NCBI GenBank assembly: GCA_964409385.1
Contig: CAYPCY010000002.1
Coordinates: 10,608-74,607 of the forward strand
DNA from: an uncultured Methanosarcinales archaeon
GTDB lineage: Archaea > Nanobdellota > Nanobdellia > Woesearchaeales > CAYPCY01
DNA: 64,000 nt
Reading direction: 5' to 3'
Shown here: one piece after another, positions 1 through 64,000 of the stretch
Numbering within the stretch: position 1 is the first letter of the stretch
Layout: every line of letters begins with the position of its first letter
Notes under the pieces: generated by a model
What the model saw: the letters and a program-made list of their open reading frames with translations, nothing else
What the model was told of the DNA's origin: nothing
The model's database searches: none
Program-made: the position numbers and the translations under genes

Positions 1-2
1 AT

Positions 3-905
3 ATGAAGAAAGATTTCGCTGTTTACAAAGAAAGTATTGATATATTTTCTGGAGAAGGGAAGTTTCAGGAAGCGAAGGAAGTTTATGATAATCTTTCTAA
101 GGAATATTCTTCTTTAGAAACTAAAGATCCCATTGTTAGAAAGGAGTCTTATGATATTGTCAAGGATATTTTTGAGAATTTTTCTTCTGTTTTGAAAAAG
201 TCAGGTATTAAAGTTGTGGAAAAGAAGAAAGAGGAAAGGGAGAAAGAAGAAAAACTTAACAAAGAAATAAAACCGGAAATTAAGGTTGAAGTTAATGTCA
301 AGCCTGAAATTATTGTTAATAAGGAGAAAGAATCAATAACTAAAGAAAAACTGGTTGATATTGCGAAAACAACAGAGGAGTCATTAACTCCTAAAGAGAG
401 AAGGGAAGTTAAGATTATTAAGGAGACTGTTGAAAAAGAAAAATTGAAAGAGGTTGTTTCTCCAGATACTGTTAGTTTTCTTGTTGATTCAGGAATGAAT
501 TATTTGAAAGATAGAAGTTTAAGAAAATCGGCTTATGTTTATGTAAAAATTTATGAATTATATCCTAAATTGAAAGAGTCTGAAAAGAAGAATTTAAGAC
601 CTAAAATTCTTGGATTGTTCAATAATATTAAGGAGAAAACTTTCTTCACTGCATTAACTAATTTGACTGGGTTCTTAAACACTATAGAACAGTCTTTGAA
701 ACAATCTAAAAAATTAGTTAATAAGGGTATGATTGTGGAAGCTTCTGAAGAGATTGATATTGTTAAGTCTTTACATGATCAGATTCCTGACAGGTTTAGT
801 AAAGAGAAAGAAAAATATTTTGATGAAATTATGAGTCTTTACAATAATATTCAACATGAAGTTAACCTGTTAAAAAAAGCAAAACTTATAAAGAATTCTT
901 CCTAG
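3..905 (+). CDS. Hypothetical helical cytoplasmic protein upstream of pilus ATPase (may be 5'-truncated by window edge)
   Basis: 300-aa Lys/Glu-rich ORF; repeated A..Y..L...Y..L helical motif; 20 bp before the ATPase gene. Confidence 0.7.
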   Translation: MKKDFAVYKESIDIFSGEGKFQEAKEVYDNLSKEYSSLETKDPIVRKESYDIVKDIFENFSSVLKKSGIKVVEKKKEEREKEEKLNKEIKPEIKVEVNVKPEIIVNKEKESITKEKLVDIAKTTEESLTPKERREVKIIKETVEKEKLKEVVSPDTVSFLVDSGMNYLKDRSLRKSAYVYVKIYELYPKLKESEKKNLRPKILGLFNNIKEKTFFTALTNLTGFLNTIEQSLKQSKKLVNKGMIVEASEEIDIVKSLHDQIPDRFSKEKEKYFDEIMSLYNNIQHEVNLLKKAKLIKNSS

Positions 906-925
906 TATTTTGTGAGAGGTGAGCA

Positions 926-2365
926 ATGGTAAAAAAAGTTATTGATAATTATAAGCTTGAAGTTAATGATATAATTGTCGATGTTACTATTGAATCTAAC
1001 GATCAAAAGTCGGTTCCTGATTATATTACATCTATAGCTAATATTAGTGATACTACAAAGCTTATTCTTGAAAAGATAAGGGAGGAATTTGTTTCGAAAC
1101 AAGGAAAGGCTTTGGATGTTGATGTTGCTCAATTGCAAGATGTTAGGGATAGATTCAAAAAGGAAATTCTTAGGTTGATTGCTAAATATTTTCCTTCTGC
1201 AGATGAGAAAACTTCTACTATGCTTATGAACTATTTGCTTCAGGAAAGTCTTGGTTTTGGAAAGTTAGAAATTTTATTGAAGGATATTAATTTGGAAGAG
1301 ATTGTTATTAATAATTCTACAGAGCCAGTATGGGTTTATCATAAGAAGCATGGTTGGGTTAAGACTAATATTAATATTCCTACAGAGTCTAGAATTAGAC
1401 ATTATTCTACAATTATAGGTAGGGAAGTAGGTAAGGAAATTACTAATTTGGAACCCTTAATGGATGCTCACTTAACTACTGGAGATAGGGTTAATGCTAC
1501 CCTGAATCCAATTAGTACTAAGGGTAATACTATTACTATTAGGAAATTTGCTGCCGATCCTTGGACTATTACTAAGTTTTTGAATAATAATACTATTGGT
1601 TATGAAGCTGCAGCTTTAATTTGGTTGGCTATTGAGAATGAACTTTCTGTTATTGTTTCTGGAGGTACAGGTTCTGGAAAGACTAGTATGCTTAATGCCC
1701 TGGCTGGATTTTTCCCTCCTAATCAAAGAATTTTGTCTATTGAGGATACTAGGGAATTAACATTGCCTAATACTCTTCATTGGGTTCCTATGGAGACTAG
1801 AATGCCAAATCCGGAAGGTAAAGGAGGAGTTTCAATGCTTGATCTTGTAGTTAATAGTTTAAGGATGCGTCCGGATAGGATTGTTGTTGGAGAGATTAGA
1901 AGGAAGGAGGAAGCGCAGGTTTTATTGGAGGCGATGCATACTGGACATTCTGTTTATGGAACTTTTCACGCTAATGATGCTGAAGAAACTGTTATGAGGC
2001 TTACTAATCCTCCTATTGAAATTCCTAAGCCAATGCTTAGTTCTGTCGGGTTTATTCTTGTTCAGAATAGGAATAGAAAATCTGGTAAGAGACGTAGTTT
2101 ACAAGTTGCAGAAATTCTTCCTTCTGGTGATCCTAATGTTTTATTACAATTGAATGTCTTGGAAGATAAATTATTTTGGAAGTCTGAATCTAAGAGTGTT
2201 TTTCAAAAGTTAGAATTGTTTACTGGTTTGAACGTTGATCAGATTAAGAATGATTTAAAGGAAAGAATTAAGATTCTTAAGTGGATGGTTGATAATAATG
2301 TTGAGGATGTTCATAAGATTGGATTGGTTATGTCTCAGTATTATAGGAAGAGGCAGAAGAAATGA
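926..2365 (+). CDS. Type II/IV secretion system ATPase (CpaF/TadA/VirB11 family), pilus assembly ATPase
   Basis: Walker A SGGTGSGKTS, SIEDTREL Asp box, LRMRPDRIVVGEIR Walker B, MHTGH..TFHA His box; GAGGTG SD upstream. Confidence 0.96.
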   Translation: MVKKVIDNYKLEVNDIIVDVTIESNDQKSVPDYITSIANISDTTKLILEKIREEFVSKQGKALDVDVAQLQDVRDRFKKEILRLIAKYFPSADEKTSTMLMNYLLQESLGFGKLEILLKDINLEEIVINNSTEPVWVYHKKHGWVKTNINIPTESRIRHYSTIIGREVGKEITNLEPLMDAHLTTGDRVNATLNPISTKGNTITIRKFAADPWTITKFLNNNTIGYEAAALIWLAIENELSVIVSGGTGSGKTSMLNALAGFFPPNQRILSIEDTRELTLPNTLHWVPMETRMPNPEGKGGVSMLDLVVNSLRMRPDRIVVGEIRRKEEAQVLLEAMHTGHSVYGTFHANDAEETVMRLTNPPIEIPKPMLSSVGFILVQNRNRKSGKRRSLQVAEILPSGDPNVLLQLNVLEDKLFWKSESKSVFQKLELFTGLNVDQIKNDLKERIKILKWMVDNNVEDVHKIGLVMSQYYRKRQKK

Positions 2366-3183
2366 GTTTTTTAGATGATTATGCTAGAAAAACTGCATCT
2401 GGCAAACCTGATCTTAAGGCTAAATTAAAAAAAGCACGTATGGACATTTCTTCAGAACAGTATATTAAGAATTCTTTAAAGAGTGCTTTAATGCTTTCTT
2501 TTGGTTTTGGAATGATGACTTTCTTATTTATTGCAAGGGGTGATACTCCTAAAATTCTTGTTCTTTTCGTGTTTGTTGTTTCTTTCTTGTTGTTTAAAGG
2601 TTTTTTTATGAGGTCTGTTGAGGTTAAGGCGTTAAAAAGGGCGAAGGAGATTGATAGGGAGGTATTATTTGCAGGTCGTTTTTTACTTGTTAAATTACAT
2701 TCTGGAAGTCCTTTAATTAATGCTTTAGAACAAGCCGCATCAAGTTATGGTGTTGGAAGTACTTTTTTCAAGGAGATTGTTGATGATATTAAGCTTGGAA
2801 CTCCTGTTGAGGAAGCTTTGGAGAAAGCTATGGATTCTTCTCCTTCTGAAAAATTCAGTAAGATATTATTTCAAATTTCAAATTCTTTAAAGATTGGAGT
2901 TGATGTTAGTGATTCATTACAGGCTGTATTGAAGGAGATTGCTGCTGATCAACTTATTGAAATTAAGAAGTATGGTAAGAAATTAAGTTCTATTACTATG
3001 TTTTATATGCTTGCTGCTGTTGTTGCTCCTTCTTTAGGAATTACTATTGTGAGTGTTATTCTTAGCTTGATTGGTTTTCCAATTGATATTTATTTTTACT
3101 TGGCTGTTGTGGCTGGTTTAGCAATTGTTCAGTTTGTTTTTGTTGTTATGTTTAAGTCAATAAGACCTAATTTGGATTTGTAA
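2362..3183 (+). CDS. Type II secretion system F family (TadB/TadC-like) pilus platform protein
   Basis: Overlaps ATPase stop (ATGA); 2 N-terminal TM, helical domain with LGTPVEEAL, 2 C-terminal TM. Confidence 0.88.
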   Translation: MSFLDDYARKTASGKPDLKAKLKKARMDISSEQYIKNSLKSALMLSFGFGMMTFLFIARGDTPKILVLFVFVVSFLLFKGFFMRSVEVKALKRAKEIDREVLFAGRFLLVKLHSGSPLINALEQAASSYGVGSTFFKEIVDDIKLGTPVEEALEKAMDSSPSEKFSKILFQISNSLKIGVDVSDSLQAVLKEIAADQLIEIKKYGKKLSSITMFYMLAAVVAPSLGITIVSVILSLIGFPIDIYFYLAVVAGLAIVQFVFVVMFKSIRPNLDL

Positions 3184-3184
3184 A

Positions 3185-4204
3185 ATGGCACTTGAATTTT
3201 TAGAAAATTTTGGAAAGGCATTCGTTCCTTTAAAGTTGAGGCCTAATCTTAGAGGTTATGTGTTGAAGGCGGGTCTTCCTGATGTTCCTTTCAAATTTTT
3301 TGGTATTTTGTTTTATGTTGTTTTACTTCTTAGTATTGCTGTTTATTTAGTATTATATACTGTATTGAAAACTTATGTTTTATCTACTATTATTACTGTA
3401 ACATTTGCGTTTTGGATTTTATTTCCTTCTATTATTAGTGGTTTTGTTATGTTTTTGGTTTATGGATTTTTGAATTTGAGAGTTTATAAGAGAACTAAGC
3501 AGGTTGAGGATGCTCTTCCTGATTATTTACAGTTGGTTTCTACAAATTTAAGGTCTGGAATGAGTTTTGAAAAGTCTTTATGGTTTGCTATTCGTCCTAA
3601 ATTTGGTATTTTAGCTGATGAGATTAGTGAGGCTTCTAAGAAGGTGATGACTGGTTCGGATGTTACTGAGGCTTTGAGGGAGCTTAGTAAAAAATATGAG
3701 AGTCCTTTATTGACTAGGACTTTGGATCTTATTATTAGTGAGATTAAATCTGGTGGTGAGATTGCTTCTGTTATTGATAGGATTAGGAGTGATATGAAGG
3801 AGACTCAAGAGTTAAAGGCGGAAATGGCTGCTTCTACAGTTACTTTCAGTATTTTTATTTCGGTTATTGTTCTTGTTATTGCTCCTGTGTTGTTTGCTCT
3901 TGCTTTGCAGTTGATGGATGTTTTGATAGGTATTACTGCTAAGCTTGGATCTTCTGGTGGTGGTGGTGGCCTTGGTGGCGGTATTGATTTTTCTAAGGCT
4001 AGTGGTTCGGATCCTGCTGATTTTAAAGTGTTTTCTTATATTGCAATTGCTGTTATTTCAACATTTGCTGCTATGATTAATTCTATTATTTCTCGTGGGG
4101 ATATTAAGGGTGGTTTGAAGTATGTTCCTGTTTATTTTATAGTTGCAATTATTGTTTATTCTATATCTACTAGTTTGTTAGGTGGGTTATTTAGTGGTTT
4201 GTGA
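3185..4204 (+). CDS. Type II secretion system F family (TadC-like) pilus platform protein
   Basis: VEDALPDYLQLVSTNLRSGMS..FGILADE motif typical of T2SSF domains; multiple TM helices. Confidence 0.9.
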   Translation: MALEFLENFGKAFVPLKLRPNLRGYVLKAGLPDVPFKFFGILFYVVLLLSIAVYLVLYTVLKTYVLSTIITVTFAFWILFPSIISGFVMFLVYGFLNLRVYKRTKQVEDALPDYLQLVSTNLRSGMSFEKSLWFAIRPKFGILADEISEASKKVMTGSDVTEALRELSKKYESPLLTRTLDLIISEIKSGGEIASVIDRIRSDMKETQELKAEMAASTVTFSIFISVIVLVIAPVLFALALQLMDVLIGITAKLGSSGGGGGLGGGIDFSKASGSDPADFKVFSYIAIAVISTFAAMINSIISRGDIKGGLKYVPVYFIVAIIVYSISTSLLGGLFSGL

Positions 4205-4241
4205 AGATTTTAGAAACTTTTATATAGTAAATAGGGGTATG

Positions 4242-4270
4242 TAGTATTAAATTAGTATTAAATTAGTATT
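4242..4270 (+). repeat. 11-bp tandem repeat (TAGTATTAAAT x2.6) in pilin 5' region
   Basis: tagtattaaat-tagtattaaat-tagtatt between TATA (about 4218-4226) and GAGGTG SD (4273-4278). Confidence 0.85.
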
Positions 4271-4285
4271 GTGAGGTGTAATATA

Positions 4286-4801
4286 ATGAATAATAAAAGA
4301 GGACAGGCGGCTTTAGAATTCTTAACTACTTATGGTTGGGCTTTTATGGTTATCTTGTTAATGATTGGTGCTCTTGCTTACTTTGGTGTTTTGAATCCTG
4401 ATAGGTTCTTGCCTCAAAGGTGTAATGTAGGGCCTGAATTCAGTTGTAAGGAGTATAAGGTTGAAGAGGCTTCTGGAGAGTTAAGTATGAGGTTTAGTAA
4501 TAATGTTGGTCAGACTATCACGGTGGGTGCTGTTCTTGCGTCTTGGGATAAAGAAACACTTGTAGATGGCGATTGTGATATTAACAAATTTAATACTGGT
4601 AATTCAGCGTGGGAAACTATAGAAGATGGCGATCAATTCTCTGCTACGGAAGAGATTGAGATTGTTTGTAATTTTGACACAGACTTATTTCCTCCTGTAG
4701 GTAATAAGATTAAGTTTGCTATTGATATGCAATATACTCCTGCTGGTAGGGAGTATTCTCAGCCTTTAGCTGTTGAGATTTTTGCAACATTACAACCTTA
4801 A
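4286..4801 (+). CDS. Archaeal type IV pilin (class III signal peptide), probable major pilin
   Basis: MNNKRG/QAALEFLTTYGWA followed by hydrophobic helix; own TATA and strong SD; T-rich tract after stop. Confidence 0.92.
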   Translation: MNNKRGQAALEFLTTYGWAFMVILLMIGALAYFGVLNPDRFLPQRCNVGPEFSCKEYKVEEASGELSMRFSNNVGQTITVGAVLASWDKETLVDGDCDINKFNTGNSAWETIEDGDQFSATEEIEIVCNFDTDLFPPVGNKIKFAIDMQYTPAGREYSQPLAVEIFATLQP

Positions 4802-4822
4802 TTTTTTCCTTTTTTTAATTTC

Positions 4823-4994
4823 TTTTTCTAACTAAGTAAGAAAAATTCCGAATTAAGTTTGTTTTTTCTAACTAGGTAAGAATTATTAATCAATTAATTT
4901 TATAAATAAGATTATACTTATTCTACTTACTTAGAATGAGTTTTGGCGAATTTTAAGTTCAGAATAGATTTTCTATTCTATTTACTAAAGTAAA
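4823..4994. promoter_or_regulatory. Operator-like repeat array upstream of AbrB-MazF pair
   Basis: 20-bp direct repeat TTTTTCTAACTARGTAAGAA at 4823 and 4863; inverted core CTTACTTAG at 4926; palindromes AGAATAGA-3-TCTATTCT (4961-4979) and TTTACT-2-AGTAAA (4981-4994). Confidence 0.55.
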
Positions 4995-5264
4995 ATGATC
5001 GATACAATTAAAGTTTCTTCAAGAGGACAAGTAGTAATTCCGGAAAAGTTCAGGGAATTATTAAAAATAAAAGAAGGTTCAAAATTAATAGTGATAGAAA
5101 ACAACAATAAATTAATAATAGAACCTGAAGAAAAGTTTCTTACAAGAATAAATAAGTTAGAAATGAATAAGGAAGATAAGGGATGGTTAGCAATTGCAGA
5201 AAATAGTATGAAGAAACTATGGGATAATCCTGAAGACGATAAAGAATGGAAGAAATACTTGTAA
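4995..5264 (+). CDS. AbrB/MazE/SpoVT family antitoxin
   Basis: IKVSSRGQVVIPEKFRELLKIKEG swapped-hairpin signature; overlaps downstream toxin. Confidence 0.9.
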   Translation: MIDTIKVSSRGQVVIPEKFRELLKIKEGSKLIVIENNNKLIIEPEEKFLTRINKLEMNKEDKGWLAIAENSMKKLWDNPEDDKEWKKYL

Positions 5265-5587
5265 AACAAAAAGAGTTATATCTGGTTCCATTTCCATTCT
5301 CTGATTTTAGCGGAGACAAAGTAAGGCCTGTAATAGTAATTTCTAACAATTTTTTTAATAAACAATCTGAAGATGTAATAATTTGTGGAATAACAACTAA
5401 GTTAAATGCTAAAAATTCAATAATACTAAGTAATAAAGATCTTAAATCAGGGAAACTATTCAATAATTGTTGCGTAAAAGTTGAAAATATTCTAAAAATA
5501 AATAAGAAGTTATTATTGAAAAATATTGGAATGACAAACAAAACCATACTAAAAAAAGTTGTTAAAAAATTGAATTTACTATTTTAA
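5246..5587 (+). CDS. MazF/PemK family endoribonuclease toxin
   Basis: LVPFPFSD...KVRPVIVISN..FN....DVIICGITT signature. Confidence 0.92.
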   Translation: MEEILVKQKELYLVPFPFSDFSGDKVRPVIVISNNFFNKQSEDVIICGITTKLNAKNSIILSNKDLKSGKLFNNCCVKVENILKINKKLLLKNIGMTNKTILKKVVKKLNLLF

Positions 5588-5601
5588 AGAGTTAGCACAA
5601 A

Positions 5602-5665
5602 TTTTATATAATTAAAAAATTAGAGATTTTTTAAATTTAAAACTTGTGAAGACAAGTTTTATATA
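5602..5665 (+). repeat. Dispersed about 64-bp double-TATA element, copy 1
   Basis: Near-identical to 25823-25885; TTTTATATA at both ends, internal TTAAAAAAT-5-ATTTTTTAA palindrome. Confidence 0.85.
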
Positions 5666-5688
5666 CTATTCATACCACTTTTTCAAGT

Positions 5689-6168
5689 ATGAAAAGGGGT
5701 CAGGCTGCCATGGAATTTTTATTCACTTACGGATGGGCTATTTTCTTAGTGTTATTGACGGTGAGTTCATTGATGTATTTTGGTATTGTTGACTTTGACA
5801 TTTTTGTTCAGGATTCTTGTAGTTTCAGTCAGAATATTGGTGATTGTGATGAATTCCAAGTTGACCTATCACAACCAGATGATGAAAAGGTAAAGATAAA
5901 ACTTACGAATGCGATTGGTGAACAGTTAATAATTCATTCTTGTAAGGCTTCAATAAATAAGTATTGTGACGAACATGTTTGTAAGATTAATGAAAACACA
6001 GTTCAAACATGGCCTGCTTATGAAAAGGTCGAATTAACTTTTGGATGTTCTGGATTAAATAATAAGGATATAATTCAGGCTTATATAGAATTAAATTTTA
6101 GTATTAAGGATAGTGTTAGAACTCATTTAATGCATGGTTCTTTCATTACTAAATCAGTGAAAAAATGA
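5689..6168 (+). CDS. Archaeal type IV pilin (class III signal peptide)
   Basis: MKRG/QAAMEFLFTYGWA; paralog of 4286-4801. Confidence 0.9.
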   Translation: MKRGQAAMEFLFTYGWAIFLVLLTVSSLMYFGIVDFDIFVQDSCSFSQNIGDCDEFQVDLSQPDDEKVKIKLTNAIGEQLIIHSCKASINKYCDEHVCKINENTVQTWPAYEKVELTFGCSGLNNKDIIQAYIELNFSIKDSVRTHLMHGSFITKSVKK

Positions 6169-6617
6169 AGGCACAATCAAGTTTTGAATATTTAATGATC
6201 TTTGGCATAGCTCTTGGTATTTTACTTCCTTCAATATACATTTTTTACGGAACTGCTGCACAAGCGCAAGATAATTTATTATATAGTCAAATTGATAGGA
6301 TTGGTCAGAACATTCTTTCAACTTCAAGAAGTATTTATTATTCTGGAGAATTTTCTAGAGATTCTATAACTATTGATTTTCCTGTTGAATTAATCAGTAT
6401 TAAGATTTACGACAAGCAAGAATTAGTTTTATATTTTAATACGGATAGAGGTCCTGATTCTTTAGTATTATGGAGTGATATTCCTATAATAACGAATAGT
6501 GTTGAGGATGGTGGAGTTCAATGGTTAACACCTCCAGGATTTAATGCTGGTCAGGGAAGTCTTAGGATAATTTCTCAAGGAGATGAAATTCTTGTTTATT
6601 TGGAAGGTTACTCATGA
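6165..6617 (+). CDS. Minor type IV pilin (class III signal peptide)
   Basis: MKA/QSSFEYL plus hydrophobic helix (QxSxE type). Confidence 0.85.
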   Translation: MKAQSSFEYLMIFGIALGILLPSIYIFYGTAAQAQDNLLYSQIDRIGQNILSTSRSIYYSGEFSRDSITIDFPVELISIKIYDKQELVLYFNTDRGPDSLVLWSDIPIITNSVEDGGVQWLTPPGFNAGQGSLRIISQGDEILVYLEGYS

Positions 6618-9600
6618 GAAAAGGGCAATCATCAATAGAGTTTGTTACTTTATTTACTTTAGTCATGCTATTGTTCCTGGGTGGTTTATACTTTACTGGT
6701 CAAAAACTTGTTCAAATAGAGGATGAAAGAACCCAAAAAAATTCTAATGCAATAAGTAATATTTTACAGTCAGAAATTGAACTGGCTTCAAAATCTGAAG
6801 GTAATTATTCAAGACTTTTTTCTTTACCAACCTTATTTAAGAAAGATAATTATTTAATAGATGTTTACGACAATTTCGAATTAACTATTGATTATAATAA
6901 TAGAGAGTATGTTTATCCTTTGAAGAGAAATATTATTTTCTTTAATGTTCATCCAGGAGGGGATAATATAGTGTCTCACATTAATAATACTGTTTTTATT
7001 GGTGATGATTCTGTTATAACCGTAGATCCTAATAATATTGTATTAGGAGTTCCTGAAGGTAGTACTATAACTATGAAAGTAACTGTTGCTAGTATTTTTG
7101 GTGGTCTTTCTGCAATTATGAGAATTCTTGAAGAACCAGATTGTAATTCAGGTCCTCCTGGAAATGAATGTTCTAACTTGCCTGAATATATTGTGCTGGA
7201 ACAGATTGATTTTATTAATTTCACTACTGATTTACAAATTAAAGATTTTGGAACTTACAAGTTCACTATTAATGGAACAACTATTTTTACACCTCCAGGA
7301 AGGCTTATAAGTCCAATTCAAGATCATAACGAGCCATTTTATTGGTTGACATTATTGAATATGCCTCCAACTTATGGAGATTATATTTTGCCTGATGATA
7401 CTTCTGTTTATGAACAACCAAAGAATTTTGAGCCTAGATTTTACGCTACTTTTCATGATGATAATGCTGATCTTGAAGATGTTTATTTAGAATTTGTTGA
7501 TTCTCCAATTGGTCCTTACACCGTGGATCCAGTTCCTGACCTTGCTAATTGGGAAAATGTATTTCCTCCTGTTAATTATGATTTTACTTTTGATCAACAT
7601 GTGCCATTACCAGATTTTGGTTTTTACACTTTCACATTTAATGTTACAGATAGTCAAGGTATGGTTAATAAGACTCCTTTAAGAATTGTTGAGTTAAGAA
7701 ATATAAATCCTGTAGTTGATGGTGTTTATTTAGAGGGAGAAGTTCCACTACCTTCAATAACTTCTTGGAGTGATGTCTTGAACTTTAATAATTATCATGT
7801 TGAAGTTGTTTCGTCTGATATTAATTGGAATGTGAAGAATATAACTTTAGTATTTACTGACTTTTTAAATTTGGATAGGCCTACTAACCTTCAAAATATC
7901 GTAGTTAATAATCCTGCTTTTGAAACTCCTGATGGAGAAAGTTTGCCGGACGGAATGCATAATCCTAATGGTGGTGTTTTTAGGGCAGAATTTGATGAAA
8001 GTAATGGTTTAATATTTGATGCTTATGGCCAATTCCTTTTCAAGTTTGTAGCTACTGACATTTTAGGATTAACTCATGAGTCTGAAATTTACCAAGTTAA
8101 TACCTATCCCCCTCCTCATTATGATGAAAGTTCAATAATGCCTGCTGATAGTACCATTTTTGAATTGTATGAAGGGTTTGAAACTGATTTTGAAATTACA
8201 TTCTATGATGATGTTGTGGGAGGTTACGATTTTGGATTATTAAATTATGTAGAGTTAGAATTTACAACCGTGCCTGATTATTCATTAATTAATGGTGCAG
8301 AGGTTACTTTTGATCCGGTTTCTGAATATGATTTTTCTGTTCCAAAAAGTTTAGACAAGTTCGGTGAGTATATCTATAGATTTACTGGAATGAATTATCT
8401 TGGAGGATCTAATACTACTGAATTAGTTCATGCTTATCTTGTCAATGTTCCTCCAATCATTCAAGGAGTATATGAAAGAGTAAGTTATACTGATCCTCCA
8501 CTAACTTATTTCCCAGATCCTTATCCTGCTAGAATTCCTTACGATCCTACTTATGTAATAGGAGCGGATGGTGGGGAAGACATTTTCTACTTGTATGTTA
8601 CTGATGATAATAGAAATTTAAGATATGCAAAATTAATTCAAGATAGTTCTCCAACAGGAGCTCCTGGTGGAACAGTTGAGTTTTCTGTTCCTCAAGATTC
8701 GGGTGTTTACTGGCCTGACTTTAGAGATTTTCTATTTACTAAGTTTGGAACTTATTCTTTCCATTTCGAGGTGGAGGATGAGTATGATTTAATAGATACT
8801 TCTCAACAATTTAGTTTGAACTTGATTAATGAATATCCTTATTTTGATGATACTTATTGTCCTAATGGGATTTGTAATTCTGACGGGAGTGATTTAAGTT
8901 CTAGTACTAGTATAATTCCTGTATTAAGCAGTACTCAAAATTTCAATTTTGGTGTTAAGGTTTATGCTTCTGATATTAATTGGAATTTGGATAATGCTAT
9001 TGTTGAGTTTACGGAAGGACCATCTCATGGTGATATGTACCATCCATTTCCTGATAATAAAGGAGAAGGTTATTGTTCTGGAGGAGATAATGTTTTCAGT
9101 TTGATGTTTGATTCTACTGGTGTTGGGGATGATACTGATTATGGAACTTACAAGTTCAGGGTTATGTTGAATGATGATGAGGGATTAAACACTTATTCTA
9201 GTGAGTATACATTAACTTTGAACAATAATGCACCTGTTTTTACTGAAGTATGTCCTGATGTTCCTAATTGGTTATCTTCTTGTTCTGGAACAGTTTATAC
9301 TCCTTCTCCTGCACTTTTTATTTTTGAAAATGTTGGTTATGATGGGAGCACTTTTAATATTCCTATTACTCTTACTGCTAGTGATGTTAATCATAATTTG
9401 CATCTTCTTAAAGTAAAGATTACTGGCCCTTCAGATTCTAATCTTAATAATCAAGTTTATAATTATGAAGTTAGTCCTCAAAATACTTTGTCTAATACTT
9501 TTAGCTTTGATTTTGATGTTATAGGAGATTATAACGTGGAATTTTGGGCTTATGATCAAGAGGTTGATAGTGTATACCATAATTTCAATATTAAACTTCA

Positions 9601-11599
9601 GAATCCTCCTCCAGTATTTGTGGATGGGGCTTTTTCTCCTGGTGATGAAACTAATATTTATTGGGGAGATACTATTCCTTTCACTGCCCAAGCTACGGAT
9701 GCAGCTAGTGATCTTCAATCTATAGAATTAATATTTACTAACGGACCTTCTGGTTCAGGATATGCGAGTTTAGGAGTTACAGAATCTTCAGGATTTACTA
9801 ATAATTTATACTTTTCTGAATCTGTTAATTTTGCAGATTTTGTTTTTGGAACTTATACTTATCATTTTAAAGCTGTTGATTCCATAGGACAATTAACTAA
9901 TTCTCCTGATAGAACATTAACAGTTACAAATCAGGATCCTAGTATTACTGGTGTGAATTTTGATCCTGCTCCTGCAGAGTTTAATGAAGCATTATTTCCT
10001 AGTACTAATGTTGATGTTACAATTAGTGATTTAAGCAGGAATATTGTGGAGGTTTGGATTAGTGAAGATGCGAGTGGAAATCACTCTACTGGATTGCCTG
10101 CAGCTCACACAGTAAGTAATTCTTTTACAGTTTATGATATTCCTGTATCTTTTAGTAATGCTGGTTTTGGAAATTATGATTTGTATGTTAATGTTAAAGA
10201 TTCTGAGGATAGAACCGTCCAGGCTGGTCCTTACACTTTCGACTTTGCAAATTCAGCACCTGTGATTTCAGGAAGTCCTACACAAACTGGAACTTTAACA
10301 AAGAGTATTGCCGAAAATAATGGTTATGATTTTGTTGCTACATTTATTGATGCTAATAGTAATATTGATAGGATTGTCAGGTCTGCAATTTCAGGAACGG
10401 GAGTTTCTGCATGTAATAGTAATAATGATTGCGCGACTGAAACTGGAGATTCGAGTACTTTAACATCTACTCAGCATATAATGCAAAGTTTTGGAAGTTT
10501 TTGCACTGATAATTGTAAGACTTATTCTTATACTGCTTATGATTCTGAAGGAAGTTCTGGAAGTTCAGGAACAAAATCTTTTAATTATGTTGATGATTAT
10601 CCTACAATTTCAGTTTCTTGTCCTTTCAGTACTAATGATGACGTTTCAACACCAACACATATTTGTACAGTTTCAAAAACCGATTCTTACAACAGTGTTG
10701 GTGGAGGAGGTAGTTTTACAGGAGATGCATGCAGTTTAGTAAGTTTTTCTTCGCCAGGTAGTGCTGAGTTCTTTAGTGAAAGTTCGGATTGTACTTTTAA
10801 TTTTAATTTTCTTTTTGGTTGTACAGGTCATTCTTTCACTTTCAGAGTGACTGATAATGAAGGAAGATTTGTTGAGAGTAGTGCGTATAATATTAATTAT
10901 GTAACTAATGAGATTTGTGATAATATAGATAATAATTGTTACGGGGGTGTTGATGAAGGTTGTGATGATGATAATGATGGTTATTGTGATAGTTCAATGA
11001 CTGTTGTTGGAACTCCAAATACTTGTACTGCAGGAGGGTCTTCAAGTTTAGATTGTGACGATAGCAGGAGCGATGTACACCCAGGTGCTGAGGAAGTTTG
11101 TGATGGTTATGATAATGATTGTAATGCAGGAAATGGTTATGATTATGAGGGTTCAGTCGGTTGTAATTGGTATAACTACGATGGAGATAATGATGGTTAT
11201 GGATCTGCGACTGTAGCTGCTAAATGTTATTGTTCTCAAACAGGATATTATGACGTAACTAATACTGATGATTGTTGTGATAGTTCATGGTCTACCAAAC
11301 CTGGCCAAACTAATTATTATCCTTTTGCTAATAGTTGTGGTAGTTTTGATTATGATTGTAGTGATTCAATAGAATATGAGCATGGTTTAAGTGAAGAAGG
11401 TAATTGTAGGTCTCATAACCATGGTTGGGAATTTCATTGTCATGGAACCTATGATGTTTGGTATTCTGGTTCAGGGGATAGGTATGATGAGTGTGGTTTA
11501 ACAGATCCTGGAGATGGTAGTTATTTCGGTTTAAAACATCTTTGTAATGGTAATTGTGTAACACATCTGTATTATGGCATGACAATAAAATGTAGATAA
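6614..11599 (+). CDS. Giant pilin-like adhesin: class III signal peptide, tandem Ig/cadherin-like repeats, C-terminal Cys/Asp-rich (MopE-like) repeats
   Basis: MRKG/QSSIEF; recurring D..xN/DL and FGTYxFxF motifs about every 110-125 aa; EICDNIDNNC..GVDEGC and DCDD....VHPGAEEVCDGYDNDC motifs. Confidence 0.85.
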   Translation: MRKGQSSIEFVTLFTLVMLLFLGGLYFTGQKLVQIEDERTQKNSNAISNILQSEIELASKSEGNYSRLFSLPTLFKKDNYLIDVYDNFELTIDYNNREYVYPLKRNIIFFNVHPGGDNIVSHINNTVFIGDDSVITVDPNNIVLGVPEGSTITMKVTVASIFGGLSAIMRILEEPDCNSGPPGNECSNLPEYIVLEQIDFINFTTDLQIKDFGTYKFTINGTTIFTPPGRLISPIQDHNEPFYWLTLLNMPPTYGDYILPDDTSVYEQPKNFEPRFYATFHDDNADLEDVYLEFVDSPIGPYTVDPVPDLANWENVFPPVNYDFTFDQHVPLPDFGFYTFTFNVTDSQGMVNKTPLRIVELRNINPVVDGVYLEGEVPLPSITSWSDVLNFNNYHVEVVSSDINWNVKNITLVFTDFLNLDRPTNLQNIVVNNPAFETPDGESLPDGMHNPNGGVFRAEFDESNGLIFDAYGQFLFKFVATDILGLTHESEIYQVNTYPPPHYDESSIMPADSTIFELYEGFETDFEITFYDDVVGGYDFGLLNYVELEFTTVPDYSLINGAEVTFDPVSEYDFSVPKSLDKFGEYIYRFTGMNYLGGSNTTELVHAYLVNVPPIIQGVYERVSYTDPPLTYFPDPYPARIPYDPTYVIGADGGEDIFYLYVTDDNRNLRYAKLIQDSSPTGAPGGTVEFSVPQDSGVYWPDFRDFLFTKFGTYSFHFEVEDEYDLIDTSQQFSLNLINEYPYFDDTYCPNGICNSDGSDLSSSTSIIPVLSSTQNFNFGVKVYASDINWNLDNAIVEFTEGPSHGDMYHPFPDNKGEGYCSGGDNVFSLMFDSTGVGDDTDYGTYKFRVMLNDDEGLNTYSSEYTLTLNNNAPVFTEVCPDVPNWLSSCSGTVYTPSPALFIFENVGYDGSTFNIPITLTASDVNHNLHLLKVKITGPSDSNLNNQVYNYEVSPQNTLSNTFSFDFDVIGDYNVEFWAYDQEVDSVYHNFNIKLQNPPPVFVDGAFSPGDETNIYWGDTIPFTAQATDAASDLQSIELIFTNGPSGSGYASLGVTESSGFTNNLYFSESVNFADFVFGTYTYHFKAVDSIGQLTNSPDRTLTVTNQDPSITGVNFDPAPAEFNEALFPSTNVDVTISDLSRNIVEVWISEDASGNHSTGLPAAHTVSNSFTVYDIPVSFSNAGFGNYDLYVNVKDSEDRTVQAGPYTFDFANSAPVISGSPTQTGTLTKSIAENNGYDFVATFIDANSNIDRIVRSAISGTGVSACNSNNDCATETGDSSTLTSTQHIMQSFGSFCTDNCKTYSYTAYDSEGSSGSSGTKSFNYVDDYPTISVSCPFSTNDDVSTPTHICTVSKTDSYNSVGGGGSFTGDACSLVSFSSPGSAEFFSESSDCTFNFNFLFGCTGHSFTFRVTDNEGRFVESSAYNINYVTNEICDNIDNNCYGGVDEGCDDDNDGYCDSSMTVVGTPNTCTAGGSSSLDCDDSRSDVHPGAEEVCDGYDNDCNAGNGYDYEGSVGCNWYNYDGDNDGYGSATVAAKCYCSQTGYYDVTNTDDCCDSSWSTKPGQTNYYPFANSCGSFDYDCSDSIEYEHGLSEEGNCRSHNHGWEFHCHGTYDVWYSGSGDRYDECGLTDPGDGSYFGLKHLCNGNCVTHLYYGMTIKCR

Positions 11600-11624
11600 T
11601 TGGTTAAATAATAAATAGATTTCA

Positions 11625-12929
11625 TTAGTTAAAATTGTTCAAAAAGAAACTTATTTTGTTAGCAACATTCTCGCCAGATTTTACTGCAGAATACATTCCG
11701 TAAGGAATCCTTGTGTCTAAATAAGTATAGTCTCCAGCAAGAAACACTCTATTTGAAGGTTTGTCATATCCACTTTTAAGATTTTCATAAATTTCTTCTG
11801 AAATTATAGTTCCTGCATACCACCATCTATGAATATCTTTAAATAGTATATTTTCATCCTCGATTTTTTCAAATAATTTTAGAATATTTAAATTAGTTAA
11901 GATTATTTCTTCATCAGTTTTATTTTGTACCTTTTTTGATTTTAAATCAGTAATATATGAAAGTATGACACTTTTATTATCTTCTGTGTGTTTAATTATT
12001 GTGGTTGTCATCAAATCAGGAGTTACTAAATAGGAAAAATTTTCAAAAGAATGGTTTTCTATTCCAACAGCAATAACAATCATTTGACCATATTTTACAG
12101 AATTCAAAAAATCCTCACTATTTTTATTAATTTTTTTTATTAATTTTTTTGCAATAGGCGCAGGGGTTGTCACAATAACTGTTCTAGAAAAAACTATTTG
12201 TGTTCTATTTTTGTTAAAATATTCGATTTTTACTTTTTCGCCAATATCATCTACAGAAGTAACTAATGAATTAAATTGAATTTTTGCATTAACTCTTCGT
12301 AAATACTCTGTTATTATTTCTTTATTTCCTTTCTTATAATAGTTAATATTGTATTTTTTGAGTGAATCTTGTTCTTGTCTTTCTATAATATAATTTTCAA
12401 TTTCACCAGGATGAATTGTTTGGAAAAACGAATTAAGAATATTTTTTGATTCTTCATTAAGCATTAAATCACTAAATGTTGAATTGTCATTTGCTAAATT
12501 AACTTTTTTAATACAATCAATAATAATATCACAAAAATAAGTGTTATTATTATAAAAAAGTCCGACAGACCCACTTTCTACCAATTGATTTGATGAATTT
12601 ATTTCAAAAGGAAGCATTTGAGGATTATAACTAAAAACAGCACCAAGATCATACGATAAGTTATTTTTTGTTATTGTTAAAACTCTTCCTCCCGCATAAT
12701 CTTCTTTTTCTAAAATTAGAACATTATAATTATTAAGATTGAATGCTGAAGAAAGTCCTGAAAGACCAGCACCAACTATGACAACATCATAATCATCAAC
12801 TTCTTGCATTTCAATAGATTTTGGAGATAATACTTCATTTATTAAAACAAATATTATTGTCAAAACTATAATTGCAAAAATAATATGGTTTTTTTTATTT
12901 TGTTTCTTTCCGATGTTTTTTCTAACCAT
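11625..12929 (-). CDS. Membrane-anchored FAD-dependent oxidoreductase (amine oxidase/protoporphyrinogen oxidase family)
   Basis: VVIVGAGLSGL..A dinucleotide fold, LEK...AGGRV, DLGA, C-terminal FLAGDY..GM..AV.SG; N-terminal TM. Confidence 0.85.
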   Translation of the reverse strand: MVRKNIGKKQNKKNHIIFAIIVLTIIFVLINEVLSPKSIEMQEVDDYDVVIVGAGLSGLSSAFNLNNYNVLILEKEDYAGGRVLTITKNNLSYDLGAVFSYNPQMLPFEINSSNQLVESGSVGLFYNNNTYFCDIIIDCIKKVNLANDNSTFSDLMLNEESKNILNSFFQTIHPGEIENYIIERQEQDSLKKYNINYYKKGNKEIITEYLRRVNAKIQFNSLVTSVDDIGEKVKIEYFNKNRTQIVFSRTVIVTTPAPIAKKLIKKINKNSEDFLNSVKYGQMIVIAVGIENHSFENFSYLVTPDLMTTTIIKHTEDNKSVILSYITDLKSKKVQNKTDEEIILTNLNILKLFEKIEDENILFKDIHRWWYAGTIISEEIYENLKSGYDKPSNRVFLAGDYTYLDTRIPYGMYSAVKSGENVANKISFFLNNFN

Positions 12930-12971
12930 AATATTTTATTCAAATATTTTAATAATTAATAAAGTTTTATT

Positions 12972-14537
12972 TTAAAAAAACAATATATAACTTATTAAAC
13001 CAATTATACTAATAATATTTAGTGATAAAACATTTTTTTCGTTGTAATTTTCTTTAGTAATAAAATAGAATTGCAAAATTCCTAAGAATAATAAAGGAAA
13101 CAATAGTATAAATGTTTGAAAATAAAAGAATAAAACTAAGTATGAAATAAGAAAGAAAAATCCTATTATTCTTTTTGAGTTTTTTAGTCCGAATAGTACT
13201 GGAAGTGTTTTTATTTTATTGGCTTTATCACCTAAATAGTCTTTTATATCTATAAAATTAGCTATGGCTGTTAGAAAAATTAAACAAAATATCGATATTT
13301 CTGACGGAAATCCAACTAGTGAATTATTATTAAAAATATAGAATCCTAACATTATAAGAATTAATGAATTGAAGGAAATTACTATTTTTGATAGAAATGT
13401 TACTCTTTTAAGTCTTAAAGGTTTCATAGAATAAAGAAAATAAGTTCCCATAAATGTTCCAATTATCAAAAAAGCAACAAAATTAACTAAAGCAGCGAAT
13501 AATAATGCAATAAGTAAAATATAAAAAGAATGTTTCTTATAAGTTTCTAAATTAACATTATTTTTAACTAATGGTCTGGTTTTGTTCGTAATCTTATCAA
13601 TTTCTAAATCTTCAATATTATTTGTCATTACAGAATATATCCATGCTAAAATAATTGATATTGGTAATATTATTAATGAGAAAATACTTGTTTGATTTAA
13701 AGTTAAAGTTCCTACTTTGTAAGCTAGTGATACTCCTAAAAAGAACATTAACGAATAATGTGCAGTCCTATAAGGTCTAATATCTTTTAAAATTGAGGTA
13801 TAAACTTTCTTGTTTGCTATTATGATTATGGAAAGTAAAGCAAATATGAATGTAAGAACAATGAAAAAATGAGAATGTAATATACTTAGAGTGTTTGGAT
13901 GTTGAATGTTAGTATACAAAGGAGTATTTATTATTTTTAAAAATAAAGATTCGATAATTGGTTTAATTGAGAAAATAAAAGTTATGGTATAAAGAAGAAA
14001 AGTTGAAAAAAAACTATCCACTATTTTTTTAGTTTTTATATAAATATAAAAAAATGTTCCTAAAAAGATCAAAAATAATTCTATTCTTAAACCTGGAGTT
14101 ATACCAATAGTTTTAAATTCTCCAAAAAAAGTAAGAAAACTATATAATATATTATAATTATCTGAAGGATTTAAATATCCTATCAATCCTTTGTATTTAG
14201 TAAAAAAATTTATCAAAGGAGCAACCAACACTACAATAAATAATGAAAAAATTACTCTTGAAGATTTTATAATATTTCCTTTCATTGTATAATTTGATAT
14301 TATTATAAAGATTAATGCTACTGAAATAAACCATAAAGTGAAGTGTATGATTTCTGAAAAATTTCCAGGACCGCTCCCTAGTAAAAATTCCAAAAATAAT
14401 CTAATTAAAATAATAAAAATAAAAGTAAGAATAAAATTAGAATATGGAATTTTTTCATTTTCTAAATAATAAAATTGTTTTTCAAGAATTTTTCTAATAT
14501 TTTTCGTTTTCAAATTAATAATAATTAGTTTATGCAC
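12972..14537 (-). CDS. UbiA-family prenyltransferase with extra N-terminal membrane domain
   Basis: NNIEDLEIDKITNKTRPL and DIKDYLGD....IKTLP Asp-rich motifs; many TM helices. Confidence 0.85.
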   Translation of the reverse strand: MHKLIIINLKTKNIRKILEKQFYYLENEKIPYSNFILTFIFIILIRLFLEFLLGSGPGNFSEIIHFTLWFISVALIFIIISNYTMKGNIIKSSRVIFSLFIVVLVAPLINFFTKYKGLIGYLNPSDNYNILYSFLTFFGEFKTIGITPGLRIELFLIFLGTFFYIYIKTKKIVDSFFSTFLLYTITFIFSIKPIIESLFLKIINTPLYTNIQHPNTLSILHSHFFIVLTFIFALLSIIIIANKKVYTSILKDIRPYRTAHYSLMFFLGVSLAYKVGTLTLNQTSIFSLIILPISIILAWIYSVMTNNIEDLEIDKITNKTRPLVKNNVNLETYKKHSFYILLIALLFAALVNFVAFLIIGTFMGTYFLYSMKPLRLKRVTFLSKIVISFNSLILIMLGFYIFNNNSLVGFPSEISIFCLIFLTAIANFIDIKDYLGDKANKIKTLPVLFGLKNSKRIIGFFFLISYLVLFFYFQTFILLFPLLFLGILQFYFITKENYNEKNVLSLNIISIIGLISYILFF

Positions 14538-14548
14538 ATTTTTAAATT

Positions 14549-14881
14549 TTATTCATTAATGTTTGGTTGATTTAATTCAGGAGGTGCACGAGAAATTAAT
14601 ACGATGTTTTCTTCAATTAGGTTTCCATCATAATCAAAAGAATCTAAACACTTTTTCTTCAAATATTCACTTGTTATTTTTTCACACAAATTCTTATTTT
14701 CAGTTAACATAGCGTTATTGTGATTTATGTAATTTTTCTCTATTATGTTTTCTGAATTTTTGTCTTCTTGAATAAAAAATTCTTTTGTATGTAAGGGATT
14801 ATGATGGAGTATTAATAGTATTATTAATAAGAAGACTGTTGTGAAAATAATTATTATTTTTCTATTTAATTTGTTTCCCAT
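14549..14881 (-). CDS. Hypothetical membrane-anchored protein with C..I......C motif
   Basis: N-terminal TM; NLCEKITSEYLKKKC; operonic spacing. Confidence 0.6.
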   Translation of the reverse strand: MGNKLNRKIIIIFTTVFLLIILLILHHNPLHTKEFFIQEDKNSENIIEKNYINHNNAMLTENKNLCEKITSEYLKKKCLDSFDYDGNLIEENIVLISRAPPELNQPNINE

Positions 14882-15413
14882 TCTTAATTCCTATTTTTTT
14901 CTTGATAAACTTTTTATTAGCTGAAATAAAATAAAATAAGCTTATACAAATAATTAAATTTAATATACCTCCTTGTAATATTAGATAGTTAGTTTCCATA
15001 AAATATTTATTATAATTGTTAAAATCATAAATAGACTCATAAATGAATGTATTAAAATAATATATTTTTTCACCCCAATTAGATAAAATGAATCCTCCTA
15101 CTTTTGCACTAAAAATAGTTATTAGGATGATAAAATATATACTTGTTTGAATAGCATATGCAAAACTAATTTTAAACATTGTTTTTAGAGATTTGAGACT
15201 TAATAATTTAAGTTTTAATAATTTTATTCCTAACATTGCAGGAATTAGTATTATTAAGATAATCTTCATAGGAATTAATATTGAGTGGACAAGAAAATCT
15301 GAAAACAATATTAAATTAAGAAAATTATGTAAAAACAACATAATTAAACCAATTAACAAACTAGGTTTCCAAGTTAGTTTTATTATTTCTTTAAAAGATA
15401 ATTGGTCTTTCAT
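14862..15413 (-). CDS. Hypothetical integral membrane protein (about 4 TM)
   Basis: Hydrophobic ORF co-oriented with and overlapping its neighbour. Confidence 0.6.
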   Translation of the reverse strand: MKDQLSFKEIIKLTWKPSLLIGLIMLFLHNFLNLILFSDFLVHSILIPMKIILIILIPAMLGIKLLKLKLLSLKSLKTMFKISFAYAIQTSIYFIILITIFSAKVGGFILSNWGEKIYYFNTFIYESIYDFNNYNKYFMETNYLILQGGILNLIICISLFYFISANKKFIKKKIGIKNGKQIK

Positions 15414-15459
15414 TGAATAATTTTATTTTTATATCTATTTAATTTTTTTGATTATTGAA

Positions 15460-17580
15460 TTAAGATATTTTCAGAATCCAAAGCAGAAAAATATACAATA
15501 TTGCAGCTATTATAAATGTGTTACTTATCCCTATTGACATTGAGATAATGTAAAAGATAAAAAATCCAATAACTGTTCCCAAACTATCTAATAAATACAT
15601 TTTGGGAAATTCTTCTTTTTTTATTTTAGTTAATCCTTTAGGAAAATAACTGCCTAGAAAGAAGAAAAGAGAGCCAATAGTGATAATGGAAAATAAAATT
15701 TTTATAGAAATATGCCAATAATGATTTATATTTAAGAAAGCAAAATAATATAGTGTGAATATTATGGGAAAATAATAGGGTTTATTGAATTTTTGAAATT
15801 TTAATGAACCTAATGATAAAAATAATAACATTAAGAAGGTGGTGATAATAAATGTTAATGTATAATCGATAAAGAATGATTTCAAATATGTTAATGTAAA
15901 TAATTCAATAAGTATAAAACTAGTTCCTAGAATGAAAAAGTAACTATTCATTAATTGTCTCTTTTTTTTAATTAGAATAATTGAAATTAGAAACAGAATT
16001 ACTGATAAAGATAATAATTTTGTGAAATTGTTTTCTAAATTGTAAAAGAATGGTTTATTATCAGATATTACTTCTTTATTTTTACTAAATATAAGGGTTT
16101 CTTTAATAATTATTTCAGAATTATTATCTGATATTCTTGCAAACTTTTCTAAATTTGTTGAATTTCTGCTTAGTATAAGAAGACTTCCTAGAAAATGTAT
16201 TGGTTCTATTGTTGAAATATTATAATAGCTATAACTTATTTTGTATTTCTTTTTTAATACTTCAAGATTTTTCCCAAGTTTATTAGTTAAAGGTTCATTA
16301 TTTCCATGACCAATAATAATAACTCCATTTTCATTTAATTTTTCGACCGCAATAGTAAGCCCTTCAATAGTGTAAAGGTAGTTTTCAATTTCGATCAAAG
16401 TTTTTGTTCTTTTTCCCACAGTAAAGTCAAGGCCCTCATAGATTATAACATCAAATTTTTCGTTTGTATTTTCTAAAAATTCTCTACCATCCATTGATTT
16501 TGTTTCTACTTTATTGTAAATATTATTGTTAAATAGAGAAAATTTTGTTTTCATCAAATTCACAACTAAAGAATCTATTTCTATGCAGGTTAGTTTGCTT
16601 TTATTAAATGAATATAGTGTTAAACATCCCATTCCCCCTCCAGAGCCAATTATAACTGTTCTTCCAGATAATTGAGAATATAAAATTTTTCTAAAGTCAA
16701 AATCTTGTTGATAAGAAGGACAGGTAATCCATTGTTGTCTGTAATTATAAGCACCACCAATACAATCTGCACTCCAAGAATAAATATCTATTTTAGAATA
16801 TGATGACCAACCAGAAAATAAATGTAATTTTTTATTATATTCTTCTAGTATTGTAAAATTTTCAAATTCGGTCAGGTTATAATTTGAGTCAGAATACCAC
16901 AAATATTTTTGAACATTTCTTTGTTTTTCAATTTCATAGTCTAAGTTTAAAGTTGAATAGATAAACAAAGTAGTAATTAGTAAAATTAAAGAAATTAGAA
17001 GAACCAATTTTCCCCCCCTCTTTGAATTTGTTGTTAGATAATTAATAGTTATTAATAGTATTAGTGAACTAAGAATTAGTAAACTGTTTGCTCCTAAGAA
17101 AACAACTAAAAACATTCCCAAGATTGCTCCTGAAAGAAATCCTGTAGTTTGAAAAAATACTATTGTTCCTTTATTTTTTTTGTTTTTTGTAAATGATTTT
17201 TGAAGATATATTCTACCAATAATTATACCAATTATCACCAAAGGTATTGACAAGATAATAAATAATATAATTGTGGACAAAAGGTTTATTTCAGGAAATC
17301 TGAATTTTAATATAAATATGTTAATAAGAAGTGTACTAATTAATAAGAAATATAAAAATGTTAAAGTTTTGATTTTTTGAAAAGATTTACTTAGAAAAGC
17401 GCCTAAACCTATAGAACCAATTGTTAGCGTTATAAGTATATTTATAATTATTGTTGGTGAATGAAATGCATTGTATGTTACAAATAATTGTTTTAAGAAA
17501 AATATTTGGAATATTGCAGAAAAACAAGAAATGATAAACATAAGAAATAAATGATCTTGTAATTTATTTTTTAACAGCAT
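15460..17580 (-). CDS. Membrane-embedded spermidine-synthase-like class I SAM-dependent transferase
   Basis: TM bundle - VIIGSGGG, IEIDSLVV, DGREFL, FDVII, YLYTIEG - TM bundle. Confidence 0.8.
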   Translation of the reverse strand: MLLKNKLQDHLFLMFIISCFSAIFQIFFLKQLFVTYNAFHSPTIIINILITLTIGSIGLGAFLSKSFQKIKTLTFLYFLLISTLLINIFILKFRFPEINLLSTIILFIILSIPLVIIGIIIGRIYLQKSFTKNKKNKGTIVFFQTTGFLSGAILGMFLVVFLGANSLLILSSLILLITINYLTTNSKRGGKLVLLISLILLITTLFIYSTLNLDYEIEKQRNVQKYLWYSDSNYNLTEFENFTILEEYNKKLHLFSGWSSYSKIDIYSWSADCIGGAYNYRQQWITCPSYQQDFDFRKILYSQLSGRTVIIGSGGGMGCLTLYSFNKSKLTCIEIDSLVVNLMKTKFSLFNNNIYNKVETKSMDGREFLENTNEKFDVIIYEGLDFTVGKRTKTLIEIENYLYTIEGLTIAVEKLNENGVIIIGHGNNEPLTNKLGKNLEVLKKKYKISYSYYNISTIEPIHFLGSLLILSRNSTNLEKFARISDNNSEIIIKETLIFSKNKEVISDNKPFFYNLENNFTKLLSLSVILFLISIILIKKKRQLMNSYFFILGTSFILIELFTLTYLKSFFIDYTLTFIITTFLMLLFLSLGSLKFQKFNKPYYFPIIFTLYYFAFLNINHYWHISIKILFSIITIGSLFFFLGSYFPKGLTKIKKEEFPKMYLLDSLGTVIGFFIFYIISMSIGISNTFIIAAILYIFLLWILKIS

Positions 17581-17667
17581 AAGTTAATATAATTTAGTTC
17601 ATATTATAAGTATTGTCTTTAAAGATTCAGGTTTCCAAAAAACTTTTATATTAAAAGATTTAAAGAG

Positions 17668-18426
17668 TTGGTTAAGGTGAGGTTTAAAACTCTATTTTTA
17701 GTTTTTATTATCTTCTTATTAGCTTGTAGTCCTTCTGAAGAGGTTTCGTCACAAGATTCTGGAGTAAATACTGAAACTCCTGAGGGTGCTTTCTTACAAA
17801 TACTTGTTCATGCTGACAATAATGATTTTAATTCTTTTAAGAATGCAATAGACAACCCGATTTACCTTCAGAAGAAGGTTGAAGAATTGAATATTCTTGA
17901 CATTAATGCTGCTAATCAATTTAAAGAGTCGATCTTAAGAAAATATCAGGGTTTAGAAGTTACTATAACGTCACAAATAGACAATAACAAAGCAATATTA
18001 ACAGTTTCTGCAATTAAGAATGATCAGCAAAAGAAAGACAAACTTATTTACATGGTTAAGGATGGTTCTTGGAAATTAAATTTGTTTGGTTTTAATCATG
18101 AACCTAATTTGTTAAATACGGATAGGGATGCTTGTAGTGATTCTTGTTATCCTAGTTGGTTTGATAAAACTTCAGGTTCTTGTTATTGTTGGGTTGAGGA
18201 GCCTTTTGATATGGACACTTCTAATATTTTTGTTCAGTATTGTGAGGATCATGAACATCCTCCTTCTTGTTATAAGTCTTATGCTAGGAGTTCTTTAAAT
18301 ATTGATTATTGTTGGAAAGTTCCTGATTATGATAGGGGTTCTTGTTTCTCTGCCGTAGCTTCTAGGTCTGGAGATTATTCGGTTTGTGCTTATTTGTGGG
18401 ATGATGTTAACTGTCAAAATGGTTAA
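17668..18426 (+). CDS. Putative lipoprotein with Cys-rich C-terminal repeats
   Basis: Basic N-terminus, hydrophobic stretch, lipobox-like LLA/C; start codon uncertain (TTG 17668 or GTG 17677). Confidence 0.65.
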   Translation: MVKVRFKTLFLVFIIFLLACSPSEEVSSQDSGVNTETPEGAFLQILVHADNNDFNSFKNAIDNPIYLQKKVEELNILDINAANQFKESILRKYQGLEVTITSQIDNNKAILTVSAIKNDQQKKDKLIYMVKDGSWKLNLFGFNHEPNLLNTDRDACSDSCYPSWFDKTSGSCYCWVEEPFDMDTSNIFVQYCEDHEHPPSCYKSYARSSLNIDYCWKVPDYDRGSCFSAVASRSGDYSVCAYLWDDVNCQNG

Positions 18427-18832
18427 GAAGGGTCAGGTTTGGTCTTTTGATTTAATAGCTGCTATTGTTATTTTCTTCTTAATTTTCATTTTCTTAATTA
18501 ATAAGGTTGATTTGTTTGGGGGGGATAGGATTGAGGAATTGCAGGATAAGGCGAAGTCTGGTACTTTGGCTTTTCAACAAGAGGGTCCTTTGCAGTTTTT
18601 AGAGCGTAATACTGTGGATGAGGCTAAGTTGGATGTTTTGGTTTCTAATTTCTTGAACGATCCTGCTTATTATGATTATTCTAAGTCTGTTTTGGGTTTT
18701 AGTGATGTTGATTATTGTTTTTATTTTGAGGATCAGGATGGTAATTTGGTGTTGATAAATAATTCTTTGGTTGGTGTTGGTAGTGATGAGTTAGAAATAG
18801 GCGGTCATCAGTGTGGTGTTCTTATAAATTAG
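18419..18832 (+). CDS. Minor type IV pilin-like protein (class III signal peptide)
   Basis: MVKKG/QVWSFD plus hydrophobic helix; ATG 18419 overlaps previous stop. Confidence 0.8.
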   Translation: MVKKGQVWSFDLIAAIVIFFLIFIFLINKVDLFGGDRIEELQDKAKSGTLAFQQEGPLQFLERNTVDEAKLDVLVSNFLNDPAYYDYSKSVLGFSDVDYCFYFEDQDGNLVLINNSLVGVGSDELEIGGHQCGVLIN

Positions 18833-18870
18833 AGAAAGTTTTAAATATTATATCTTTGATAGTATTCATT

Positions 18871-19071
18871 ATGGCGGATGATATTCCTAATGGTGTTGTT
18901 ATTGTGTTGATTCTTGTTGCTATTGTAGTTTCTGTTATGGGAACTTGGACTGTGTTGGATGCTTCGAGGTCTGTTAATAATAATCCTGTGGGTGCTGCTT
19001 ATTATGAAGCTTCTGATTCTGTGGGTTCAGTAAGTTTAGAAATTAAATATCCTGAAGATGGTATCAAATAA
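18871..19071 (+). CDS. Small membrane protein (66 aa), TM plus short beta-strand tail
   Basis: ATG about 25 nt after TATA-like TTTTAAAT; one TM; GSVSLEI tail. Confidence 0.65.
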   Translation: MADDIPNGVVIVLILVAIVVSVMGTWTVLDASRSVNNNPVGAAYYEASDSVGSVSLEIKYPEDGIK

Positions 19072-19705
19072 ATTTTTGGCTGGAATGTTAGTGTTGGCGA
19101 TGGTGGTTTCGTTAGGTAGTACTATTATGATTTTGGGAAAGTTTAATGCTTTTTTTACTCCTACTGGTTTGGCAACTTCTAATAATACTGGGACTACTCA
19201 GTTGGAAGTTTCTAGTTTGACTTCTATTTCTATGGTTACTTCTAGTATTAATTTTGGTAGTGGTTATGCGAATGCTTCTACTGGTACTAATTGTACTATG
19301 AATACTGTTGAGGGTGGTTTTGAGAGTGATGCTGGTTCTTGTGTTGATTTTACTAATTTAAGTGGTAATTCTGGTTTTGAATTGAGAAATGATGGTAATA
19401 ATGGTGTTTCTTTGAATGTTAGTGTTGATACTAATGCTACTGATATGATTGGTGGTACTAGTCCTTTATTCCAGTTTAAGTTTGCTAATAAAGAATTAAC
19501 TAGTTGTACTGGTGGTGCTGCGTATATTTCTTGGGAGAGTATTACTAAAAATGCACAGTATAGACTTTGTCCTACGGGTAATTTTACGTATTCTGATGCT
19601 TCTGATCAGGTTTATTTACAGATTAGGGTTTTAATCCCTACTGATGCTGCTTCTGCTGGTACGAAGACTGCTAATTTTACTTTTGTTGCTGATGATACTA
19701 ATTAA
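19058..19705 (+). CDS. Secreted beta-rich protein with many N-glycosylation sequons, possible fibre subunit
   Basis: N-terminal TM, TGLAT motif, SINFG, LRNDGN, C-terminal ANFTFVA strand; many NxS/T. Confidence 0.7.
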   Translation: MVSNKFLAGMLVLAMVVSLGSTIMILGKFNAFFTPTGLATSNNTGTTQLEVSSLTSISMVTSSINFGSGYANASTGTNCTMNTVEGGFESDAGSCVDFTNLSGNSGFELRNDGNNGVSLNVSVDTNATDMIGGTSPLFQFKFANKELTSCTGGAAYISWESITKNAQYRLCPTGNFTYSDASDQVYLQIRVLIPTDAASAGTKTANFTFVADDTN

Positions 19706-19742
19706 GGTAAATTTTATATAGTAAATTATTCAATTGTGTTTT

Positions 19743-20927
19743 ATGAATAAACTTATCCTTTTTTTACTGTTTTTTATTGTGTGTTTGTTTTCGGTTAGTG
19801 CTATTAGTATTGGGACTTATCCTTTGGCGGATAGGACTATTGTTTTTCAGCCTGGTTTGGAGAAAACTTTTACTTTTGAGGTTTTTGGGGCTGAGAGTAT
19901 TGAAGCGATTTTTTCTCCTGCTATGTTTGAGGATTATATTACTTTGGATGATCCTAATCCTAACGGGGGTAGGAGAGAATTAACTGTTAATATTGCTTTT
20001 CCTGATGAGATTCCTGTTGAGACGGGTAGGCATGTTGTTTATGTGGGTGGTTTGGATGTGTCTAACCAGGATGGTTCTGGTATGGTTGCTAGGACTGCTG
20101 TTAAGACTGGTATTGTTATTCTTGTTTTGAGTCAGGATCAGGATTTGAAGGGTTCTTTTGTTGTTGAGGATGTTAATTTAGGGAAGGACTCTAATTATTC
20201 TTTAGAATTGACTAGTTGGTCTTATTTGGATATTACTGCAGATGTTAAATTTCAATTTTTTGACTCTTTAGGTGATGAAGTTTTGTCTTTTGGCGAGGAA
20301 TCTTTCATTCCTGCTACTAAGGTAATAAATTTAAGAAACACGATAGAGACTTCTTCTTGGGATCCTGGTAATTATTATGCTAAAGCAATTGTTGGTTTTG
20401 ATAAAACTTTGGAGTTTGCTGATGAGTTTGTTATTGGAGAGCTTGGTTTTAATCTTTTGTTGACTAATGCTTCTTTGTTTGCTGGTGAGGTTGGTAAGGT
20501 TAGTTTTGAGTTGGGGAGTTCTTGGACTTCTAATATGTATGATTTGTATGCTGTTCTTTCCTTAAATAATGAGGAGTTTAGGTCTGCTAATTTTAATTTT
20601 GTTCCTAGGGAGAATATAGATTTGGAGGTTTTTGTTGATATTAGTAATTTTGATACTGGTGTTTATCCTGCTAATTTAAAGATTTATCAGGATGGTTTGA
20701 TTAGTGAGTTTGATTTTGAACTTGAAGTTTTGCAACCTGTTGAGATTAATTTTCCTAAGGATATTAGTTTAGTTGCTATTATTATATTCTTGTTGATCTT
20801 AATAATTGTTAATTTGAGAAAGCCGAATCTTGAAGATTTTATTAAAGAAAAGAAGAAGAAGGGATTGAACAAAAAACAGATTAAGAAGGAATTAATTAGG
20901 AAGGGATTGTATAAACCAAAAAAATGA
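19743..20927 (+). CDS. Secreted multi-Ig-like protein with C-terminal membrane anchor
   Basis: Signal peptide (SVSA/), PG.Y and TG.Y Ig motifs, C-terminal TM and basic tail. Confidence 0.7.
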   Translation: MNKLILFLLFFIVCLFSVSAISIGTYPLADRTIVFQPGLEKTFTFEVFGAESIEAIFSPAMFEDYITLDDPNPNGGRRELTVNIAFPDEIPVETGRHVVYVGGLDVSNQDGSGMVARTAVKTGIVILVLSQDQDLKGSFVVEDVNLGKDSNYSLELTSWSYLDITADVKFQFFDSLGDEVLSFGEESFIPATKVINLRNTIETSSWDPGNYYAKAIVGFDKTLEFADEFVIGELGFNLLLTNASLFAGEVGKVSFELGSSWTSNMYDLYAVLSLNNEEFRSANFNFVPRENIDLEVFVDISNFDTGVYPANLKIYQDGLISEFDFELEVLQPVEINFPKDISLVAIIIFLLILIIVNLRKPNLEDFIKEKKKKGLNKKQIKKELIRKGLYKPKK

Positions 20928-21325
20928 ATTCTAAGAAGTTTTTTTTACTTTTGGCAATTATTGTTCTTTTTTCAATTTCTTTGGTTTCTTTGTATTATAA
21001 TTTTTTCATTATTCTTAAGGTAGAGTCTGTTCCTGTTTTTCTTAATTCGTCAGGTGATGGTGCTTCTTTTGATACTTCTAATGAGATGTTAAATTTTGCT
21101 TCTGTTCCTGTTGGTGCTACTGCTAGGAAAACGATTAATTTAACAAATTCTTATGGGTTTCCTGTTAGTGTGTTGATAAGGGTTGAAGGTTTGGTTGTTA
21201 AGTTTCTTGAATTTGAAAATAACTTCAGAATTGAAGATAATTCTAGTAAAGAAATAGAGATTATTGCCAGACCTACAGAAAGTGGCTTTTATGAAGGAGT
21301 TTTAATTGTTTATTTTAAACGATAA
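20924..21325 (+). CDS. Membrane-anchored single Ig-like domain protein
   Basis: N-terminal TM; LNFASVPVG...KTINLTN; GFYEG.L strand. Confidence 0.65.
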   Translation: MNSKKFFLLLAIIVLFSISLVSLYYNFFIILKVESVPVFLNSSGDGASFDTSNEMLNFASVPVGATARKTINLTNSYGFPVSVLIRVEGLVVKFLEFENNFRIEDNSSKEIEIIARPTESGFYEGVLIVYFKR

Positions 21326-21332
21326 ATTTATA
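21317..21332 (+). repeat. 16-bp direct repeat, left flank of MNT-HEPN cassette
   Basis: AAACGATAAATTTATA identical at 22371-22386. Confidence 0.85.
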
Positions 21333-21358
21333 AATAGGTTTTTACTTATATTAGTAAA

Positions 21359-21955
21359 ATGTTACTAAATAATAAGATTGAAATATTTGAAGAATTCTTA
21401 AAAGATTTCAGAGGATATATAACTGGGAGTTTTATTGCAAAAAAGAAAAAATTAAATCAAAAAACAACTTCGAACTTTTTGAAACAACTTGAGAAAGAAT
21501 CAATTTTAAAAAGCAAAACACAAGGAAAAAATAAATTATATTTCTTAAATCTAGATAATAAAGAAATAGTAAAAAATTTCATCATATCAGTAGAACATTT
21601 GAGAACTATAACTTTCTATAAACAAAATAATTTGATAAAAGAAATAGTAGAAAACATACAAAAGCATATTGTTGGAACTGCAATAATATTTGGTAGTTAT
21701 GCAAAAAATATTCAAAAAAAGGATTCTGATTTAGATATTTTAATAATTGGTAGGTGTGATGAAAAAGAAATCAGTAAAATTTCTAAAATGTATAATGTTG
21801 AGATTAGTTTAAAGATTTATTCCGAATTTGAAGGGGATATCTTAATTAAAGAAGTAATCAAAGATCATATACTAATAAAAAATACAGAAAATTTTATTGA
21901 AACTTTGCTAAATGGACAAAATAGAATGGTGTTTGAAAACAAAGAAGGGTATTGA
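21359..21955 (+). CDS. HTH plus minimal nucleotidyltransferase (MNT) antitoxin
   Basis: N-terminal wHTH; IIFGSYAK.....SDLDILIIG Pol-beta NTase motif. Confidence 0.9.
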   Translation: MLLNNKIEIFEEFLKDFRGYITGSFIAKKKKLNQKTTSNFLKQLEKESILKSKTQGKNKLYFLNLDNKEIVKNFIISVEHLRTITFYKQNNLIKEIVENIQKHIVGTAIIFGSYAKNIQKKDSDLDILIIGRCDEKEISKISKMYNVEISLKIYSEFEGDILIKEVIKDHILIKNTENFIETLLNGQNRMVFENKEGY

Positions 21956-22379
21956 ATTAGTAGAATCTAACAATAATTTGTCAAAGGCGTATTTGAAAAA
22001 AGCGGAGAATTCTTTGAGAGCCGCATCAGTTTTAAAAAATAATAAAGAATGGGAAATAACATCTTGTTATTATGCAATGTATTTTTCGCTTTATTCTATA
22101 TTAACAAAAATAGGAATAAAATGTGAGATTCATTCTTGCACAATTAGTTTTATGCAACATTTTCTTCATAAATACTTTTTGCCAGAAGATATTGATTTAA
22201 TTGAAAGATCTCAAAAAGCAAGAATTGATACGCAATATTATTCAGACAGGAATATTTCTGAAGAATTATATAAAAAAATAACAGATAATGCAGCATTGTT
22301 TTTGGTTAAGTGTAAAGAACTATTACATATTCTTGATGAAACATCAATTAATAATATTAGAAGAGAATTCAAACGATAA
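21912..22379 (+). CDS. HEPN domain protein (MNT-HEPN toxin-antitoxin)
   Basis: YLKKAE..L..A, CYYAMY, HSCTI, ARIDTQYY motif; overlaps MNT gene. Confidence 0.88.
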   Translation: MDKIEWCLKTKKGIELVESNNNLSKAYLKKAENSLRAASVLKNNKEWEITSCYYAMYFSLYSILTKIGIKCEIHSCTISFMQHFLHKYFLPEDIDLIERSQKARIDTQYYSDRNISEELYKKITDNAALFLVKCKELLHILDETSINNIRREFKR

Positions 22380-22386
22380 ATTTATA
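22371..22386 (+). repeat. 16-bp direct repeat, right flank of MNT-HEPN cassette
   Basis: AAACGATAAATTTATA identical at 21317-21332. Confidence 0.85.
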
Positions 22387-22412
22387 TATTCTAAGCACAA
22401 AGATATATCACA

Positions 22413-22433
22413 ATGATACTAAAACAGTATCAT
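22413..22433. promoter_or_regulatory. Perfect inverted repeat, probable RHH operator
   Basis: ATGATACT-aaaac-AGTATCAT between TATA (22381) and RHH start. Confidence 0.6.
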
Positions 22434-22441
22434 AATGTTAT

Positions 22442-22606
22442 ATGGAGAAAAACCTTATACACATTCGTGTAGGAAAGAAATTAAGAGAAGAAATAGAGTC
22501 ATTAGTAGAAGAAGGAATATTTTCTAACCAATCCGAAATTGCAAGAGAAGCAATCAGGGAATTAATAATAAAATATAAGAGATTAAAAGATGAAGATAAG
22601 AAATGA
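22442..22606 (+). CDS. Ribbon-helix-helix (CopG/Arc/MetJ) transcription regulator, 54 aa, absent from ORF track
   Basis: MEKNLIHIRVGKKLREEIESLVEEGIFSNQSEIAREAIRELI: beta-strand, helix, G.F.N.SE..REAIR pattern. Confidence 0.88.
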   Translation: MEKNLIHIRVGKKLREEIESLVEEGIFSNQSEIAREAIRELIIKYKRLKDEDKK

Positions 22607-25166
22607 AGTTACACTAATAGGAATTTGTATTTGGATCCTAATAATTATAGCTTCAAACACAATAATTTACAATTCATTCACAGAACAAACAATACAAACT
22701 ACAGGTCAAGCATTAGCCACGGAAGGAACTCTACAATTATGTATAGGCGCCTCAACATTTGATATAACCTTCACTCCAGGATATTACGAAACAGTAAGTA
22801 ATATAACAAATATTACTGCAAAAATAATTTCTCCAGTAGGATCACAAGATATTACTAAAGTAAAATTCTACTACGGAACTTCCACAAATATTCTTCTCGG
22901 AACAGACACTGACAATTCTGATGAGAACTTCACAATCTCATGGAATACTACTCAATATAATGATTCAAATGTTAATTCAACAATATTCATAGAAATTAAT
23001 GCCTCCTGCACTAGTTTAACAAACCTATCAAGAAAATTCACTATAGATAATACACAAATATCTCCAAGATGGAATAATTGGGATAATGGAATAACTACTA
23101 ACTTCTCCAATTACAACAACTGGACCAATATTGTTAATGCCACAATAGGAAATTCTTATGGAAAAGTAGTATTCACAGAATTAAATCTTGACGATGCAGA
23201 TATTAATTCTAATATCAACATAAGTTATAATTTCATATCTATAAATTCAACTTCAATGCTTGGATTTAACAGATCTGCCACTGTTTACATTCATAATCTT
23301 GAATTTCCTCAAGTATCTGCCCAGTATATTAGAATATTCAAGGAAGATGCCCAATGTTCCAATTGTGAATTATTAAGTTTCATTAATGGAAATGCAACTT
23401 TTACAGTAGAAGAATTTTCAAAATATACTTTAGTACCTTGGCTTTTCGAACTAGTTGTTTCTGACGAGACAGACAATGGAATAAAATATACTAATGAGAA
23501 TATTAAGATAAACGCTAGTTATAGACATACAGATACTGGAAGTCCAGTTGGAAAATCAAGTTGTTATGTTAATTTCCAAAACTTAACAACAGGAAATTAT
23601 ACAATTACAGATTCTATGACTAATAATGTGAGTGAATCTAACTGGATTTATTACAAAAATTATTCACAACCAGGAACTTACAATTACTCCGTAAACTGTT
23701 CCAGTATTATTGCAGACACTCCAGACTTAGAAAAATATGATTCGTTAATAATAACTAATAGACCACCCGCATTAATAGCACCCCTACCAAATAATGTAAC
23801 TTGGAATGAAGATACTACAACAAGCCCTTTCAACCTTAAGGACTACTTCCAAGACCCTGAAAATCAAACAATAACCTTCTTCACTTCACAAGTAGAAAAT
23901 GTTCTTGTTTTCGTAAGTTCGGAAGGGTTAGTATCATTAACTCCAAAGACTGACTGGTACGGAACAGAAAATGTTACTTTCTATGCTCAAGATACTTATG
24001 ATGAAATGACACCAAGCAATAATGTGACATTAATAGTTATTGATGTTTCAGAACCTCCAACAACTACAACAACATCAGGAGGTGGTGGTGGAGCAGCTAC
24101 ACAAGTAATTGAATATTGTGATGAAAATTGGGAATGTAATACTTGGGATTCTTGCATATATACAGGAATACAAACAAGGACTTGTAATGAATTAAATAAT
24201 TGTAATTCTTCACAATACGCTCCAACAAATGTAAGATCTTGCGATTATACCCCAACATGCAATGATAATTTAAGAAATTGTCATTATTCAAATGGAGACT
24301 TGATTTGTGAAGAGGGAGTTGATTGTGGAGGTCCTTGCGGAGCTTGTCCTACTTGTAATGATGAAATACTTAATCAAGGAGAAGAATTAACAGATTGTGG
24401 AGGTCCTTGTAACGCTTGTCCTGAAGAATTAATTCCAAGACTAGTTGTAGAAGAGAAACCTACAGAGATAAAACCAGTAAAGAAAATTCCTGAATTTATT
24501 ATTTGGATAATAATTGCATTAATATCATTGCCAATACTAATATTTTCAGTAGTAAAAGCATATCCTAGAGTTAAATATTGGATTGAAGATACTTCATTAA
24601 GTTTACAAAGTTTTGGCCACTTGAAAGAGAATGAATACTTGAACGCTATAGATTCATTAAAAGACTTAGAAAAATTAATAGGAAAAATTCCTGAAGAAAA
24701 ACTTATTGAACAATTTGATAAGATAATTAGGAGAATATTCAGTCATGCTTTCAATATTGATTATTCTTTCAGTCTTGATGATATTACAAAATGGGAAGAT
24801 AAGAAGAATATTAAGGGAAGCTTCAAGGTTTTAATAAATTCATTTTCTAAAAAGTTTGCCTTGTTAAAGTATGGAGGAAAGAAAATTGAAAATCAAGAAT
24901 TTAAACTTTTAATAAGGGATGCTAAGAGAATTATAATAAGATTGGGAGGAACAACAACTGAAGAAAAAGGTTCTAAACTTTCAAGAAAATTCCATGATAA
25001 ACTTCAAGAATTTAGAAAACAAGTTAAAACACATCCTGACAAGGCATTTGAAACTTATGAAAAGCTTGAAAGAATATATAAGAACTTAAAAGGTAAGGAA
25101 AAAGAACATGCTTACTTACAATTAAGTGCGGCATATTCAAGACTAAAATCTGCTTTAAGAAGATAA
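22590..25166 (+). CDS. Large surface glycoprotein: Ig/cadherin-like domains, Thr/Gly linker, Cys-rich repeats, TM, helical cytoplasmic tail
   Basis: N-terminal TM plus TGQA; NRPP..WNED..DYFQDPE; TTTTTSGGGGG; DCGGPC x2; TM near aa 635-655. Confidence 0.8.
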   Translation: MKIRNEVTLIGICIWILIIIASNTIIYNSFTEQTIQTTGQALATEGTLQLCIGASTFDITFTPGYYETVSNITNITAKIISPVGSQDITKVKFYYGTSTNILLGTDTDNSDENFTISWNTTQYNDSNVNSTIFIEINASCTSLTNLSRKFTIDNTQISPRWNNWDNGITTNFSNYNNWTNIVNATIGNSYGKVVFTELNLDDADINSNINISYNFISINSTSMLGFNRSATVYIHNLEFPQVSAQYIRIFKEDAQCSNCELLSFINGNATFTVEEFSKYTLVPWLFELVVSDETDNGIKYTNENIKINASYRHTDTGSPVGKSSCYVNFQNLTTGNYTITDSMTNNVSESNWIYYKNYSQPGTYNYSVNCSSIIADTPDLEKYDSLIITNRPPALIAPLPNNVTWNEDTTTSPFNLKDYFQDPENQTITFFTSQVENVLVFVSSEGLVSLTPKTDWYGTENVTFYAQDTYDEMTPSNNVTLIVIDVSEPPTTTTTSGGGGGAATQVIEYCDENWECNTWDSCIYTGIQTRTCNELNNCNSSQYAPTNVRSCDYTPTCNDNLRNCHYSNGDLICEEGVDCGGPCGACPTCNDEILNQGEELTDCGGPCNACPEELIPRLVVEEKPTEIKPVKKIPEFIIWIIIALISLPILIFSVVKAYPRVKYWIEDTSLSLQSFGHLKENEYLNAIDSLKDLEKLIGKIPEEKLIEQFDKIIRRIFSHAFNIDYSFSLDDITKWEDKKNIKGSFKVLINSFSKKFALLKYGGKKIENQEFKLLIRDAKRIIIRLGGTTTEEKGSKLSRKFHDKLQEFRKQVKTHPDKAFETYEKLERIYKNLKGKEKEHAYLQLSAAYSRLKSALRR

Positions 25167-25769
25167 TTTCTTTTTCTTTTTAACACTATCATGAGTTTTT
25201 TTAATATCCCTGTATGCTTTCATAACTATAGGATATGCTATCCTCTTATCAAACTCTCTTAAACGATCATATTTCTTATGAAGATCAACATATAATTCTT
25301 TAGCCTTATCCAAGCTCTTCTCTTCTGCAGATAATAAGCTCTTAATCAATGATAAAGTAATTTTCATTTCTAAAATTTCAGTTTTAACAACAATCCTCCT
25401 GCTAACCTTCCTGATATTCTTCTTAATCAAACCACCAATTGTTGTTTTCCTTCTAGGAGATAATGAATTAGTTAAATCCAAAAATTCTTTTCTTAAACTA
25501 ACGAATTTCTCTTCCTTCCCCGCATATTCAACAAGATTTAATTTTTTAATGAACAAATCAATCCTTCTCTTCTGATCAGGGGTTAGCATTTTCTTAGTTT
25601 CTAATTCTTCTCCTAACTCTTCATAAGTAAATTGATAATTTAAACCGAAGTATTTAGAGAACAATCTTTTAGATATTCTCACAAGGTCATTAATAGTCTT
25701 TGCCTTTCTAGCTTGTAATATTGCATTCTGCCTAGATTCTTCCCTGTCTAAAGCTAAAGATTGTGCCAT
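25155..25769 (-). CDS. Hypothetical cytoplasmic protein, paralog of the tail of 22590-25166
   Basis: FSKYFGLNYQFTYEEL versus FSHAFNIDYSFSLDDI; DKAKELY..L...Y..L versus DKAFETY..L...Y..L. Confidence 0.7.
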   Translation of the reverse strand: MAQSLALDREESRQNAILQARKAKTINDLVRISKRLFSKYFGLNYQFTYEELGEELETKKMLTPDQKRRIDLFIKKLNLVEYAGKEEKFVSLRKEFLDLTNSLSPRRKTTIGGLIKKNIRKVSRRIVVKTEILEMKITLSLIKSLLSAEEKSLDKAKELYVDLHKKYDRLREFDKRIAYPIVMKAYRDIKKTHDSVKKKKKLSS

Positions 25770-25822
25770 GTACTAACTTGTTGAAATAAGCTATTTAAAT
25801 TTTGTTAAAATTTCAAAAAAAG

Positions 25823-25885
25823 TTTTATATAATTAAAAAATTAAAGATTTTTTAAATTCAAAATTTGCAGAACAAATTTTATATA
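25823..25885 (+). repeat. Dispersed double-TATA element, copy 2
   Basis: Near-identical to 5602-5665. Confidence 0.85.
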
Positions 25886-25908
25886 GTTGAACTTTAACTT
25901 TTTACTGT

Positions 25909-26676
25909 ATGAATGTTCAACAATTAACTAAAGAATTAGATAAGTTAAGAGATGAAGTTTCAAAAATAGTTATTGGAAGAAAAAAATCTATTAATGCATT
26001 ATTAAGAACAATAATTTGTAAATCTAAAGTTTTAGTGGAAGGTCCTCCAGGTTCTGGGAAGTCTTTAATGATAAAAACATTAATTAATTTAACACCTAAA
26101 GAAGATAAACAAAGGTTTATAGAAAATATTAATCTTTCAAATAAAGACTTATTAAAAAAAGATTTAATTCTATTCGCAACACAATACAAAATTCCTGGAG
26201 AAGAATTAAAACATCATGAGTTAGACTTGTTTATGTTTTTAATTAAGATTCAAGACTTAACATTTCAAGATGAATTAAATGTGTTAGATAAAAAACATCA
26301 AGAAACTAAAAAAAGTATGATAAAGAAGTCATTAAATGAAATACAAAAGTCTCTAAATAAAGTTTTTGCTGATGAAAAAATCAAGGAGTATATAATAAGA
26401 ATTGTAGATTCTACAAGAAACCCAAAAAAATATAATTTAACAAATTCCAGATTCATAAATCAAGGATCTTCAACAAGAGGTTCTATATTTCTATACAAGG
26501 CAGCAAAGGCGGAAGCATTACTTCAAGGAAGAAATTATGTTATTCCTTCAGATGTTAAGACAGTATCCCCTGATATTCTTAGGCATAGAATTCAATTAAA
26601 TTATGAAGGAAATCTAGAAAGCATAACTACAGATTCAATAATTGAAGAAATTCTGAAAAAAGTTCCGATCCCATAG
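25909..26676 (+). CDS. Internally deleted MoxR-like AAA+ protein (probably inactive)
   Basis: Walker A EGPPGSGKS and MoxR lid (GSSTRG, AKAEALLQGRNYVIPSDV, LRHRI) present; Walker B DEINR region missing. Confidence 0.75.
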   Translation: MNVQQLTKELDKLRDEVSKIVIGRKKSINALLRTIICKSKVLVEGPPGSGKSLMIKTLINLTPKEDKQRFIENINLSNKDLLKKDLILFATQYKIPGEELKHHELDLFMFLIKIQDLTFQDELNVLDKKHQETKKSMIKKSLNEIQKSLNKVFADEKIKEYIIRIVDSTRNPKKYNLTNSRFINQGSSTRGSIFLYKAAKAEALLQGRNYVIPSDVKTVSPDILRHRIQLNYEGNLESITTDSIIEEILKKVPIP

Positions 26677-26706
26677 TTATTTAAAACACCAAACCATACA
26701 TCAAAT

Positions 26707-28689
26707 ATGATTCTTAAGTCTATAGAATTAAATAATATTAGAAGTTATAAGAATAATATAATAAATTTCCCGGAAGGTTCAATATTATTATCTGGAGATA
26801 TTGGTTCTGGAAAAACAACTATTTTATTAGCTGTAGAATTTGCCCTGTTCGGATTATCTCCTGAACTAAAAGGTTCTTCATTATTAAGAAATGGTTCAGA
26901 AAAAGGATTTGTAAGATTAAAGTTTAGAATAAAAAATAAGAATTTTGAAATTTTAAGAATTTTGAAAAGGACTAAAACTTCTGTCTTGCAAGATTCAGGA
27001 AGTTTCTCAAAAGAAGGAGAGGAAATAACATATACTGCATTAGAATTAAAAAGTAAAATTTTCAATATTTTAGGATATCCTCAAGCACTAATTTCAAAAT
27101 CTAAAAACTTAATTTATAGATTCACAGTCTTCACACCCCAAGAATCAGTAAAACAAATTCTTTTTGACACTGAAAGAATAGAAACTATAAGAAGATTATT
27201 CAATATAGACAAATATAAGAGGGTGAGGGAGAATTCTTCATTAATAATAAGGAATTTAAAGAATGAAACTAAAATTTTAGAGTCTAAATTAGAAGATAAA
27301 AATTCAAAAAAGGAATTAGTAAATCATAAACAAGAATCTAATAATAAATTAAAAATAGAAATTTCAAAAGTTGAAATTAGTTTGGGAGAATTAAGAAAAA
27401 ATTTAAAACAAAATAATGAAGAATTAAAAAAATTAGAAGATAACTTTTCTAAAACTCTAGAATTAAAAGAGAGATTAAACTCTAAAATTGAATTATTAAA
27501 CTCAACAGTTAAAGAAAAAGAAGAAAGAGAAATAAAAATAGCTAGTTTAAAAAAAGAATTAATAAGTTTAGAATTCGATCCTGAACAATTAAAAACATAT
27601 GTGAATGCAAAGCTTAAATTAGAAGATTTCATTTCAAAAGCCACTGCAAAATTAAATTTTTCTAAAGAAAAAATAACTAATTCAAACGAATTAACAAATA
27701 AGATAGACTCATTAAAAACTTGTCCTTTTTGCAAGCAAGAAGTAACACAAGAACATAAAGAAAAAATAATTGATGAAAAAAACAAGACAGTAAAAGAACA
27801 AGAATTAATTATTCAAGAATTAAATAATAAAACAATCAAAGCAAAAAACAAATTAGAAATAATAATTAAGAAAAAAGAAGAATTAGAACTAATAAAATCA
27901 AAAGTGGAATTTCAAGAGTTTAAGAAAAAACAAGTCAAAGAATTAAACAATTCAATAAAATTATCAAGAGTTAAAGAGTTAGAAAATGAAATTAATTCAA
28001 TAAAAGAAATATTAAATAATAAACAAGATTCTAAATTAAAAGAATTAAAAGAAAAGACTGAAATATTAGTTTCTAAGGAAAGAACAGTTCATATTAACCT
28101 AGTTTCATTAAAGAAGGAGTCTGAAGGAATTAATGAGATAATACAACTTTTAAATGAAGAACTTGAAGAGAAAAAACAAGAACAAATCAAATTAAAACTA
28201 ATAATTGAACAGATTAAGATTTTAGAATTATTAACGAAATCATCTATAATAATAGAAAAAAAAGTATTGCGTAAAGTCCATACAGAATTTAATGAACTTT
28301 TCAAGTCATGGTTCCAATCATTAATTAATGATGAAGTGTTAAGTTCAAAACTCGATGAGGATTTCAATCCAGTAATTTATCAAAATGGTTATGAAGCAGA
28401 CCTTCAAGCATTATCAGGTGGTGAAAAAACAGCAGTAGCATTTTCTTATAGGCTTTCAATGAATAAAGTAGTTAATGATGTTTTAACACATATAAATACT
28501 AAAAATTTGTTAATACTTGATGAACCAACCGATGGATTTTCAGAAGAACAACTTGATAATGTTAGGGAAGTTCTTGATCAATTAAATTCAAAACAGTTAA
28601 TAATAGTAAGTCATGAACCAAAATTAGAAAGTTTTGTTGATTCAGTTTTAAAAATTGAGAAATCAAACCATATTAGTACAGTACTTTAA
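26707..28689 (+). CDS. Rad50/SbcC-like SMC family ATPase
   Basis: Walker A GDIGSGKT, coiled coil with CPFC zinc hook, LSGGE signature, LILDEPT, IIVSH. Confidence 0.9.
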   Translation: MILKSIELNNIRSYKNNIINFPEGSILLSGDIGSGKTTILLAVEFALFGLSPELKGSSLLRNGSEKGFVRLKFRIKNKNFEILRILKRTKTSVLQDSGSFSKEGEEITYTALELKSKIFNILGYPQALISKSKNLIYRFTVFTPQESVKQILFDTERIETIRRLFNIDKYKRVRENSSLIIRNLKNETKILESKLEDKNSKKELVNHKQESNNKLKIEISKVEISLGELRKNLKQNNEELKKLEDNFSKTLELKERLNSKIELLNSTVKEKEEREIKIASLKKELISLEFDPEQLKTYVNAKLKLEDFISKATAKLNFSKEKITNSNELTNKIDSLKTCPFCKQEVTQEHKEKIIDEKNKTVKEQELIIQELNNKTIKAKNKLEIIIKKKEELELIKSKVEFQEFKKKQVKELNNSIKLSRVKELENEINSIKEILNNKQDSKLKELKEKTEILVSKERTVHINLVSLKKESEGINEIIQLLNEELEEKKQEQIKLKLIIEQIKILELLTKSSIIIEKKVLRKVHTEFNELFKSWFQSLINDEVLSSKLDEDFNPVIYQNGYEADLQALSGGEKTAVAFSYRLSMNKVVNDVLTHINTKNLLILDEPTDGFSEEQLDNVREVLDQLNSKQLIIVSHEPKLESFVDSVLKIEKSNHISTVL

Positions 28690-28747
28690 GAAACTTATTA
28701 GAAAAATATTTAAACATTCATCCATTAAAGAACCAAGAGGGGATTAT

Positions 28748-30151
28748 ATGCGTAAACTATTAATTGTAATGATTCTATTGCTTGCTAGTTTTGCTTCTGC
28801 AGAGGATTTCCTTGTTTCAATAACCCCCGTATTGAATGAACTTTATCCAACTGATGAATTTGCACTTTATGATATTTCAATAACTAATTTCAAAGATTCT
28901 TCTGATTATTTTAGTATTTCATTACTAGATTTTAATTGGTTGATTCCTTCAACTTCTATGATTGTTGAGTCTCAAGAAACTAAAACTATTCAAATTAAAG
29001 TATTTCCTTCAGGAATAGTGTCTTATCAAGTTTATTCATTACTATTTCAGATATGGAGTAGGGATGAAGCATTAACTGTTGAAAAAACAACTCCTTTATA
29101 CTATCAATCATTCACTAATCCTCAAGATTATGTTCCTGCTGTTAAGATGATAGTTAATGGTCCAGAGGATATAGATCCTAGAAATCCAGTTTCTTTATCA
29201 ATTTCGTTAAGGAATAGAAATCCTTTAGATATAGGAAATGCACAATTACAAGTTTCTGGAATTGCGGAAAAGACTAGAGATATTACACTAGCACCTTTAG
29301 AAGAGAAGACGCTTACAATGTCTTTAACTCCTGATCCTTTAATAGAACCAGGACAATACCCTATTTCAGTAAAATTACTTTATCAAGAAAATATAATTTC
29401 AGAATATGAATATGTAGCTACTATTGAGTCTTATTCTTCAATAAAACAAGATAAAAATGTAGAATCTAAATATTTAGGATTTTTAAGTATAGAGACTTTA
29501 AGTCTTACTAATGAAGGGAATGTTGAGAGAACTCCTGAAATTTCTAGAGTGTCTTCCTTATTTAATAGGCTAATTTCTAGTTCTAATCCTGATTACAAGA
29601 TTATTTCTAAGGATGGAAAGAAACATATTGCTTGGGATGTTACTCTACAACCTAATGAAAGTAAAAACATAATAATTAGAACAAATTATATTCCTTTAAC
29701 AATAATTTTAATTTTATTAATTATTGGTAATATATTTTACTTTAAGAACAGGAGTTCTTTATTAGTAAGTAAGGAAGCAAGAGTTCTTGCTGCTTCTAAA
29801 GAAGGCATTTCAAAGATTAAAGTGGCTATTTATTTGAGGAATAGAACTTCCAAACCCGTTTCAGATGTTGTTTTAATGGATAAACTTCCTGCCATTGCAA
29901 ACTTAATAAGTGATGATTCAGTAGGTATTGTCAAACCTCAAAAAGTAATTCATGGCAAAGCTAGAAAAACTTTATTGAAATGGAATTTAGGAAGTTTAGA
30001 ACCTTTTGAAGAGAGAATATTAACTTATAAGATTAAATCAAAACTGAGTATTGTTGGTGGTTTAGGACTTCCTCCTTCAAGAGTTAAATTCTTAACTCAT
30101 GATGATAGGGAAAAGTTCGCAATATCTAATAATCCTTTCACTGAAGAATAA
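28748..30151 (+). CDS. Secreted Ig-like (CARDB/S-layer-domain-like) membrane protein
   Basis: Signal peptide (SFASA/), PGQY Ig motif, TM, DUF11-like tail; SD GAGGGG before ATG 28748. Confidence 0.7.
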   Translation: MRKLLIVMILLLASFASAEDFLVSITPVLNELYPTDEFALYDISITNFKDSSDYFSISLLDFNWLIPSTSMIVESQETKTIQIKVFPSGIVSYQVYSLLFQIWSRDEALTVEKTTPLYYQSFTNPQDYVPAVKMIVNGPEDIDPRNPVSLSISLRNRNPLDIGNAQLQVSGIAEKTRDITLAPLEEKTLTMSLTPDPLIEPGQYPISVKLLYQENIISEYEYVATIESYSSIKQDKNVESKYLGFLSIETLSLTNEGNVERTPEISRVSSLFNRLISSSNPDYKIISKDGKKHIAWDVTLQPNESKNIIIRTNYIPLTIILILLIIGNIFYFKNRSSLLVSKEARVLAASKEGISKIKVAIYLRNRTSKPVSDVVLMDKLPAIANLISDDSVGIVKPQKVIHGKARKTLLKWNLGSLEPFEERILTYKIKSKLSIVGGLGLPPSRVKFLTHDDREKFAISNNPFTEE

Positions 30152-30184
30152 ATTATTTAAACTTCTCTTTTTTTCTTAGTATAA

Positions 30185-30350
30185 CCCTCCGTAGCTCAGT
30201 GGCTAGAGCAGCCGGCTGTAGATTCTGAAGGACTGCCCTTTAGGGTTGGATGATATTCAGACAGTCGTTACCGGAAGATCCCCAGAAACCTTTTTTTTAA
30301 AAACAAGGGATTTAACCCGAGGTTGAGGAATTCAAGTCTGGGCGGGGGGA
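30185..30350 (+). tRNA. tRNA-Tyr(GTA) with two introns (37/38: 30222-30269; 53/54: 30286-30330)
   Basis: CCCTCCG/CGGGGGG acceptor with C1:G72 and A73, GCTC/GAGC D stem, CTGTAG anticodon loop, CCCAG/CTGGG T stem with TTCAAGT restored after intron removal. Confidence 0.9.
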
Positions 30351-30410
30351 TTTTTTTTCTCTTAATAGAAAGGTTTTTAAAGAATTCCTATTTTCCCTGA
30401 AACACTTTAA

Positions 30411-30486
30411 GGCTTGGCTATACTATGAGGGGCAAAAAAATTCTGTGAGAATATTTTTTATTGTCTTGTCATAGCTATGTCGTACA
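30411..30486 (+). ncRNA. Candidate structured RNA hairpin directly 5' of tRNA-Asp
   Basis: TGGC/GTCG, CTATGA/TCATAG, GGGGCAA/TTGTCTT, ATTCT/AGAAT nested pairings; begins about 30 nt after a TATA. Confidence 0.45.
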
Positions 30487-30578
30487 GCCCTGGTAGTGTA
30501 GTCCGGTACATTAATTTGCGGCAACTATCATCTTGCCCTGTCGAGGCAAGGACCCGGGTTCAAATCCCGGCCAGGGCG
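30487..30578 (+). tRNA. tRNA-Asp(GTC) with D-loop intron (about 20/20a: 30508-30524)
   Basis: GCCCTGG/CCAGGGC acceptor, TTGCC-CTGTCGA-GGCAA anticodon arm, CCGGG-TTCAAAT-CCCGG; 17-nt D-loop insert with BHB-like ends. Confidence 0.92.
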
Positions 30579-30588
30579 TTGAATCGCG

Positions 30589-30695
30589 CTGAATGGCAAA
30601 AAAACGTAAGTTTTGATTGTCGGTCAGGGAATAAAACAAAACATCGCCCGAAAATACTGGGGCTGCAGATGCAGAATCTCGGTGTCAACGGACGA
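30589..30695 (+). ncRNA. Candidate two-hairpin structured RNA between tRNA-Asp and tRNA-Lys
   Basis: Hairpin 30589-30627 capped by GTAA (GNRA) tetraloop; A-rich linker; hairpin 30644-30695 with many G-U pairs. Confidence 0.5.
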
Positions 30696-30703
30696 AAACC
30701 GTT

Positions 30704-30793
30704 GGGCCGGTAGCTCAGCCTGGTAGAGCACTTGGCTTTTAACCAAAACAGAAGGCAACCAAGGTGTCGCGAGTTCGAATCTCGTCCGGCCCA
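30704..30793 (+). tRNA. tRNA-Lys(TTT) with canonical 37/38 intron (30742-30757)
   Basis: GGGCCGG/CCGGCCC acceptor, CTTGG/CCAAG anticodon stem, BHB central helix CTTT/AAGG. Confidence 0.92.
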
Positions 30794-30803
30794 TACAAAA
30801 AAA

Positions 30804-31043
30804 ATGGCAAAAGAAGAAAAATTGGAGCATGTTTTAGTACCCGAGCATAAAAAGCTCTCTAAAGAAGAAAAATCTAACCTTCTAGAAAAATATTCAATTG
30901 ATGAAACTAAATTACCAGTAATTAAAATTAAAGATCCCGCAATAGAACATTTAGAACTAGTTCCGAATGACGTTATCAAGATTGAAAGAACAAGCTTGAC
31001 TGCTGGAAGAATAGACTTTTTTAGGAGGGTTATTGATGAGTAA
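30804..31043 (+). CDS. rpoH: DNA-directed RNA polymerase subunit H (Rpo5)
   Basis: HVLVPEH..LS, LPVIK..DPA, DVIKIER.S.TAG, RRV. Confidence 0.97.
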   Translation: MAKEEKLEHVLVPEHKKLSKEEKSNLLEKYSIDETKLPVIKIKDPAIEHLELVPNDVIKIERTSLTAGRIDFFRRVIDE

Positions 31044-32511
31044 TATTCTTGTAGAAAATTATTTTAGAGAAAAATCATTGATATCTTCAAATATTGAATC
31101 ATTCAATAAGTTTATTGACAAGTACCTTCAAGAAATAATTAATGAAAATAAAGAAGTAGAACCAACAATAATTCCAGGAAACATTCAAGATTTTAAGATA
31201 AGACTTGACAAAATTTGGGTTTCAAAACCAGAAGTTACAGAAGCGGATGGTTCAAAAAGAGAAATTACACCTACTGAAGCAAGATTAAGAAAAATTTCTT
31301 ACGCAGCACCAATTTATTTAGAGGTTTCTTCACATGTTAATGGAGTTCAAAGAGAAGCTTTCAAAAGCCAAATTGGTAATTTACCAATAATGCTAAAATC
31401 TAAATATTGTCATTTACATGGACTTTCTAAAGAAGAACTAATTAGTAAGGGAGAAGATCCTGACGATCCAGGAGGATACTTCATTATTAATGGTACAGAA
31501 AGAGTTGTCGTTATAATTGAAGATCTTGCGAGCAATACTTTAATGGTTAGCGAAGATAAAGGCGTTTCTCCTTTTGTAGGAAAATTATTTTCAGAAAGAG
31601 GATCTTATAAAATTCCTCATACTTTCGAACAATTAAGAAAGGACGGCATTTTTTATCTAACATTAACAAGATTACAGAGAGTTCCCATAATTTTATTAAT
31701 TAAAGCTTTAGGAATTGTCAAGGATGAAGAGATTATGAAATTAATAAAATCACCTTATGATTCTGAAATGCTAATTAACTTGTATGAACAATCAACCATT
31801 AAGACTGAAGAGGAAGCTATTGATAAACTAGCTAAGAAGATTGGAATAACACAAGTTAGAGAGATTAGACTTGAAAGAACTAGAGATATTTTAGACAAAT
31901 TCTTACTTCCACATATTGGAACTACTAGCGAATTTAGAATGGCTAAGGCAAAGAATTTATGTAAATATTTAAGCAAGTTCATTCTTGTTTCAAAAGGAGA
32001 CTTACCAACTGATGATAAGGATCATTATAAAAATAAAAGGTTAAAAATGGCAGGAGATCTTCTTGCTGATTTGTTCAGGGTTAATATTAAAGTTTTAATT
32101 GGAGACATGCTTTATAATTTCCAAAGAATAGTAAAAAGAGGAAAATTTCCTTCAGTAAAAGTAGTTATTAGGAATAAATTATTAACTCAAAGAATTTATA
32201 GTATGTTAGCAACTGGTTCATGGGTTGGAGGTCGTAAAGGAGTTTCCCAAAGATTATCCAGACATAATTTCTTAGATACAATGTCGCACTTACAAAGGGT
32301 TGTTAGTCCTCTTATGAGCTCTCAAGAAAATTTTGAGGCTAGAGCTTTACACCCTACTCATTTAGGAAGACTTTGTCCTACTGAAACTACTGAAGGAACA
32401 AATATTGGTTTAAGAAAGAATCTTTCATTATTATCTAAAGTTTCTTCAGAGGTTGATGTTGAAGAATTAATAACTTCATTAAAAAATGTGGGTTTGGAGG
32501 AGGAAAAATGA
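31036..32511 (+). CDS. rpoB2: RNA polymerase subunit B'' (Rpo2N)
   Basis: EARLR..SY.AP, DPGGYFIINGTERV, DKDHY.NKRL, HLGRLCP.ET. Confidence 0.97.
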   Translation: MSNILVENYFREKSLISSNIESFNKFIDKYLQEIINENKEVEPTIIPGNIQDFKIRLDKIWVSKPEVTEADGSKREITPTEARLRKISYAAPIYLEVSSHVNGVQREAFKSQIGNLPIMLKSKYCHLHGLSKEELISKGEDPDDPGGYFIINGTERVVVIIEDLASNTLMVSEDKGVSPFVGKLFSERGSYKIPHTFEQLRKDGIFYLTLTRLQRVPIILLIKALGIVKDEEIMKLIKSPYDSEMLINLYEQSTIKTEEEAIDKLAKKIGITQVREIRLERTRDILDKFLLPHIGTTSEFRMAKAKNLCKYLSKFILVSKGDLPTDDKDHYKNKRLKMAGDLLADLFRVNIKVLIGDMLYNFQRIVKRGKFPSVKVVIRNKLLTQRIYSMLATGSWVGGRKGVSQRLSRHNFLDTMSHLQRVVSPLMSSQENFEARALHPTHLGRLCPTETTEGTNIGLRKNLSLLSKVSSEVDVEELITSLKNVGLEEEK

Positions 32512-34310
32512 CTGATGTGTTTTTGGACGGAAAATTTATTGGCACTGTAAAAAATGAAGAAGTATTTGTTGAAAAAATAATTTCTGAAAGAAGATCTGGA
32601 AAATTCCCTGAAAGTATTAGTGCAAGATTTGACGATTCTGTGAAATCTGTACTTCTAGAATCTTGCAGAGGAAGAACTCTAAGGCCTTTACTAGTTGTTA
32701 AGAATGGAAAAACATTACTTAATGAAAAGCATATTTCTAAATTAAAATCAAGGGATTTAAAATGGACTGATCTAATAAAACAAGGAGTTATTGAATATTT
32801 AGATGCTAATGAGGAAGAATCAGCATTCATAGCTTTTTTCGAAGATGAATTAACTAAAGAAAATACTCATCTGGAAGTTTCTGCATTAGGAATGGTTGGA
32901 TTATGCACTTCTCTAGTTCCTTTTGGAAACTACAGTCCAGGTACTAGACTTATTCAAGGTTCTAAAAATCAAAAACAAGCATTAGGATTCTACGCTGCAA
33001 ATTATTTACAAAGAATGGACATGGACATTAGTTTATTACATACTCCTCAAATTCCACTAGCCCAATCATTAATGCACGAAGTTTCTGATTATAACAAGCA
33101 TCCATCAGGACAAAATATTGTTTTGGCAGTTATGAGTTATGAAGGATATAACATGGAAGACGCTATTGTAATAAATAAGGGGTCTATAGAGAGGGGTCTT
33201 GGAAGAAGTACTTACTTCAGACCAGTTTCTGCAGAAGAACTTAGATATTCGGGTGGTCTTATTGATGAAGTTTGTATTCCTGACAAGGATGTAAAAGGTT
33301 ACTTATCAGAAGTTGACTATAGATATTTAGAGGATGATGGAATAATCTATCCAGAAGCAAAAGTGTCTGAAGGAAATGTAATAATTGGAAAAACTAGTCC
33401 TCCAAGATTCTTAAGTTCTCTAGATGAATATAATCTTGCAACAAGCAGCAGAAGAGAATCTTCACTAGCATTAAAACATGGAGAGAAAGGAACTATTGAT
33501 TTTGTTTTATTAACAGAGAATGAAGAAGGAAATAAACTAGTTCAAGTAAGAGTTAGAGAACAGAGAGTCCCAGAAATAGGAGATAAATTTACATCAAGAC
33601 ATGGTCAAAAAGGAGTTGTTGGATTAGTTCTTCCTGAGGAAGATGTTCCATTCACTGCTTCAGGAGTAACTCCTGATATAATTTTCAGTCCTCACGGTAT
33701 GCCTAGTAGGATGACAGTTTCTCACTTTATAGAATTAATAGCTGGAAAAGTAGCAGCATTATCAGGAAGATATGTTGACGGTACTATGTTTTATTCAGAA
33801 AAAGAAAATGATTTAAGAAAAGAACTTGAAAGTTTTGGTTTTACTGAAAATGGAACAGAAACACTATATAATGGAATAACTGGAGAAAGGTATAAAGCAA
33901 AAATATTCATTGGAAACATGTATTATATGAAATTAAAACATATGGTTGCTAATAAAGTTCATTCAAGAGCAAGGGGACCTATACAATTACTAACAAGACA
34001 ACCTACTGAAGGAAGGGCTAAAGAAGGAGGTCTTAGACTTGGAGAGATGGAAAAGGACACTTTCGTAGCTCATGGAGCTTCATTACTATTGAAAGAAAGG
34101 TTTGATTCTGATAAAACAATAGTTCCAGTTTGTGAAAGTTGTGGAGCAATGGCAGTTTTTGATGAGTATAAAAGTAGAACCTTCTGTCCATTATGTGGGG
34201 AGGATTCTAAAGTTGGAAATACTGAAATGAGCTTTGCTTTCAAGCTAATGCTTGATGAGTTCAAAAGTTTAGGAATATTCCCTAAATTAAATTTGAAGAG
34301 TAAATACTAA
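32508..34310 (+). CDS. rpoB1: RNA polymerase subunit B' (Rpo2C)
   Basis: GYNMEDA, GDKFTSRHGQKG, LKHMV..K.H.R, GGLRLGEME, Zn ribbon. Confidence 0.97.
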   Translation: MTDVFLDGKFIGTVKNEEVFVEKIISERRSGKFPESISARFDDSVKSVLLESCRGRTLRPLLVVKNGKTLLNEKHISKLKSRDLKWTDLIKQGVIEYLDANEEESAFIAFFEDELTKENTHLEVSALGMVGLCTSLVPFGNYSPGTRLIQGSKNQKQALGFYAANYLQRMDMDISLLHTPQIPLAQSLMHEVSDYNKHPSGQNIVLAVMSYEGYNMEDAIVINKGSIERGLGRSTYFRPVSAEELRYSGGLIDEVCIPDKDVKGYLSEVDYRYLEDDGIIYPEAKVSEGNVIIGKTSPPRFLSSLDEYNLATSSRRESSLALKHGEKGTIDFVLLTENEEGNKLVQVRVREQRVPEIGDKFTSRHGQKGVVGLVLPEEDVPFTASGVTPDIIFSPHGMPSRMTVSHFIELIAGKVAALSGRYVDGTMFYSEKENDLRKELESFGFTENGTETLYNGITGERYKAKIFIGNMYYMKLKHMVANKVHSRARGPIQLLTRQPTEGRAKEGGLRLGEMEKDTFVAHGASLLLKERFDSDKTIVPVCESCGAMAVFDEYKSRTFCPLCGEDSKVGNTEMSFAFKLMLDEFKSLGIFPKLNLKSKY

Positions 34311-34311
34311 A

Positions 34312-36870
34312 ATGGAAAACGTACCAAACGAGATTAATAATATAACTTTTAGCCTGTTCGGTCCTAAAACGATTAAGAACATGGCTGCGGCCAAGGTAGT
34401 AACACCAGAACTTTATGATAGGGAAGGATATCCTGTTGATGGCGGTTTAATGGATATTAGATTAGGAGTTATCGATCCTGGAATTAGATGTAAAACTTGC
34501 GGTTCTAAATTAAAAGAATGCCTTGGACATTTTGGTTATATTGAATTAGCAAGACCAGTAGTTCATGTTAAATTTGTTCCAACCATATTAAGTATTTTAA
34601 GAAGTACTTGTAACGAGTGTTCTAAACTTCTTGTTTCTGATGAAGAATTAGAAGATGCAAAGAAATTATTAAAAAATACTATTCCAAAGTTAGTATTAAA
34701 ATCTTTAAAACTTGGCAAGAGTTGTCCTCATTGTAAGTCTGAACAAGGAAAAATAATGCTTGAAAAACCAACCACTTTTTTAGAAGTTGATAAGAGAATT
34801 TCACCTATTGAGGTTAGGTCAAGACTTGAGAAGGTTCCTGATGATGCATTGCCTGTTTTTGGTATTAATCCAGAAGCTGCAAGGCCTGAATGGCCAATCT
34901 TGACTGTATTAGCAATTCCACCAGTTACTATGAGACCTTCCATAACTTTAGAGTCTGGAGAAAGAAGTGAGGATGATTTAACACATAAACTAGCAGATAT
35001 TGTAAGGATTAATCAAAGACTTTTCGAGAATATTAACGCTGGAGCTCCAGAAATCATCATTGAAGATTTATGGGATTTATTACAGTATCACATCACAACA
35101 TTTTTTGATAATAATCTTTCTCAATTACCACCTGCTCGTCACAGAAGTGGAGAGCCACTAAAAACATTAACAGAAAGAATAACTAGTAAAGAAGGAAGAA
35201 TAAGACATAATTTAGCAGGTAAAAGAACTAATTTTTCTGCAAGAACAGTTATTAGTCCAGATCCTAAAATTGAAATGGATGAAGTTGGAGTTCCTATAGT
35301 TATGGCTTTAAAACTTACAGTTCCTGAAAGGATTACTGAATGGAATTTGAATTATCTGAAAAAGTTTGTTGAGAACGGTCCTAAAGTATATCCAGGCGCT
35401 AATTATATTGTTAGGCCTGATGGTAAAAAGAAAAAAATAACTGATGATACTAAAGAACAATTATTAGAAGAGATAGAACCAGGATTCCAGGTTGAAAGGC
35501 ATTTAATAGATGGTGATGTAGCATTATTTAACAGACAACCTTCACTACATAGAATGTCTATGATGTGTCACAAGGTTAAGGTACTTCCAGGCCTAACATT
35601 AAGACTAAATCCTGCTGTTTGTGCCCCTTACGCTGCAGACTTTGACGGGGATGAAATGAATTTGCACATTCCTCAAACAGAAGAAGCAAGGGCTGAAGCA
35701 GAAATATTACTAGAAGTAGAAACTCAAGTTATTAGTCCAAGGTACGGATTAAGTATAATTGGTTGTAATCAAGACTCAGTTTCAGGAAATTATGTTCTTA
35801 CTAAATATTTAGATTTTCCTAGGAGTGAAGCCATAGACTTACTTGCTTCAATAGGAGTTACTGATTTTTCAAAACTTCCAAAGAAAGAAATTGTTTCTGG
35901 AAAAGAAGTTTTTTCAGTATTACTTCCTAAAGATTTCAATTTTGAAGGTCACGCAAAATCTTACAAGCCAGGATCTAAAAATTCTGACGATTTTGTTAAG
36001 ATAGAAAAAGGAGTATTAAAAACAGGAGTATTAGACAGTAAAAATATTGGTGGTGGTTCTGGACTTTTACTGAGAAATTTACACAAACAATACGGTCAAG
36101 AAAGAGCACTAAAAATGCTAGGATTATTTTTCAGGCTTGGAATTCAAACTTTATTGAAGTACGGGTTTTCATCTTCATTATCCGATACTGACTTAACTTC
36201 TAAAGCTTCCAAAGAGGTTGAAAATATAATTTTAGAATCTGAAAAGGAAGTTAATAAATTAATTAAGAAGTATAATCAAAAAACTTTAGTTTCTCTTCCA
36301 GGAAGAGGATTAAGAGAAACTTTAGAACTAAAAATTCTTGAAGTTCTTAATAGAGCAAGAAACGATGCTGGAAAAGTAGTTTTCGATACTGCTGATGTAA
36401 TGAGTCATACTTACATAATGGTTGATTCGGGAGCTAGAGGTAATGAAATCCAACTAGCTCAAATGGCTGCTTGTGTAGGACAACAAGCGTTCAGAGGGTC
36501 TAGAATTAACCAAGGATTTGGAGGTAGAACATTATCTTGTTTCAAAAAGAATGATTTAAGTCCTAAAGCACATGGTTTTGTTAGGGGGGGTTATAAGTCA
36601 GGATTAAAACCTCACGAGTTCTTTTTTATGAATATGACTGGTAGGGATTCATTAATGGATACTGCATTAAGAACTCCAAAATCAGGTTATCTCTACAGAA
36701 GATTAGCTAATGCCATGCAGGATTTAAAAGTAGAATATGATTTTACTGTTAGAGATGCAGCTAATAAGATTGTTCAATTCACGTATGGAGAGGACGGTAT
36801 TGATGTTTCAAAAAGTGAAGGAGGCAGTATTAACATTAAAAAAATAGTTGATACTGTTATTAAGGGTTGA
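34312..36870 (+). CDS. rpoA1: RNA polymerase subunit A' (Rpo1N)
   Basis: GHFGYIELA.PV, NRQPSLH, ADFDGDEMN, SGYL.RRL. Confidence 0.97.
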   Translation: MENVPNEINNITFSLFGPKTIKNMAAAKVVTPELYDREGYPVDGGLMDIRLGVIDPGIRCKTCGSKLKECLGHFGYIELARPVVHVKFVPTILSILRSTCNECSKLLVSDEELEDAKKLLKNTIPKLVLKSLKLGKSCPHCKSEQGKIMLEKPTTFLEVDKRISPIEVRSRLEKVPDDALPVFGINPEAARPEWPILTVLAIPPVTMRPSITLESGERSEDDLTHKLADIVRINQRLFENINAGAPEIIIEDLWDLLQYHITTFFDNNLSQLPPARHRSGEPLKTLTERITSKEGRIRHNLAGKRTNFSARTVISPDPKIEMDEVGVPIVMALKLTVPERITEWNLNYLKKFVENGPKVYPGANYIVRPDGKKKKITDDTKEQLLEEIEPGFQVERHLIDGDVALFNRQPSLHRMSMMCHKVKVLPGLTLRLNPAVCAPYAADFDGDEMNLHIPQTEEARAEAEILLEVETQVISPRYGLSIIGCNQDSVSGNYVLTKYLDFPRSEAIDLLASIGVTDFSKLPKKEIVSGKEVFSVLLPKDFNFEGHAKSYKPGSKNSDDFVKIEKGVLKTGVLDSKNIGGGSGLLLRNLHKQYGQERALKMLGLFFRLGIQTLLKYGFSSSLSDTDLTSKASKEVENIILESEKEVNKLIKKYNQKTLVSLPGRGLRETLELKILEVLNRARNDAGKVVFDTADVMSHTYIMVDSGARGNEIQLAQMAACVGQQAFRGSRINQGFGGRTLSCFKKNDLSPKAHGFVRGGYKSGLKPHEFFFMNMTGRDSLMDTALRTPKSGYLYRRLANAMQDLKVEYDFTVRDAANKIVQFTYGEDGIDVSKSEGGSINIKKIVDTVIKG

Positions 36871-36875
36871 TATTA

Positions 36876-37994
36876 ATGAAAGCATTCGATGAGTATAAAG
36901 GAAAATTACCTGTTTCTTTAATTGAAGAGGTTAAAGAAGAATTACCTGAAGGTATTAATGAAGCAAAAGTTAAGAAAATATTGGAAGAAGTCTATTCAGA
37001 ATACATTAAGAGTTTAGTGAATCCTGGTGAATCTGTAGGAATAATTTCTGCAGAATCAATTGGAGAACCTAGTACTCAAATGACATTAAACACTAAATTA
37101 TTAGCAGGGGTTTCCGAAATGAATGTTACTCTTGGAATTCCCAGAATTATTGAAATTTTAGACGGAAGAAAAATAATAAAAACTCCTATGATGGAAATAG
37201 GACTTAATAAGAAATTTTTGGATAAGGAAGTTAAAAAATTCGCAATGAAAATAAAAGATACTTCTTTGAAAGAGTTTGTTGTTAAGGTTTCTACAGATAT
37301 TACTAATAGTTCACTAAAGCTTGATTTGAATAAAGATCTTCTTTCAGAGTATGATTTAACTCCTGAAGAAATTAAAGTTTTAGTGGCTAAGAAGCATGAT
37401 GTTAAATTAACAGGCAATTCTTTAACAATTAAAGTTAAGGATGCTTCAATAGGTGATTTACATGAGGTTAAAGGTATAGTTTTAGATTTACATGCTATTG
37501 GAATAAAAGGAGTAACACAAGTATTACCTGTTAAAAAAGACACAAAACATGTTATAATGACTTCTGGTTCAAACCTTAAAGAAGTATTAAAACTTGATTT
37601 TGTCGATCCAAAAACCACTAAAAGTAATGATCTTTATGAAACAGAAAAATTCTTTGGTATAGAAGCAGTTAGACAATTAATAATAGACGAAGTTCTAAAG
37701 GTTTTCGAAAATCAAGGATTAGATATTAATGCAAGACACATATTGTTAATCGCTGATATGATGTGTTATTCTGGAAAGATTCAAGGAATAACAAGATATG
37801 GGATCGTTTCTGAAAAGAAATCAGTTCTTGCCAGGGCTTCTTTCGAAACACCTGTAAAGTACTTAATAGCAGCTGCATTAGATGGTGAAGTTGATGAGTT
37901 GGCTAGTGTTGTTGAGAATGTTATGATTAACCAACCAATTCCTGTAGGAACTGGTCTTCCAGGACTTGTAACAAAGTTTAAAAATAAAAAGTAA
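36876..37994 (+). CDS. rpoA2: RNA polymerase subunit A'' (Rpo1C)
   Basis: PGESVG..SA.SIGEP.TQMTL, GIEA.R, RHI.L.AD.M, LARASFE, GTG. Confidence 0.97.
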   Translation: MKAFDEYKGKLPVSLIEEVKEELPEGINEAKVKKILEEVYSEYIKSLVNPGESVGIISAESIGEPSTQMTLNTKLLAGVSEMNVTLGIPRIIEILDGRKIIKTPMMEIGLNKKFLDKEVKKFAMKIKDTSLKEFVVKVSTDITNSSLKLDLNKDLLSEYDLTPEEIKVLVAKKHDVKLTGNSLTIKVKDASIGDLHEVKGIVLDLHAIGIKGVTQVLPVKKDTKHVIMTSGSNLKEVLKLDFVDPKTTKSNDLYETEKFFGIEAVRQLIIDEVLKVFENQGLDINARHILLIADMMCYSGKIQGITRYGIVSEKKSVLARASFETPVKYLIAAALDGEVDELASVVENVMINQPIPVGTGLPGLVTKFKNKK

Positions 37995-38007
37995 TTTGTG
38001 AATTTTT

Positions 38008-38265
38008 ATGAAGGCAGATATTAGAAAGATTGTTGAATCAAAGAAGACAATTTTAGGGAAGAATAGAACTTTAAAAGCATTACATTCTAAAACTTTAAAG
38101 ACAGTATTTCTAGCTAAAAATAGTCCTAAAACTTTAAAGTCTGATTTTGAAAGATATTCTAGAATTTCAGGCTTTAAACTAGTAAATACTGATTTTTCTA
38201 ATGAAGAGTTAGGAGTTATTTGTAGAAAACCATTTTTTGTTTCAGTAATTGGAGTTTTGAAATAA
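38008..38265 (+). CDS. rpl30e: 50S ribosomal protein L30e
   Basis: ILG...TLK, ELGVICRKPF.VSVI; conserved position after rpoA2. Confidence 0.92.
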   Translation: MKADIRKIVESKKTILGKNRTLKALHSKTLKTVFLAKNSPKTLKSDFERYSRISGFKLVNTDFSNEELGVICRKPFFVSVIGVLK

Positions 38266-38676
38266 ATGGGAGTTTCTTTTGATGTTAAAACTTTACAATT
38301 AATTTCTTTATTTGAAAAAAAAACTAGGACTAGAGTAAAAGATTGTATTTTAACTGATGATAAAACAATTTTTGTTCTTGAAAAAGGAAATTTGTTTAAA
38401 ATTATTAAAAACAAAGGAAGTATTCAAAAACTAGAAGATTTATTTAAGTTTAAGATAAAATTAGTAGAATTTAATTCGGATATTACTATTTTCGTGAAAA
38501 ATTTTGTTCATCCTATAAGACCAGAAAGTGTAATTGAAGAAAATAATATCATAAGTATTAAAGGTTCTGACACTAAATCTAAAGGTTTACTAATTGGTAG
38601 AGATTCAAGAAATCTAATTTTACTGAAGAATGTCTTAAAAAAGTTCTTCATTATAGAGGATATTAAGGTCGTATAA
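38266..38676 (+). CDS. nusA: Archaeal NusA-like transcription factor
   Basis: FE..T...VKDCI, KG.LIGR...N KH motif; synteny. Confidence 0.9.
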   Translation: MGVSFDVKTLQLISLFEKKTRTRVKDCILTDDKTIFVLEKGNLFKIIKNKGSIQKLEDLFKFKIKLVEFNSDITIFVKNFVHPIRPESVIEENNIISIKGSDTKSKGLLIGRDSRNLILLKNVLKKFFIIEDIKVV

Positions 38677-38716
38677 TGCAAATTTTTATAAATGGTTTTA
38701 ATTTTCGAGGATTTAT

Positions 38717-39154
38717 ATGGCAAAGAAAGGAAATGGATTGAATGCAGGTAAGAAATTATTGGCTAGAAGATCTAAATTTAGATGGGCTAACAAAGCGTTT
38801 AAGAAAAAAACTTTAAATTTGAAGAGAAAATCAGATCCTTTAGCAGGAAGTTCACAAGCTTCAGGTATTGTTCTTGAAAAAATCCAAGTAGAAGCTAAAC
38901 AACCAAATTCTGCAATGAGAAAATGCGTTCGTGTACAACTTGTTAAGAATGGAAAGCAAATATCTGCATTCCTTCCGGGTGATGGCGCAACTAAAATGGT
39001 TGATCAACATGATGAGGTTGTTATTGAATGTATTGGAGGAAGCAGGGGGAGGTCTAAAGGAGATCTTCCTGGAGTTAGGTGGCAAGTAATAAAAGTTAAT
39101 GATCAATCCTTGAAAGCATTGCTTTCAGGCAAGTTAGAAAAGGCAAGAAAATAA
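38717..39154 (+). CDS. rps12: 30S ribosomal protein S12 (uS12)
   Basis: [24 protein letters not shown]. Confidence 0.98.
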
Positions 39155-39747
39155 TGATAAAAGCATTCAATAAGTGGGGAACTGAAGAAATTAAGGTAGA
39201 AGACCCTGGACTAGTAAAGTACATTTCTTTAAAAGCTAAGATTGTTCCTAGAACTGGAGCGAGATATGCTAAGAATAGATTTCATAAATCAAACACTTTT
39301 ATTATTGAAAGATTAATGAATAAAGTAATGGTTCCAGGTCACAAATCTAAAAAACATTTCAAAACATCATATCATGCTACTGGAAAATCAGGAAATGCTT
39401 ATGAATTAATTAAAAAAACTTTATTATATATTGAAGAAAAAACTAAAGAAAATCCTATTAAAGTTTTTGTAAAAGCGTTAGAAAATGCTGCTCCTAGGGA
39501 AGAAATAATAACTATTGAATATGGTGGTGCTCGTTATCCTAAAGCAGTAGAATGTGCGCCTCAAAGAAGAATTGATGTTGCATTAAGATTAATGGTTCAA
39601 GGATCTTATCAGAAAGCTTTCGATAGTAAAAAACCTTCATTCCAGGCTTTAGCTGAGGAGATTCTTAATGCTTATAATATGAAGCCTGCAAGCACTGCTA
39701 TTTCTAAGAAGTTAGAGCTTGAAAGACAAGCAGATTCTAGCAGATAA
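39154..39747 (+). CDS. rps7: 30S ribosomal protein S7 (uS7)
   Basis: NPI.V.V.A.EN..PREE, P.RR.D.AL, ELER.A.SSR. Confidence 0.98.
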   Translation: MIKAFNKWGTEEIKVEDPGLVKYISLKAKIVPRTGARYAKNRFHKSNTFIIERLMNKVMVPGHKSKKHFKTSYHATGKSGNAYELIKKTLLYIEEKTKENPIKVFVKALENAAPREEIITIEYGGARYPKAVECAPQRRIDVALRLMVQGSYQKAFDSKKPSFQALAEEILNAYNMKPASTAISKKLELERQADSSR

Positions 39748-39805
39748 ACATTATGAAACAGAAAAATGTGAAACATTTCGGGCTTCAAAATATACAGAGT
39801 ATGTT

Positions 39806-40513
39806 ATGAAATATTTTTATATTGATGCAAAATTCAAAGGAAAGATTAAACTTTCTAGTTCTTTTCTTGATTCTTTACCTAAAAAAGTCGCGTTCTACAC
39901 AACTATTCAGTTTGCTGAACAAAAAGAGAAATTAATTAAACAAATTGAAGACTCTGGAAGAAAAGTTTCATTATTACAAACTAGCCATACTTGGAAACCA
40001 GGGCAAATTTTAGGTTGTAATTTAGAGATTGTTAAAGAGAAAGTTGATGGTTTTGTTTATGTTGGAGATGGAGATTTTCACCCTACAGCATTAGTTTATA
40101 ATAATAAAAAATCTGTTTTTCAATACGATCCCTTTGCTAAAACTTCAAGGGTTATAACTCCTGAATATGTGAATAAACAAAGAAAACGAAATCAAGCCGC
40201 AAAAACACATTTTCTTACCAAGAATAATATAGGAGTTTTAATTTCTGTAAAATCCGGACAGAATTTTACTAATAGAGCATTAAAATTAAGGAGGTTATAT
40301 CCTGAAAAGAATTTTTATTTTTTAGCTTCTAATAATGTTGGATTCCAAGAATTAGAAAATTTCCCTTTTATTGAAGTTTTTGTAAACACTGCTTGTCCAA
40401 GAATTGGTTTGGAAGATCAAAAAAAATTTCCTAAGCCAGTAGTTAATCTTGCTGATGTTGAGGAATTAGTTGATAATTTAAGTCCTGGTTCTAAATATCC
40501 TTTAACTGTTTAA
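39806..40513 (+). CDS. dph2: Diphthamide biosynthesis Dph1/Dph2 family protein, N-terminally shortened
   Basis: TTIQF, GQILGC, YVGDG.FH, K.GQ, FVNTACPRI. Confidence 0.85.
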   Translation: MKYFYIDAKFKGKIKLSSSFLDSLPKKVAFYTTIQFAEQKEKLIKQIEDSGRKVSLLQTSHTWKPGQILGCNLEIVKEKVDGFVYVGDGDFHPTALVYNNKKSVFQYDPFAKTSRVITPEYVNKQRKRNQAAKTHFLTKNNIGVLISVKSGQNFTNRALKLRRLYPEKNFYFLASNNVGFQELENFPFIEVFVNTACPRIGLEDQKKFPKPVVNLADVEELVDNLSPGSKYPLTV

Positions 40514-40549
40514 GAAACATATATAAAAGATTTCCTTTTCTAAATAATT

Positions 40550-40873
40550 ATGGAAGAATTAACTCCTGAACAACTCGAAGAGAGAAGAATAAGAATCCCT
40601 AAGAAGAATGAAGTTTTGGGACTTTTAGAACAGAGATTAGGCGGTAGTAGGTGTAGAGTTAGATGTTTAGATGGTAATACTAGAATTTGTAGGATACCTG
40701 GAAGACTGAAAAGAAGACTTTGGGTTAGGGAAGGAGATGTTGTTCTTGTAGAACCTTGGGAGTTTGGCGGTGATGAAAAGGGAGATATTATTTTTAAGTA
40801 TAAACCAATCCAAGTTAAGATTCTTGAAAAGAAAGGTCTTTTGAAAAGTCTTTCTAACATGGACGAGTTTTAA
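40550..40873 (+). CDS. eif1a: Translation initiation factor aIF-1A
   Basis: LGG...[24 protein letters not shown]. Confidence 0.96.
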
Positions 40874-40917
40874 TTTTTTCCGCAAGTTTTATATATTATC
40901 TACTCTAAAATAGTTAT

Positions 40918-41406
40918 ATGAAGTTTTTTGAGGGAGTAGTAAATTTTTCATTGCTTATTTGTTTCTTATTATTATTTTTTGTTCCTTCAGGAGATTTTAA
41001 GTTATTAGTATTGTTTGTTTCTTTATTTTTTGTTCTTACATACTTATACTTGAAAGAATTAAAATTCTTAATTCCTACTTTTGCATTAATATTATTACTT
41101 TCCGTTCTTAACACTATAAAATATGATTCTTTAGTTTTCGTTTTTCTAACATTAATTTCTTCTTTTGGGTTAGTCGGAGCTTCAGTTTCTTCAACTTCTA
41201 AAGAAGAGGAAGAATTTGATTTGGAACTTCCTGAATTGCCAGAAGAAATAATTCCTCAAAGAAAATTTTTAGCTTCTGCCGACTCTAATATTTTTCATTC
41301 AGAAGGTTGTAGATATTCAAAAAATATTGACTATTCTAGAAAGAGAGTTTTTAATTCTGCTGAAGAAGCATTATCTCAAGGTCTTAAGCCGCATTCTTGT
41401 TCTTAA
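40918..41406 (+). CDS. Membrane protein with C-terminal Ada-like metal-binding domain
   Basis: 4 short TM; AS..S.IFH...C......F.S.EEA...G.KP..C. Confidence 0.65.
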   Translation: MKFFEGVVNFSLLICFLLLFFVPSGDFKLLVLFVSLFFVLTYLYLKELKFLIPTFALILLLSVLNTIKYDSLVFVFLTLISSFGLVGASVSSTSKEEEEFDLELPELPEEIIPQRKFLASADSNIFHSEGCRYSKNIDYSRKRVFNSAEEALSQGLKPHSCS

Positions 41407-41779
41407 TTTCTTCTATTATTAACCAGAAAACACCTATTGTGATGTAAGAATCTGCTAGATTGAATGAGGGGAAGAAACTAAATGAAATAAAATCAGTAAC
41501 ACCTCCATAAAGTATTCTATCACTTAAATTACCTAGAACACCTGCAGATAATAATATTAAAGAAAACTTATTGAATTCTCTCTTATATTTATATAATAAA
41601 AATAGAAATAATATTGCTACAAGAATAAATATGAAGTTATAACCTTGGAACATTCCAAAACTAGCTCCTGTATTTTTTGTGAATTGAAATTTTAGAATTC
41701 CTGGGATTATTGTAAAACTTACCGTTTCAAATATTCTTTTTGTAATAAAATCTGCAAGGAATAAAAGGATTACTTTCAT
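41384..41779 (-). CDS. lspA: Lipoprotein signal peptidase (signal peptidase II)
   Basis: D..TK, NTGASFG, G.LGNL.DR, GV.DFI, FNLAD..I motifs with both catalytic Asp. Confidence 0.9.
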   Translation of the reverse strand: MKVILLFLADFITKRIFETVSFTIIPGILKFQFTKNTGASFGMFQGYNFIFILVAILFLFLLYKYKREFNKFSLILLSAGVLGNLSDRILYGGVTDFISFSFFPSFNLADSYITIGVFWLIIEEIKNKNAA

Positions 41780-42105
41780 ATTTTTTGTTTTTTCTCTTCC
41801 GCCTGTGCTATCTTTTCAATATTTTTAATTCTTAAATTAACATTGTCTAGTTCTGATTTTATAGCGTCTAATTTAGTATTTATTAGTTCAAGATTGGGTT
41901 TTTCAGTTTCTGTTGGTTGTGTATTTTCTTGCTGCATTCCCGTTCCAAATTCTGGAATTCCTGGACTTGGTTCTGTTTCTAAACTCTTTGAGTTTTGAAT
42001 CTCAGAATCGCTTTGCAATTCTTTTGTTTCTTCAATAGGAGTTTCTTCTATTTCTGGTTCGAATTCTTTTCTTTTCCAAAATTTTACTTTATCTAACATT
42101 TTCAA
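41776..42105 (-). CDS. Hypothetical acidic protein with C-terminal coiled coil
   Basis: LELINTKLDAIKSELDNVNLRI; overlaps both neighbours operonically. Confidence 0.65.
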   Translation of the reverse strand: MKMLDKVKFWKRKEFEPEIEETPIEETKELQSDSEIQNSKSLETEPSPGIPEFGTGMQQENTQPTETEKPNLELINTKLDAIKSELDNVNLRIKNIEKIAQAEEKKQKI

Positions 42106-42802
42106 TAATTTTCCCTATTAGTCCCGATGGAAATAATTTTATTATCTTAAAAATTCCCTCAGGCAATATTTGTATTTCTCCTTCCTTGTAAGCTTTCATT
42201 ATTTTGTTTAAAGCTTCTGACTCTAAACTTTTGAATGTTGCTGAAGCAAAAATTGCTGTTTTTATTTCTTCAATACTTTGTTCTTCTAATGCTTGAAGGA
42301 TTAATTCTGCTTTTTCTTCAGATCCTTCTGAAATTATTAATGCAATTTCTTCAATAGTATTTGTATTTAGAATATTTAAAATTTCTTCTTTATTTAAGTT
42401 TCCAAAGTCTAAGTCAATACTTTCAAGATGTTCTTCAATGAATTCAGTGCTTACAACTATTGTTTTTAAATAAGTATTTTTTAGTTCACTAATATCTCCT
42501 TCTAAGTAATTATTTGAAATTTCAGTGATTGTTTCTTGACTTATTGGTGTGAAATTATCTCCTTCAAGAGAAAATCCTGCAAGTATATTTCCAGCATCTT
42601 CTAATAGGAATACTATTGGCGAGTCGCTTTCTTGAAATTCTTTTACTTCTTTATACGCAGTATATCCTATGAATGCAGTTCCAATAAGTAAAATTAAGAA
42701 AATAATACTTATTATTTTGATTGCTAATTTTACAAACTTGAAGATTATGCTTAATACAATAAAACCTATAAGAACAAGACCTGCAAGATATAACGGTTCC
42801 AT
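42089..42802 (-). CDS. Hypothetical membrane protein
   Basis: Two N-terminal TM helices, acidic soluble domain. Confidence 0.65.
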   Translation of the reverse strand: MEPLYLAGLVLIGFIVLSIIFKFVKLAIKIISIIFLILLIGTAFIGYTAYKEVKEFQESDSPIVFLLEDAGNILAGFSLEGDNFTPISQETITEISNNYLEGDISELKNTYLKTIVVSTEFIEEHLESIDLDFGNLNKEEILNILNTNTIEEIALIISEGSEEKAELILQALEEQSIEEIKTAIFASATFKSLESEALNKIMKAYKEGEIQILPEGIFKIIKLFPSGLIGKIIENVR

Positions 42803-42833
42803 CCGCTAGAATATACTTGTTTTATTAATAAAA

Positions 42834-43196
42834 TTATGCTTTTTCTAGATTGGCGAGATGTAGATATACACTGTTTTTTGATTTCTCAATTTGAAAATTA
42901 TTAAACTCTTTTTTTGTAATTCTTTCAACATCGTAAATTCTAGCTCTCACTAAATCTTCAAGACTATAATCATCATCATGATTAACCTGTCTTAATTCTG
43001 TATGTAGCATATTGTCTGAATTATATGTACTTGGTTTGTAAATAAATTGTAATTCGTAGAATGTTGTAATATCTGGTCTTCCCATTTCTGTCTTTAACTC
43101 TAAAGTTCCATATCCTTTTCTTTTAATGTCTTTGAGTACACTAGTTAAGAATTCATTCAAACTGTTATGATTATTTTTATTTTCTCCTAAGAACAT
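42834..43196 (-). CDS. Hypothetical protein
   Basis: ORF between rps8e and membrane gene; start chosen at ATG 43196, uncertain. Confidence 0.45.
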   Translation of the reverse strand: MFLGENKNNHNSLNEFLTSVLKDIKRKGYGTLELKTEMGRPDITTFYELQFIYKPSTYNSDNMLHTELRQVNHDDDYSLEDLVRARIYDVERITKKEFNNFQIEKSKNSVYLHLANLEKA

Positions 43197-43245
43197 GATG
43201 TTTAATAATAAGAACAAACTTAAAAATCTACTGTTTTTTTTTGAA

Positions 43246-43620
43246 TTATTGAAGCTTGGCATTAACAAAACCGTCCTGTCCTGGACTGTTAGTTATTATT
43301 GCTTTTCCTTTTTTAGTTTCTATTACTGTTCCTTTAGTTAGGATGTTTCGTCTTACAAAGTTTCTATTAGCAGAATTTTCAATTACTGTTTCTATTTTAA
43401 CTTTGGAGATTTTTCCTTTCTCTGCAATGTTTACAAATTCTGTTTGTAAAAGAATATGTTTAGTGTTTCCTCCTCTTGTCCTAATAGTTTTTCTTTTTTC
43501 AATTCCTATCTTTGGAAGGTTTGGTTTGTTAGAGTGAGAATGTAATTTTTTCTTTAACAATACTTTCTTGTATCTTGCTCCTGTTTCTTTTCTTAAACTT
43601 CTGCTTTGGGATATTGCCAT
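43246..43620 (-). CDS. rps8e: 30S ribosomal protein S8e
   Basis: RS.RK.TG, R.RGGN.K, N.AN..FVRRNI.TKG, PGQDG.VNA. Confidence 0.97.
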   Translation of the reverse strand: MAISQSRSLRKETGARYKKVLLKKKLHSHSNKPNLPKIGIEKRKTIRTRGGNTKHILLQTEFVNIAEKGKISKVKIETVIENSANRNFVRRNILTKGTVIETKKGKAIITNSPGQDGFVNAKLQ

Positions 43621-43760
43621 GTTCTTCCGGAAATCTATTTTGTTTTTAAATCTTACGAAATAAGTAGTATTTCTAAGTTCAAAATGAAGAATTCATTTTT
43701 TAATTTACCCTACCACAACTTTTATAAATATCACTTTTATCCTCATTTTCAAGTGATATT

Positions 43761-43988
43761 ATGGAAAATTCTAGACCTTTAGATGCTTTAAACAAGTCAA
43801 GGAACAAAAGAGTGATTGTCGAGTTAAAAAACGGCAAAACATTTAATGGAAATCTGACGGCTTTTGATATTCATATAAATTTGTATCTTGATGATGCTAC
43901 TGAAATTGAGAATGGAGAAGTTAAGAGAAAGTTAGGAACCTTATTTTTGAGGGGCGATGCTGTAATTCTTGTTTCTCCTGCTGAATAA
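43761..43988 (+). CDS. Sm-like archaeal protein (SmAP1/Lsm)
   Basis: RPLD.L, V.LKNG..F.G.L..FD.H.NL.L, RGD; upstream of rpl37e as usual. Confidence 0.95.
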   Translation: MENSRPLDALNKSRNKRVIVELKNGKTFNGNLTAFDIHINLYLDDATEIENGEVKRKLGTLFLRGDAVILVSPAE

Positions 43989-43990
43989 AA

Positions 43991-44152
43991 ATGAAAGGAA
44001 CTGCTTCTCATGGTAAGAAATCTGGTAAGAAATCGCACATAATTTGTAGAAGATGCGGTTCTCATACTTATCATAAGAGTAGAAAAATTTGTAGTTCTTG
44101 TGGTTATGGTGCTAGTTCTAAGTTAAGAAGTTATAATTGGTCTAAGAAATAA
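43991..44152 (+). CDS. rpl37e: 50S ribosomal protein L37e (53 aa, absent from ORF track)
   Basis: MKGTASHGKK...HIICRRCG..TYH....CSSCGYG..KLRSYNW. Confidence 0.97.
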   Translation: MKGTASHGKKSGKKSHIICRRCGSHTYHKSRKICSSCGYGASSKLRSYNWSKK

Positions 44153-44215
44153 TTAATTGTTTTCTACTGGACATATTAACTTAAACTATATAAAATATCA
44201 GAATTTTAATAATTC

Positions 44216-44902
44216 ATGGATAAAAATAATCTATGTATTAATGAAGAATTAGTATATATAATAGGTGTTATTATGGGGGATGGACACATATCTAATTCAT
44301 CTAAATCAAAAACTGATCTGTCTAAAGATTATAGAATTTCTATTGAAAGTGTTGATTTTGGATTTTTGAAAGTGGTAGAGAAATTAATAAAAAAATATGT
44401 TGAAACTAAAAGTATTGTAAGATTGTTAAAAAAAAGAGAAGGGAAACAACAATCATATTATTTTCAAATAAGAAATAAGAGATTTTATTTGTGGCTTGTT
44501 GAATTTGTGAAAATTCCGCCAGGGGCTAAATCTAGAAAGTTGAGATTGCCAGAGTATATATTAAAAGGGACTTATGAACTGAAGACGTCTTTTCTAGCAG
44601 GATTATTCGATTCGGATGGGGGTTTTAGAGGCAAGACCATCGGATTTACTATGAGTTCTGAATTGTTCCAAGATGATATTTTCAATCTTTTAAGAGAATT
44701 AAATATTTCTTCTTCGAAAGATCAGTGGGTTAATAAAATTACATTAAAAACATATTTTGGTTTAAGAATTCACAAATCTGGGGCAATAAAATTTTTAAAG
44801 GAAGTAATTCTTCGAAATCCTGAGAAAATCGAAAGATTATTGGTGCGGGAATGCCGGAGTGGCCAAACGGGACAGATAAATTGTTTAAAGAAAACGATTT
44901 AG
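44216..44902 (+). CDS. Free-standing two-motif LAGLIDADG homing endonuclease
   Basis: YIIGVIMGDG and FLAGLFDSDG motifs, G.KS....LP; no intein splicing motifs. Confidence 0.88.
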   Translation: MDKNNLCINEELVYIIGVIMGDGHISNSSKSKTDLSKDYRISIESVDFGFLKVVEKLIKKYVETKSIVRLLKKREGKQQSYYFQIRNKRFYLWLVEFVKIPPGAKSRKLRLPEYILKGTYELKTSFLAGLFDSDGGFRGKTIGFTMSSELFQDDIFNLLRELNISSSKDQWVNKITLKTYFGLRIHKSGAIKFLKEVILRNPEKIERLLVRECRSGQTGQINCLKKTI

Positions 44903-45000
44903 TCCAAGCTTAGGTTTGGTCGTTTGGGGTGAATTCTTTAAACGATAAGAAGACACCTGTTGGCTTAGTGCCTACGCAGGTTCAAATCCTGCTTCTCGCA
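44845..45000 (+). tRNA. tRNA-Leu(TAG) with two introns (30/31: 44876-44907; 37/38: 44915-44954)
   Basis: GCGGGAA/TTCTCGC acceptor, long variable arm, GCAGG-TTCAAAT-CCTGC; spliced arm ACAGG-CTTAGGA-CCTGT; intron 1 has perfect BHB (GGAC/GTCC). Confidence 0.9.
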
Positions 45001-45322
45001 CTTCAATAGTTTATTCGAATAGTGTGTGTTCTTATACTGTTACTCTATATGTGTTGTGATATATTATTATAAATTGTTTATTGTCGCTGAATCCTCACTG
45101 TTTAATGCGAAAGATTTATAAATTAAAACAATAATATGCTGTAAAACACTCGAATTATTCGCAAACTACAGAACTTGTTTGTAAAGAGTTTTTCGAGGGT
45201 AAACTCGTAACAGTAATACAAAGTATGACAGTTAAAGCGTAAACTTTAAATAAGAATGCGGGTTTAAATGCGATGTCGACCCTTAAAAATTATGGTCAAC
45301 CAAACACGGAGGTGTTTAAATT

Positions 45323-47497
45323 ATGAAAATAAAAAAAGCAATTAAGAAAATAGTTGCATTAGGAGCTGGAGCTACTATGGTTGGGGCAACCTTACTAGGT
45401 GCTATGGCGACTGATTTAAGCAACTATCCTGCACCATTCGTTCAAGATGGTTCAATTAACAATGCTATGATTGTTGTTGGTGCTAACGCAGCTACTTCTG
45501 ACGTTATAGGTGCAATAGATATATCCGCTTCATTACAAGCAGCAGCTTACAGTGAAGAAGAAGTATCTACAGGAACTTCAGAAACTACTGTTACTGGTGG
45601 AGAAGTTGAAGACAAGTTAGTTTTCGGTCTAGCTCCTTGGAGTGGGAACAAATCCTACGACGATGGAGATATAGCTGTATTATCTGACAGTGATGTAAGA
45701 TACAACAGTGTAGATAGAGACTATAAAGAAACTATCTTTATTGAAAACGGCGCTTTGATCGCCCAATCTGGTGAAGATCACGAAGAATATGGAATTGCAC
45801 CATTTGTGGAAGTAGAAGATTCAAAAGCACTCTACTACAGATACACTTTTGATACTGCATTACCATTTAATTCAAGCGCTGATGCTGACTTAGACATTTC
45901 ATTCTTAGGAATGGACTTGCAAATCACTGGTTCTGCTGCAAGTAATAAAGTTACATTATCTGCTGCTGAAACAAAATGGTTCGCTCATGGTGAAGAAATA
46001 ACTGCAACTGTTAGTGGTGTTGATTATACTATTAAGTTAGTTGGTGTATACTCTACTACTGAAGCAATGGTTTCCGTTAATGGAGAGCAAAAATTAATGA
46101 CTGATGGAGATACAGACTCTTGGGGTTATGACAATTTTGAGCTTGAATTAACTGATGCTGTAAATGATGACAGTACTGCAAACGACATTGCCAAAATCAA
46201 ATATGGTACTAAAGCTTCAGAAACTGCTGAAAATAGTAAGACTGCAGAAGTCTTAGGTCAAGGAAATAAAGATGACGAAGCTGAATGGGTATGGGACATT
46301 AGTACTGATGCTGACGGTAACATCTCCTATGTTGGAGTTCAATACAGTCAGGACAGAAACAGAATAGCTTCGGAATTATCTGAAGATTACCAACTACCTG
46401 CTCTAGCCGAAGGAGACTGTATATCTTTCCCTAACAGTTTTGCAGAAGTTTGTTTCACACAAACTAGAAACAATGCTGAAGGAAGAGAAGAATTCACAGT
46501 AACCAACGATAAGGTTAATGAGTGGAAAGATGATAATGGTATGACTATCTTTGATGATGAGGACCAAGTACTTACTTTCAGTTCAAGTGCTGGAAAGGAC
46601 ATCTTTAAAGTAGGTAGTGACAAATACAGTAAAGTTATGGTAGGCAAGGACATGGGTGACATTGGTCTTACAGACTCTGCTGGAACCAAGACAAATACAT
46701 CATTCAGTAGAACAGCATTGTCTATTGAAGTTGATGATGAATCAAAAGCAGTTATTTTGAGTAACTCAACTGGTGGTTCAACAGGAACTTTAGCATATGT
46801 TGAATTTTCAGCTATAGGGAACACCACAGCATACACAGGTACTTGGAGTGCTGCTCTGAATTGGACTCTTAACTGGACTGAAGATGATGACAGTGTTGCT
46901 GGAGAACTAGCTTTAGGCGGTACTAATGTTGGAACTAGAGACTACAGTTTCATGACTGACTATGGAGTTCAGATTACTGACCCTAAAAGTACTCTACAAA
47001 ACGGTTATGGTTATGTGAAGTTATCCTATCCTGATGAAAAGATGACTTGGGACTTAACTGTTGGTGGTGCTGCAAGTACAGGTACTACTGGTGGAGCAAC
47101 GTCTCAATCCATTAACTGGGTTGGATTAGGACTTGGTGTTCTAGACTCTGATGCTAGCTCTGACGCTGGTAACTTAATTGTTGTCGGTGGTCCATGTGCT
47201 AACAGCGTAGCAGCTGAACTAATGGGAAGTACTTCAGACAATTGTGCTGACGGATTCTCAGAAGGACAAGCTAAGATTAAGCTATACAACACTGGAGATA
47301 ACATGGCTCTATTAGTTGCTGGATATTCAGCTACTGACACAAGAGCTGCTTCAAGAGCTGTAGCTAACTATGCTAGCGAAGACTTTAGCGGTGACGAATT
47401 AGCAGTAACTGTATTAAGTGCAACAGATTATTCACTTGGTGCTCCTGCTGCTGAGGAAGAAGAAGCTGAAGCTGACGCAACAGAAACTGGAGAGTAA
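45323..47497 (+). CDS. S-layer protein (Methanococcales-type N/C-terminal domains)
   Basis: IKKIVALG.GA.M.GA, IVVGA.A...DVIGA, NLIVVGGPCAN, LLVAG....DTRAA; GGAGGTG SD; acidic; distinct codon usage. Confidence 0.9.
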   Translation: MKIKKAIKKIVALGAGATMVGATLLGAMATDLSNYPAPFVQDGSINNAMIVVGANAATSDVIGAIDISASLQAAAYSEEEVSTGTSETTVTGGEVEDKLVFGLAPWSGNKSYDDGDIAVLSDSDVRYNSVDRDYKETIFIENGALIAQSGEDHEEYGIAPFVEVEDSKALYYRYTFDTALPFNSSADADLDISFLGMDLQITGSAASNKVTLSAAETKWFAHGEEITATVSGVDYTIKLVGVYSTTEAMVSVNGEQKLMTDGDTDSWGYDNFELELTDAVNDDSTANDIAKIKYGTKASETAENSKTAEVLGQGNKDDEAEWVWDISTDADGNISYVGVQYSQDRNRIASELSEDYQLPALAEGDCISFPNSFAEVCFTQTRNNAEGREEFTVTNDKVNEWKDDNGMTIFDDEDQVLTFSSSAGKDIFKVGSDKYSKVMVGKDMGDIGLTDSAGTKTNTSFSRTALSIEVDDESKAVILSNSTGGSTGTLAYVEFSAIGNTTAYTGTWSAALNWTLNWTEDDDSVAGELALGGTNVGTRDYSFMTDYGVQITDPKSTLQNGYGYVKLSYPDEKMTWDLTVGGAASTGTTGGATSQSINWVGLGLGVLDSDASSDAGNLIVVGGPCANSVAAELMGSTSDNCADGFSEGQAKIKLYNTGDNMALLVAGYSATDTRAASRAVANYASEDFSGDELAVTVLSATDYSLGAPAAEEEEAEADATETGE

Positions 47498-47518
47498 ATC
47501 TCCTAATTTTTTTTTTTT
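47489..47518 (+). terminator. Hairpin plus T12 terminator of S-layer gene
   Basis: GGAGA-gtaaa-TCTCC followed by a 12-T run. Confidence 0.7.
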
Positions 47519-47597
47519 ATTTCTTTTCAATTAATTCATTATTCTTCCGAATATTATTAATACCATTTTTTAAAAGTTCATTCTAACAAATTTATTT

Positions 47598-47906
47598 ATG
47601 AAAAGAAAACTTCTTGAGACTAGTATATTCAGGAAAAAATTCAAAAAATTGACTAAGGAAACTAAAAAAAGATTTGAATCACAATTCAGAATACTTCAAG
47701 ATTTGTCTGTAAGTCCTTATCAGATTGGAAAACCTTTAGGATTTAGAGAGTTTAGAGAATTGAAACAAAAAGGGGTTAGAGTATATTTTTATGTTTACAA
47801 ATCTAAGATTATTATTTTATTATTGGATGTTTCAAACAAGAAAACTCAAGAAGATATAATAATTAAACTTAAAGAATATTTGAGGAGTGTAAAATTTTTT
47901 AAATAG
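47598..47906 (+). CDS. RelE/ParE-like toxin
   Basis: T..F.K.FKKL, P...GKPL, FRELK...RVYF; basic, 102 aa. Confidence 0.7.
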   Translation: MKRKLLETSIFRKKFKKLTKETKKRFESQFRILQDLSVSPYQIGKPLGFREFRELKQKGVRVYFYVYKSKIIILLLDVSNKKTQEDIIIKLKEYLRSVKFFK

Positions 47907-47989
47907 ATAATGATTAATAAGGGATAGAATGAACAAAAAAAATGAAAGATTAATCAGAGTTATTGCAAAGGAATTAAGGAGTTTAGAAA

Positions 47990-48088
47990 ATGAAACAGGA
48001 AGAAAATAAATTTTTAAAGAGTTTGAGAGCTTCACTTAAGGATGTGAAGGAAGGTAGAGTTTACGAGCATGAGTTTGAGTCAGAATGA
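47990..48088 (+). CDS. 32-aa peptide resembling an antitoxin C-terminal helix (possibly remnant)
   Basis: MKQEENKFLKSLRASLKDVKEGRVYEHEFESE; AAGGAG SD upstream. Confidence 0.35.
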   Translation: MKQEENKFLKSLRASLKDVKEGRVYEHEFESE

Positions 48089-48156
48089 GTTTTCTATTAA
48101 TAAAAATTTAATTTATTTTCAAAAATTTTATATACAAAATAAATAAAGATTAATCT

Positions 48157-49890
48157 ATGAGGTGGATAATACTTTTTTTATTACTTAGTCCTTTCACATT
48201 AGCTGCTTATGAAAAATGGCATTTTCCTGGGGATGAGTTTGAATATAACAATTTTCATTATGGTTTAGGTTATAATAATGGTGATTTGTTAATAAGACAA
48301 GATTCTGAACTTTTCAATGTTCAACTTAATGATTGTGAAACTACTTTATATTCAGAAATTTGCTTCGTAGATGAAAACTTTAATCTTTCTCAAGGTTATG
48401 GCTTGGGTTTTGGAAGGTATAATCCTGAAACGGGACTTCCAGAGTATTCAATTAAGGTTAAAATAGATGCGAGAGCTCCTAATATTGTTTTTTCAAGATC
48501 AAGCTATAAGAATACTCCTGCTATTAATGAACCCGTTCAAATAAATACGGTAATAAAGAATACAGGTAATGTTAAGGCAGAGAATATTTTTTTTAGTGAA
48601 CTTTTCTTCAAAAACTTAAAAATTTCTAGTGTGAATGGTGCATTAAAGGATAATAAGCGTGTTTATTTAGATTTATCAATATTAAACAAGAATTATGAAC
48701 ATGCTTTTAATTATACACTAACTCCAAAATCCTTATTAGAAGATACTTCTACATCAGTATTAAAGTATGATTATGGTGGTGAAACATTCACTGTAGATAT
48801 AACTCCCATATCAATCACAGTACCAATTTTGTATTCTGTTTCTTTAGTCAAACCAGCATTAGCGACTATTGAAGAGGAAAAGACAATAATTATAACAATA
48901 AAAAATGATGATCCAATAGCTGAATTAAACATTTCCAAGCTAATACTTACAATTCCTGAGATTGAAGTAATTTATCCAGAAGAAATAACTAAACAAAATA
49001 ATTTATATAATTGGGATGGGATTTTAGAATCTAATACTGAAAAAAACTTTAACTTTACAATTTCATCAAGAAAAATTGGTTCTTATCCAATAAGTTTAAT
49101 TTATAATCTTGAAGTGAATGAATATTCCTATTCTGGAGAGGATTCTTTTAATTTTGAGGTTGATATTAGTAAGATAACTCCAACATTAACCTTATATAAA
49201 ACAAATATAGGGGCTGTTGAACCTTTCAACATCTCTTTAAGCCTTAAAAACAGCAATTCTGAGCTTGCTTTTAGTAATATAGTTGGAGTTGTGACCTCTG
49301 AGGCATTCAGGCCTTTAGAATTCAATTTTAACACTTTAGGACCATCGGAAGAAATTCAAGTCTTAAATAAACAAATACAACAAGCATATCCTGCTTCTGG
49401 AACTATTCCAGTAATACTTTCAGGCACATACAAAACATATACAGGCCAAATTTTAAGATTTTCAGAAGAAAAAACATTAACTGTTCAAGAATTAGACCTT
49501 CCTTTCAATGTAATTATAGAAACTCCTAAGACAGAATTTGAAAAAGGAGAAATAACTACAGTCAAAATTAAAGTAATTAAAGGATCAACCCTAACTTCGT
49601 TAACATTAACACATAATGAAGAAACTAAAGTTTTAGAAATGAATGAATCAGAAATAGTTGCTTGGAATTATAATTTAACAATTCAAGAAAATACTACTTT
49701 AACAACAGAAATGTCCTTCTATATTGATAATCAAGAATTTAAAGAAACTTTCACTAAAGAGTTAATCATTAAAGAAATAGTTAAAGAAACTGAAGAAACA
49801 GAAACAAAAAAGAAAGTTAAAGAAACAACTAGTTGGTTGAAAGGTATAATAAACTCTTTCGAGAATTTTATGAGCAGTATATTTAGTTAA
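48157..49890 (+). CDS. Secreted multi-Ig (CARDB/DUF11-like) surface protein
   Basis: Signal peptide, IKNTGNV.A.N and G.Y Ig motifs, amphipathic C-terminus. Confidence 0.7.
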   Translation: MRWIILFLLLSPFTLAAYEKWHFPGDEFEYNNFHYGLGYNNGDLLIRQDSELFNVQLNDCETTLYSEICFVDENFNLSQGYGLGFGRYNPETGLPEYSIKVKIDARAPNIVFSRSSYKNTPAINEPVQINTVIKNTGNVKAENIFFSELFFKNLKISSVNGALKDNKRVYLDLSILNKNYEHAFNYTLTPKSLLEDTSTSVLKYDYGGETFTVDITPISITVPILYSVSLVKPALATIEEEKTIIITIKNDDPIAELNISKLILTIPEIEVIYPEEITKQNNLYNWDGILESNTEKNFNFTISSRKIGSYPISLIYNLEVNEYSYSGEDSFNFEVDISKITPTLTLYKTNIGAVEPFNISLSLKNSNSELAFSNIVGVVTSEAFRPLEFNFNTLGPSEEIQVLNKQIQQAYPASGTIPVILSGTYKTYTGQILRFSEEKTLTVQELDLPFNVIIETPKTEFEKGEITTVKIKVIKGSTLTSLTLTHNEETKVLEMNESEIVAWNYNLTIQENTTLTTEMSFYIDNQEFKETFTKELIIKEIVKETEETETKKKVKETTSWLKGIINSFENFMSSIFS

Positions 49891-51061
49891 CTACTCCTTT
49901 GTAAATATTATGTTTTGTCCTTATTATTTTAACTTTGAACTTACCAGTTCTTCTAGTTAATACATTAATAATTCGATTTTTACTAATAGCATACACTTCT
50001 CCAGGCAATCTTCCTTCGCTAAATGTTTGAACTTCTAAAATTTCATTTTTTCTAATCGGCTTCTCAAGAGTTTCATCCTTTTCAATATTAAAATCTTCAG
50101 CATCAACTATTAATTTAATGTCGAACTTTTTTTCTAATTCCTTAAGATCTTCATAGAATTTTTCAAATGTTTTTTCAACAATAGGATTTCTTCCTTTAGG
50201 ATAATATAGAAAGTTTTGTATACAAATAGGAATTTTTAATTTTTTAGCATATTCAATCAATTTTGGTATTTGATCATCATTAAGTCCTGGAGCCCATACA
50301 GGAGCTAATTGTATTCCAATCCTTCCAACAGAATATTCAATCAACATCTTCATTTTTTTAACACTGTATCTACAACCTGCTATCTTCTCAGCAATTTCTT
50401 GATCTACAGCATTTAATGAAAAATTAATCCTGGTAAGTCCAGCCTTGGCCAATTCATCAATTAGTTTGTTAGTTAATAAAACACCGTTAGTTTGAACTGT
50501 GATTCTTTTAACAGTCTCCAAAGAATTCAAATCTCTTACTAATTCTAGAAATTCAGGATATAATAATGGTTCTGCTTGCGGATTAATATTTATTTCAATA
50601 TCTTTCTTCTTAACTAGTAAAACTTTCTTTAATTCTTGTATTAAATATTCTCTTTCAATAATAATATCCATTGTTTTCTTACTGCTTATTCCCTCATCAA
50701 CAGAGCAAAAGACACAGTTTATGTTACAAGAAGTTAACGGTTTAATCTCAATTAATGAAGTACCTCTATCAACAATTCCAAAATCGCCAGAGCCTATTAA
50801 AGGAATTCCAGAATTTTTATGAATATAAAGCGTTTTTTTCTTTGAAATCTTATTTTTTAAATTCTTAAAACCATCATTCAAAATTTGTTCGAAAATTACT
50901 GGTTTTATCTTATTTTCAAATATTAAAGAATCCTTTTCAATTTTAAAAGGACCTAATTTGAGCAATTTTTTCTTTTCAATTTCAAAATAATACTGTTTAA
51001 GAAAGTCAACATGTATTTTATCTCCATCCTTAAATTTCAGTGTCTCATATTCAAACTTCAT
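49883..51061 (-). CDS. Radical SAM protein with C-terminal TRAM-like domain (conserved archaeal family)
   Basis: FGIVDRGT..IEIKP, CNINCVFCSVD, EPLLYP, QTNG. Confidence 0.88.
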   Translation of the reverse strand: MKFEYETLKFKDGDKIHVDFLKQYYFEIEKKKLLKLGPFKIEKDSLIFENKIKPVIFEQILNDGFKNLKNKISKKKTLYIHKNSGIPLIGSGDFGIVDRGTSLIEIKPLTSCNINCVFCSVDEGISSKKTMDIIIEREYLIQELKKVLLVKKKDIEININPQAEPLLYPEFLELVRDLNSLETVKRITVQTNGVLLTNKLIDELAKAGLTRINFSLNAVDQEIAEKIAGCRYSVKKMKMLIEYSVGRIGIQLAPVWAPGLNDDQIPKLIEYAKKLKIPICIQNFLYYPKGRNPIVEKTFEKFYEDLKELEKKFDIKLIVDAEDFNIEKDETLEKPIRKNEILEVQTFSEGRLPGEVYAISKNRIINVLTRRTGKFKVKIIRTKHNIYKGVVN

Positions 51062-51200
51062 TTTTCTGTTTCATATTTCTTTTTCAGCATGATAATTTTT
51101 TAAACACACTAAATTTTAAAAGAGTAAAATAATATGATTTATTAATGTCTTTTATTAGTTTGTGATAAAGCTTATAAATTTCCTTGTTCTTCATTATATA

Positions 51201-51860
51201 ATGGGAGAAGTAAAGATAACTTTAACAACTCTTTTTGAACTTCTTAAAAGGGAAAAAGACAGGGAAGATCTACAAAAACTAGATGAGATCTTCTTTGATG
51301 ACGTTATTAAGTATGTATCGTCTAAAAAAGCATTATTAAATGAAGATTCTGACACTTTCTCTTCAGAAATAGAGAAGGTAAGATTACAAATACAAAATAT
51401 TCTGAAGATTGTTAAGGATCTTTATGACAGAAGAGAAAGAAAAATATTGAATATTGCAATGAATCAGTCTAGAACAGGAAGTGAAATTATGGACACTTCC
51501 TCGTTTTTAGAGAATGAAAAAGTATTTTTTGATGAAGTTTTAAACATTCTTTCAAAATATAGAGGAGAAATTCTACTTCCTATTTATTCTTCAAAGGCAA
51601 GTATAAAAGAACCTGTAGAAAAAACAGAAGAAATGAAAGAAAATTTAGAAGTTGAAGAAACAGAAAATAAAGAACAAGAAGAATCAATCGAAAAAGAAAA
51701 AATAAACTATGAAATTGAAGTTTCTTTCATAGATAACATTCCCAAATTTTTAGGAGAGGATATGACAGTATTAGGTCCTTTTGGAAAGGGAGATATAGCA
51801 TTATTACCAAAAACGGTTGCTGAATTATTAATAAGCACAGGAAAGGCAGAGAAGACATAG
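51201..51860 (+). CDS. DNA replication factor GINS (Gins15/51-type)
   Basis: E......LQKLD..F, R..KI...A, C-terminal F.G.D....GPF..GD...LP...A..L...G.A; synteny with rpl44e. Confidence 0.85.
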   Translation: MGEVKITLTTLFELLKREKDREDLQKLDEIFFDDVIKYVSSKKALLNEDSDTFSSEIEKVRLQIQNILKIVKDLYDRRERKILNIAMNQSRTGSEIMDTSSFLENEKVFFDEVLNILSKYRGEILLPIYSSKASIKEPVEKTEEMKENLEVEETENKEQEESIEKEKINYEIEVSFIDNIPKFLGEDMTVLGPFGKGDIALLPKTVAELLISTGKAEKT

Positions 51861-51950
51861 CAATCTTTATAAACACTTTTCTGTTTCGCAAAACTATGAA
51901 TGGTTACAAAGTCAAAGACTTTGAACTTCAGAATTTAACGAAGTGAAATT

Positions 51951-52268
51951 ATGAAATTGCCTAAGAATATTAAGAGACATTGTCCATATTGCAAAAAACA
52001 TTCTGAGCATAAAGTTACTGAGGCAAAGAAAAGATCTAAAGGTTCTTCTAATCCAATGAGTTTTGGTTCTAAGTCAAGAACTAAAAAAAGAGGAGAATGG
52101 AGAGGATTCGGTAATTTAGGCAAGTATTCCAAACCACCAATTTCAAAGTTTAAAATGACAGGAAAAAAAAACAGTAAAAAAACAGATTTCAGGTATGAAT
52201 GTTCCTCATGTCATAAAACACATACTCAAAAGAAAGGAATTAGAGCTAAAAAGGTAGAATTAATATGA
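51951..52268 (+). CDS. rpl44e: 50S ribosomal protein L44e
   Basis: PK....CPYCKKH..H.V, K..KK....Y.C..C.K. Confidence 0.96.
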   Translation: MKLPKNIKRHCPYCKKHSEHKVTEAKKRSKGSSNPMSFGSKSRTKKRGEWRGFGNLGKYSKPPISKFKMTGKKNSKKTDFRYECSSCHKTHTQKKGIRAKKVELI

Positions 52269-52435
52269 GTAATTCAAAATTTATTAAAGTAAGATGTAAT
52301 AAATGCAAGAATGAACAGATTATATTCGGAAAATCTGCTCATGAAGTGGTTTGTTTAGTTTGTAATACTATTCTTGCAGAATCCTCTGGAGGAAAGGCCA
52401 AGATTAAGGCTAGAGTTCTGGAGGTTCTTGAATAA
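52265..52435 (+). CDS. rps27e: 30S ribosomal protein S27e (56 aa, absent from ORF track)
   Basis: SKFIKVRCNKCKNEQIIF......VCLVC...LA..SGGKA. Confidence 0.96.
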   Translation: MSNSKFIKVRCNKCKNEQIIFGKSAHEVVCLVCNTILAESSGGKAKIKARVLEVLE

Positions 52436-53205
52436 TGTTGTTTAAGAAACAAGGATTTCCTGAAGATTCTGAAATTGTAATTTGTACAGTTACTAAAGTT
52501 CAGTTTCACAGTGTTTTCGTTAAAATAGATGAGTATGAAAAGTCAGGTATGATTCATATTTCTGAAGTTTCTGCGGGTAGAATAAGAAATTTGAATGATT
52601 ACGTTAAGGCTGGAAAGAAAATAGTTTGTAAAGTCTTAAGAATAAATAAAGAAAGAGGACATATTGATCTTTCATTAAGAAGAGTTTCTGAAGGACAAAG
52701 AAGAGAAAAGGTTGATGAGTTAAAACAAGAGCAAAAGGCTGAAAAAATTCTTGAGAATGCAGCTAGAAAGTTAAAAACAAAACAGGAAATTCTTTATAAA
52801 AAAGTAACTTCTAAAATTTTCAAAACATACCCTTTACTTCATTACGCATTTAATGCTATTGTTGAAGAAGGAATTTCTTTAGAAAAAGACTTAGATTTAG
52901 ACGCTAAAGAAGCAAAAGTAATAGAAAAAATTGTAAAAGAAAGAATAAAACCTAAAGAAATTATAATAGGTGAAAAAATAATTATTGAAAGTTTTGATTC
53001 TAAAGGTATTGAAATTATAAAAACTGCCTTGTTAAAATCTGTTGATATGGGTTGTGAAATTAAATATTTAGGTGCAGGAACTTACGATCTTGAAATTAAA
53101 GATGCAGAATATAAATTTGCAGAGAATAAACTGGCTAAAATTAATTCTTTTCTTGAAGAAACTTTCAAGAATGATTCTTTAAAGATTGAAAGGATTGAAA
53201 AATGA
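52435..53205 (+). CDS. eif2a: Translation initiation factor aIF-2 alpha
   Basis: S1 domain G.IHISEV..G.IRN, KVLR....GHIDLSLRRV. Confidence 0.96.
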   Translation: MLFKKQGFPEDSEIVICTVTKVQFHSVFVKIDEYEKSGMIHISEVSAGRIRNLNDYVKAGKKIVCKVLRINKERGHIDLSLRRVSEGQRREKVDELKQEQKAEKILENAARKLKTKQEILYKKVTSKIFKTYPLLHYAFNAIVEEGISLEKDLDLDAKEAKVIEKIVKERIKPKEIIIGEKIIIESFDSKGIEIIKTALLKSVDMGCEIKYLGAGTYDLEIKDAEYKFAENKLAKINSFLEETFKNDSLKIERIEK

Positions 53206-53360
53206 AGCATATCCTTAAATGTCCTAAATGTAATAATTATACCATGAAAGAAACTTGCAAAGTTTGCAAAGTAAAAAATGAAAATTCTAGACCTCCAAGA
53301 TACAGTCCGTTAGACAAATTTGCAAAATATAGACGGAAGGCTAAAAAGGAAATTATTTAA
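53202..53360 (+). CDS. nop10: H/ACA RNP protein Nop10 (52 aa, absent from ORF track)
   Basis: KCPKC..YTMKE.C..C.......PPRYSP.DKF..YR. Confidence 0.93.
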   Translation: MKHILKCPKCNNYTMKETCKVCKVKNENSRPPRYSPLDKFAKYRRKAKKEII

Positions 53361-53398
53361 ACTATTTTGTTCTTTTTCTAATGAAAAGAGGTGTTTGA

Positions 53399-54643
53399 TT
53401 GAGGCTAAAAAAAGTTATTGCTAGGCAGATTCTGGATTCGAGAGGAAATCCGACTATAGAATGTGAATTACACACTAAAAGAAATCATGTTCTTGAACAA
53501 GTTCCTTCTGGGGCTAGTACTGGATCTTATGAGGCTCTTGAATTAAGAGATAAGAGTAAAGAATTCCATGGTAAAGGAGTAAAAAAAGTTATTAATAACA
53601 TTGAAAAATTAGAAATTTTATTGACAAAAAGAAGTTTTAAGTCGCAAAGAGAATTTGATACTTTCTTAATAAAACAAGATGGAACAGAAAATAAATCTAA
53701 AATAGGCGCTAATGCAATTCTTGCCTTAAGCTTGACATTTGCTAGGCTCCACTCAAAAGAATTAAAAATCCCATTATATAAGTATATTTCAAAAATTTCA
53801 AGAAGAAAATCTATTTTGCCAATTCCTTTCATGAATATTATTAATGGAGGGGTTCATGCAGAGGGAAAATTAAAATTTCAAGAGTTTATGATAGTTCCAT
53901 TTGGAAGAACATTTCAAGATTCTGTAAGAATTGGTAGCGAAATATATAATTCGTTAAAAGAGAAAATTTCTAAAAAATTTGGAGTTTCAGGAACTAGAGT
54001 AGGTGATGAAGGAGGATTTGCGCCTAATTTAACAGTGAGGCAAGCTTTGAATTTACTAGTTGAAACTATAGAATGTGAAGGTTATCATAATAAGGTGAAA
54101 ATTGCTTTAGATGTTGCAGCTTCAGAAATTTTCCATAATGAAAAATACTTTGTTGATGGAAAGAACATAAATTCCTCTGCATTAATAAGAAAATATCAAG
54201 AATTAGTTTCTCAATATCCCATAATTTCTATAGAAGATCCTTTTCATGAGGATGCATTCTCTGATTTTGCAAAAGTACATAAGAGGATTAGAAAAACAAA
54301 AATTGTGGGAGACGATCTTACTGTAACAAACATTTCAAGAATTAAGCAAGCAATAGCGCATAAAAGTTGTAATACTTTATTATTAAAAGTTAATCAGATT
54401 GGAACCTTGACAGAATCTATTGATGCTGCAAGTTTGGCATTCAGAAATGGTTGGGGTGTAATGGTAAGTCATCGTAGTGGAGAGACAGAATCAACCTTTA
54501 TTGCTGACTTGGCTGTTGGCTTGGGTTGTGGAATGATAAAATCAGGAGCGCCTTGCAGGGGTGAAAGAACAGCTAAATATAATAGATTATTAAGAATTGA
54601 AGAAGATCTTATAAAATTTGCAGGGAGAACTATTCTAAAATGA
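53399..54643 (+). CDS. eno: Enolase
   Basis: DSRGNPT, VPSGASTG, GDEGGFAP, SIEDPF, VGDDL, SHRSGET; TTG start with GAGGTG SD. Confidence 0.97.
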   Translation: MRLKKVIARQILDSRGNPTIECELHTKRNHVLEQVPSGASTGSYEALELRDKSKEFHGKGVKKVINNIEKLEILLTKRSFKSQREFDTFLIKQDGTENKSKIGANAILALSLTFARLHSKELKIPLYKYISKISRRKSILPIPFMNIINGGVHAEGKLKFQEFMIVPFGRTFQDSVRIGSEIYNSLKEKISKKFGVSGTRVGDEGGFAPNLTVRQALNLLVETIECEGYHNKVKIALDVAASEIFHNEKYFVDGKNINSSALIRKYQELVSQYPIISIEDPFHEDAFSDFAKVHKRIRKTKIVGDDLTVTNISRIKQAIAHKSCNTLLLKVNQIGTLTESIDAASLAFRNGWGVMVSHRSGETESTFIADLAVGLGCGMIKSGAPCRGERTAKYNRLLRIEEDLIKFAGRTILK

Positions 54644-55458
54644 ACAATTCTGTTAAAGAATTAAATGAAATTTCTAGAAAGGCAAGAATTGATATTATTA
54701 AAACATTATGTAATGCAAAGTCAGGCCATACAGCTGGTCCTTTAGGAATGGTTGAAGTTTTTACTGTATTATATTATGAAGTTTTAAATCATAAACCTTC
54801 AAATCCTGAATGGAAGGATAGAGATAGATTAATACTTAGTAATGGTCATATTTGTCCAGTATTATATGTAACTCTTGCAAATCTAGGTTATTTTCCTAAA
54901 GAAGAATTGAAGACTTTTAGAAGAATAAATTCTAGACTTCAAGGTCATCCTCATAATTTATACACTCCAGGAGTGGAAAATAGTTCTGGACCATTAGGAC
55001 AGGGTATTTCTCAAGCAATGGGGTTTGCCTTAGCTGCTAAAATTAAGGGAGAGAAACATAGAATTTATTGTATTACTAGTGATGGTGAACATAATGAGGG
55101 GCAGACTTGGGAAGCTTACATGTTTGCTTCAAAACAAAATCTTAATAATTTAACTATATTAATAGACAGGAATAATATTCAGATTGATGGTTCGACTAAG
55201 GATATAATGCCTTTAGAGCCTCTGAAAGAAAAACTTGAAAGTTTTAACATGCATGTTATTGAGATTGACGGTAATAATATTAGTGAGATTTTAGATGCTT
55301 GTAATGAGGCTGAAAAATCTAATAAGACAAGCGTTATAATTTGTCATACTATTCCTGGAAAAGAAGTTAGTTTTATGGAGAATAATTTTGAATGGCATGG
55401 AAAACCTCCAAGTACGGAAGAAACTGAAAAAGCATTGTTGGAGTTAGAAAATGGATGA
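54640..55458 (+). CDS. Transketolase, N-terminal subunit
   Basis: SGH, DR.ILS.GH, LQGHP, G.LGQG, SDGE..EG..WE TPP motif. Confidence 0.95.
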   Translation: MNNSVKELNEISRKARIDIIKTLCNAKSGHTAGPLGMVEVFTVLYYEVLNHKPSNPEWKDRDRLILSNGHICPVLYVTLANLGYFPKEELKTFRRINSRLQGHPHNLYTPGVENSSGPLGQGISQAMGFALAAKIKGEKHRIYCITSDGEHNEGQTWEAYMFASKQNLNNLTILIDRNNIQIDGSTKDIMPLEPLKEKLESFNMHVIEIDGNNISEILDACNEAEKSNKTSVIICHTIPGKEVSFMENNFEWHGKPPSTEETEKALLELENG

Positions 55459-56374
55459 AAAATCAACTAGGGAAGGATTTGGAGATGCAATTCTTGAATT
55501 AGGAAATGACTCTAGAGTTATTGCTTTAACTGCTGATTTGGGGAGTAGTTTAAAATTGAATAATTTCAAAAAAAAATTTCCTGAAAGATATTTTAATGTT
55601 GGTGTTGCCGAACAAAATATGGCATCAATTTCTGCAGGTTTGGCTTTGGAAGGATTGATTCCTTTCATGACTAGTTTTGTTGCTTTTTCTCCATACAGAA
55701 ATTTTGATCAGATAAGAACTAGTATTGCTTATTCTAATGCTAATGTTAAGATTTGCTCTAGTCATGCTGGTTTATCAACAGGTGAGGATGGAGCTACGCA
55801 TCAGGCATTAGAGGATATTTCTATGATGCGATCTTTGCCTAACATGGTTGTTCTAGTCCCTGCTGATTATGAAGAAGCTAAAAAAGTGATAAAAGAAGCT
55901 TATAATTATGAAGGTCCTGTTTATGTAAGGTTAGGAAGAGAAAAATTTTCTGTAATAACTAATAAAAGAAAGTTTAAAATTGGTAAGGCTGATATTTTAA
56001 GGAAAGGAAAGGATATTACAATAATTGCGTGTGGTATAATGGTTGGGAAAGCATTGGAAGCTGCAGAACTTCTTGAAAAAAAAGGTATTTATGCAGAAGT
56101 TATTAATTCACCTTCCATAAAGCCTTTCGATTCAGAAACTCTTTTGAAATCTGTAATAAAAACAGGATATTTAATATCTTGCGAAGAACACCAAATTTTT
56201 GGTGGTTTGGGAAGTGTTGTTTCTGAAGTTATAGTTAAAAATTATCCAATTCCTCAAGAATTCATTGCAGTTAATGATTCTTTTGGAGAATCTGGAAAGT
56301 CGGAAGAAGTATTGAAAAAGTATGGGTTGACAGTAGAAAAAATTGTGAATACTGTATTAAAACTAAAGTCTTAA
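55451..56374 (+). CDS. Transketolase, C-terminal subunit
   Basis: GVAEQNM, GEDGATHQ.LED, GPVY.RL.R, EEH...GGLG. Confidence 0.95.
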   Translation: MDEKSTREGFGDAILELGNDSRVIALTADLGSSLKLNNFKKKFPERYFNVGVAEQNMASISAGLALEGLIPFMTSFVAFSPYRNFDQIRTSIAYSNANVKICSSHAGLSTGEDGATHQALEDISMMRSLPNMVVLVPADYEEAKKVIKEAYNYEGPVYVRLGREKFSVITNKRKFKIGKADILRKGKDITIIACGIMVGKALEAAELLEKKGIYAEVINSPSIKPFDSETLLKSVIKTGYLISCEEHQIFGGLGSVVSEVIVKNYPIPQEFIAVNDSFGESGKSEEVLKKYGLTVEKIVNTVLKLKS

Positions 56375-57520
56375 ATTTTCTAAGTAGGAGTAAGCAACTA
56401 CTGCTGCAGCTCTTAATCTAACTCTTGGATTTAGCATTAATGTATTATTTAATTGTTTGATTTCTTGGTTTGTTTTAATTCCTTTCTTAATTGAGAATTT
56501 TTCATATAATTCATTAATATCATTTACTTGTTTAAAAAATTCAGGATATTCTTTTTGAGAATTTTTAATTAATTCTTTAAATCTTATTTTTGTATCTCTC
56601 TTCAAATTTTGTTCCAAGTAATTTATTGAGTTTTTATTATTAAGAGTTTCGGTTCTTAATATCCACAAACCATTTTTTTTCTCATAATTTTGTAGTGTAT
56701 ATTCCATTTTAATTTCATCAAGACTTTCTCTATAGAACCTGTTATCACCATGGTTTTTCTTTTGTAGTGCTCTTGTGAATGGATAATTGTTGCCTATGCC
56801 TATGAAGTAAGGAAAATTAATTCCTTTGTTTGTTGTTCTATCCTTAACCACTAAATATTTTATGTGAATTTTTTCCAAGTCATAAAATCCTGTAAATTGT
56901 TTATTATCTATTTTCTCTTCTTTTAATAAATCTACTAGTTCTAATTCTTCTTCAGCAAGCATTTCAAGAAGTGAATATTTATTAGGATTTTTCATTTTAA
57001 AAACACTAATATTTGAAAATTTATTATGTCTAAATTCATTCTTGTATAGTCTTTCAAGCAAGTTTTCTTGATTATATAACCAATCCTTCATTAATAACTG
57101 TGCTGCATAGTGACTCTCGAAAAATTCTTGATCTATAACTTTTACAAAATCTAATTTCAATTTGTCTAATGTTTCTTCGAATTTTTTTGGAATTTTCTTT
57201 CGGATATTAGTTACTACTTGCACTCCGACTGTAGTGTTTAAAGTAAACAAGTAACTATCATTAGTTTTAAAGAAAGTATAATCACAATTAGGTTTTTCTC
57301 TAATGTTACTATCTGTATTTAGTAGATAATTAGAAACCTTATCTAAATTTTCTCCAGTATGTAAATAATTTAAAGATGCAAAATTATGACTTTTTTTGGC
57401 ACTTTCAATTTCTTTATTTTGTTCGCTAGTAGGTAAAATGGAAAAGTTGAAATCAGGAGAGTATAGGCGTTCCATCATACTTTCAATATCTACAGTGTGA
57501 TTTTCGAAATGACTTAACAT
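56363..57520 (-). CDS. Hypothetical protein
   Basis: 385-aa ORF, no recognised motif. Confidence 0.6.
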   Translation of the reverse strand: MLSHFENHTVDIESMMERLYSPDFNFSILPTSEQNKEIESAKKSHNFASLNYLHTGENLDKVSNYLLNTDSNIREKPNCDYTFFKTNDSYLFTLNTTVGVQVVTNIRKKIPKKFEETLDKLKLDFVKVIDQEFFESHYAAQLLMKDWLYNQENLLERLYKNEFRHNKFSNISVFKMKNPNKYSLLEMLAEEELELVDLLKEEKIDNKQFTGFYDLEKIHIKYLVVKDRTTNKGINFPYFIGIGNNYPFTRALQKKNHGDNRFYRESLDEIKMEYTLQNYEKKNGLWILRTETLNNKNSINYLEQNLKRDTKIRFKELIKNSQKEYPEFFKQVNDINELYEKFSIKKGIKTNQEIKQLNNTLMLNPRVRLRAAAVVAYSYLENLRL

Positions 57521-57552
57521 ATAATAAGGAAATATTCTCTTCTTTTTATAGT

Positions 57553-59997
57553 TTAAAGATTAATTAGTGCTTGTTCCATATTAAGTAGTGTTTTTTGTAT
57601 ACTTCCTGTAGAAACATATTTTTGAAGGAAAATTAGTTTCCCACTAAATATTAACATGCCTAAAATTATGAATATTAGTGCAGAAATTAAAGTTGTAGAG
57701 TGAACTTTGAAAGTTTTATTGAATATTTTGAATTTTAGGATTTTTCCCTTGATAAAAAGCCATATTTTTCCTTTCTTACTTCTTTTATCAATTACTGTGG
57801 ATAATATTATTAATGGAATTCCCAGGCCTACAGCATATAAGAATAGTAAAAGTCCTCCTTTAAGTGTAGAATCTAATGTTGAGGATAATAATAATATTGA
57901 GGCGAGTATTGGCCCTACACAGGGAGTCCATGAAATACCCATTACTCCTCCGAACAAGAAACTTCCAAAATAAGTTGTTGGTTTTTTTTGTTTTATATGA
58001 ATTCCTGAAAATCCCTTTCCAAATAAGATGTAAATTCCGAATGTAATTATTAAAATGCCAGCAATTTGAGAAAATACGGTTAAGTTTGTTTTTAAAAAAA
58101 TTCCAAAAGTTGTTGCTGTCATTCCTAATATTGTGAAGATAATACTCAATCCTAGGAAGAATGCGACTGTCATTCCTTTCAAATTTTTTCTTCTTGCCTT
58201 TAAGGAGTATGCAACAAAAGCGGGCAAGATTGGTAAACTACATGGTGAAGCGAAAGAAATAAATCCTGCAATTAATGCAATAATGCCTATTAGTAATATG
58301 CTTGTTTTTTCTTCTTTATATAATTCTATTAGATTATCCGCCCAGAAATTTTCTTGTTTTTCTAATTCTATTTTTTTTATTATTTCTTCATTATCATAAT
58401 ATTTTTGTAATAAATTATTTTCAAGGATTAATTCTGAAGATTTTATATAATAATAATTCCTGTCTAGTCCGCCGATATTATCAAGTTGGCTTCCTAATGT
58501 TTTAATTCCTGCATTTAAATATTCTAGATTTTCAGTTAATAAGTAGAGTTTTATCATTGAATAACTCATTATTCCATTTTCTTCTATTGGATTTGTTAGT
58601 AATAAGTTTTCTCCAGGAGCATAAATTTTAGTGTCTGGACTATTCCTTTCAAAGAAGCCTCCTGAATTCCAATCATAGAGTTTGTCTAAAGAATAATCTG
58701 CTAATGTTTTTGCAGCATCTAAATACTCTTCATTGTTTAAACTTTCATAACCTTGAATAAAAGCAAGCAATAAGTAAGAATTATCTAATAGGTTTCCTCT
58801 AACTCCTTTTTCATCATCTTTATAATAATGATATGCTCCTTGTTCAATATCTTCTTTGAAGAAATTGAGTGTTTTAGTACTCATCTCTTCATATTTTGGA
58901 TTTTCTGTTTTTTGGAATAAGTAAGAATAAGTTATTACTGCTTCAGAATTCCAGTTTGTATAAACTGTTTTTTCAACTCTTGGTTTTCCTTCAGGTCTAG
59001 GATTTTCTGCATAATAATGTTGTTCGCCATGAACATCACTATTTCCATAAAATGTTCCTTCAGGATTGTACCAGTTTGTCTCAATAAAACTTAATGTTTT
59101 GTCAACTACTTCATTAACTAAAGAGTATTCTTCAATAAGTTTCAGATGATAATATACCCTTAACAATCTTGCATTGTCATAAAGCATTTTTTCATAATGG
59201 GGTGGTGTCCATTCTCTTGTCGTTCCGTACCTGTGAAATCCTCCTTCTATTGGATCGAACAAATTATAATTTGTTTCTAACTCGTTAATATTTGTGTATT
59301 GATTTGCCAGAGTATTTTTTACAAGGTTCAAGAATCTTTCATCATTTGTTGTTTCATAAATTTCTAATGCATAATCTAGACTTCTTCCTTGTGGGAATTT
59401 CTGTCCAGTACCAAAACCCCCATGGACTGTATCATAAGATCTTAATAAGTAATTAGTATATCCACTTATTAAAAGTTTAAGATCCATTTCTTCAGGTATT
59501 GTCTGTTGTTTTTTTGTATAACTATAACTTATTCTTTCAGTGAATTCTTTTCCTTGAGTTTTTGCAATTCCCTCCTCTAAATTTTGCATTAGTAGTTGCG
59601 GTGGTCTTGCTCCAGAAAATCCTAGTAGTCTTTCTCTTGATGGAAGCATTATTGTTGTTGAAGGCCATCCTCCTTCCAGATATTGTCTTGTTAAGTCTTG
59701 TCTCTGATCCGCATCTACATATATAGGAATATATTCAGAATTTATTTTTTCTACTATGCTTGGATGAAATAAGTAATCTTCACTTTCATAAACTTGGCAC
59801 CAGTAACACCATGAAGGTGCTGTTAGTAGTAAGAATATTGGTTTGTTTTCATCTAATGATTCTTTGAATGTATTTGGTTCATAAGATCGCCAGTCTATTA
59901 ATGATGTTAATTCTTCAGTATGTTCATAACTGTAGTGGGAATTTGCTAATACTTGTGGTAGTATCAGTAATAATAAAAACAGTATTTTAATTTTCAT
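57553..59997 (-). CDS. Exported DUF255/YyaL-like thioredoxin plus helical-barrel protein fused to a CcdA/DsbD transmembrane domain
   Basis: Signal peptide; WCYWC; GGWP; PHYEKMLYDNA; C-terminal SPC.LP and WTPCVGP TM cysteines. Confidence 0.85.
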   Translation of the reverse strand: MKIKILFLLLLILPQVLANSHYSYEHTEELTSLIDWRSYEPNTFKESLDENKPIFLLLTAPSWCYWCQVYESEDYLFHPSIVEKINSEYIPIYVDADQRQDLTRQYLEGGWPSTTIMLPSRERLLGFSGARPPQLLMQNLEEGIAKTQGKEFTERISYSYTKKQQTIPEEMDLKLLISGYTNYLLRSYDTVHGGFGTGQKFPQGRSLDYALEIYETTNDERFLNLVKNTLANQYTNINELETNYNLFDPIEGGFHRYGTTREWTPPHYEKMLYDNARLLRVYYHLKLIEEYSLVNEVVDKTLSFIETNWYNPEGTFYGNSDVHGEQHYYAENPRPEGKPRVEKTVYTNWNSEAVITYSYLFQKTENPKYEEMSTKTLNFFKEDIEQGAYHYYKDDEKGVRGNLLDNSYLLLAFIQGYESLNNEEYLDAAKTLADYSLDKLYDWNSGGFFERNSPDTKIYAPGENLLLTNPIEENGIMSYSMIKLYLLTENLEYLNAGIKTLGSQLDNIGGLDRNYYYIKSSELILENNLLQKYYDNEEIIKKIELEKQENFWADNLIELYKEEKTSILLIGIIALIAGFISFASPCSLPILPAFVAYSLKARRKNLKGMTVAFFLGLSIIFTILGMTATTFGIFLKTNLTVFSQIAGILIITFGIYILFGKGFSGIHIKQKKPTTYFGSFLFGGVMGISWTPCVGPILASILLLSSTLDSTLKGGLLLFLYAVGLGIPLIILSTVIDKRSKKGKIWLFIKGKILKFKIFNKTFKVHSTTLISALIFIILGMLIFSGKLIFLQKYVSTGSIQKTLLNMEQALINL

Positions 59998-59999
59998 AA

Positions 60000-60761
60000 T
60001 TATTTTTTTCCGAATAGCCAATTAATGAGTCCTTTCTTTACTTGTGGTTCTTGAAGTGTAGGCGGGGGTGTTAATTCTGGAGTTAGTTCGGGAGTTTTTT
60101 CATTCGTTTCCAAACTTTTCAAGTTTTCTTTTGCATTATTCCAGTCTTCTAAGAACTTTTCCAATCCCTTGTCTGTTAATGGGTGGTTGAATAATTGCCA
60201 TAGTATTTTTGGTGGTATTGTTGCTATTTCTGCACCTATTAATGCGCATTCTTTGACTTGTTCTGGACTTCTAATGCTTGCAGCTATTATTGCTGTTTTA
60301 AATTCATAATTATCATATGCTATTCTTATATCTTCTATTAAGCTTAATCCGTTCATTCCAATATCATCTAGTCTTCCGAGAAATGGACTGGCGTATGTCG
60401 CTCCTGCTTTTGCTGCTAGTATTGCTTGATTAACAGAGAAGATTAGTGTAACATTTATTTTTATGCCTCGTTTACTTAAATGTTTTGTTGCTTTCATTCC
60501 TTCTGAAGTCATTGGGATTTTAACAACTATATTTTTGTTAAGTCTTGATAGTTGCATCGCTTCTTTTACCATTTCTTTTGATTCTGTTGAGATTACTTCT
60601 GCACTTATTGGTCCATTTATTATTTTAGAAATTTCTTTGATTAATGTTTTGAATTCTTTTCCTTCTTTGCTTGCTAATGTTGGGTTTGTAGTAATTCCAT
60701 CTATGAAGTTTTTTGCTTTTTTTATTTCTTCAATATCCGCAGTGTCTAGGAACAATTTCAT
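60000..60761 (-). CDS. tal: Transaldolase (TalC/FSA-like family)
   Basis: FLDTAD, GITTNPTL, VVKIP, NVTLIFS, SPFLGRLDD, HPLTD.G. Confidence 0.93.
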   Translation of the reverse strand: MKLFLDTADIEEIKKAKNFIDGITTNPTLASKEGKEFKTLIKEISKIINGPISAEVISTESKEMVKEAMQLSRLNKNIVVKIPMTSEGMKATKHLSKRGIKINVTLIFSVNQAILAAKAGATYASPFLGRLDDIGMNGLSLIEDIRIAYDNYEFKTAIIAASIRSPEQVKECALIGAEIATIPPKILWQLFNHPLTDKGLEKFLEDWNNAKENLKSLETNEKTPELTPELTPPPTLQEPQVKKGLINWLFGKK

Positions 60762-61177
60762 TTGTCTATTTTTTTAAGTCTTCTTTGGTGTCTTCCACCA
60801 TCAAATTTTTCTTTTATCCATGCGTTTACTATTTTTTCAGGATTGTCTATGGTAAATTTCTGTCCTAGGCATAGTATGTTTGAATTGTTGTGTTTTCGGG
60901 AATATTTTGTTTCTTTTATTGTTCTGCATAATGTTGCTCTTATTCCTTTTATTCTATTTGCTGCAATGCTCATTCCTATTCCACTGCCACATATTAATAT
61001 TCCTCTTTCTTTTGTTTTTGATACTGTCTTTGCTAGTTTTTTTGCATAGTCTGGATAATCATCTTTTTCATCTAGTTTTTTTGTGTAATCTATTATGTTA
61101 TGTTTTTTTTCTAGGTATTTCTTAATTTGATTTTTTAATTTCCAGCCGGCATGGTCTGAAGCCAGGTATATTTTCAT
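60758..61177 (-). CDS. rpiB: Ribose-5-phosphate isomerase B
   Basis: SDHAG, DYPD, CGSGIGM...AN, HNN.N.L, GGRH.RR. Confidence 0.96.
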   Translation of the reverse strand: MKIYLASDHAGWKLKNQIKKYLEKKHNIIDYTKKLDEKDDYPDYAKKLAKTVSKTKERGILICGSGIGMSIAANRIKGIRATLCRTIKETKYSRKHNNSNILCLGQKFTIDNPEKIVNAWIKEKFDGGRHQRRLKKIDK

Positions 61178-61212
61178 ATAATTATTTGAAGCTGTCTTGT
61201 ATATAAATTTTT

Positions 61213-61773
61213 TTAAGAAAATAGTTTATTTATTGCTTTCTCTAATTGCTTGTAAATATTTGTGGTTTCTATGCTTTCTCCTTGTTTGAATGATTTTAAC
61301 ATTTCTGTCATGTACCATTTAGTTGATTTTTTCCCGCCTTTAAAATTTAACCAGAGTTTGTCACCGTATTTTTTTTGGTCTTCTATTAATGATCTTGTGT
61401 TTGCTAGTTTGTCAGAGCAAGAAATTAGTTTTATGTCTTTACTTGTTGTTTTCATGAATTTTATAGTGTGTTCTTTTCTTTCTTTCCATGTTTCAGTAAT
61501 GTTTTTTCTTAATTCTTCAGGTTCTGTAACTCCATCTACTAATACTGCAATTTTATTTCCGAATTCTTTTTTTATGTCTTTTATTGTTATGTTTGTATCT
61601 TCTACAGTATCATGTAGTAATGATGCTATTATTAAGTCTTCATGTACTTTTTCTTTCATTAGGTTTATGGCTACTTCCATTGGATGAAGTATGTATGGTG
61701 CATTGGATACTTTTCTTTTTTGGTTGTTGTGCGATTTTAATGCTATTTCAAAGGCTTTTGCTATTTTGTTCAT
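61213..61773 (-). CDS. HD-domain small alarmone hydrolase-like protein (Mesh1/SpoT HD family)
   Basis: H..Q.RK....PY..HP..VA, LLHDTVEDT, V..VT, DKL.N. Confidence 0.88.
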   Translation of the reverse strand: MNKIAKAFEIALKSHNNQKRKVSNAPYILHPMEVAINLMKEKVHEDLIIASLLHDTVEDTNITIKDIKKEFGNKIAVLVDGVTEPEELRKNITETWKERKEHTIKFMKTTSKDIKLISCSDKLANTRSLIEDQKKYGDKLWLNFKGGKKSTKWYMTEMLKSFKQGESIETTNIYKQLEKAINKLFS

Positions 61774-61842
61774 GTTGTATGGTGTTTTAATATCTTATTT
61801 AAATCTTAAGATTTAAAAAACACTTCTCATTTCCTTTAGTTT

Positions 61843-62037
61843 ATGAGTATTGATGATAAATTACCTAGAGAGAGTGGTAATATTACTTTATATACTGCTT
61901 CTGATATTTATAGAGGTTTGATTGAATCTTACAAGAGAGAACTTACTAGTAAGAATAATCGCAAGAATTATGAGTTAAGGAAAAAAATTGAACTTTTTGA
62001 GAGAAGATACCAAGCATTGAGAAGAAGGGAAGAGTAG
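61843..62037 (+). CDS. Hypothetical small basic protein
   Basis: 64-aa ORF with upstream TATA-like TTTAAA. Confidence 0.45.
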   Translation: MSIDDKLPRESGNITLYTASDIYRGLIESYKRELTSKNNRKNYELRKKIELFERRYQALRRREE

Positions 62038-62072
62038 AAAAATTTATATTGTTAGTTCTTAGAAATTAGTTT

Positions 62073-62696
62073 ATGAAGATTGCTCCTTCCTTATTGGCTA
62101 CTGGGTTTAAGGATTTAGACAGGAATCTTTCCAGAATTTCTAATGCGGATTATGTTCATATTGATGTCATGGATGGTTATTTTGTGAGTGAGAAGACTGT
62201 TGATCATGAGCTTGTTGGTAGGATTAAAACGGGTTTGGTTAAGGATGTTCATTTGATGATTCAAACTCCTGAAAAGTTTGTTAAGGATTATATTGATGCA
62301 GGTGCGGATTTGATTAGTTTTCATGTTGAGGCTTGTAGGGATCCTTCTAGTTTGATTAAGTATATTAAGAGTTTTGGTGTTAAGGTTTCTATTGCTTTAA
62401 ATCCTGAGACTAGTGTTGATAAGGTTTTGAATTATTTGGGTAGTGTTGATCAGGTTTTGGTGATGTCTGTTCATCCTGGTAGGGGTGGTCAGGAGTTTAT
62501 TAGTGGTTGTTTGGATAAGATTAGGATGATTAGGAGGTTATTTCCTCTTTTGGATATTCAGGTTGATGGTGGTATTAATTTAGAATCTGGTTTTCAGGCT
62601 GCTAGGGCTGGGGCTAATGTTTTAGTGTCGGGTTCTTTCATTTTTGATTCTGATTGTGAGAAGACTATTGAGTTGTTGAGGAAGACTAATATTTAG
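62073..62696 (+). CDS. rpe: Ribulose-phosphate 3-epimerase
   Basis: IAPSLL, HIDVMDG.FV, DVHLM, FHVE, MSV.PG..GQ, VDGGI. Confidence 0.96.
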   Translation: MKIAPSLLATGFKDLDRNLSRISNADYVHIDVMDGYFVSEKTVDHELVGRIKTGLVKDVHLMIQTPEKFVKDYIDAGADLISFHVEACRDPSSLIKYIKSFGVKVSIALNPETSVDKVLNYLGSVDQVLVMSVHPGRGGQEFISGCLDKIRMIRRLFPLLDIQVDGGINLESGFQAARAGANVLVSGSFIFDSDCEKTIELLRKTNI

Positions 62697-62748
62697 AAAT
62701 TTTTTATTAACAATATTTATTAATTATTTCTTTCTTTTACTTGGCTGA

Positions 62749-64000
62749 ATGAAGGGTATTCTTGTAATTATGGATGGTTTTGGTCTTTCTAATATTAATG
62801 TGGGTAATGCTATTAAGAAGGCGAGAACTAAAAATTTGGATTTTTTCTTTAATAATTATTCTTTTACTAGGTTGCATGCTTCTGGAGTTCATGTTGGTCT
62901 GCCTAGTAAGTATCAGGGTAGTAGTGAGGTTGGCCATACTAATATTGGTGCTGGTAGGCTTGTTAAGCAGGATCAGGTTAGGATTAATGAGTTGATTTCT
63001 TCTAAAAAGCTTGAACAAAACAAGGCATTGCTTGAAGCGATTGAGAACACTAAAAAAAACAAGTCTAACTTTCATATTATGGGTTTGTTGCAGGATCAGG
63101 GTGTTCATGCTCATCAGGATCATTTGTTTGCTATTATTAGGCTTTGTAAGAAGCATAAGGTTAAGCCTTTAGTTCATGTTTTTGCGGATGGTCGTGATAC
63201 TCCTCCTAAGTCTGTTGGTAGGTTTATTAAGGATTTTGGGAAGAAGGCTAGGATTGTTTCTATTAGTGGTAGGTATTATTCTATGGATAGGGATAAGAGG
63301 TGGAGGAGGACTTGGTTGGCTTATAATGCTTTGATTAAAAAGCCTAAAAGATTGTTTTCTTCGGTTCAGTCGGCTGTTAAGGATGCTTATAATAATGGGG
63401 AGTCTGATGAGTTTATCAAGCCGAGAGTGGTTAGGGGTTTCCAGCCTGTTAAGAAGGAGGATTCTCTTGTTTTTTTTAATTATCGTGCTGATCGCGCTAG
63501 GCAGTTAACTAAGGCTTTTATTGAGAAGGATTTTGACAAGTTTACTGCTGGGGTGAAGCCTTTCTTTGTTGCAATGACTGATTATTATAGTGGGTTGCCT
63601 TGTAAGGTTTTTGTGTCTAAGAGTAAGATTGAGAATTCTTTTGGAGAGTATATTTCTAACTTGGGATTTTCTCAGTTGAGGATTGCTGAGACTGAAAAGT
63701 ATGCTCATGTTACTTATTTCTTTTCTGGAGAGAGGGAAAAGAAATTTGGGAATGAGTCTAGAATTTTAATTCCTAGTCCTAAGATTCCTTTTTATGATAG
63801 TAAGCCTGAAATGTCTGCTTTGAAGATTACTGGTGAGGTTTTGCATGATGTTTCTAGGGAGAAGCATGATTTTATTATTGTTAATTTTGCGAATGTTGAT
63901 ATGGTTGGTCATACTGGTAATTTTGATGCTGCTGTTGAGGCTGTTGAGGTTGTGGATGATTGTATTGGTAGGATTGTTCATGCGGGTTTGCATCATGGTT
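62749..64000 (+). CDS. gpmI: 2,3-bisphosphoglycerate-independent phosphoglycerate mutase (runs off window end; absent from ORF track)
   Basis: Manual translation MKGILVIMDGFG...VGLP...QGSSEVGH.NIGAGR, DGRDTPP, GRYY.MDRD, AETEKYAHVT, DMVGHTG. Confidence 0.95.
   Translation, partial: MKGILVIMDGFGLSNINVGNAIKKARTKNLDFFFNNYSFTRLHASGVHVGLPSKYQGSSEVGHTNIGAGRLVKQDQVRINELISSKKLEQNKALLEAIENTKKNKSNFHIMGLLQDQGVHAHQDHLFAIIRLCKKHKVKPLVHVFADGRDTPPKSVGRFIKDFGKKARIVSISGRYYSMDRDKRWRRTWLAYNALIKKPKRLFSSVQSAVKDAYNNGESDEFIKPRVVRGFQPVKKEDSLVFFNYRADRARQLTKAFIEKDFDKFTAGVKPFFVAMTDYYSGLPCKVFVSKSKIENSFGEYISNLGFSQLRIAETEKYAHVTYFFSGEREKKFGNESRILIPSPKIPFYDSKPEMSALKITGEVLHDVSREKHDFIIVNFANVDMVGHTGNFDAAVEAVEVVDDCIGRIVHAGLHHG

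Follow-up and report, generated by a model that had tools for sequence, protein, structure and literature searches.

Paired replacement of a metal-A loop asparagine and the trigger-loop histidine points to a probable alternative active site in a Woesearchaeal RNA polymerase

A marine lineage of the Woesearchaeales (DPANN) has a single, functional RNA polymerase that has probably settled on an alternative active-site configuration, in which an asparagine termed "universally conserved" (PMC7862312) and a trigger-loop histidine termed "invariant", "ultra-conserved" or "universally conserved" (PMC3737540, PMC12391331, PMC11343019) are both replaced. The substitutions, to alanine in Rpo1N and to Lys-Leu-Leu (KLL) in Rpo1C, are real, fixed in the clade, under strong purifying selection and coupled to one another, and the pairing of a non-Asn residue with KLL is found in two non-sister lineages. 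Substitution of the asparagine is rare, though other cases exist, and loss of the histidine is seen to be almost confined to lineages already without the asparagine. The functional consequences for the enzyme encoded in the window (the whole stretch of DNA analyzed here, 64,000 nucleotides) we infer from other species, as we do the mechanism of the paired change.

Results

Rpo1N lies in a standard rpoH-B-A'-A'' operon, and it and Rpo1C each match only once in the genome, which spans 798 kb and is 100% complete. The Pfam domains of Rpo1N follow the order PF04997, PF00623, PF04983, PF05000, PF04998 (E 1.5e-82 to 1.9e-22). The genes and the active-site features within them are as follows.

30732..31043, + strand: rpoH (Rpb5 C-terminal domain), at the head of the operon; Pfam PF01191, E 1.9e-23
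31033..32511, + strand: Rpo2N (B'), N-terminal part of the second-largest subunit, which is split; Pfam Rpb2 domains 1-3
32508..34310, + strand: Rpo2C (B''); Pfam Rpb2 domains 4-7
34312..36870, + strand: Rpo1N (A'), 852 aa, single copy; Pfam Rpb1 domains 1-5
35533..35535, + strand: Arg408 of Rpo1N (FNRQPSLH), equivalent of Rpb1 R446 and beta' R425 by alignment to Rpb1 435-530
35629..35661, + strand: metal-A loop YAADFDGDEMN of Rpo1N, with Ala441 (35632-35634) in place of the Asn of NADFDGD
36867..37994, + strand: Rpo1C (A''), 375 aa, single copy; Pfam Rpb1 domain 5
37077..37112, + strand: trigger-loop nucleotide-interacting region of Rpo1C, QMTLNTKLLAGV, with Lys-Leu-Leu replacing Phe-His-Phe

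Translation of the open reading frame at 34312-36870 gives the metal-A loop of Rpo1N as PYAADFDGDEMN, in the context CAPYAADFDGDEMNLHI, and the codons across the loop (ccc tac gct gca gac ttt gac ggg gat gaa atg aat) place Ala441 at GCT, 35632-35634. Codons and translation bear out the AADFDGD motif described in the initial annotation, together with its observations that this codon stands two base changes from Asn (the first two bases differ from AAT and AAC) and that the three Mg-binding Asp of DFDGD are retained (GAC TTT GAC GGG GAT, 35638-35652). In a phmmer search against solved structures, query residues 1-96 aligned with residues 435-530 of S. cerevisiae Rpb1 without gaps, so A441 is the equivalent of Rpb1 N479. 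Asn occupies this position in every solved archaeal Rpo1N among the matches listed, and in 118 of 118 aligned relatives. The role given to this Asn in the initial annotation, as a contact of the ribose hydroxyl of the incoming NTP, agrees with published accounts (PMC3325174, PMC7862312, PMC3737540). The main reader of the 2'-OH is the equivalent of beta' R425 (PMC7862312), which is kept here as Arg408.

A trigger-loop change had been named alongside the Asn substitution, and it too is real. Rpo1C reads NTKLLAGV where the canonical sequence is NTFHFAGV: Lys (AAA, 37095-37097) aligns to Rpb1 F1084, Leu (TTA, 37098-37100) to H1085, and a second Leu (TTA, 37101-37103) to F1086. The first three canonical nucleotide-interacting positions (Gln, Leu/Met, Asn/Arg; Rpb1 Q1078, L1081, N1082) are kept in the stretch QMTLN, and at the fourth (Rpb1 H1085) His is absent and Leu stands instead. 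KLL is present in all five clade Rpo1C sequences (87-100% identity); His is present at the H1085 position in 115 of 115 non-clade homologues.

The source is a metagenome-assembled genome, which raises the question of an assembly or sequencing artefact, or of a gene in decay. Contigs of four further public runs, from two studies and from samples that carry no flag as the possible source, cover the Ala codon and the trigger loop with no differing letters, at a low depth of 3-5, and the exact protein is found on three contigs from three sources. Moreover, AADFDGD recurs in diverged relatives, in a 91%-identical protein (P0123) from another assembly and in a partial relative (P0003; 504 of 611 residues identical including a 39-residue gap, about 82%). 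Sequencing error, which the initial annotation had raised against its own reading, is thus countered both by the same letters in further runs and by Ala in relatives. The frames are intact, each gene is the only copy, and comparison of the window Rpo1C with that of a metagenome relative (L253) gives a dN/dS of 0.09 at a dS of 1.08, with KLL preserved through synonymous changes. For practical purposes artefact and decay are refuted, and we assign them a negligible chance. In Rpo1N the clade departs from its relatives at 5 of the 391 columns that are at least 95% conserved among them, N441A being one of the five; in Rpo1C it departs at 8 of 99 such columns, four of them in the trigger loop. In this sole polymerase the H1085 position is occupied by a fixed Leu that is under purifying selection and presumably competent for catalysis.

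Asn (NADFDGD) and His occur together in all 29 same-order relatives that were read, and Asn is absent from 17 of 401 sampled genomes of the phylum, which are distributed among 11 of 281 genera. A search of archaeal Rpo1N for loss of Asn, within a scan of 185,579 species, recovered Gly at this position in 64 archaeal species and Ala in a further 15, 79 species in all. Gly or Ala also stands here in at least about 80 bacterial species, about 80 of the 120 matches listed being clearly bacterial beta' loops. The variants fall in DPANN archaea and CPR bacteria, with Gly also in records labelled Chloroflexota, Armatimonadota and others. Like the window they have a small residue at the Asn position; unlike the window, nearly all keep His. 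It is kept at every bacterial variant locus whose trigger loop was found and at 56 of the 60 Asn-less archaeal loci with a readable trigger loop, and the latter count means that loss of Asn does not force loss of His. Among the natural Gly/Ala variants found, KLL is confined to genus g14 and the clade of the window. Ser, Thr or Asp as intermediates between Asn and Gly or Ala were hardly found: a codon scan for A[C/G/T] gave eight matches (Thr 4, Ile 2, Ser 1, Met 1), some of which are not polymerase loops, and Asp did not occur at this position among the 120 matches listed. A literature search found no published report of these Asn and trigger-loop variants.

In a scan that required the frame GE..TQM.....x.AG and had Gln codons outside its range, so that it may have overlooked Asn-bearing genomes with a His-less loop, the His position was altered in six of the 401 genomes (G000, G013, G263, G077, G338 and G340), which amount to few independent events, three or four. 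Five of the six belong to the 17 without Asn; the exception, G340, keeps Asn and has its His displaced by one place. A second lineage, a separate Woesearchaeal genus (G013/G263), pairs Gly with KLL, and a third (G077/G338) pairs Ala with FRM, in which His is replaced by Arg. The same contrast appears within families, where G205 carries Asn with FHL against Gly with KLL in G013/G263, and G129/G142 carry Asn with FHM against Ala with FRM in G077/G338. Taken with the presence of KLL throughout the window's clade, this co-occurrence upholds the earlier suggestion that the Asn and trigger-loop changes travel together.

Two further candidate partners of Asn loss were rejected. A T-to-V change in the trigger loop is lineage background, because Asn-bearing members of family f109 (four of them) share NVFH. 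Lys before His does not hold as a general rule for specific compensation of Asn loss: in the CPR order to which one Gly-bearing genome belongs, [T/V]-K-H is the background state, already present in 28 of 28 genomes that carry Asn. G002 and 2 of 115 homologues also combine Lys at the F1084 position (F1084K) with Asn and His. Judged by its distribution among sequences, the candidate compensator Lys is not specifically tied to loss of Asn.

A tree of core subunits (Rpo1N, Rpo2N and Rpo2C; 29 taxa, 1948 columns) groups the window with seven Asn/His genomes (SH-aLRT 99), and groups G013 and G263 with G205 (support 100). Joining both KLL lineages is rejected for these subunits by the AU test (delta lnL 131, p = 0.00027), and no recombination tract was found between them, no tract being more similar than to the respective tree neighbours. 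An alternative to convergence, which we consider improbable, is that KLL arose once and was then passed from one Woesearchaeal lineage to another with a laterally transferred rpoA''. Rpo1C, with its trigger-loop columns removed, does not reject a grouping of the window group with the G013/G263 clade (AU p = 0.59 under LG+G4, where the constrained tree is 5.3 lnL better, and 0.23 under LG+C20). However, attraction between the KLL stems is expected because both are long (the clade's Rpo1C stem measures 0.91 changes per site, where the median for end branches is 0.27), the free site-heterogeneous Rpo1C tree gives the window group the same neighbours as the core tree, and the window Rpo1C is 48% identical to those of G013/G263 compared with 49-53% to its tree neighbours, with no local tract that stands out. 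The argument for coupling stands even under transfer, because the Asn codon lies in Rpo1N, which has a separate history.

Discussion

Model systems predict that loss of both Asn and His should fail, because yeast double mutants are lethal (N479S combined with H1085Q, H1085Y or F1086S; PMC3325174) and the P. furiosus H87A enzyme is defective, promoter-directed transcription being abolished (PMC3737540). The pairing described here nonetheless looks like a working alternative active site, because a second lineage shows it too.

Each half of the pairing has a published precedent. The P. furiosus A' N456A mutant (Fouqueau et al. 2013) has the identical substitution at the identical position of an archaeal enzyme and is active, with a kpol of 3.8 versus 13 per second, 3.4-fold slower, and with a moderate loss of 2'-dATP discrimination, "only a moderate effect" in the words of that study (PMC3737540). 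It is an engineered single change in an enzyme whose trigger-loop His is present, whereas the window enzyme lacks this His by nature. Yeast rpb1 H1085L (Qiu et al. 2016; Duan et al. 2025, PMC12391331) is described as "viable and healthy" (PMC5127505); Leu at the His position there supports life, which has been read as steric catalysis, and a positional-catalyst model has been put forward (Mishanina 2017; Palo 2021, as cited in PMC12391331 and PMC11343019). This is a laboratory allele in a canonical background of N479, F1084 and F1086, unlike the window, and the accessible portions of PMC5127505, PMC12391331 and PMC3325174 do not combine H1085L with changes of N479. The E. coli beta' N458S and yeast N479S mutants lose the same ribose-hydroxyl contact as the window enzyme, but with Ser a hydroxyl remains; 2'-dNTP selectivity falls by less than 5-fold (PMC7862312, PMC3325174), and N479S was the most strongly impaired in elongation in vitro among the yeast mutants compared (PMC3325174). 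A natural parallel among multisubunit polymerases, with both positions replaced, is plant Pol IV, whose NRPD1 has Arg445 at the N479 position and Ser898 at that of the trigger-loop His (PMC11343019). [quoted passage not shown]

By analogy with these systems, loss of Asn to a small residue would be a mildly costly, recurrent first step that changes which trigger-loop sequences work. Leu could thereafter serve as a "positional catalyst" and keep the NTP triphosphate in place by steric means, as in healthy yeast H1085L, and the neighbouring Lys and Leu, plus a few clade-specific changes, may compensate. The resulting enzyme would be slower, somewhat less selective and fully competent, and not retuned for dNTPs. 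A bolder proposal, which we offer tentatively, is that a pocket without Asn and His is a second viable design, reached in a set order (Asn to Gly or Ala, then FHF to KLL) and with at least two independent origins in the Woesearchaeales, in which Lys may partly replace the lost NTP contact. If this is true, His is dispensable for a cell's sole polymerase, and Asn is an evolutionary gatekeeper for trigger-loop change.

It is also conceivable, though unlikely in our judgment, that slightly deleterious changes were fixed by drift in small symbiont populations and later patched with no advantage. The enrichment of the variants in DPANN and CPR lineages and the long Rpo1C stem of the clade would fit such a history, and the costs of N-to-A substitution and of His loss in model systems are those of a deleterious first step (PMC3737540, PMC3325174). 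The recurrence of K-L-L with a small residue in two lineages separated in the core tree points instead to a narrow, constrained solution and not to random decay, and purifying selection was strong afterwards. Drift followed by compensation overlaps with the alternative-configuration reading on mechanism; the sole point of difference is whether the change brought a benefit.

It seems to us very unlikely that the lineage was evading an active-site inhibitor or antagonist in contact with both Asn and the trigger-loop His. The trigger loop is the target of streptolydigin and tagetitoxin in bacteria and of alpha-amanitin in eukaryotes (PMC3737540). Losses that recur at these positions would be compatible with repeated selection, but the bacterial Gly variants keep His. 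We know of no such inhibitor of an archaeal polymerase.

The initial annotation went further and linked the substitution to relaxed sugar selectivity, such that a nucleotide-scavenging symbiont would tolerate or use 2'-deoxy or unusual nucleotides. The idea is weak, and adaptive relaxation of this kind is in our view a long way from probable. That Asn discriminates against dNTPs holds insofar as it contributes; it is a minor determinant beside beta' R425, the main one, and in E. coli and yeast N-to-S lowers selectivity by less than 5-fold (PMC7862312). Discrimination is lowered about 7-fold by P. furiosus H87A and about 2.4-fold by N456A (PMC3737540; for N456A about 282-fold against 680-fold in the wild type, by our own arithmetic from Table 2 of that paper), plant Pol IV, with Arg and Ser at the Asn and His positions, separates rNTPs from dNTPs less well (PMC11343019), and Asn loss is frequent in small-genome DPANN and CPR lineages. 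Against this, the main determinant R408 is kept together with the trigger-loop Gln and Asn, and incorporation of dNMP into RNA would bring no obvious benefit. The link to scavenging does not hold as a specific one: Asn is kept in 384 of the 401 genomes of the same scavenging phylum, and Gly variants also occur in the records labelled Chloroflexota, Armatimonadota and others.

For years, engineered mutants have been the basis for debating whether the trigger-loop His has a chemical or only a steric role. With Leu in its sole polymerase, a free-standing lineage is a natural test of the steric view, and the same Lys-Leu-Leu in a second lineage strengthens the case for it. Moreover, the co-loss of Asn and His is the reverse of what synthetic lethality in yeast would suggest, which makes it a concrete instance in which background-dependent epistasis can be tested, in an enzyme that is among the most conserved known. 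The census also provides enzymologists with a list of natural Gly/Ala variants, and some of these lineages may be culturable.

Loss of the cleavage factor TFS was considered as a correlate and rejected: a TFIIS-type zinc ribbon is present as in relatives, with one each in G000, G013, G263, G205 and G005. In the second-largest subunit, the Rpo2N codon at 32389-32391 encodes Thr (ETPEG becomes ETTEG) where 19 of 19 relatives have Pro; this residue corresponds to Rpb2 P528 (E. coli beta P564) and adjoins the Glu of the active-site "ceiling". The Rpo2C codon at 33927-33929 encodes Met where all 20 relatives have Leu, and the genus with Gly and KLL has Gln there.

Two active-site substitutions in a single-copy polymerase

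The polymerase genes of the window lie in an operon of standard archaeal order (rpoH, split rpoB, rpoA', rpoA'', L30e, NusA, S12, S7), and Rpo1N and Rpo1C are each present in one copy in a genome of 798 kb on 15 contigs, rated 100% complete.

34312-36870, Rpo1N, 852 codons, translation including CAPYAADFDGDEMNLHI, catalytic loop in frame
36867-37994, Rpo1C, directly after Rpo1N, trigger loop QMTLNTKLLAGV

At 35626-35661 the window reads ccc tac gct gca gac ttt gac ggg gat gaa atg aat. The initial annotation had placed a GCT codon at 35632-35634, two base changes from an Asn codon (AAT/AAC), and both the sequence and the reading frame bear this out. A domain search recovers Rpb1 domains 1-5 in the protein, and a 100-residue piece containing the loop gives gap-free alignments with solved archaeal Rpo1N chains and with yeast Rpb1 435-530, which makes Ala441 the counterpart of Rpb1 N479. 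In Rpo1C, alignment to Rpb1 1050-1116 puts Lys, Leu and Leu (KLL) on F1084, H1085 and F1086.

N479 and R446 are described as lying within reach of the ribose hydroxyls, and the trigger loop as touching the NTP through Q1078, L1081, N1082 and H1085 (PMC3325174). In the window's polymerase the metal site is intact, as are the main Arg that reads the ribose and the trigger loop's first three contacts; one hydroxyl contact is gone, and so is the His that contacts the phosphate. The enzyme is very well known, and this natural variant of it is new.

Both changes are fixed and maintained by selection

The exact Rpo1N sequence was found on three contigs from three sources. In four further runs from two marine or seawater metagenome studies, on samples not flagged as a possible source, contigs covered both sites at a depth of 3-5 with no differing letters. 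AADFDGD also occurs in an 852-residue, 91% identical protein from another assembly (P0123) and in a partial relative (P0003), and NTKLLAGV is found in all five Rpo1C sequences of the clade (87-100% identity). Between the window's Rpo1C and a metagenome locus (L253), dN is 0.098, dS 1.08 and dN/dS 0.09, and the KLL codons themselves differ synonymously. Because contigs agree, relatives share the residues and dN/dS is low, we conclude that both changes are fixed in the clade and maintained by selection; the identical contigs of the four runs and the relatives rule out sequencing error, which had been raised as a possible refutation. In P0003, on a 2-kb contig, the N-terminal zinc-binding region is 39 residues short (residues 66-104 of P0001); a genuine deletion, a faulty gene call and a misassembly are all candidate causes.

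Replacement of the catalytic-loop Asn is rare but recurrent

This position is almost always Asn, and its replacement by a small residue has happened many times. NADFDGD was present in 29 of 29 same-order relatives read (30 loci listed including the window's own, of 60 genomes matched). The motif was visible in 119 of the best 120 Rpo1N homologues in a large protein collection, with Asn in 117 and Ala in two, the window's own and P0003. Among 401 sampled phylum genomes, 17 carry a non-Asn codon (11 Gly, 6 Ala), spread over 11 of 281 genera and 9 families. Across 185,579 species, one genome each and the window's own record excluded, [G/A]ADFDGDEMN occurs in 79 archaeal species (64 Gly, 15 Ala). 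A wider scan for codons not starting with A gave at least 120 matches; among those listed were 96 Gly, 9 Ala and a few His, Gln, Val or Tyr, some of these last not polymerase loops. The majority of those listed are bacterial beta' loops, from records that carry the labels Chloroflexota, Limnocylindria, Saccharibacteria and other Patescibacteria, and Armatimonadota. Only eight matches came from the scan for codons starting A[C/G/T]. A literature text search found no paper with the string GADFDGD or AADFDGD, and the natural replacement does not seem to have been described.

Several matches are peculiar in their own right. Three loci labelled Clostridia, Christensenella and Lachnospiraceae (L049, L088, L101) read HADFDGDQMP, in which His stands in for the Asn and QM is followed by Pro, and showed no recognisable trigger loop within 6-7 kb downstream; they may represent a divergent beta'-like paralogue. 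Two Rhizonema records (L083, L086) carry QADFDGDQMVV in an un-beta'-like context (AEEYHQADFDGD...), possibly in some other protein whose metal loop is like that of a polymerase. A locus labelled Woesearchaeota (L093) has YADFDGDEMN with the trigger loop QTILRAFHWVGM, another odd pairing.

Loss of the trigger-loop His occurs mainly where Asn is absent

Canonical LNTFHF was found in none of the 17 Asn-less genomes. Controls show this absence to be partly lineage background: NVFH also occurs in four Asn-bearing members of family f109, and Lys precedes His in 28 of 28 Asn-bearing genomes of one CPR order. After these controls, the association persists at the His position. When those 401 genomes were scanned in the frame GE..TQM.....x.AG, for codons other than those of His and Gln, six had a changed residue there, five of them among the 17 without Asn.

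Genomes with a changed His position
Genome, His position, Asn position
G000 (window's genome), Leu, Ala
G013 (second Woesearchaeal genus), Leu, Gly
G263 (second Woesearchaeal genus), Leu, Gly
G077 (third lineage), Arg, Ala
G338 (third lineage), Arg, Ala
G340, Arg, Asn

Close relatives provide the contrast: G205, in the family of G013 and G263, has Asn with FHL, and G129 and G142, in the genus of G077 and G338, have Asn with FHM. Three of four apparent His-change events in this unbiased sample fell on the Asn-less background, to which about 4% of genomes belong, with a computed chance under independence of about 3 in 10,000, on few events and within the codons and frame that the scan covered. 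The all-archaea census adds one more lineage, L248 (Gly with FRS), nearest to Ala-bearing, His-keeping lineages (63% identity, versus 53% to the G077 group). Only one of the genomes found with a changed His position has Asn; its locus, L255 (G340:C7:9647-12693), keeps NADFDGD and has the trigger loop QMTMRTHRFAGI, in which THRF puts His one place early and Arg in its usual place.

Of the Asn-less archaeal loci whose trigger loop could be read, 56 of 60 keep His, as does every Asn-less bacterial locus where the loop was found. Losing Asn appears to permit the loss of His without being enough for it.

KLL probably arose twice

In a core tree (Rpo1N, Rpo2N and Rpo2C; 29 genomes, 1948 columns, LG+G4, quick search), the window joins seven canonical genomes (SH-aLRT 99), and G013 and G263 join G205 elsewhere in the order (SH-aLRT 100). 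Forcing the two KLL groups together is 131 lnL worse (AU p = 0.00027). Transfer of rpoA'' between them would be compatible with Rpo1C alone, which is short and has long stems (0.91 and 0.55 changes per site): with trigger-loop columns removed, a joint clade is not rejected under LG+G4 (p = 0.59, the constrained tree being slightly better) or by the AU test under LG+C20 (p = 0.23). Against transfer, the free LG+C20 tree separates the KLL groups and places the window's with its core-subunit neighbours, and sliding identity found no tract in which G013 or G263 is closer to the window than the window's tree neighbours. Convergence is, on these sequence comparisons, probably the better reading. Under either, the Asn-position codons (GCT in the window, GGT in G013 and G263) sit in Rpo1N genes of separate history.

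Few positions changed in both KLL lineages. Among columns at least 90% conserved in relatives, these are N441, G228 and L579 in Rpo1N, F74K, H75L, F76L and D285N in Rpo1C, and one column in each Rpo2 half.

A possible route to the paired change

The Asn change by itself is recurrent and has already been tested in vitro. In E. coli, selection against 2'-dNTPs is reported to depend chiefly on beta' R425, and N458S to change selectivity 4-fold or less (PMC7862312). Relaxed sugar selectivity, as initially proposed, is possible, though likely modest; no tie to nucleotide scavenging was found. In the archaeal system described in PMC3737540, A'' H87A abolishes promoter-directed transcription and costs about 10-fold in kpol and about 7-fold in discrimination.

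The most economical account, which is an inference, has three parts. Replacement of Asn by a small residue would be a mildly costly, recurring change; the loss of Asn would alter the constraints on the trigger loop; and a Leu with Lys on one side and Leu on the other could, in such an enzyme, take over the positioning role of His. Model systems predict instead that the two changes are incompatible: yeast N479S is reported lethal with H1085Q, H1085Y or F1086S, and viable with F1084I (PMC3325174). Yeast H1085L is described as "viable and healthy", behaving unlike other His substitutions (PMC5127505, PMC12391331). Plant Pol IV, reported to bind NTPs loosely (PMC11343019), resembles the window's polymerase in having both positions replaced (Arg and Ser, versus Ala and Leu). 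The variant should interest mainly those who study how polymerases work or how epistasis acts within conserved active sites; what is worth following up is the loss of Asn together with a trigger loop that lacks His, in the sole polymerase of a cell and in two separate lineages.

Other changes in the enzyme

Where relatives are at least 95% conserved, the window's clade departs from them in 5 of 391 columns of Rpo1N and 8 of 99 columns of Rpo1C. The window's own Rpo2 departs at 4 of 155 (Rpo2N) and 1 of 175 (Rpo2C) columns invariant in 19-20 relatives.

32389-32391, Rpo2N residue 453, Thr for Pro (ETPEG to ETTEG), Pro in 19 of 19 relatives

This Thr, one of the Rpo2N departures just counted, aligns to Rpb2 P528 and E. 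coli beta P564, adjoining the active-site ceiling Glu, and is not common to the Gly-and-KLL genus.

At 0.91 changes per site, the Rpo1C stem of the window's clade has roughly three times the length of the median end branch (0.27), and identity to the next-best homologue drops from 87% to 58% for Rpo1C, and only to about 70% for Rpo1N. The long stem and steeper drop suggest that A'' in this clade passed through a burst of change, followed by strong constraint.

Gene layout also varies.

31033-32511 and 32508-34310, the two overlapping genes of split Rpo2

The same split is seen in the other relatives read, unlike L195 (G205:C10:1-7000, minus strand), where a single open frame of about 1107 aa spans both halves. 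In L248, L237 and L078, from Pacearchaeota-like lineages that all lack the Asn, the catalytic-loop frames run to 1125-1177 aa, as if Rpo1N and Rpo1C were fused.

Follow-up and report, generated by a model that had tools for sequence, protein, structure and literature searches.

The Asn that precedes ADFDGD in the metal-A loop (N479 of Rpb1, N458 of beta') and the His of the trigger loop are fixed points in mechanistic models of multisubunit RNA polymerases. Laboratory mutants have been the main basis for the debate over whether the His serves as a general acid or only places the substrate. Papers on these polymerases term the His invariant or ultra-conserved. The 3'-OH of the NTP is described as bound by N479 together with Q1078, and a water hub connects this hydroxyl to the beta-phosphate (passages of PMC7619134).

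Laboratory single mutants at both positions have been described. In passages on the Pyrococcus furiosus enzyme (Fouqueau et al. 2013, PMC3737540), A' N456A, the exact Asn-to-Ala change considered below and made in an archaeal enzyme, is about 3.4-fold slower (kpol of 3.8 versus 13 per s) with KM unchanged, an effect called 'moderate'; A'' H87A, which alters the trigger-loop His, is slowed about 12-fold and shows no activity in promoter-directed transcription. In yeast, the Rpb1 allele H1085L (Qiu et al. 2016, PMC5127505; Duan et al. 2025, PMC12391331) replaces the same His by Leu and is reported as viable and healthy, whereas A, N, D and F at this position are lethal and K, R, W and Y are severe (PMC5127505). 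H1085L underlies the 'positional catalyst' view of the His; it is also synthetically lethal with most gain-of-function mutants (PMC5127505, PMC12391331), and yeast rules therefore do not transfer simply. Yeast F1084R is lethal and is suppressed by Q1078S, a change in the residue that partners N479 at the ribose (PMC12391331). In E. coli, where beta' N458S and R425K were studied (Makinen et al. 2021, PMC7862312), N458 occupies the same Asn position and helps hold the ribose; N458S changes 2'-dNTP selectivity less than five-fold, while the R425/R446-type Arg is given as the main 2'-OH discriminator.

Results

The window, by which we mean the whole 64,000-nucleotide stretch of archaeal DNA that was analysed, contains a polymerase gene cluster in the order RpoH-Rpo2-Rpo1N-Rpo1C-L30e-NusA-S12-S7. 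The features used below are as follows.

30732 to 31043, plus strand: RpoH (Rpb5 C-terminal domain, Pfam), first gene of the polymerase cluster
31033 to 34310, plus strand: Rpo2N and Rpo2C, the split second-largest subunit (Pfam)
34312 to 36870, plus strand: Rpo1N (A'), N-terminal part of the catalytic large subunit, 852 aa
34993 to 34995, plus strand: Rpo1N Ala228 (HKL-A-DIV), at a conserved Gly position
35533 to 35535, plus strand: Rpo1N Arg408 in FNRQPSLH, equivalent to Rpb1 R446 and beta' R425, retained
35629 to 35661, plus strand: metal-A loop YAADFDGDEMN, in the frame of the Rpo1N ORF
36876 to 37994, plus strand: Rpo1C (A''), 372 aa from ATG, Pfam Rpb1 domain 5 (PF04998, E 1e-48)
37062 to 37145, plus strand: trigger loop, within Rpo1C
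37095 to 37103, plus strand: K-L-L (aaa tta tta), where relatives have F-H-F (Rpb1 F1084, H1085, F1086)
38008 to 39747, plus strand: L30e, NusA-like KH protein, S12 and S7 (Pfam), linked markers for the species tree

The ORF at 34312-36870 matches Rpb1 domains 1-5 in order (PF04997, PF00623, PF04983, PF05000, PF04998; E 1e-82 to 2e-22), and a database protein, P0126, begins at the same Met as the Rpo1C ATG. The canonical archaeal Rpo1N/Rpo1C, with structures from Thermococcus kodakarensis (4QIW), Saccharolobus (2PMZ) and others, have in common with the window the A'/A'' split, Rpb1 domains 1-5, DFDGD, the Arg of FNRQPSLH, the trigger-loop Gln, Leu and Asn, and the operon order. They differ from it at two points: the Asn of NADFDGD is Ala in the window, and F-H-F is K-L-L.

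The metal-A loop codons (tac gct gca gac ttt gac ggg gat gaa atg aat, 35629-35661) specify AADFDGD, as an earlier note on this DNA had read them, and the Pro of PYAADFDGDEMN lies at 35626-35628, directly before 35629. The Ala in question is Rpo1N residue 441 (gct, 35632-35634); the Asn codon AAT differs from it at the first two bases. A gap-free match to yeast Rpb1 chains aligns Ala441 with N479, which confirms the equivalence to N479/beta' N458 drawn in the note, and aligns D443, D445 and D447 of DFDGD with Rpb1 D481, D483 and D485. These are the three Mg-binding Asp, and all of them are kept, also as claimed. Rpo1N thus lacks the Asn before ADFDGD (Rpb1 N479), a residue commonly described as universally conserved, but not one by which membership in the family is decided. 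The note had further mentioned a trigger-loop change, and this too is present: Rpo1C Leu78 (tta, 37098-37100) stands at the position of the trigger-loop His (Rpb1 H1085), so that the loop reads NTKLLAG instead of the usual NTFHFAG. Rpo1C Q71, L74 and N75, which correspond to Rpb1 Q1078, L1081 and N1082, are all kept.

Sequencing error, which the note itself had named as a possible refutation, did not account for these residues. Contigs from four other runs show 0 differences over the sites, two of the runs covering the Ala codon and all four the trigger-loop codons, and sequencing error was rejected on this ground. AADFDGD is also present in a second full-length protein (P0125) and in a separate partial protein that is about 82% identical (P0005). 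A second polymerase copy was rejected as well: the 797,906-base, 100%-complete genome contains a single Rpo1N match. With two base differences needed for the Ala and three for the Leu, with the same residues in independent database members and relatives, and with the frame intact in a single copy, it is scarcely credible that the two substitutions stem from faulty sequencing or assembly, from a pseudogene or from an extra paralogue. Single copy, intact frames, conserved operon and sequence constraint are together consistent with the sole functional cellular RNA polymerase of the organism. The same genome encodes a TFS-type zinc ribbon, and cleavage-factor loss is therefore no part of the story.

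Departures from near-invariant columns were counted next. Rpo1N departs from its relatives at 15 of 416 such columns, inside the relatives' range of 1-18, and general gene decay was rejected on this basis. Rpo1C departs at 9 of 111, the highest count of the set (the next highest is 7). Since the whole trigger loop is identical in five members of the window's lineage that are 83-90% identical overall, the variant loop is, judging from this conservation, under constraint.

The Asn at the N479 position is kept in 29/29 relatives of the same order and in 118 of the 120 closest Rpo1N homologues listed. Asn-less Rpo1N was found in the genomes of 81 other species, mostly DPANN archaea, with Gly in 64, Ala in 15, Tyr in 1 and His in 1; carriers of GADFDGD or AADFDGD are Woese-, Pace-, Micr- and Parvarchaeota-labelled genomes and a few others. 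Among 401 genomes sampled from the window's class, 17 are Asn-less. Gly and Ala are each two base changes away from Asn, while the one-step intermediates Ser and Thr were seen in only 10 metagenome contigs. We conclude that archaea do not hold NADFDGD strictly invariant. No paper naming GADFDGD or AADFDGD was found, and the relevant passages of one paper on the trigger loop and DPANN made no mention of active-site variants. An alignment of 542 archaeal loops in the supplements of the yeast trigger-loop papers might already hold K-L-L or Arg haplotypes.

To relate the two sites, loop status was read in the matches of protein searches and in loci located by their coordinates. In the window's order, the His is absent from 3 of 4 Asn-less genomes versus 0 of 124 Asn-bearing genomes with a readable loop, a contrast of about 1e-5 by hand arithmetic. 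This figure is too strong, since related genomes do not count as independent and the window is itself the case in which the pattern was discovered. No His loss on an Asn background was seen in the window's class. In the converse direction, 70 of 74 readable Asn-less genomes keep the His; it appears that loss of the His is much rarer than loss of the Asn and tracks it.

The two sites switch together in three places of the tree. In family f14, two genomes (G013 and G263) combine GADFDGD with NTKLLAG, while their sister G205 has NADFDGD and NTFHLAG. In a genus of another order (g221), AADFDGD goes with VFRMAG in two genomes, and NADFDGD with VFHMAG in three. A separate case is locus L109, which has GADFDGD with VFRSAG and lies among relatives that carry Gly and His and have otherwise identical loops. 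Within the Asn-less set, K-L-L is confined to the window's lineage and G013/G263, and Arg occurs in three genomes. All eight His-less clusters among the 120 closest Rpo1C clusters carry KLLAG; five belong to the window's lineage, and the other three look like the second lineage, in which the genomes are Asn-less. Both K-L-L lineages are also altered at the conserved Gly of Rpo1N position 228 (Ala in the window, Ser in the other) and at a conserved Leu of Rpo2C, which is Met474 in the window (33927-33929, equivalent to Rpb2 1093). A counter-example from elsewhere is P0335, which keeps NADFDGD and has Thr at the His position. A phylogeny-aware paired test with only 4 pairs gave about 3 concordant, 0 discordant and 1 without change (median p 0.25); of the four lineages with His loss, two came to light within a set chosen for Asn loss.

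The earlier note had proposed that the metal-loop change co-evolved with the trigger loop, and had suggested looking for co-occurrence with His loss. The coupled switches and the contrast within the window's order sustain this in part; the relation is one-directional, most Asn-less polymerases keeping their His, and P0335 departs from it. With this restriction, the two changes look co-evolved, and their joint distribution points to a linked rewiring of the way in which the nucleotide substrate is held.

The origin of K-L-L was followed with trees and AU tests (quick, LG+G4). A marker tree of RpoH, Rpo2, L30e, NusA, S12 and S7 (1733 columns) assigns the window to another clade than G013/G263, with 100% support, and rejects a clade of the three (AU p 0.0047). 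G205, canonical at both sites, joins G013 and G263 with a support of 98-100%. The three-member clade is not rejected by Rpo1N alone (p 0.31 and 0.08), and for Rpo1C without the loop columns, constraining the tree to one clade improves it by 4.4 log-likelihood units (p 0.63). The window's Rpo1C is 49-50% identical to that of G013/G263 versus 46-63% to other relatives, and at conserved Rpo1C columns the only derived states shared with G013/G263 are two loop residues. The same replacement loop thus appears to have arisen in two marker-separated lineages, the independence of the origins being that of quick LG+G4 trees.

Discussion

We consider it probable that the cluster encodes the working, single RNA polymerase of a marine Woesearchaeal (DPANN-type) archaeon with a genome of about 0.8 Mb, and that its NTP site was rewired at two linked points that co-evolved. 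In this polymerase, two-metal chemistry would be intact, as the three Asp, the R446-equivalent Arg and the trigger-loop Gln, Leu and Asn are present. What would be lost is an Asn side chain in direct contact with the NTP 3'-OH and in water-mediated contact with the 2'-OH, with Ala in its place, and a His that touches the beta-phosphate, with Leu in its place and with Lys and Leu flanks replacing two Phe. In the likeliest mechanism, the Leu would retain the steric, 'positional catalyst' role of the His, as in the viable yeast H1085L; ordered waters would provide the proton and the ribose contacts, and the new Lys may bring positive charge near the phosphates. Loss of the Asn to Gly or Ala, tolerated alone and recurrent, could then form a permissive background for replacement of the His, and the distribution of the two changes suggests epistasis between them. 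Judging from published mutants, the enzyme would be expected to add nucleotides several-fold more slowly and to discriminate modestly less well against 2'-dNTPs.

The comparison with described enzymes is imperfect in each case. The Pyrococcus enzymes N456A and H87A are laboratory single mutants, whereas the changes in the window are natural and combined, involve His to Leu instead of His to Ala, and belong to an enzyme that must support life. Yeast H1085L is a laboratory allele that retains Asn479 and both flanking Phe; in the window, the flanks are Lys and Leu and the Asn is gone. The E. coli Arg that dominates selectivity is kept in the window. Other natural Asn-less archaeal polymerases have Gly or Ala at the same position and, unlike the window, nearly always a His in the loop.

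Other explanations have to be weighed against this one. Both changes could be near-neutral or slightly harmful and have been fixed separately in symbionts with small populations and reduced genomes, their co-occurrence following from a relaxation of constraint on this enzyme in certain lineages. The common and patchy loss of the Asn in DPANN-type lineages (17/401; 81 species), mostly without loss of the His, is compatible with such drift, as are the His-less loop with Asn in P0335, the non-significant paired test (4 pairs, p 0.25) and the divergence of the window's Rpo1C, the greatest of its set (9/111). We nevertheless find drift unlikely: Rpo1N shows no general decay, its changes lying within the relatives' range; five diverged members of the lineage share the variant loop unchanged; the identical K-L-L outcome was reached in two marker-separated lineages; none of the 124 Asn-bearing genomes of the same order lacks the His; and the replacements are Gly and Ala, two base changes from Asn, not its one-step neighbours. 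Another alternative is a single origin of the K-L-L loop, which the second lineage would then have inherited from a common ancestor or acquired with a transferred Rpo1C. Since Rpo1C without the loop columns slightly prefers one clade (p 0.63, 4.4 log-likelihood units better), transfer or long-branch attraction could still be at work, and Rpo1N alone does not reject one clade at 0.05. A single origin is nonetheless improbable, and a recent transfer of Rpo1C is unlikely, given the rejection by the linked markers (p 0.0047), the canonical state of the well-supported sister G205, a window Rpo1C that is no closer to G013/G263 than to others, the restriction of shared derived states to two loop residues, and the different Asn replacements (Ala in the window, Gly in G013/G263).

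The paired changes could also have been selected because they loosen sugar selection, so that a nucleotide-scavenging symbiont accepts 2'-deoxy or unusual nucleotides, as the earlier note had suggested; the scavenging link is speculation. In passages of the Pyrococcus study, H87A lowers selectivity about 7-fold and N456A moderately, about 2.4-fold by arithmetic from the printed kpol and KM (PMC3737540), against a wild-type discrimination of about 680-fold, which would agree with loosening. On the other side, the major determinants of selectivity, the R425/R446-equivalent Arg and the trigger-loop Gln, are kept, N458S and N479S are reported to alter selectivity less than five-fold (PMC7862312), and most Asn-less lineages (70/74) retain the His; dNMP in RNA has no evident use, and no benefit was seen. 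Published mutants predict a modest effect on selectivity from Asn to Ala alone, and selection for looser sugar recognition is, to our mind, a poor candidate. A more specific version of the preferred two-point rewiring, which we put forward tentatively and which may well be wrong, is that of a second, convergently reached NTP-site build, in which Asn to Gly or Ala makes the His replaceable (by K-L-L or Arg) and Lys and water take over the phosphate and ribose contacts.

Free-standing cellular lineages appear to live with neither residue, and His loss is found almost only on an Asn-less background, which offers natural support for the positional-catalyst view. The putative epistatic pair, the metal-loop Asn with the trigger-loop His/Phe1084, lies outside the reach of mutational scans confined to the trigger loop. 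The approximately 80 natural Asn-less polymerases make a set for comparative enzymology, and the variability of NADFDGD in archaea is a warning to annotators and modellers. If the second NTP-site build is true, an alternative active site gated by epistasis would exist in nature and would itself be direct evidence against the His as an obligatory general acid; it would also alter which nucleotides or nucleotide-like inhibitors the enzyme accepts.

Two altered loops in the catalytic centre

Genes of the archaeal RNA polymerase operon and neighbouring open reading frames (ORFs)
RpoH, upstream of the Rpo1N cluster (Pfam)
Split Rpo2, two ORFs preceding Rpo1N (Pfam)
34312-36870, Rpo1N (A' subunit), 852 aa (Pfam RNA polymerase Rpb1 domains 1-5)
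Rpo1C (A'' subunit, with the trigger loop), ORF directly after Rpo1N (Pfam Rpb1 domain 5)
L30e, NusA-like protein, S12 and S7, downstream of the polymerase genes (Pfam)
44216-44902 (+), free-standing ORF of 228 aa resembling a LAGLIDADG homing endonuclease, a few kb downstream of the polymerase operon
45323-47497 (+), S-layer-like protein, 724 aa
47598-47906 (+), weak ParE-toxin-like ORF after the S-layer-like ORF (E 9e-4, under Pfam's cut-off)

Positions 35629-35661 read tac gct gca gac ttt gac ggg gat gaa atg aat, which in the frame of Rpo1N gives YAADFDGDEMN, with Pro preceding. The AADFDGD motif claimed in the earlier note is thus confirmed; the coordinates given there start at Tyr and not at Pro, a trivial offset. 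Rpo1N was numbered by a gap-free match to yeast Rpb1 chains, in which Ala441 corresponds to N479, D443/D445/D447 to D481/D483/D485, and R408 to R446. This bears out that Ala occupies the N479 position with the three Asp retained, and gct is indeed two bases away from an Asn codon (AAT). In the 28-residue trigger loop of Rpo1C, numbered by a match to yeast Rpb1, Q71, L74 and N75 (Q1078, L1081 and N1082) are all retained, and F1084, H1085 and F1086 are replaced by K77, L78 and L79 (K-L-L). The claimed loss of the trigger-loop His alongside the Asn is therefore real, Leu78 standing at the H1085 position; at none of its three positions does the Leu codon, tta, match either His codon.

Sequencing error, one of the explanations that would have undone the claim, was ruled out: contigs of four sequencing runs, none flagged as the possible source, contained no differences (the Ala codon was covered in two, the trigger-loop codons in four), and AADFDGD was also found in two relatives, P0125, a second full-length member of the 90% cluster of the window Rpo1N, and P0005, a partial protein ca. 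82% identical to the window Rpo1N and encoded on a separate 2-kb contig. Several archives contributed sequences to that cluster, and a single Rpo1N is encoded in the genome (797,906 bases, 15 contigs, scored 100% complete). In five members of the lineage from different archives (P0126-P0130, 83-90% mutual identity), the whole trigger loop and its flanks are identical; the variant is therefore maintained and not decaying. The two-metal site, the Arg, and the trigger-loop Gln, Leu and Asn are intact, and the gene is single-copy and constrained. We conclude that the observation of both loop changes is confirmed.

In P0005, 39 residues (KLKECLGHFGY...CNECS) of the N-terminal zinc-binding region, corresponding to window Rpo1N residues 66-104, are missing, perhaps through a true deletion, perhaps through faulty assembly or gene calling on the 2-kb contig. 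Outside the window, the same genome encodes a TFS/TFIIS-type zinc ribbon (G000:C2:165240-165353, minus strand; 109-aa open frame), and a transcript-cleavage factor is therefore retained.

Distribution of Asn loss

Asn was present in 29 of 29 same-order genomes and in 118 of the 120 nearest Rpo1N homologues listed. One genome per species (185,579 species) was then scanned for ADFDGDEMN preceded by a codon starting with C, G or T, and 81 stretches matched (64 Gly, 15 Ala, 1 Tyr and 1 His), so that the AADFDGD search proposed in the earlier note yielded 15 species genomes with Ala among 81 without the Asn. Most of the 81 are labelled Woese-, Pace-, Micr-, Nano- or Parvarchaeota, and a few Methanomicrobia, Thermococci, Methanomethylophilaceae or Marsarchaeota. 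Among evenly sampled genomes of the window's class, 17 of 401 carried an Asn-less codon (17 of 395 once six non-matching genomes that are flagged as unpublished are set aside), and four of these 17 belong to the window's order: the window's own genome, G100, G013 and G263. Loss of Asn is unique among close relatives, not in archaea overall. The literature searched contained no paper on 'GADFDGD' or 'AADFDGD'.

A second scan covered all metagenome contigs and sought A-initial codons at this position, those for Asn and Lys excepted; it returned 10 matches, all Thr or Ser and about half without the usual Pro-Tyr context. Gly and Ala each lie two base changes away from Asn, and Asp, Ser and Thr, which a single change would reach, were rare or not seen. 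This points to selection for a small residue more than to random decay, although a comparison of two different collections is only indicative.

Two further sequences were recorded. In L080, labelled Nitrososphaerales, the Rpo1N motif and trigger loop are of the same type as in the Pacearchaeota-labelled group, and its contig may be mis-binned. P0123, an 861-aa Rpo1N homologue, reads NADFDRDEMN, with Gly changed to Arg inside the DFDGD metal site, which could reflect an error or a non-functional copy.

Loss of His is mostly nested within loss of Asn

The trigger loop could be read within the fetched stretch in 74 of the 81 Asn-less genomes. His was retained in 70, replaced by Arg in three (L038, L077 and L109), and by Leu in one (L083, the same genome as G263); a further Leu was read in G013 from another locus. 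Within the window's order, the two sites were examined in the 29 relatives, G205, and 100 further genomes taken by coordinates. The latter had Asn in 98 of 98 readable motifs and His in all 96 readable loops (three others were intein-split and one ended with the stretch). Overall, His was kept in 124 of 124 Asn-bearing same-order genomes with both sites readable and absent from three of four Asn-less ones, G100 being the exception. Fisher's formula, by hand arithmetic, gives ca. 1e-5 for this contrast, an overstatement, since G013 and G263 are related to each other and the pattern was first noticed in the window itself.

Both sites change in concert in three groups. In the window's lineage they are Ala and K-L-L, against Asn and F-H-F in its nearest relatives; within family f14, Gly and K-L-L occur in G013 and G263, and Asn and F-H-L in G205; in g221, a genus of another order, Ala and Arg (VFRMAG) occur in G077 and G338, and Asn and His (VFHMAG) in G129, G142 and G244. 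L038 and L130 are sisters (99% support). A fourth His loss, in L109 (Gly and Arg), lies amid Gly and His genomes with otherwise identical loops, and in that lineage Asn loss preceded His loss.

Among the 120 nearest Rpo1C clusters listed, eight lack His and all eight have KLLAG; five are from the window's lineage and three have the GEQGTQ...KLLAG form of G013. In 150 diverse representatives (50% identity), His was present in all 96 loops that matched the search expression, and most of the other 54 had an intein-interrupted or truncated loop or belonged to a variant form that retains His. Two of the 54, P0304 and P0335, read ...MTMRSYTLAS..., in which Thr replaces the His and Ser the hinge Gly; P0335, a fused protein of another lineage, has NADFDGD and is a clear counter-example.

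A FastTree of 114 Rpo1N rows implied at least four His-state and at least five Asn-state changes, the latter count being too low because Asn-bearing rows outside the order are barely sampled. Of four independent pairs differing in His, Asn differed in the same way in about three, in the opposite way in none, and not at all in about one (median p 0.25; four pairs cannot reach 0.05). The co-evolved remodelling proposed in the earlier note thus holds in one direction, in that Asn loss appears permissive for His loss, but the converse fails, since most Asn-less polymerases keep His. The link between Asn and His recurs and has a plausible mechanism, but its statistical support is not conclusive. 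The wider pattern (ca. 80 Asn-less archaeal polymerases, nested His loss, K-L-L in two lineages) was not found in the literature searched.

In the same-order genomes L200, L218 and L226, and in many of the database proteins P0250-P0395, long intein-like inserts located within the trigger loop interrupt Rpo1C directly after GEPGTQM and left those loops unreadable in short fetched stretches.

Origins of K-L-L

With Rpo1N alone, a single K-L-L clade was not rejected when G205 was left out (AU p 0.31); with G205 included, p fell to 0.082 (log-likelihood difference 54), G205 joined G013 and G263 with 98% support, and the window and P0005 were placed elsewhere. A concatenate of RpoH, Rpo2N, Rpo2C, L30e, NusA, S12 and S7 (21 genomes, 1733 columns), which includes neither trait-bearing subunit, grouped G205 with G013 and G263 (100%), placed the window in a different nine-genome clade (100%), and rejected the single clade (AU p 0.0047, difference 91). 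With Rpo1C alone, minus the loop columns (360 columns), the single clade was only slightly preferred (p 0.63), the window's branch being long. K-L-L could have reached the second lineage by transfer of Rpo1C, but the window Rpo1C is no closer to G013 and G263 (49-50% identity) than to other relatives (46-63%), and the derived states common to both lineages at conserved Rpo1C columns are limited to the two loop residues. The rejection with linked markers and this evidence against transfer therefore favour two independent origins of a small residue with K-L-L, as judged from quick LG+G4 trees and a group named after the first tree was seen. Single steps also occur: Phe to Leu alone at the 1086 position in 14 of the 100 further genomes, and Phe to Lys alone at 1084 in G002.

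Two other sites are altered in both K-L-L lineages and unaltered in relatives: Rpo1N Gly228 (34993-34995; to Ala or Ser) and Rpo2C Leu474 (33927-33929, equivalent to Rpb2 1093; to Met or Gln). The former also differs between Asn-bearing and Asn-less sets across orders, a comparison confounded by phylogeny.

Possible consequences for catalysis

According to published work, the 3'-OH of the NTP is contacted directly by N479 and Q1078 and the 2'-OH through a water, F1084 packs against Pro765 and Tyr769 of the hybrid-binding domain and bridge-helix Leu842, and H1085L and H1085Q are 2-10-fold slower, waters being proposed as proton donors (PMC7619134). Yeast H1085L is viable and healthy, A, N, D and F are lethal, and K, R, W and Y severe (PMC5127505); F1084R is lethal, with a specific suppressor in Q1078S, the ribose-binding partner of N479 (PMC12391331). 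In Pyrococcus, A' N456A, the same substitution as here, lowers kpol (3.8 versus 13 per s) with KM unchanged and causes a 'moderate' drop in 2'-dATP discrimination; H87A is ca. 12-fold slower, promoter-inactive and ca. 7-fold less selective, and Q80A lowers selectivity 8.5-fold (PMC3737540). In E. coli, where R425 is the main determinant, N458S alters selectivity by a factor of less than 5 (PMC7862312). These mutants suggest that the Asn change alone would have a modest effect on sugar selectivity.

In the window enzyme, Leu would retain the steric role of His, water would take over the lost polar contacts, and Lys may contribute charge near the phosphates. A weaker ribose clamp (Asn to Ala or Gly) would make a basic or non-His loop tip tolerable, at the expected cost of several-fold slower catalysis and a modest reduction in sugar selectivity. 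The earlier note's suggestion that sugar selectivity may be relaxed in a scavenging symbiont is a guess. By membership, the window enzyme is an ordinary archaeal RNA polymerase, and it is a new natural variant at the catalytic centre.

Follow-up and report, generated by a model that had tools for sequence, protein, structure and literature searches.

Replacement of the NADFDGD asparagine and the trigger-loop histidine in the RNA polymerase of a small DPANN archaeon

The RNA polymerase operon

The window (the whole stretch of 64,000 nucleotides that was analysed) contains an RNA polymerase operon with the gene order rpoH-B''-B'-A'-A''-L30e-NusA-S12-S7, as expected for an archaeal Rpo1N (Table 1). 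The host is a small marine DPANN archaeon that its sources label Woesearchaeota or Nanoarchaeota. The Pfam domains of Rpo1N lie in the order PF04997, PF00623, PF04983, PF05000 and PF04998, with E-values from 1e-22 to 1e-82. A 372-residue form of Rpo1C (P0124) begins three codons further downstream. Rpo1N is a single-copy gene, with one match in the window's own genome (0.8 Mb, scored 100% complete). The genome encodes a ribonucleotide reductase, and no AIRS/PurM-type domain was found in it.

Table 1. Genes and active-site features of the polymerase operon
Feature	Position in window	Strand	Basis
rpoH (Rpo5), opening gene of the polymerase operon	30732..31043	+	Pfam RNA_pol_Rpb5_C, E 1.9e-23
Rpo2N (B''), split form	31033..32511	+	Pfam Rpb2 domains 1-3
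Rpo2C (B')	32508..34310	+	Pfam Rpb2 domains 4-7
Rpo1N (A')	34312..36870	+	852 aa; Pfam Rpb1 domains 1-5
Arg408 of NRQPSLH, retained	35533..35535	+	translation
Metal-A loop Y-A-A-D-F-D-G-D-E-M-N	35629..35661	+	translation, 852-aa ORF frame
Rpo1C (A'')	36867..37994	+	Pfam Rpb1 domain 5
Trigger loop, nucleotide-interacting part, G-E-P-S-T-Q-M-T-L-N-T-K-L-L-A-G	37062..37108	+	translation, alignment to relatives
L30e, NusA-like KH protein, S12, S7	38008..39747	+	Pfam

Substitutions in the metal-A loop and the trigger loop

The Asn of the NADFDGD motif and the trigger-loop His, which contacts the NTP phosphate, are textbook invariant residues on which models of nucleotide selection and catalysis have been built. 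The polymerase of the window agrees with canonical archaeal Rpo1N and Rpo1C in operon order, in the division into A' and A'', in its full complement of Pfam domains, and in the Asp triad of DFDGD, the NRQPSLH Arg and the Gln, Leu and Asn of the trigger loop, but it lacks both the motif Asn and the trigger-loop His.

The metal-A region of Rpo1N reads PYAADFDGDEMN, and the loop is encoded by the codons TAC GCT GCA GAC TTT GAC GGG GAT GAA ATG AAT. As an earlier note on this DNA had claimed, the motif is AADFDGD in an intact reading frame, with Ala441 (GCT, 35632-35634) in place of the Asn, a codon two bases away from those for Asn (AAT or AAC), and with all three Mg-binding Asp residues present. 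The position of Ala441 is that of Rpb1 N479 and beta' N458, and Arg408 is, by motif identity, the counterpart of Rpb1 R446 and beta' R425; the spacing of 33 residues between Arg408 and Ala441 equals that between R446 and N479. Each of the other 36 genomes of the order that the alignment contains has the Asn before the Asp triad. NADFDGD is present in 28 of 29 Rpo1N loci of relatives, and the remaining one (NADYDGD) still has the Asn.

The trigger-loop region of Rpo1C reads GEPSTQMTLNTKLLAGV. The earlier note had also mentioned a loss of the trigger-loop His, and this loss is real: K77-L78-L79 (37095-37103) stand in for F, H and F (Rpb1 F1084, H1085 and F1086). The window has TKLLAGV where the 35 readable relatives of the order have T-F/K-H-x. 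His is found in 35 of the 36 other genomes of the alignment, the last of which (L180) is unreadable at this site, while the window has Leu78. The Gln, Leu/Met and Asn contacts of the trigger loop are present (T-Q-M-T-L-N).

The Ala and the Lys-Leu-Leu triplet (KLL) are fixed throughout the clade of the window. Three distinct Rpo1N sequences, 82-100% identical, carry Ala, and five distinct Rpo1C sequences, mutually 83-90% identical, carry KLL, as does the metagenome contig L186 (86% identical). Among the sequences with Ala is the protein P0123, which matches the window's Rpo1N at 778 of 852 positions. Asn is kept in 118 of the 120 database proteins listed, and the two with Ala are the window's own protein and P0003. 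Contigs of four further sequencing runs, two of which may be one data set filed twice, cover both sites without a difference.

These data bear on whether the substitutions could be a sequencing or assembly error, or belong to a pseudogene or spare paralogue. Recurrence of the Ala in sequences 82% and 91% identical, the agreement of the further runs, a codon two base changes from Asn, intact reading frames with full Pfam domain sets and a single genomic copy leave an artefact with a negligible probability, and sequencing error, which the earlier note had named as grounds for refutation, is ruled out. A general decay of the polymerase was likewise rejected. Of 811 highly conserved Rpo1/Rpo2 columns, 14 carry a change private to the window, which places it tenth among 39 genomes, and genomes with 31-72 private changes at those columns keep the Asn and, where readable, the His. 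By this measure, the polymerase of the window is not decaying overall.

Distribution of the two losses

Loss of the His was surveyed independently of loss of the Asn in a sample of the order, in 50 metagenome loci and in the 120 database proteins. A codon other than Asn is present in three genomes (G000, G013 and G214) of the order sample, where 401 is the number of genomes sampled and not a tally of matches to the His pattern, and a trigger-loop codon other than His is present in the identical three of 401. The Asn is replaced by Ala in the window and by Gly in G013 and G214, two genomes of another family whose sister genus has the normal residue at both sites. All 50 metagenome loci readable at both sites have Asn and His.

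A scan of 185,579 species genomes identified 103 polymerase loci in which the Asn is replaced (by Gly in 83 and by Ala in 16), almost all from DPANN archaea or CPR-type bacteria. Judged from these genomes, the "universal" Asn seems to have been lost recurrently among ultra-small DPANN archaea and CPR-type bacteria. In 82 of the Asn-substituted polymerases the trigger loop can be read, and 78 of these keep the His, so that loss of the Asn does not require the trigger-loop change. Lys at the trigger-loop Phe position also occurs where Asn and His are both preserved: in three relatives of the tree set, one metagenome locus and two database proteins. Since 78 of 82 keep His and this Lys occurs beside both residues, neither change strictly requires the other. 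The proposal of the earlier note that the Asn change co-evolved with the trigger loop therefore holds in part: the two losses fall in the same three of 401 genomes, in two lineages, but the reverse coupling fails, and strict two-way covariation was rejected. As far as these surveys indicate, co-evolution of Asn and His is supported in one direction only.

One origin or two

The relationships of the three genomes were examined in a tree of nine genes (39 rows, 2980 columns) in which the trait columns were masked. All nine genes come from one operon, with L30e, the NusA-like KH protein, S12 and S7 as the non-polymerase markers. G011, G012 and G035 (fragmentary matches) and G033 and G039 (the most distant, at 52-53% identity) were omitted from the trees. 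The window falls in a fully supported clade with four genomes that have Asn and His, while G013 and G214 form the fully supported sister of their own Asn/His sister genus. Four trees that unite the three genomes (three hand-made rearrangements and one fast constrained search) are 214-231 lnL worse, with p-AU from 0.0007 to <1e-30. Each partition is neutral or favours the free tree over most of the united trees. With Rpo1N and Rpo1C alone, a single origin is not rejected (delta lnL 6.4, p-AU 0.44), and it would be cheap at the codon level because a single base separates GCT from GGT. Identity between the two KLL groups is just 50% in Rpo1C, and many synonymous sites differ between the trigger-loop DNA of the window and that of G013.

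The nine-gene tree thus supports two independent origins. Because it separates the lineages and the trees that unite them are rejected, the paired change points to convergence, as judged from these alignments. Four conserved Rpo1 columns are changed in both lineages where about 0.36 would be expected by our own estimate from the counts. The remaining two convergent columns are Rpo1N 228 and Rpo1C 268. In Rpo2N, the window and genus g14 have no changed conserved column in common. Since a separate related lineage has the same paired change, loss of Asn and His appears to represent an alternative active site that functions rather than an error.

Alternative explanations

Drift could produce the same pattern if slightly harmful changes became fixed in tiny, bottlenecked symbiont populations and the losses of Asn and His were separate accidents. 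The recurrence of Asn to Gly or Ala in loci that come, with few exceptions, from DPANN archaea or CPR-type bacteria, and the retention of His in most Asn-substituted enzymes, fit this explanation, as does the mildness of the single substitutions: beta'N458S has a less than 5-fold effect in the portions of PMC7862312 consulted, and yeast with H1085L is healthy (PMC5127505). Drift is nonetheless unlikely, as both changes are rare in the order sample and confined to the same genomes there, the identical K-L-L triplet occurs in lineages that the nine-gene tree separates, Phe to Lys takes two or more base changes, the divergence of the polymerase is unremarkable, and KLL and Ala are constant among members of the clade that are 10-17% apart. 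Convergence could also be accounted for by escape from a natural inhibitor docking at the NTP site or trigger loop, in which loss of Asn and His would remove contact points, since target-site resistance would typically involve losing identical contacts convergently. In Pol II, the trigger-loop His has been described as the target of alpha-amanitin (PMC12391331), and a paper on a nucleoside-analogue inhibitor mentions the metal-A motif (PMC9979225, in excerpt). No producer or immunity gene is indicated within the window, and the broad spread of Asn loss over DPANN and CPR suggests a general cause. We know of no inhibitor of archaeal polymerases that acts in this manner at the NTP site or trigger loop, and we regard this explanation as very improbable.

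The earlier note had raised a relaxation of sugar selectivity in a nucleotide-scavenging symbiont, which as an adaptive explanation would mean that evolution has enabled the polymerase to use 2'-dNTPs or further nucleotide analogues obtained by scavenging. The Asn of NADFDGD hydrogen-bonds the ribose hydroxyls of the incoming NTP (PMC7862312, as excerpted). Plant Pol IV and Pol V, in the excerpted text of PMC5737373, are substituted at this Asn and, within the trigger loop, at three of the four positions that contact the NTP, and they discriminate dNTPs worse. A scavenging lifestyle fits a genome in which no AIRS/PurM-type domain was found, but it does not explain the Asn change because sister lineages with a normal Asn presumably live likewise. 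In addition, the genome encodes a ribonucleotide reductase, dNMP in mRNA made by an organism's sole polymerase would be costly, and the trigger-loop Gln is retained. Excerpts of PMC7862312 give beta'N458S a roughly 4-fold lowering of selectivity at the binding step (less than 5-fold overall) and identify beta'R425 as the main determinant, the equivalent of which (Arg408) is retained. Adaptive relaxation is therefore improbable, less so than inhibitor escape, and any loss of sugar selectivity is probably modest because the main Arg that reads the 2'-OH is in place.

Proposed mechanism

The reading that we consider somewhat probable is that of a single, essential, working polymerase with a nucleotide-binding pocket remodelled at two contact points. 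The genetics of yeast Pol II offers a framework for how such a pocket might be tolerated. Yeast with Rpb1 H1085L is viable and healthy whereas replacement of H1085 by A, N, D or F is lethal (PMC5127505), and the trigger-loop His has been termed a positional catalyst to which Leu is similar in size (PMC12391331). Among the matches listed in excerpts of these two papers, F1084K and F1084K/H1085L are "UltraSickToLethal" while Q1078S/F1084K and Q1078A/F1084K are viable, that is, Lys is tolerated there only with the ribose-module Gln changed. Q1078, N1082 and N479 have overlapping roles (PMC5127505).

The epistatic steps that we infer, in their order and with their effects on kinetics, would be the following. 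Loss of the Asn side chain would weaken the Gln/Asn module that contacts the ribose, and this weakened module would make an otherwise harmful Lys-Leu trigger loop tolerable. Leu could replace the His because it is similar in size and the His would act as a positional (steric) catalyst. The resulting enzyme would bind NTPs more weakly and be slower, with rNTP/dNTP discrimination only modestly lowered, and a slower enzyme may be affordable in a slow-growing symbiont. The yeast data also contain evidence against this mechanism: mutations of Q1078 or N1082 combined with mutations of H1085 are synthetic sick or lethal (PMC5127505), and therefore defects of the ribose module and of the His together are predicted to be harmful. 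The yeast entries listed include no N479 double mutant, and N479 has no occurrences in the excerpted text of PMC12391331.

Comparison with known polymerases

Like yeast rpb1-H1085L, the window indicates that Leu at the position of the trigger-loop His supports life (PMC5127505). The yeast alleles are of laboratory origin and eukaryotic, with F1084K/H1085L lethal, while K-L-L in the window occurs naturally and is fixed in the sole polymerase. The partner change in the window affects the metal-A loop, at the equivalent of N479, and this combination is absent among the yeast entries listed in the excerpts. E. coli beta'N458S and yeast Rpb1 N479S affect the same position, lose the hydrogen bond to the ribose hydroxyl and have mild effects on rNTP/dNTP selection (PMC7862312 and PMC5737373, both in part). 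The engineered Ser keeps a hydroxyl, whereas the natural Ala/Gly variants, found in 103 species-level genomes, have no polar group.

Plant Pol IV and V represent natural multisubunit polymerases in which, as here, the N479 position is substituted and the trigger loop has diverged; lower accuracy accompanies the weaker dNTP discrimination (PMC5737373, as excerpted). They are extra, specialised and non-essential paralogues beside an intact Pol II, unlike the window, where one polymerase serves all genes and few pocket residues are altered. A spare paralogue of this type was rejected for the window since the single Rpo1N match in its genome leaves no canonical polymerase beside the variant. Excerpts of PMC7862312 and PMC12391331 call the motif Asn and the trigger-loop His universally or ultra-conserved. 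Neither variant motif string was found in the literature searched, and searches for natural variants of the motif Asn or of the DPANN trigger loop found nothing.

Significance

Chances appear evenly balanced that Ala/Gly with Lys-Leu-Leu constitutes a second workable active site of multisubunit RNA polymerases, reached at least twice independently by the same epistatic route. If so, the natural experiment would show that the trigger-loop His does not serve as an indispensable acid-base catalyst, and also that episymbionts tune substrate selection in a different way. The existence of natural, essential polymerases without either residue bears on the dispute over whether the His is an acid-base or a positional catalyst, and the paired change provides a specific case in which epistasis of the metal-A loop with the trigger loop can be tested. 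In annotation pipelines and in inhibitor design from structures, the Asn and His should not be presumed universal. The replacement of the Asn in 103 genomes, almost all of DPANN or CPR type, suggests that transcription in ultra-small symbionts may operate under different constraints on substrate selection.

Active-site motifs and operon

The polymerase genes of the window stand in the standard archaeal order (rpoH, Rpo2N, Rpo2C, Rpo1N, Rpo1C, L30e, NusA, S12, S7). Rpo1N (A') carries the metal-A loop, usually NADFDGD, and Rpo1C (A'') carries the trigger loop. By motif register, Ala441 of Rpo1N is the counterpart of Rpb1 N479 and beta' N458. The trigger loop reads G-E-P-S-T-Q-M-T-L-N-T-K-L-L-A-G-V where relatives have T-F-H-F/L, and K77-L78-L79 (KLL) are by register the counterparts of Rpb1 F1084-H1085-F1086; residue numbers are equated through motif identity and the residue names in PMC5127505 and PMC7862312. 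The enzyme retains the metal-binding Asp residues, the trigger-loop Gln, Leu and Asn, and the 2'-OH-reading Arg (Arg408 of NRQPSLH, counterpart of R446/R425, at the same spacing of 33 residues from the Asn position). Both the side chain of the Asn and the imidazole of the His are missing from it, and a Lys has been gained beside the former His position.

Features of the polymerase region and neighboring genes (window positions)
Feature	Position	Strand	Remarks
SbcC/Rad50-like ATPase	26707-28689	+	just upstream of polymerase operon
498-aa ORF	28655-30151	+	no Pfam match; after SbcC/Rad50-like ATPase, just upstream of polymerase operon
Rpo1N ORF	34312-36870	+	852 aa; Rpb1 domains 1-5
Rpo1N residue 228	about 34993-34995		Gly to Ala or Ser in D-D-L-T-H-K-L-x-D-I-V; both KLL lineages
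Metal-A loop	35629-35661	+	TAC GCT GCA GAC TTT GAC GGG GAT GAA ATG AAT = Y-A-A-D-F-D-G-D-E-M-N
Ala441 codon	35632-35634	+	GCT, in frame of 852-aa ORF
Rpo1C	36867-37994	+	directly after Rpo1N; holds trigger loop
Rpo1C residue 268	about 37668-37670		Ala to Val or Thr in G-I-E-A-x-R; both KLL lineages
LAGLIDADG homing-endonuclease-like ORF	44216-44902	+	free-standing, 228 aa

Authenticity of the substitutions

The window genome (797,906 bases in 15 contigs, scored 100% complete with contamination 0.01) contains exactly one Rpo1N match. Among the 120 Rpo1N matches listed from 5.8 billion clustered proteins, 117 have NADFDGD, one has NADFDRD (P0016, whose Gly-to-Arg substitution may be erroneous) and two have AADFDGD, the window's own protein (P0001) and P0003, a partial protein from a different assembly (504/611 identical, a 39-residue gap counted). 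The protein P0123, from a third source, also has Ala (778/852 identical). Among the 120 matches listed for the trigger-loop region, seven have KLL and the other 113 have His; five of the seven, with mutual identities of 83-90%, are members of the window's clade, and the remaining two stand apart as a pair that shares 81% identity and matches the window at 50%. KLL is also present on metagenome contig L186 (1846 bases, 86% identical), and Logan contigs from four further marine/seawater runs span both sites without a mismatch; two of these runs may be duplicate deposits of a single data set. Since independent sources carry the same residues and the gene is single copy, sequencing error, a pseudogene and a spare paralogue are excluded, and the Asn-to-Ala change described in the earlier note is confirmed. 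Compared with P0001, P0003 lacks residues 67-105, a 39-residue part of the Cys-rich clamp region at the N terminus; it is encoded on a 2-kb contig, so the absence may stem from assembly or gene calling.

Distribution of the substitutions

An Rpo1N match is present in 40 relatives of the same order, each of a different family. The P-Y-x-A-D-F-D-G-D-E-M context was found in 359 genomes of a 401-genome sample of the order, and the x codon starts with C, G or T in three of the 401: the window genome (GCT, Ala), and G013 and G214 (GGT, Gly), both of genus g14, family f14. The same three are the only genomes having the trigger-loop context with a second base other than A in the His-position codon, the other 398 being "no match" to this pattern, which is not equivalent to His being shown. 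Both tallies include 12 genomes flagged as unpublished (G273, G315, G209, G182, G207, G131, G120, G205, G374, G303, G337 and G111), none of which is a variant. In g14, G-A-D-F-D-G-D is paired with T-K-L-L-A-G-V, and in its sister genus g140 (G142, G271) N-A-D-F-D-G-D is paired with T/M-F-H-L. All 50 of the 80 Rpo1C-related metagenome loci that are readable at both sites have Asn and His; 21 are readable at the trigger loop only (L186 being the sole KLL), one at the Asn only and eight at neither. One genome, G018 (L177 / L030), has the metal-A motif N-A-D-Y-D-G-D.

Asn loss was also surveyed in one genome per species across 185,579 prokaryote species, using Y-x-A-D-F-D-G-D-E/Q-M with an x codon not starting with A, a pattern that is blind to Ser (AGY), Thr, Ile, Met, Lys and Arg (AGR) and may omit the window genome's own records. 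The scan yielded 105 loci (Gly 83, Ala 18, His 2, Tyr 1, Ser 1), of which 103 are polymerase loci and two (L064 and L098) are not. Almost all are from DPANN archaea (Woese-, Pace-, Micr-, Parv- and Nanoarchaeota) or CPR-type bacteria (Woykebacteria and similar), with small further sets labelled Methanobacteriota or Thermococci and Thermoplasmatota; these lineages are taken from record title and sequence type, which sometimes conflict. The trigger loop is readable in 82 of the 103 (ten more having been fetched to reach this number). Besides L101, a g14 genome already counted (Gly and KLL), His is lost in L039 and L091 (Ala with V-F-R-M, i.e., His to Arg) and in L038, a divergent bacterial-type locus whose trigger loop has N-F-S-A and whose Asn position is occupied by His. 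The co-evolution with the trigger loop proposed in the earlier note is therefore supported in one direction: within everything examined, His is lost only where Asn is also lost, but Asn loss without His loss is common (His is kept in 78 of 82). A Lys at the Phe position occurs despite intact Asn and His in L159, L181 and L182.

Among the archaeal Asn-substituted loci (L031-L135), Val or Ser rather than Thr precedes the trigger-loop Phe in 36 of 63 readable cases (e.g., V-F-H-A, S-F-H-L), and Lys replaces Phe in nine. Most Asn-keeping relatives in the window's order have Thr before the Phe. The Val/Ser residue may be a second covarying position or lineage background only.

The strings GADFDGD and AADFDGD are absent from the searched literature, a collection lacking approximately 1.7 million articles of PubMed Central and the bulk of papers in subscription journals; within the same coverage, searches combining NADFDGD with Asn, or trigger loop with DPANN, turned up no report of natural variants.

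Origins and specificity of the paired change

The window genome belongs to family f1 of the collection, outside f14. In a tree of Rpo1N and Rpo1C (34 rows) the window and g14 are apart, and this data set alone is not decisive between one and two origins because joining them costs only 6.4 lnL (p-AU 0.44). A nine-gene tree was built from the concatenated whole operon of 38 genomes (39 rows, 2980 columns, LG+G4) with the Asn and trigger-loop columns masked, leaving out G011, G012 and G035 (fragmentary matches) and G033 and G039 (most distant). The window falls within a 100-supported clade with Asn/His genomes (L149, L156, L160, L168), and g14 is sister to g140 (support 100) in a different clade. 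Three hand-made rearrangements joining the window and g14 are 214-231 lnL worse (p-AU below 1e-30), and a fast constrained search joining them is 223.6 lnL worse (p-AU 0.0007); across the joined trees the partitions, NusA and S12 included, are neutral or favor the free tree. Recent transfer of the trigger-loop segment between the window and G013 lineages appears unlikely, since their DNA differs there at many synonymous positions. Two independent origins of the paired change are thus well supported but not proven, as all nine genes come from one operon and GCT and GGT are a single codon step apart.

Among columns at least 94% conserved in other genomes, Rpo1N has 350, of which six are changed in the window, eight in g14 and two in both (G228 and the Asn); Rpo1C has 94, of which seven are changed in the window, three in g14 and two in both (the His and A268). 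No change at the conserved columns of Rpo2 is common to the window and g14. The four shared changes compare with about 0.36 expected under random placement, by our own arithmetic from these counts. Residue 228 is presumably part of the switch-2 helix. Private changes at 811 very conserved Rpo1/Rpo2 columns number 14 in the window, which ranks 10th of 39, and 11 and 7 in the g14 genomes. In genomes with 31-72 such changes the Asn is retained, as is the His wherever it can be read. The changes at catalytic residues are therefore specific and do not belong to a general erosion of the enzyme.

Gene organization and genome context

Rpo1N and Rpo1C appear to be fused into one gene in 17 Pacearchaeota-type loci (L031, L033, L037, L040, L041, L047, L050, L052, L069, L075, L078, L082, L089, L095, L096, L104 and L108) because the Rpo1C match is within the Rpo1N ORF of approximately 1105-1165 aa. 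Rpo2 is a single ORF of approximately 1100 aa (B'' and B' fused) in g140 (L147 of G271, L148 of G142) and G020 (L161), and is split in the window, g14 and most relatives. Genome G409, which contains L057, has a second Rpo1C on a different contig. Its Rpo1C at L276/L278 (G409:C3) is an 892-aa ORF with a trigger loop broken directly after G-E-P-G-T-Q-M and resuming approximately 1.3-2.3 kb on with T-M-R-T-H-H-M-A-G-V; the interruption looks like an intein.

The window genome encodes a TFS-type zinc ribbon and the large subunit of ribonucleotide reductase. An AIRS (PurM/PurL-type) domain was not found in this genome, scored 100% complete, which fits purine scavenging, in keeping with the nucleotide scavenging suggested by the earlier note, but gives no contrast with Asn-keeping sister lineages.

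Proposed mechanism and significance

Published work describes beta' R425, N458 and Q929 as universally conserved 2'-OH contacts, with R425 the major selectivity determinant; N458S lowers selectivity approximately 4-fold at the binding step, and the effect is under 5-fold in E. coli and yeast (PMC7862312). H1085L is viable and healthy, the A, N, D and F substitutions of H1085 are lethal and those to K, R, W and Y have severe effects; overlapping roles of Q1078, N1082 and N479 are indicated by the non-additivity of their loss-of-function mutations, and Q1078 or N1082 mutations combined with H1085 mutations are synthetic sick or lethal (PMC5127505). The trigger-loop His is treated as a positional catalyst, Leu being of similar size, and the lethality of F1084R is relieved by either Q1078S or Rpb2 Y769F, both situated nearby in the closed state (PMC12391331). 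F1084K alone and F1084K/H1085L are classed UltraSickToLethal, and Q1078S/F1084K, Q1078A/F1084K and L1081M/F1084K are in viable classes (PMC12391331, supplement file 3, places 1-32 of 223). Plant Pol IV and V carry substitutions at the N479 position and at three of the four trigger-loop positions that contact the NTP, and discriminate against dNTPs less well than Pol II (PMC5737373).

In the window enzyme, Leu would take up the space of the His, which agrees with the positional-catalyst view. Lys-Leu would be harmful while the ribose-contact module is intact, as in yeast, and removal of the Asn side chain could play the role of Q1078S or Q1078A there, making the new trigger loop workable. Asn loss was probably first and permissive because it is widespread on its own. 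The predicted phenotype is a higher NTP Km, slower addition and modestly changed sugar discrimination; any relaxation of sugar selectivity, as envisaged in the earlier note, is probably modest. The window polymerase adds a new natural variant to a very well-known enzyme; a polymerase with neither the Asn nor the His should surprise specialists and is directly testable.
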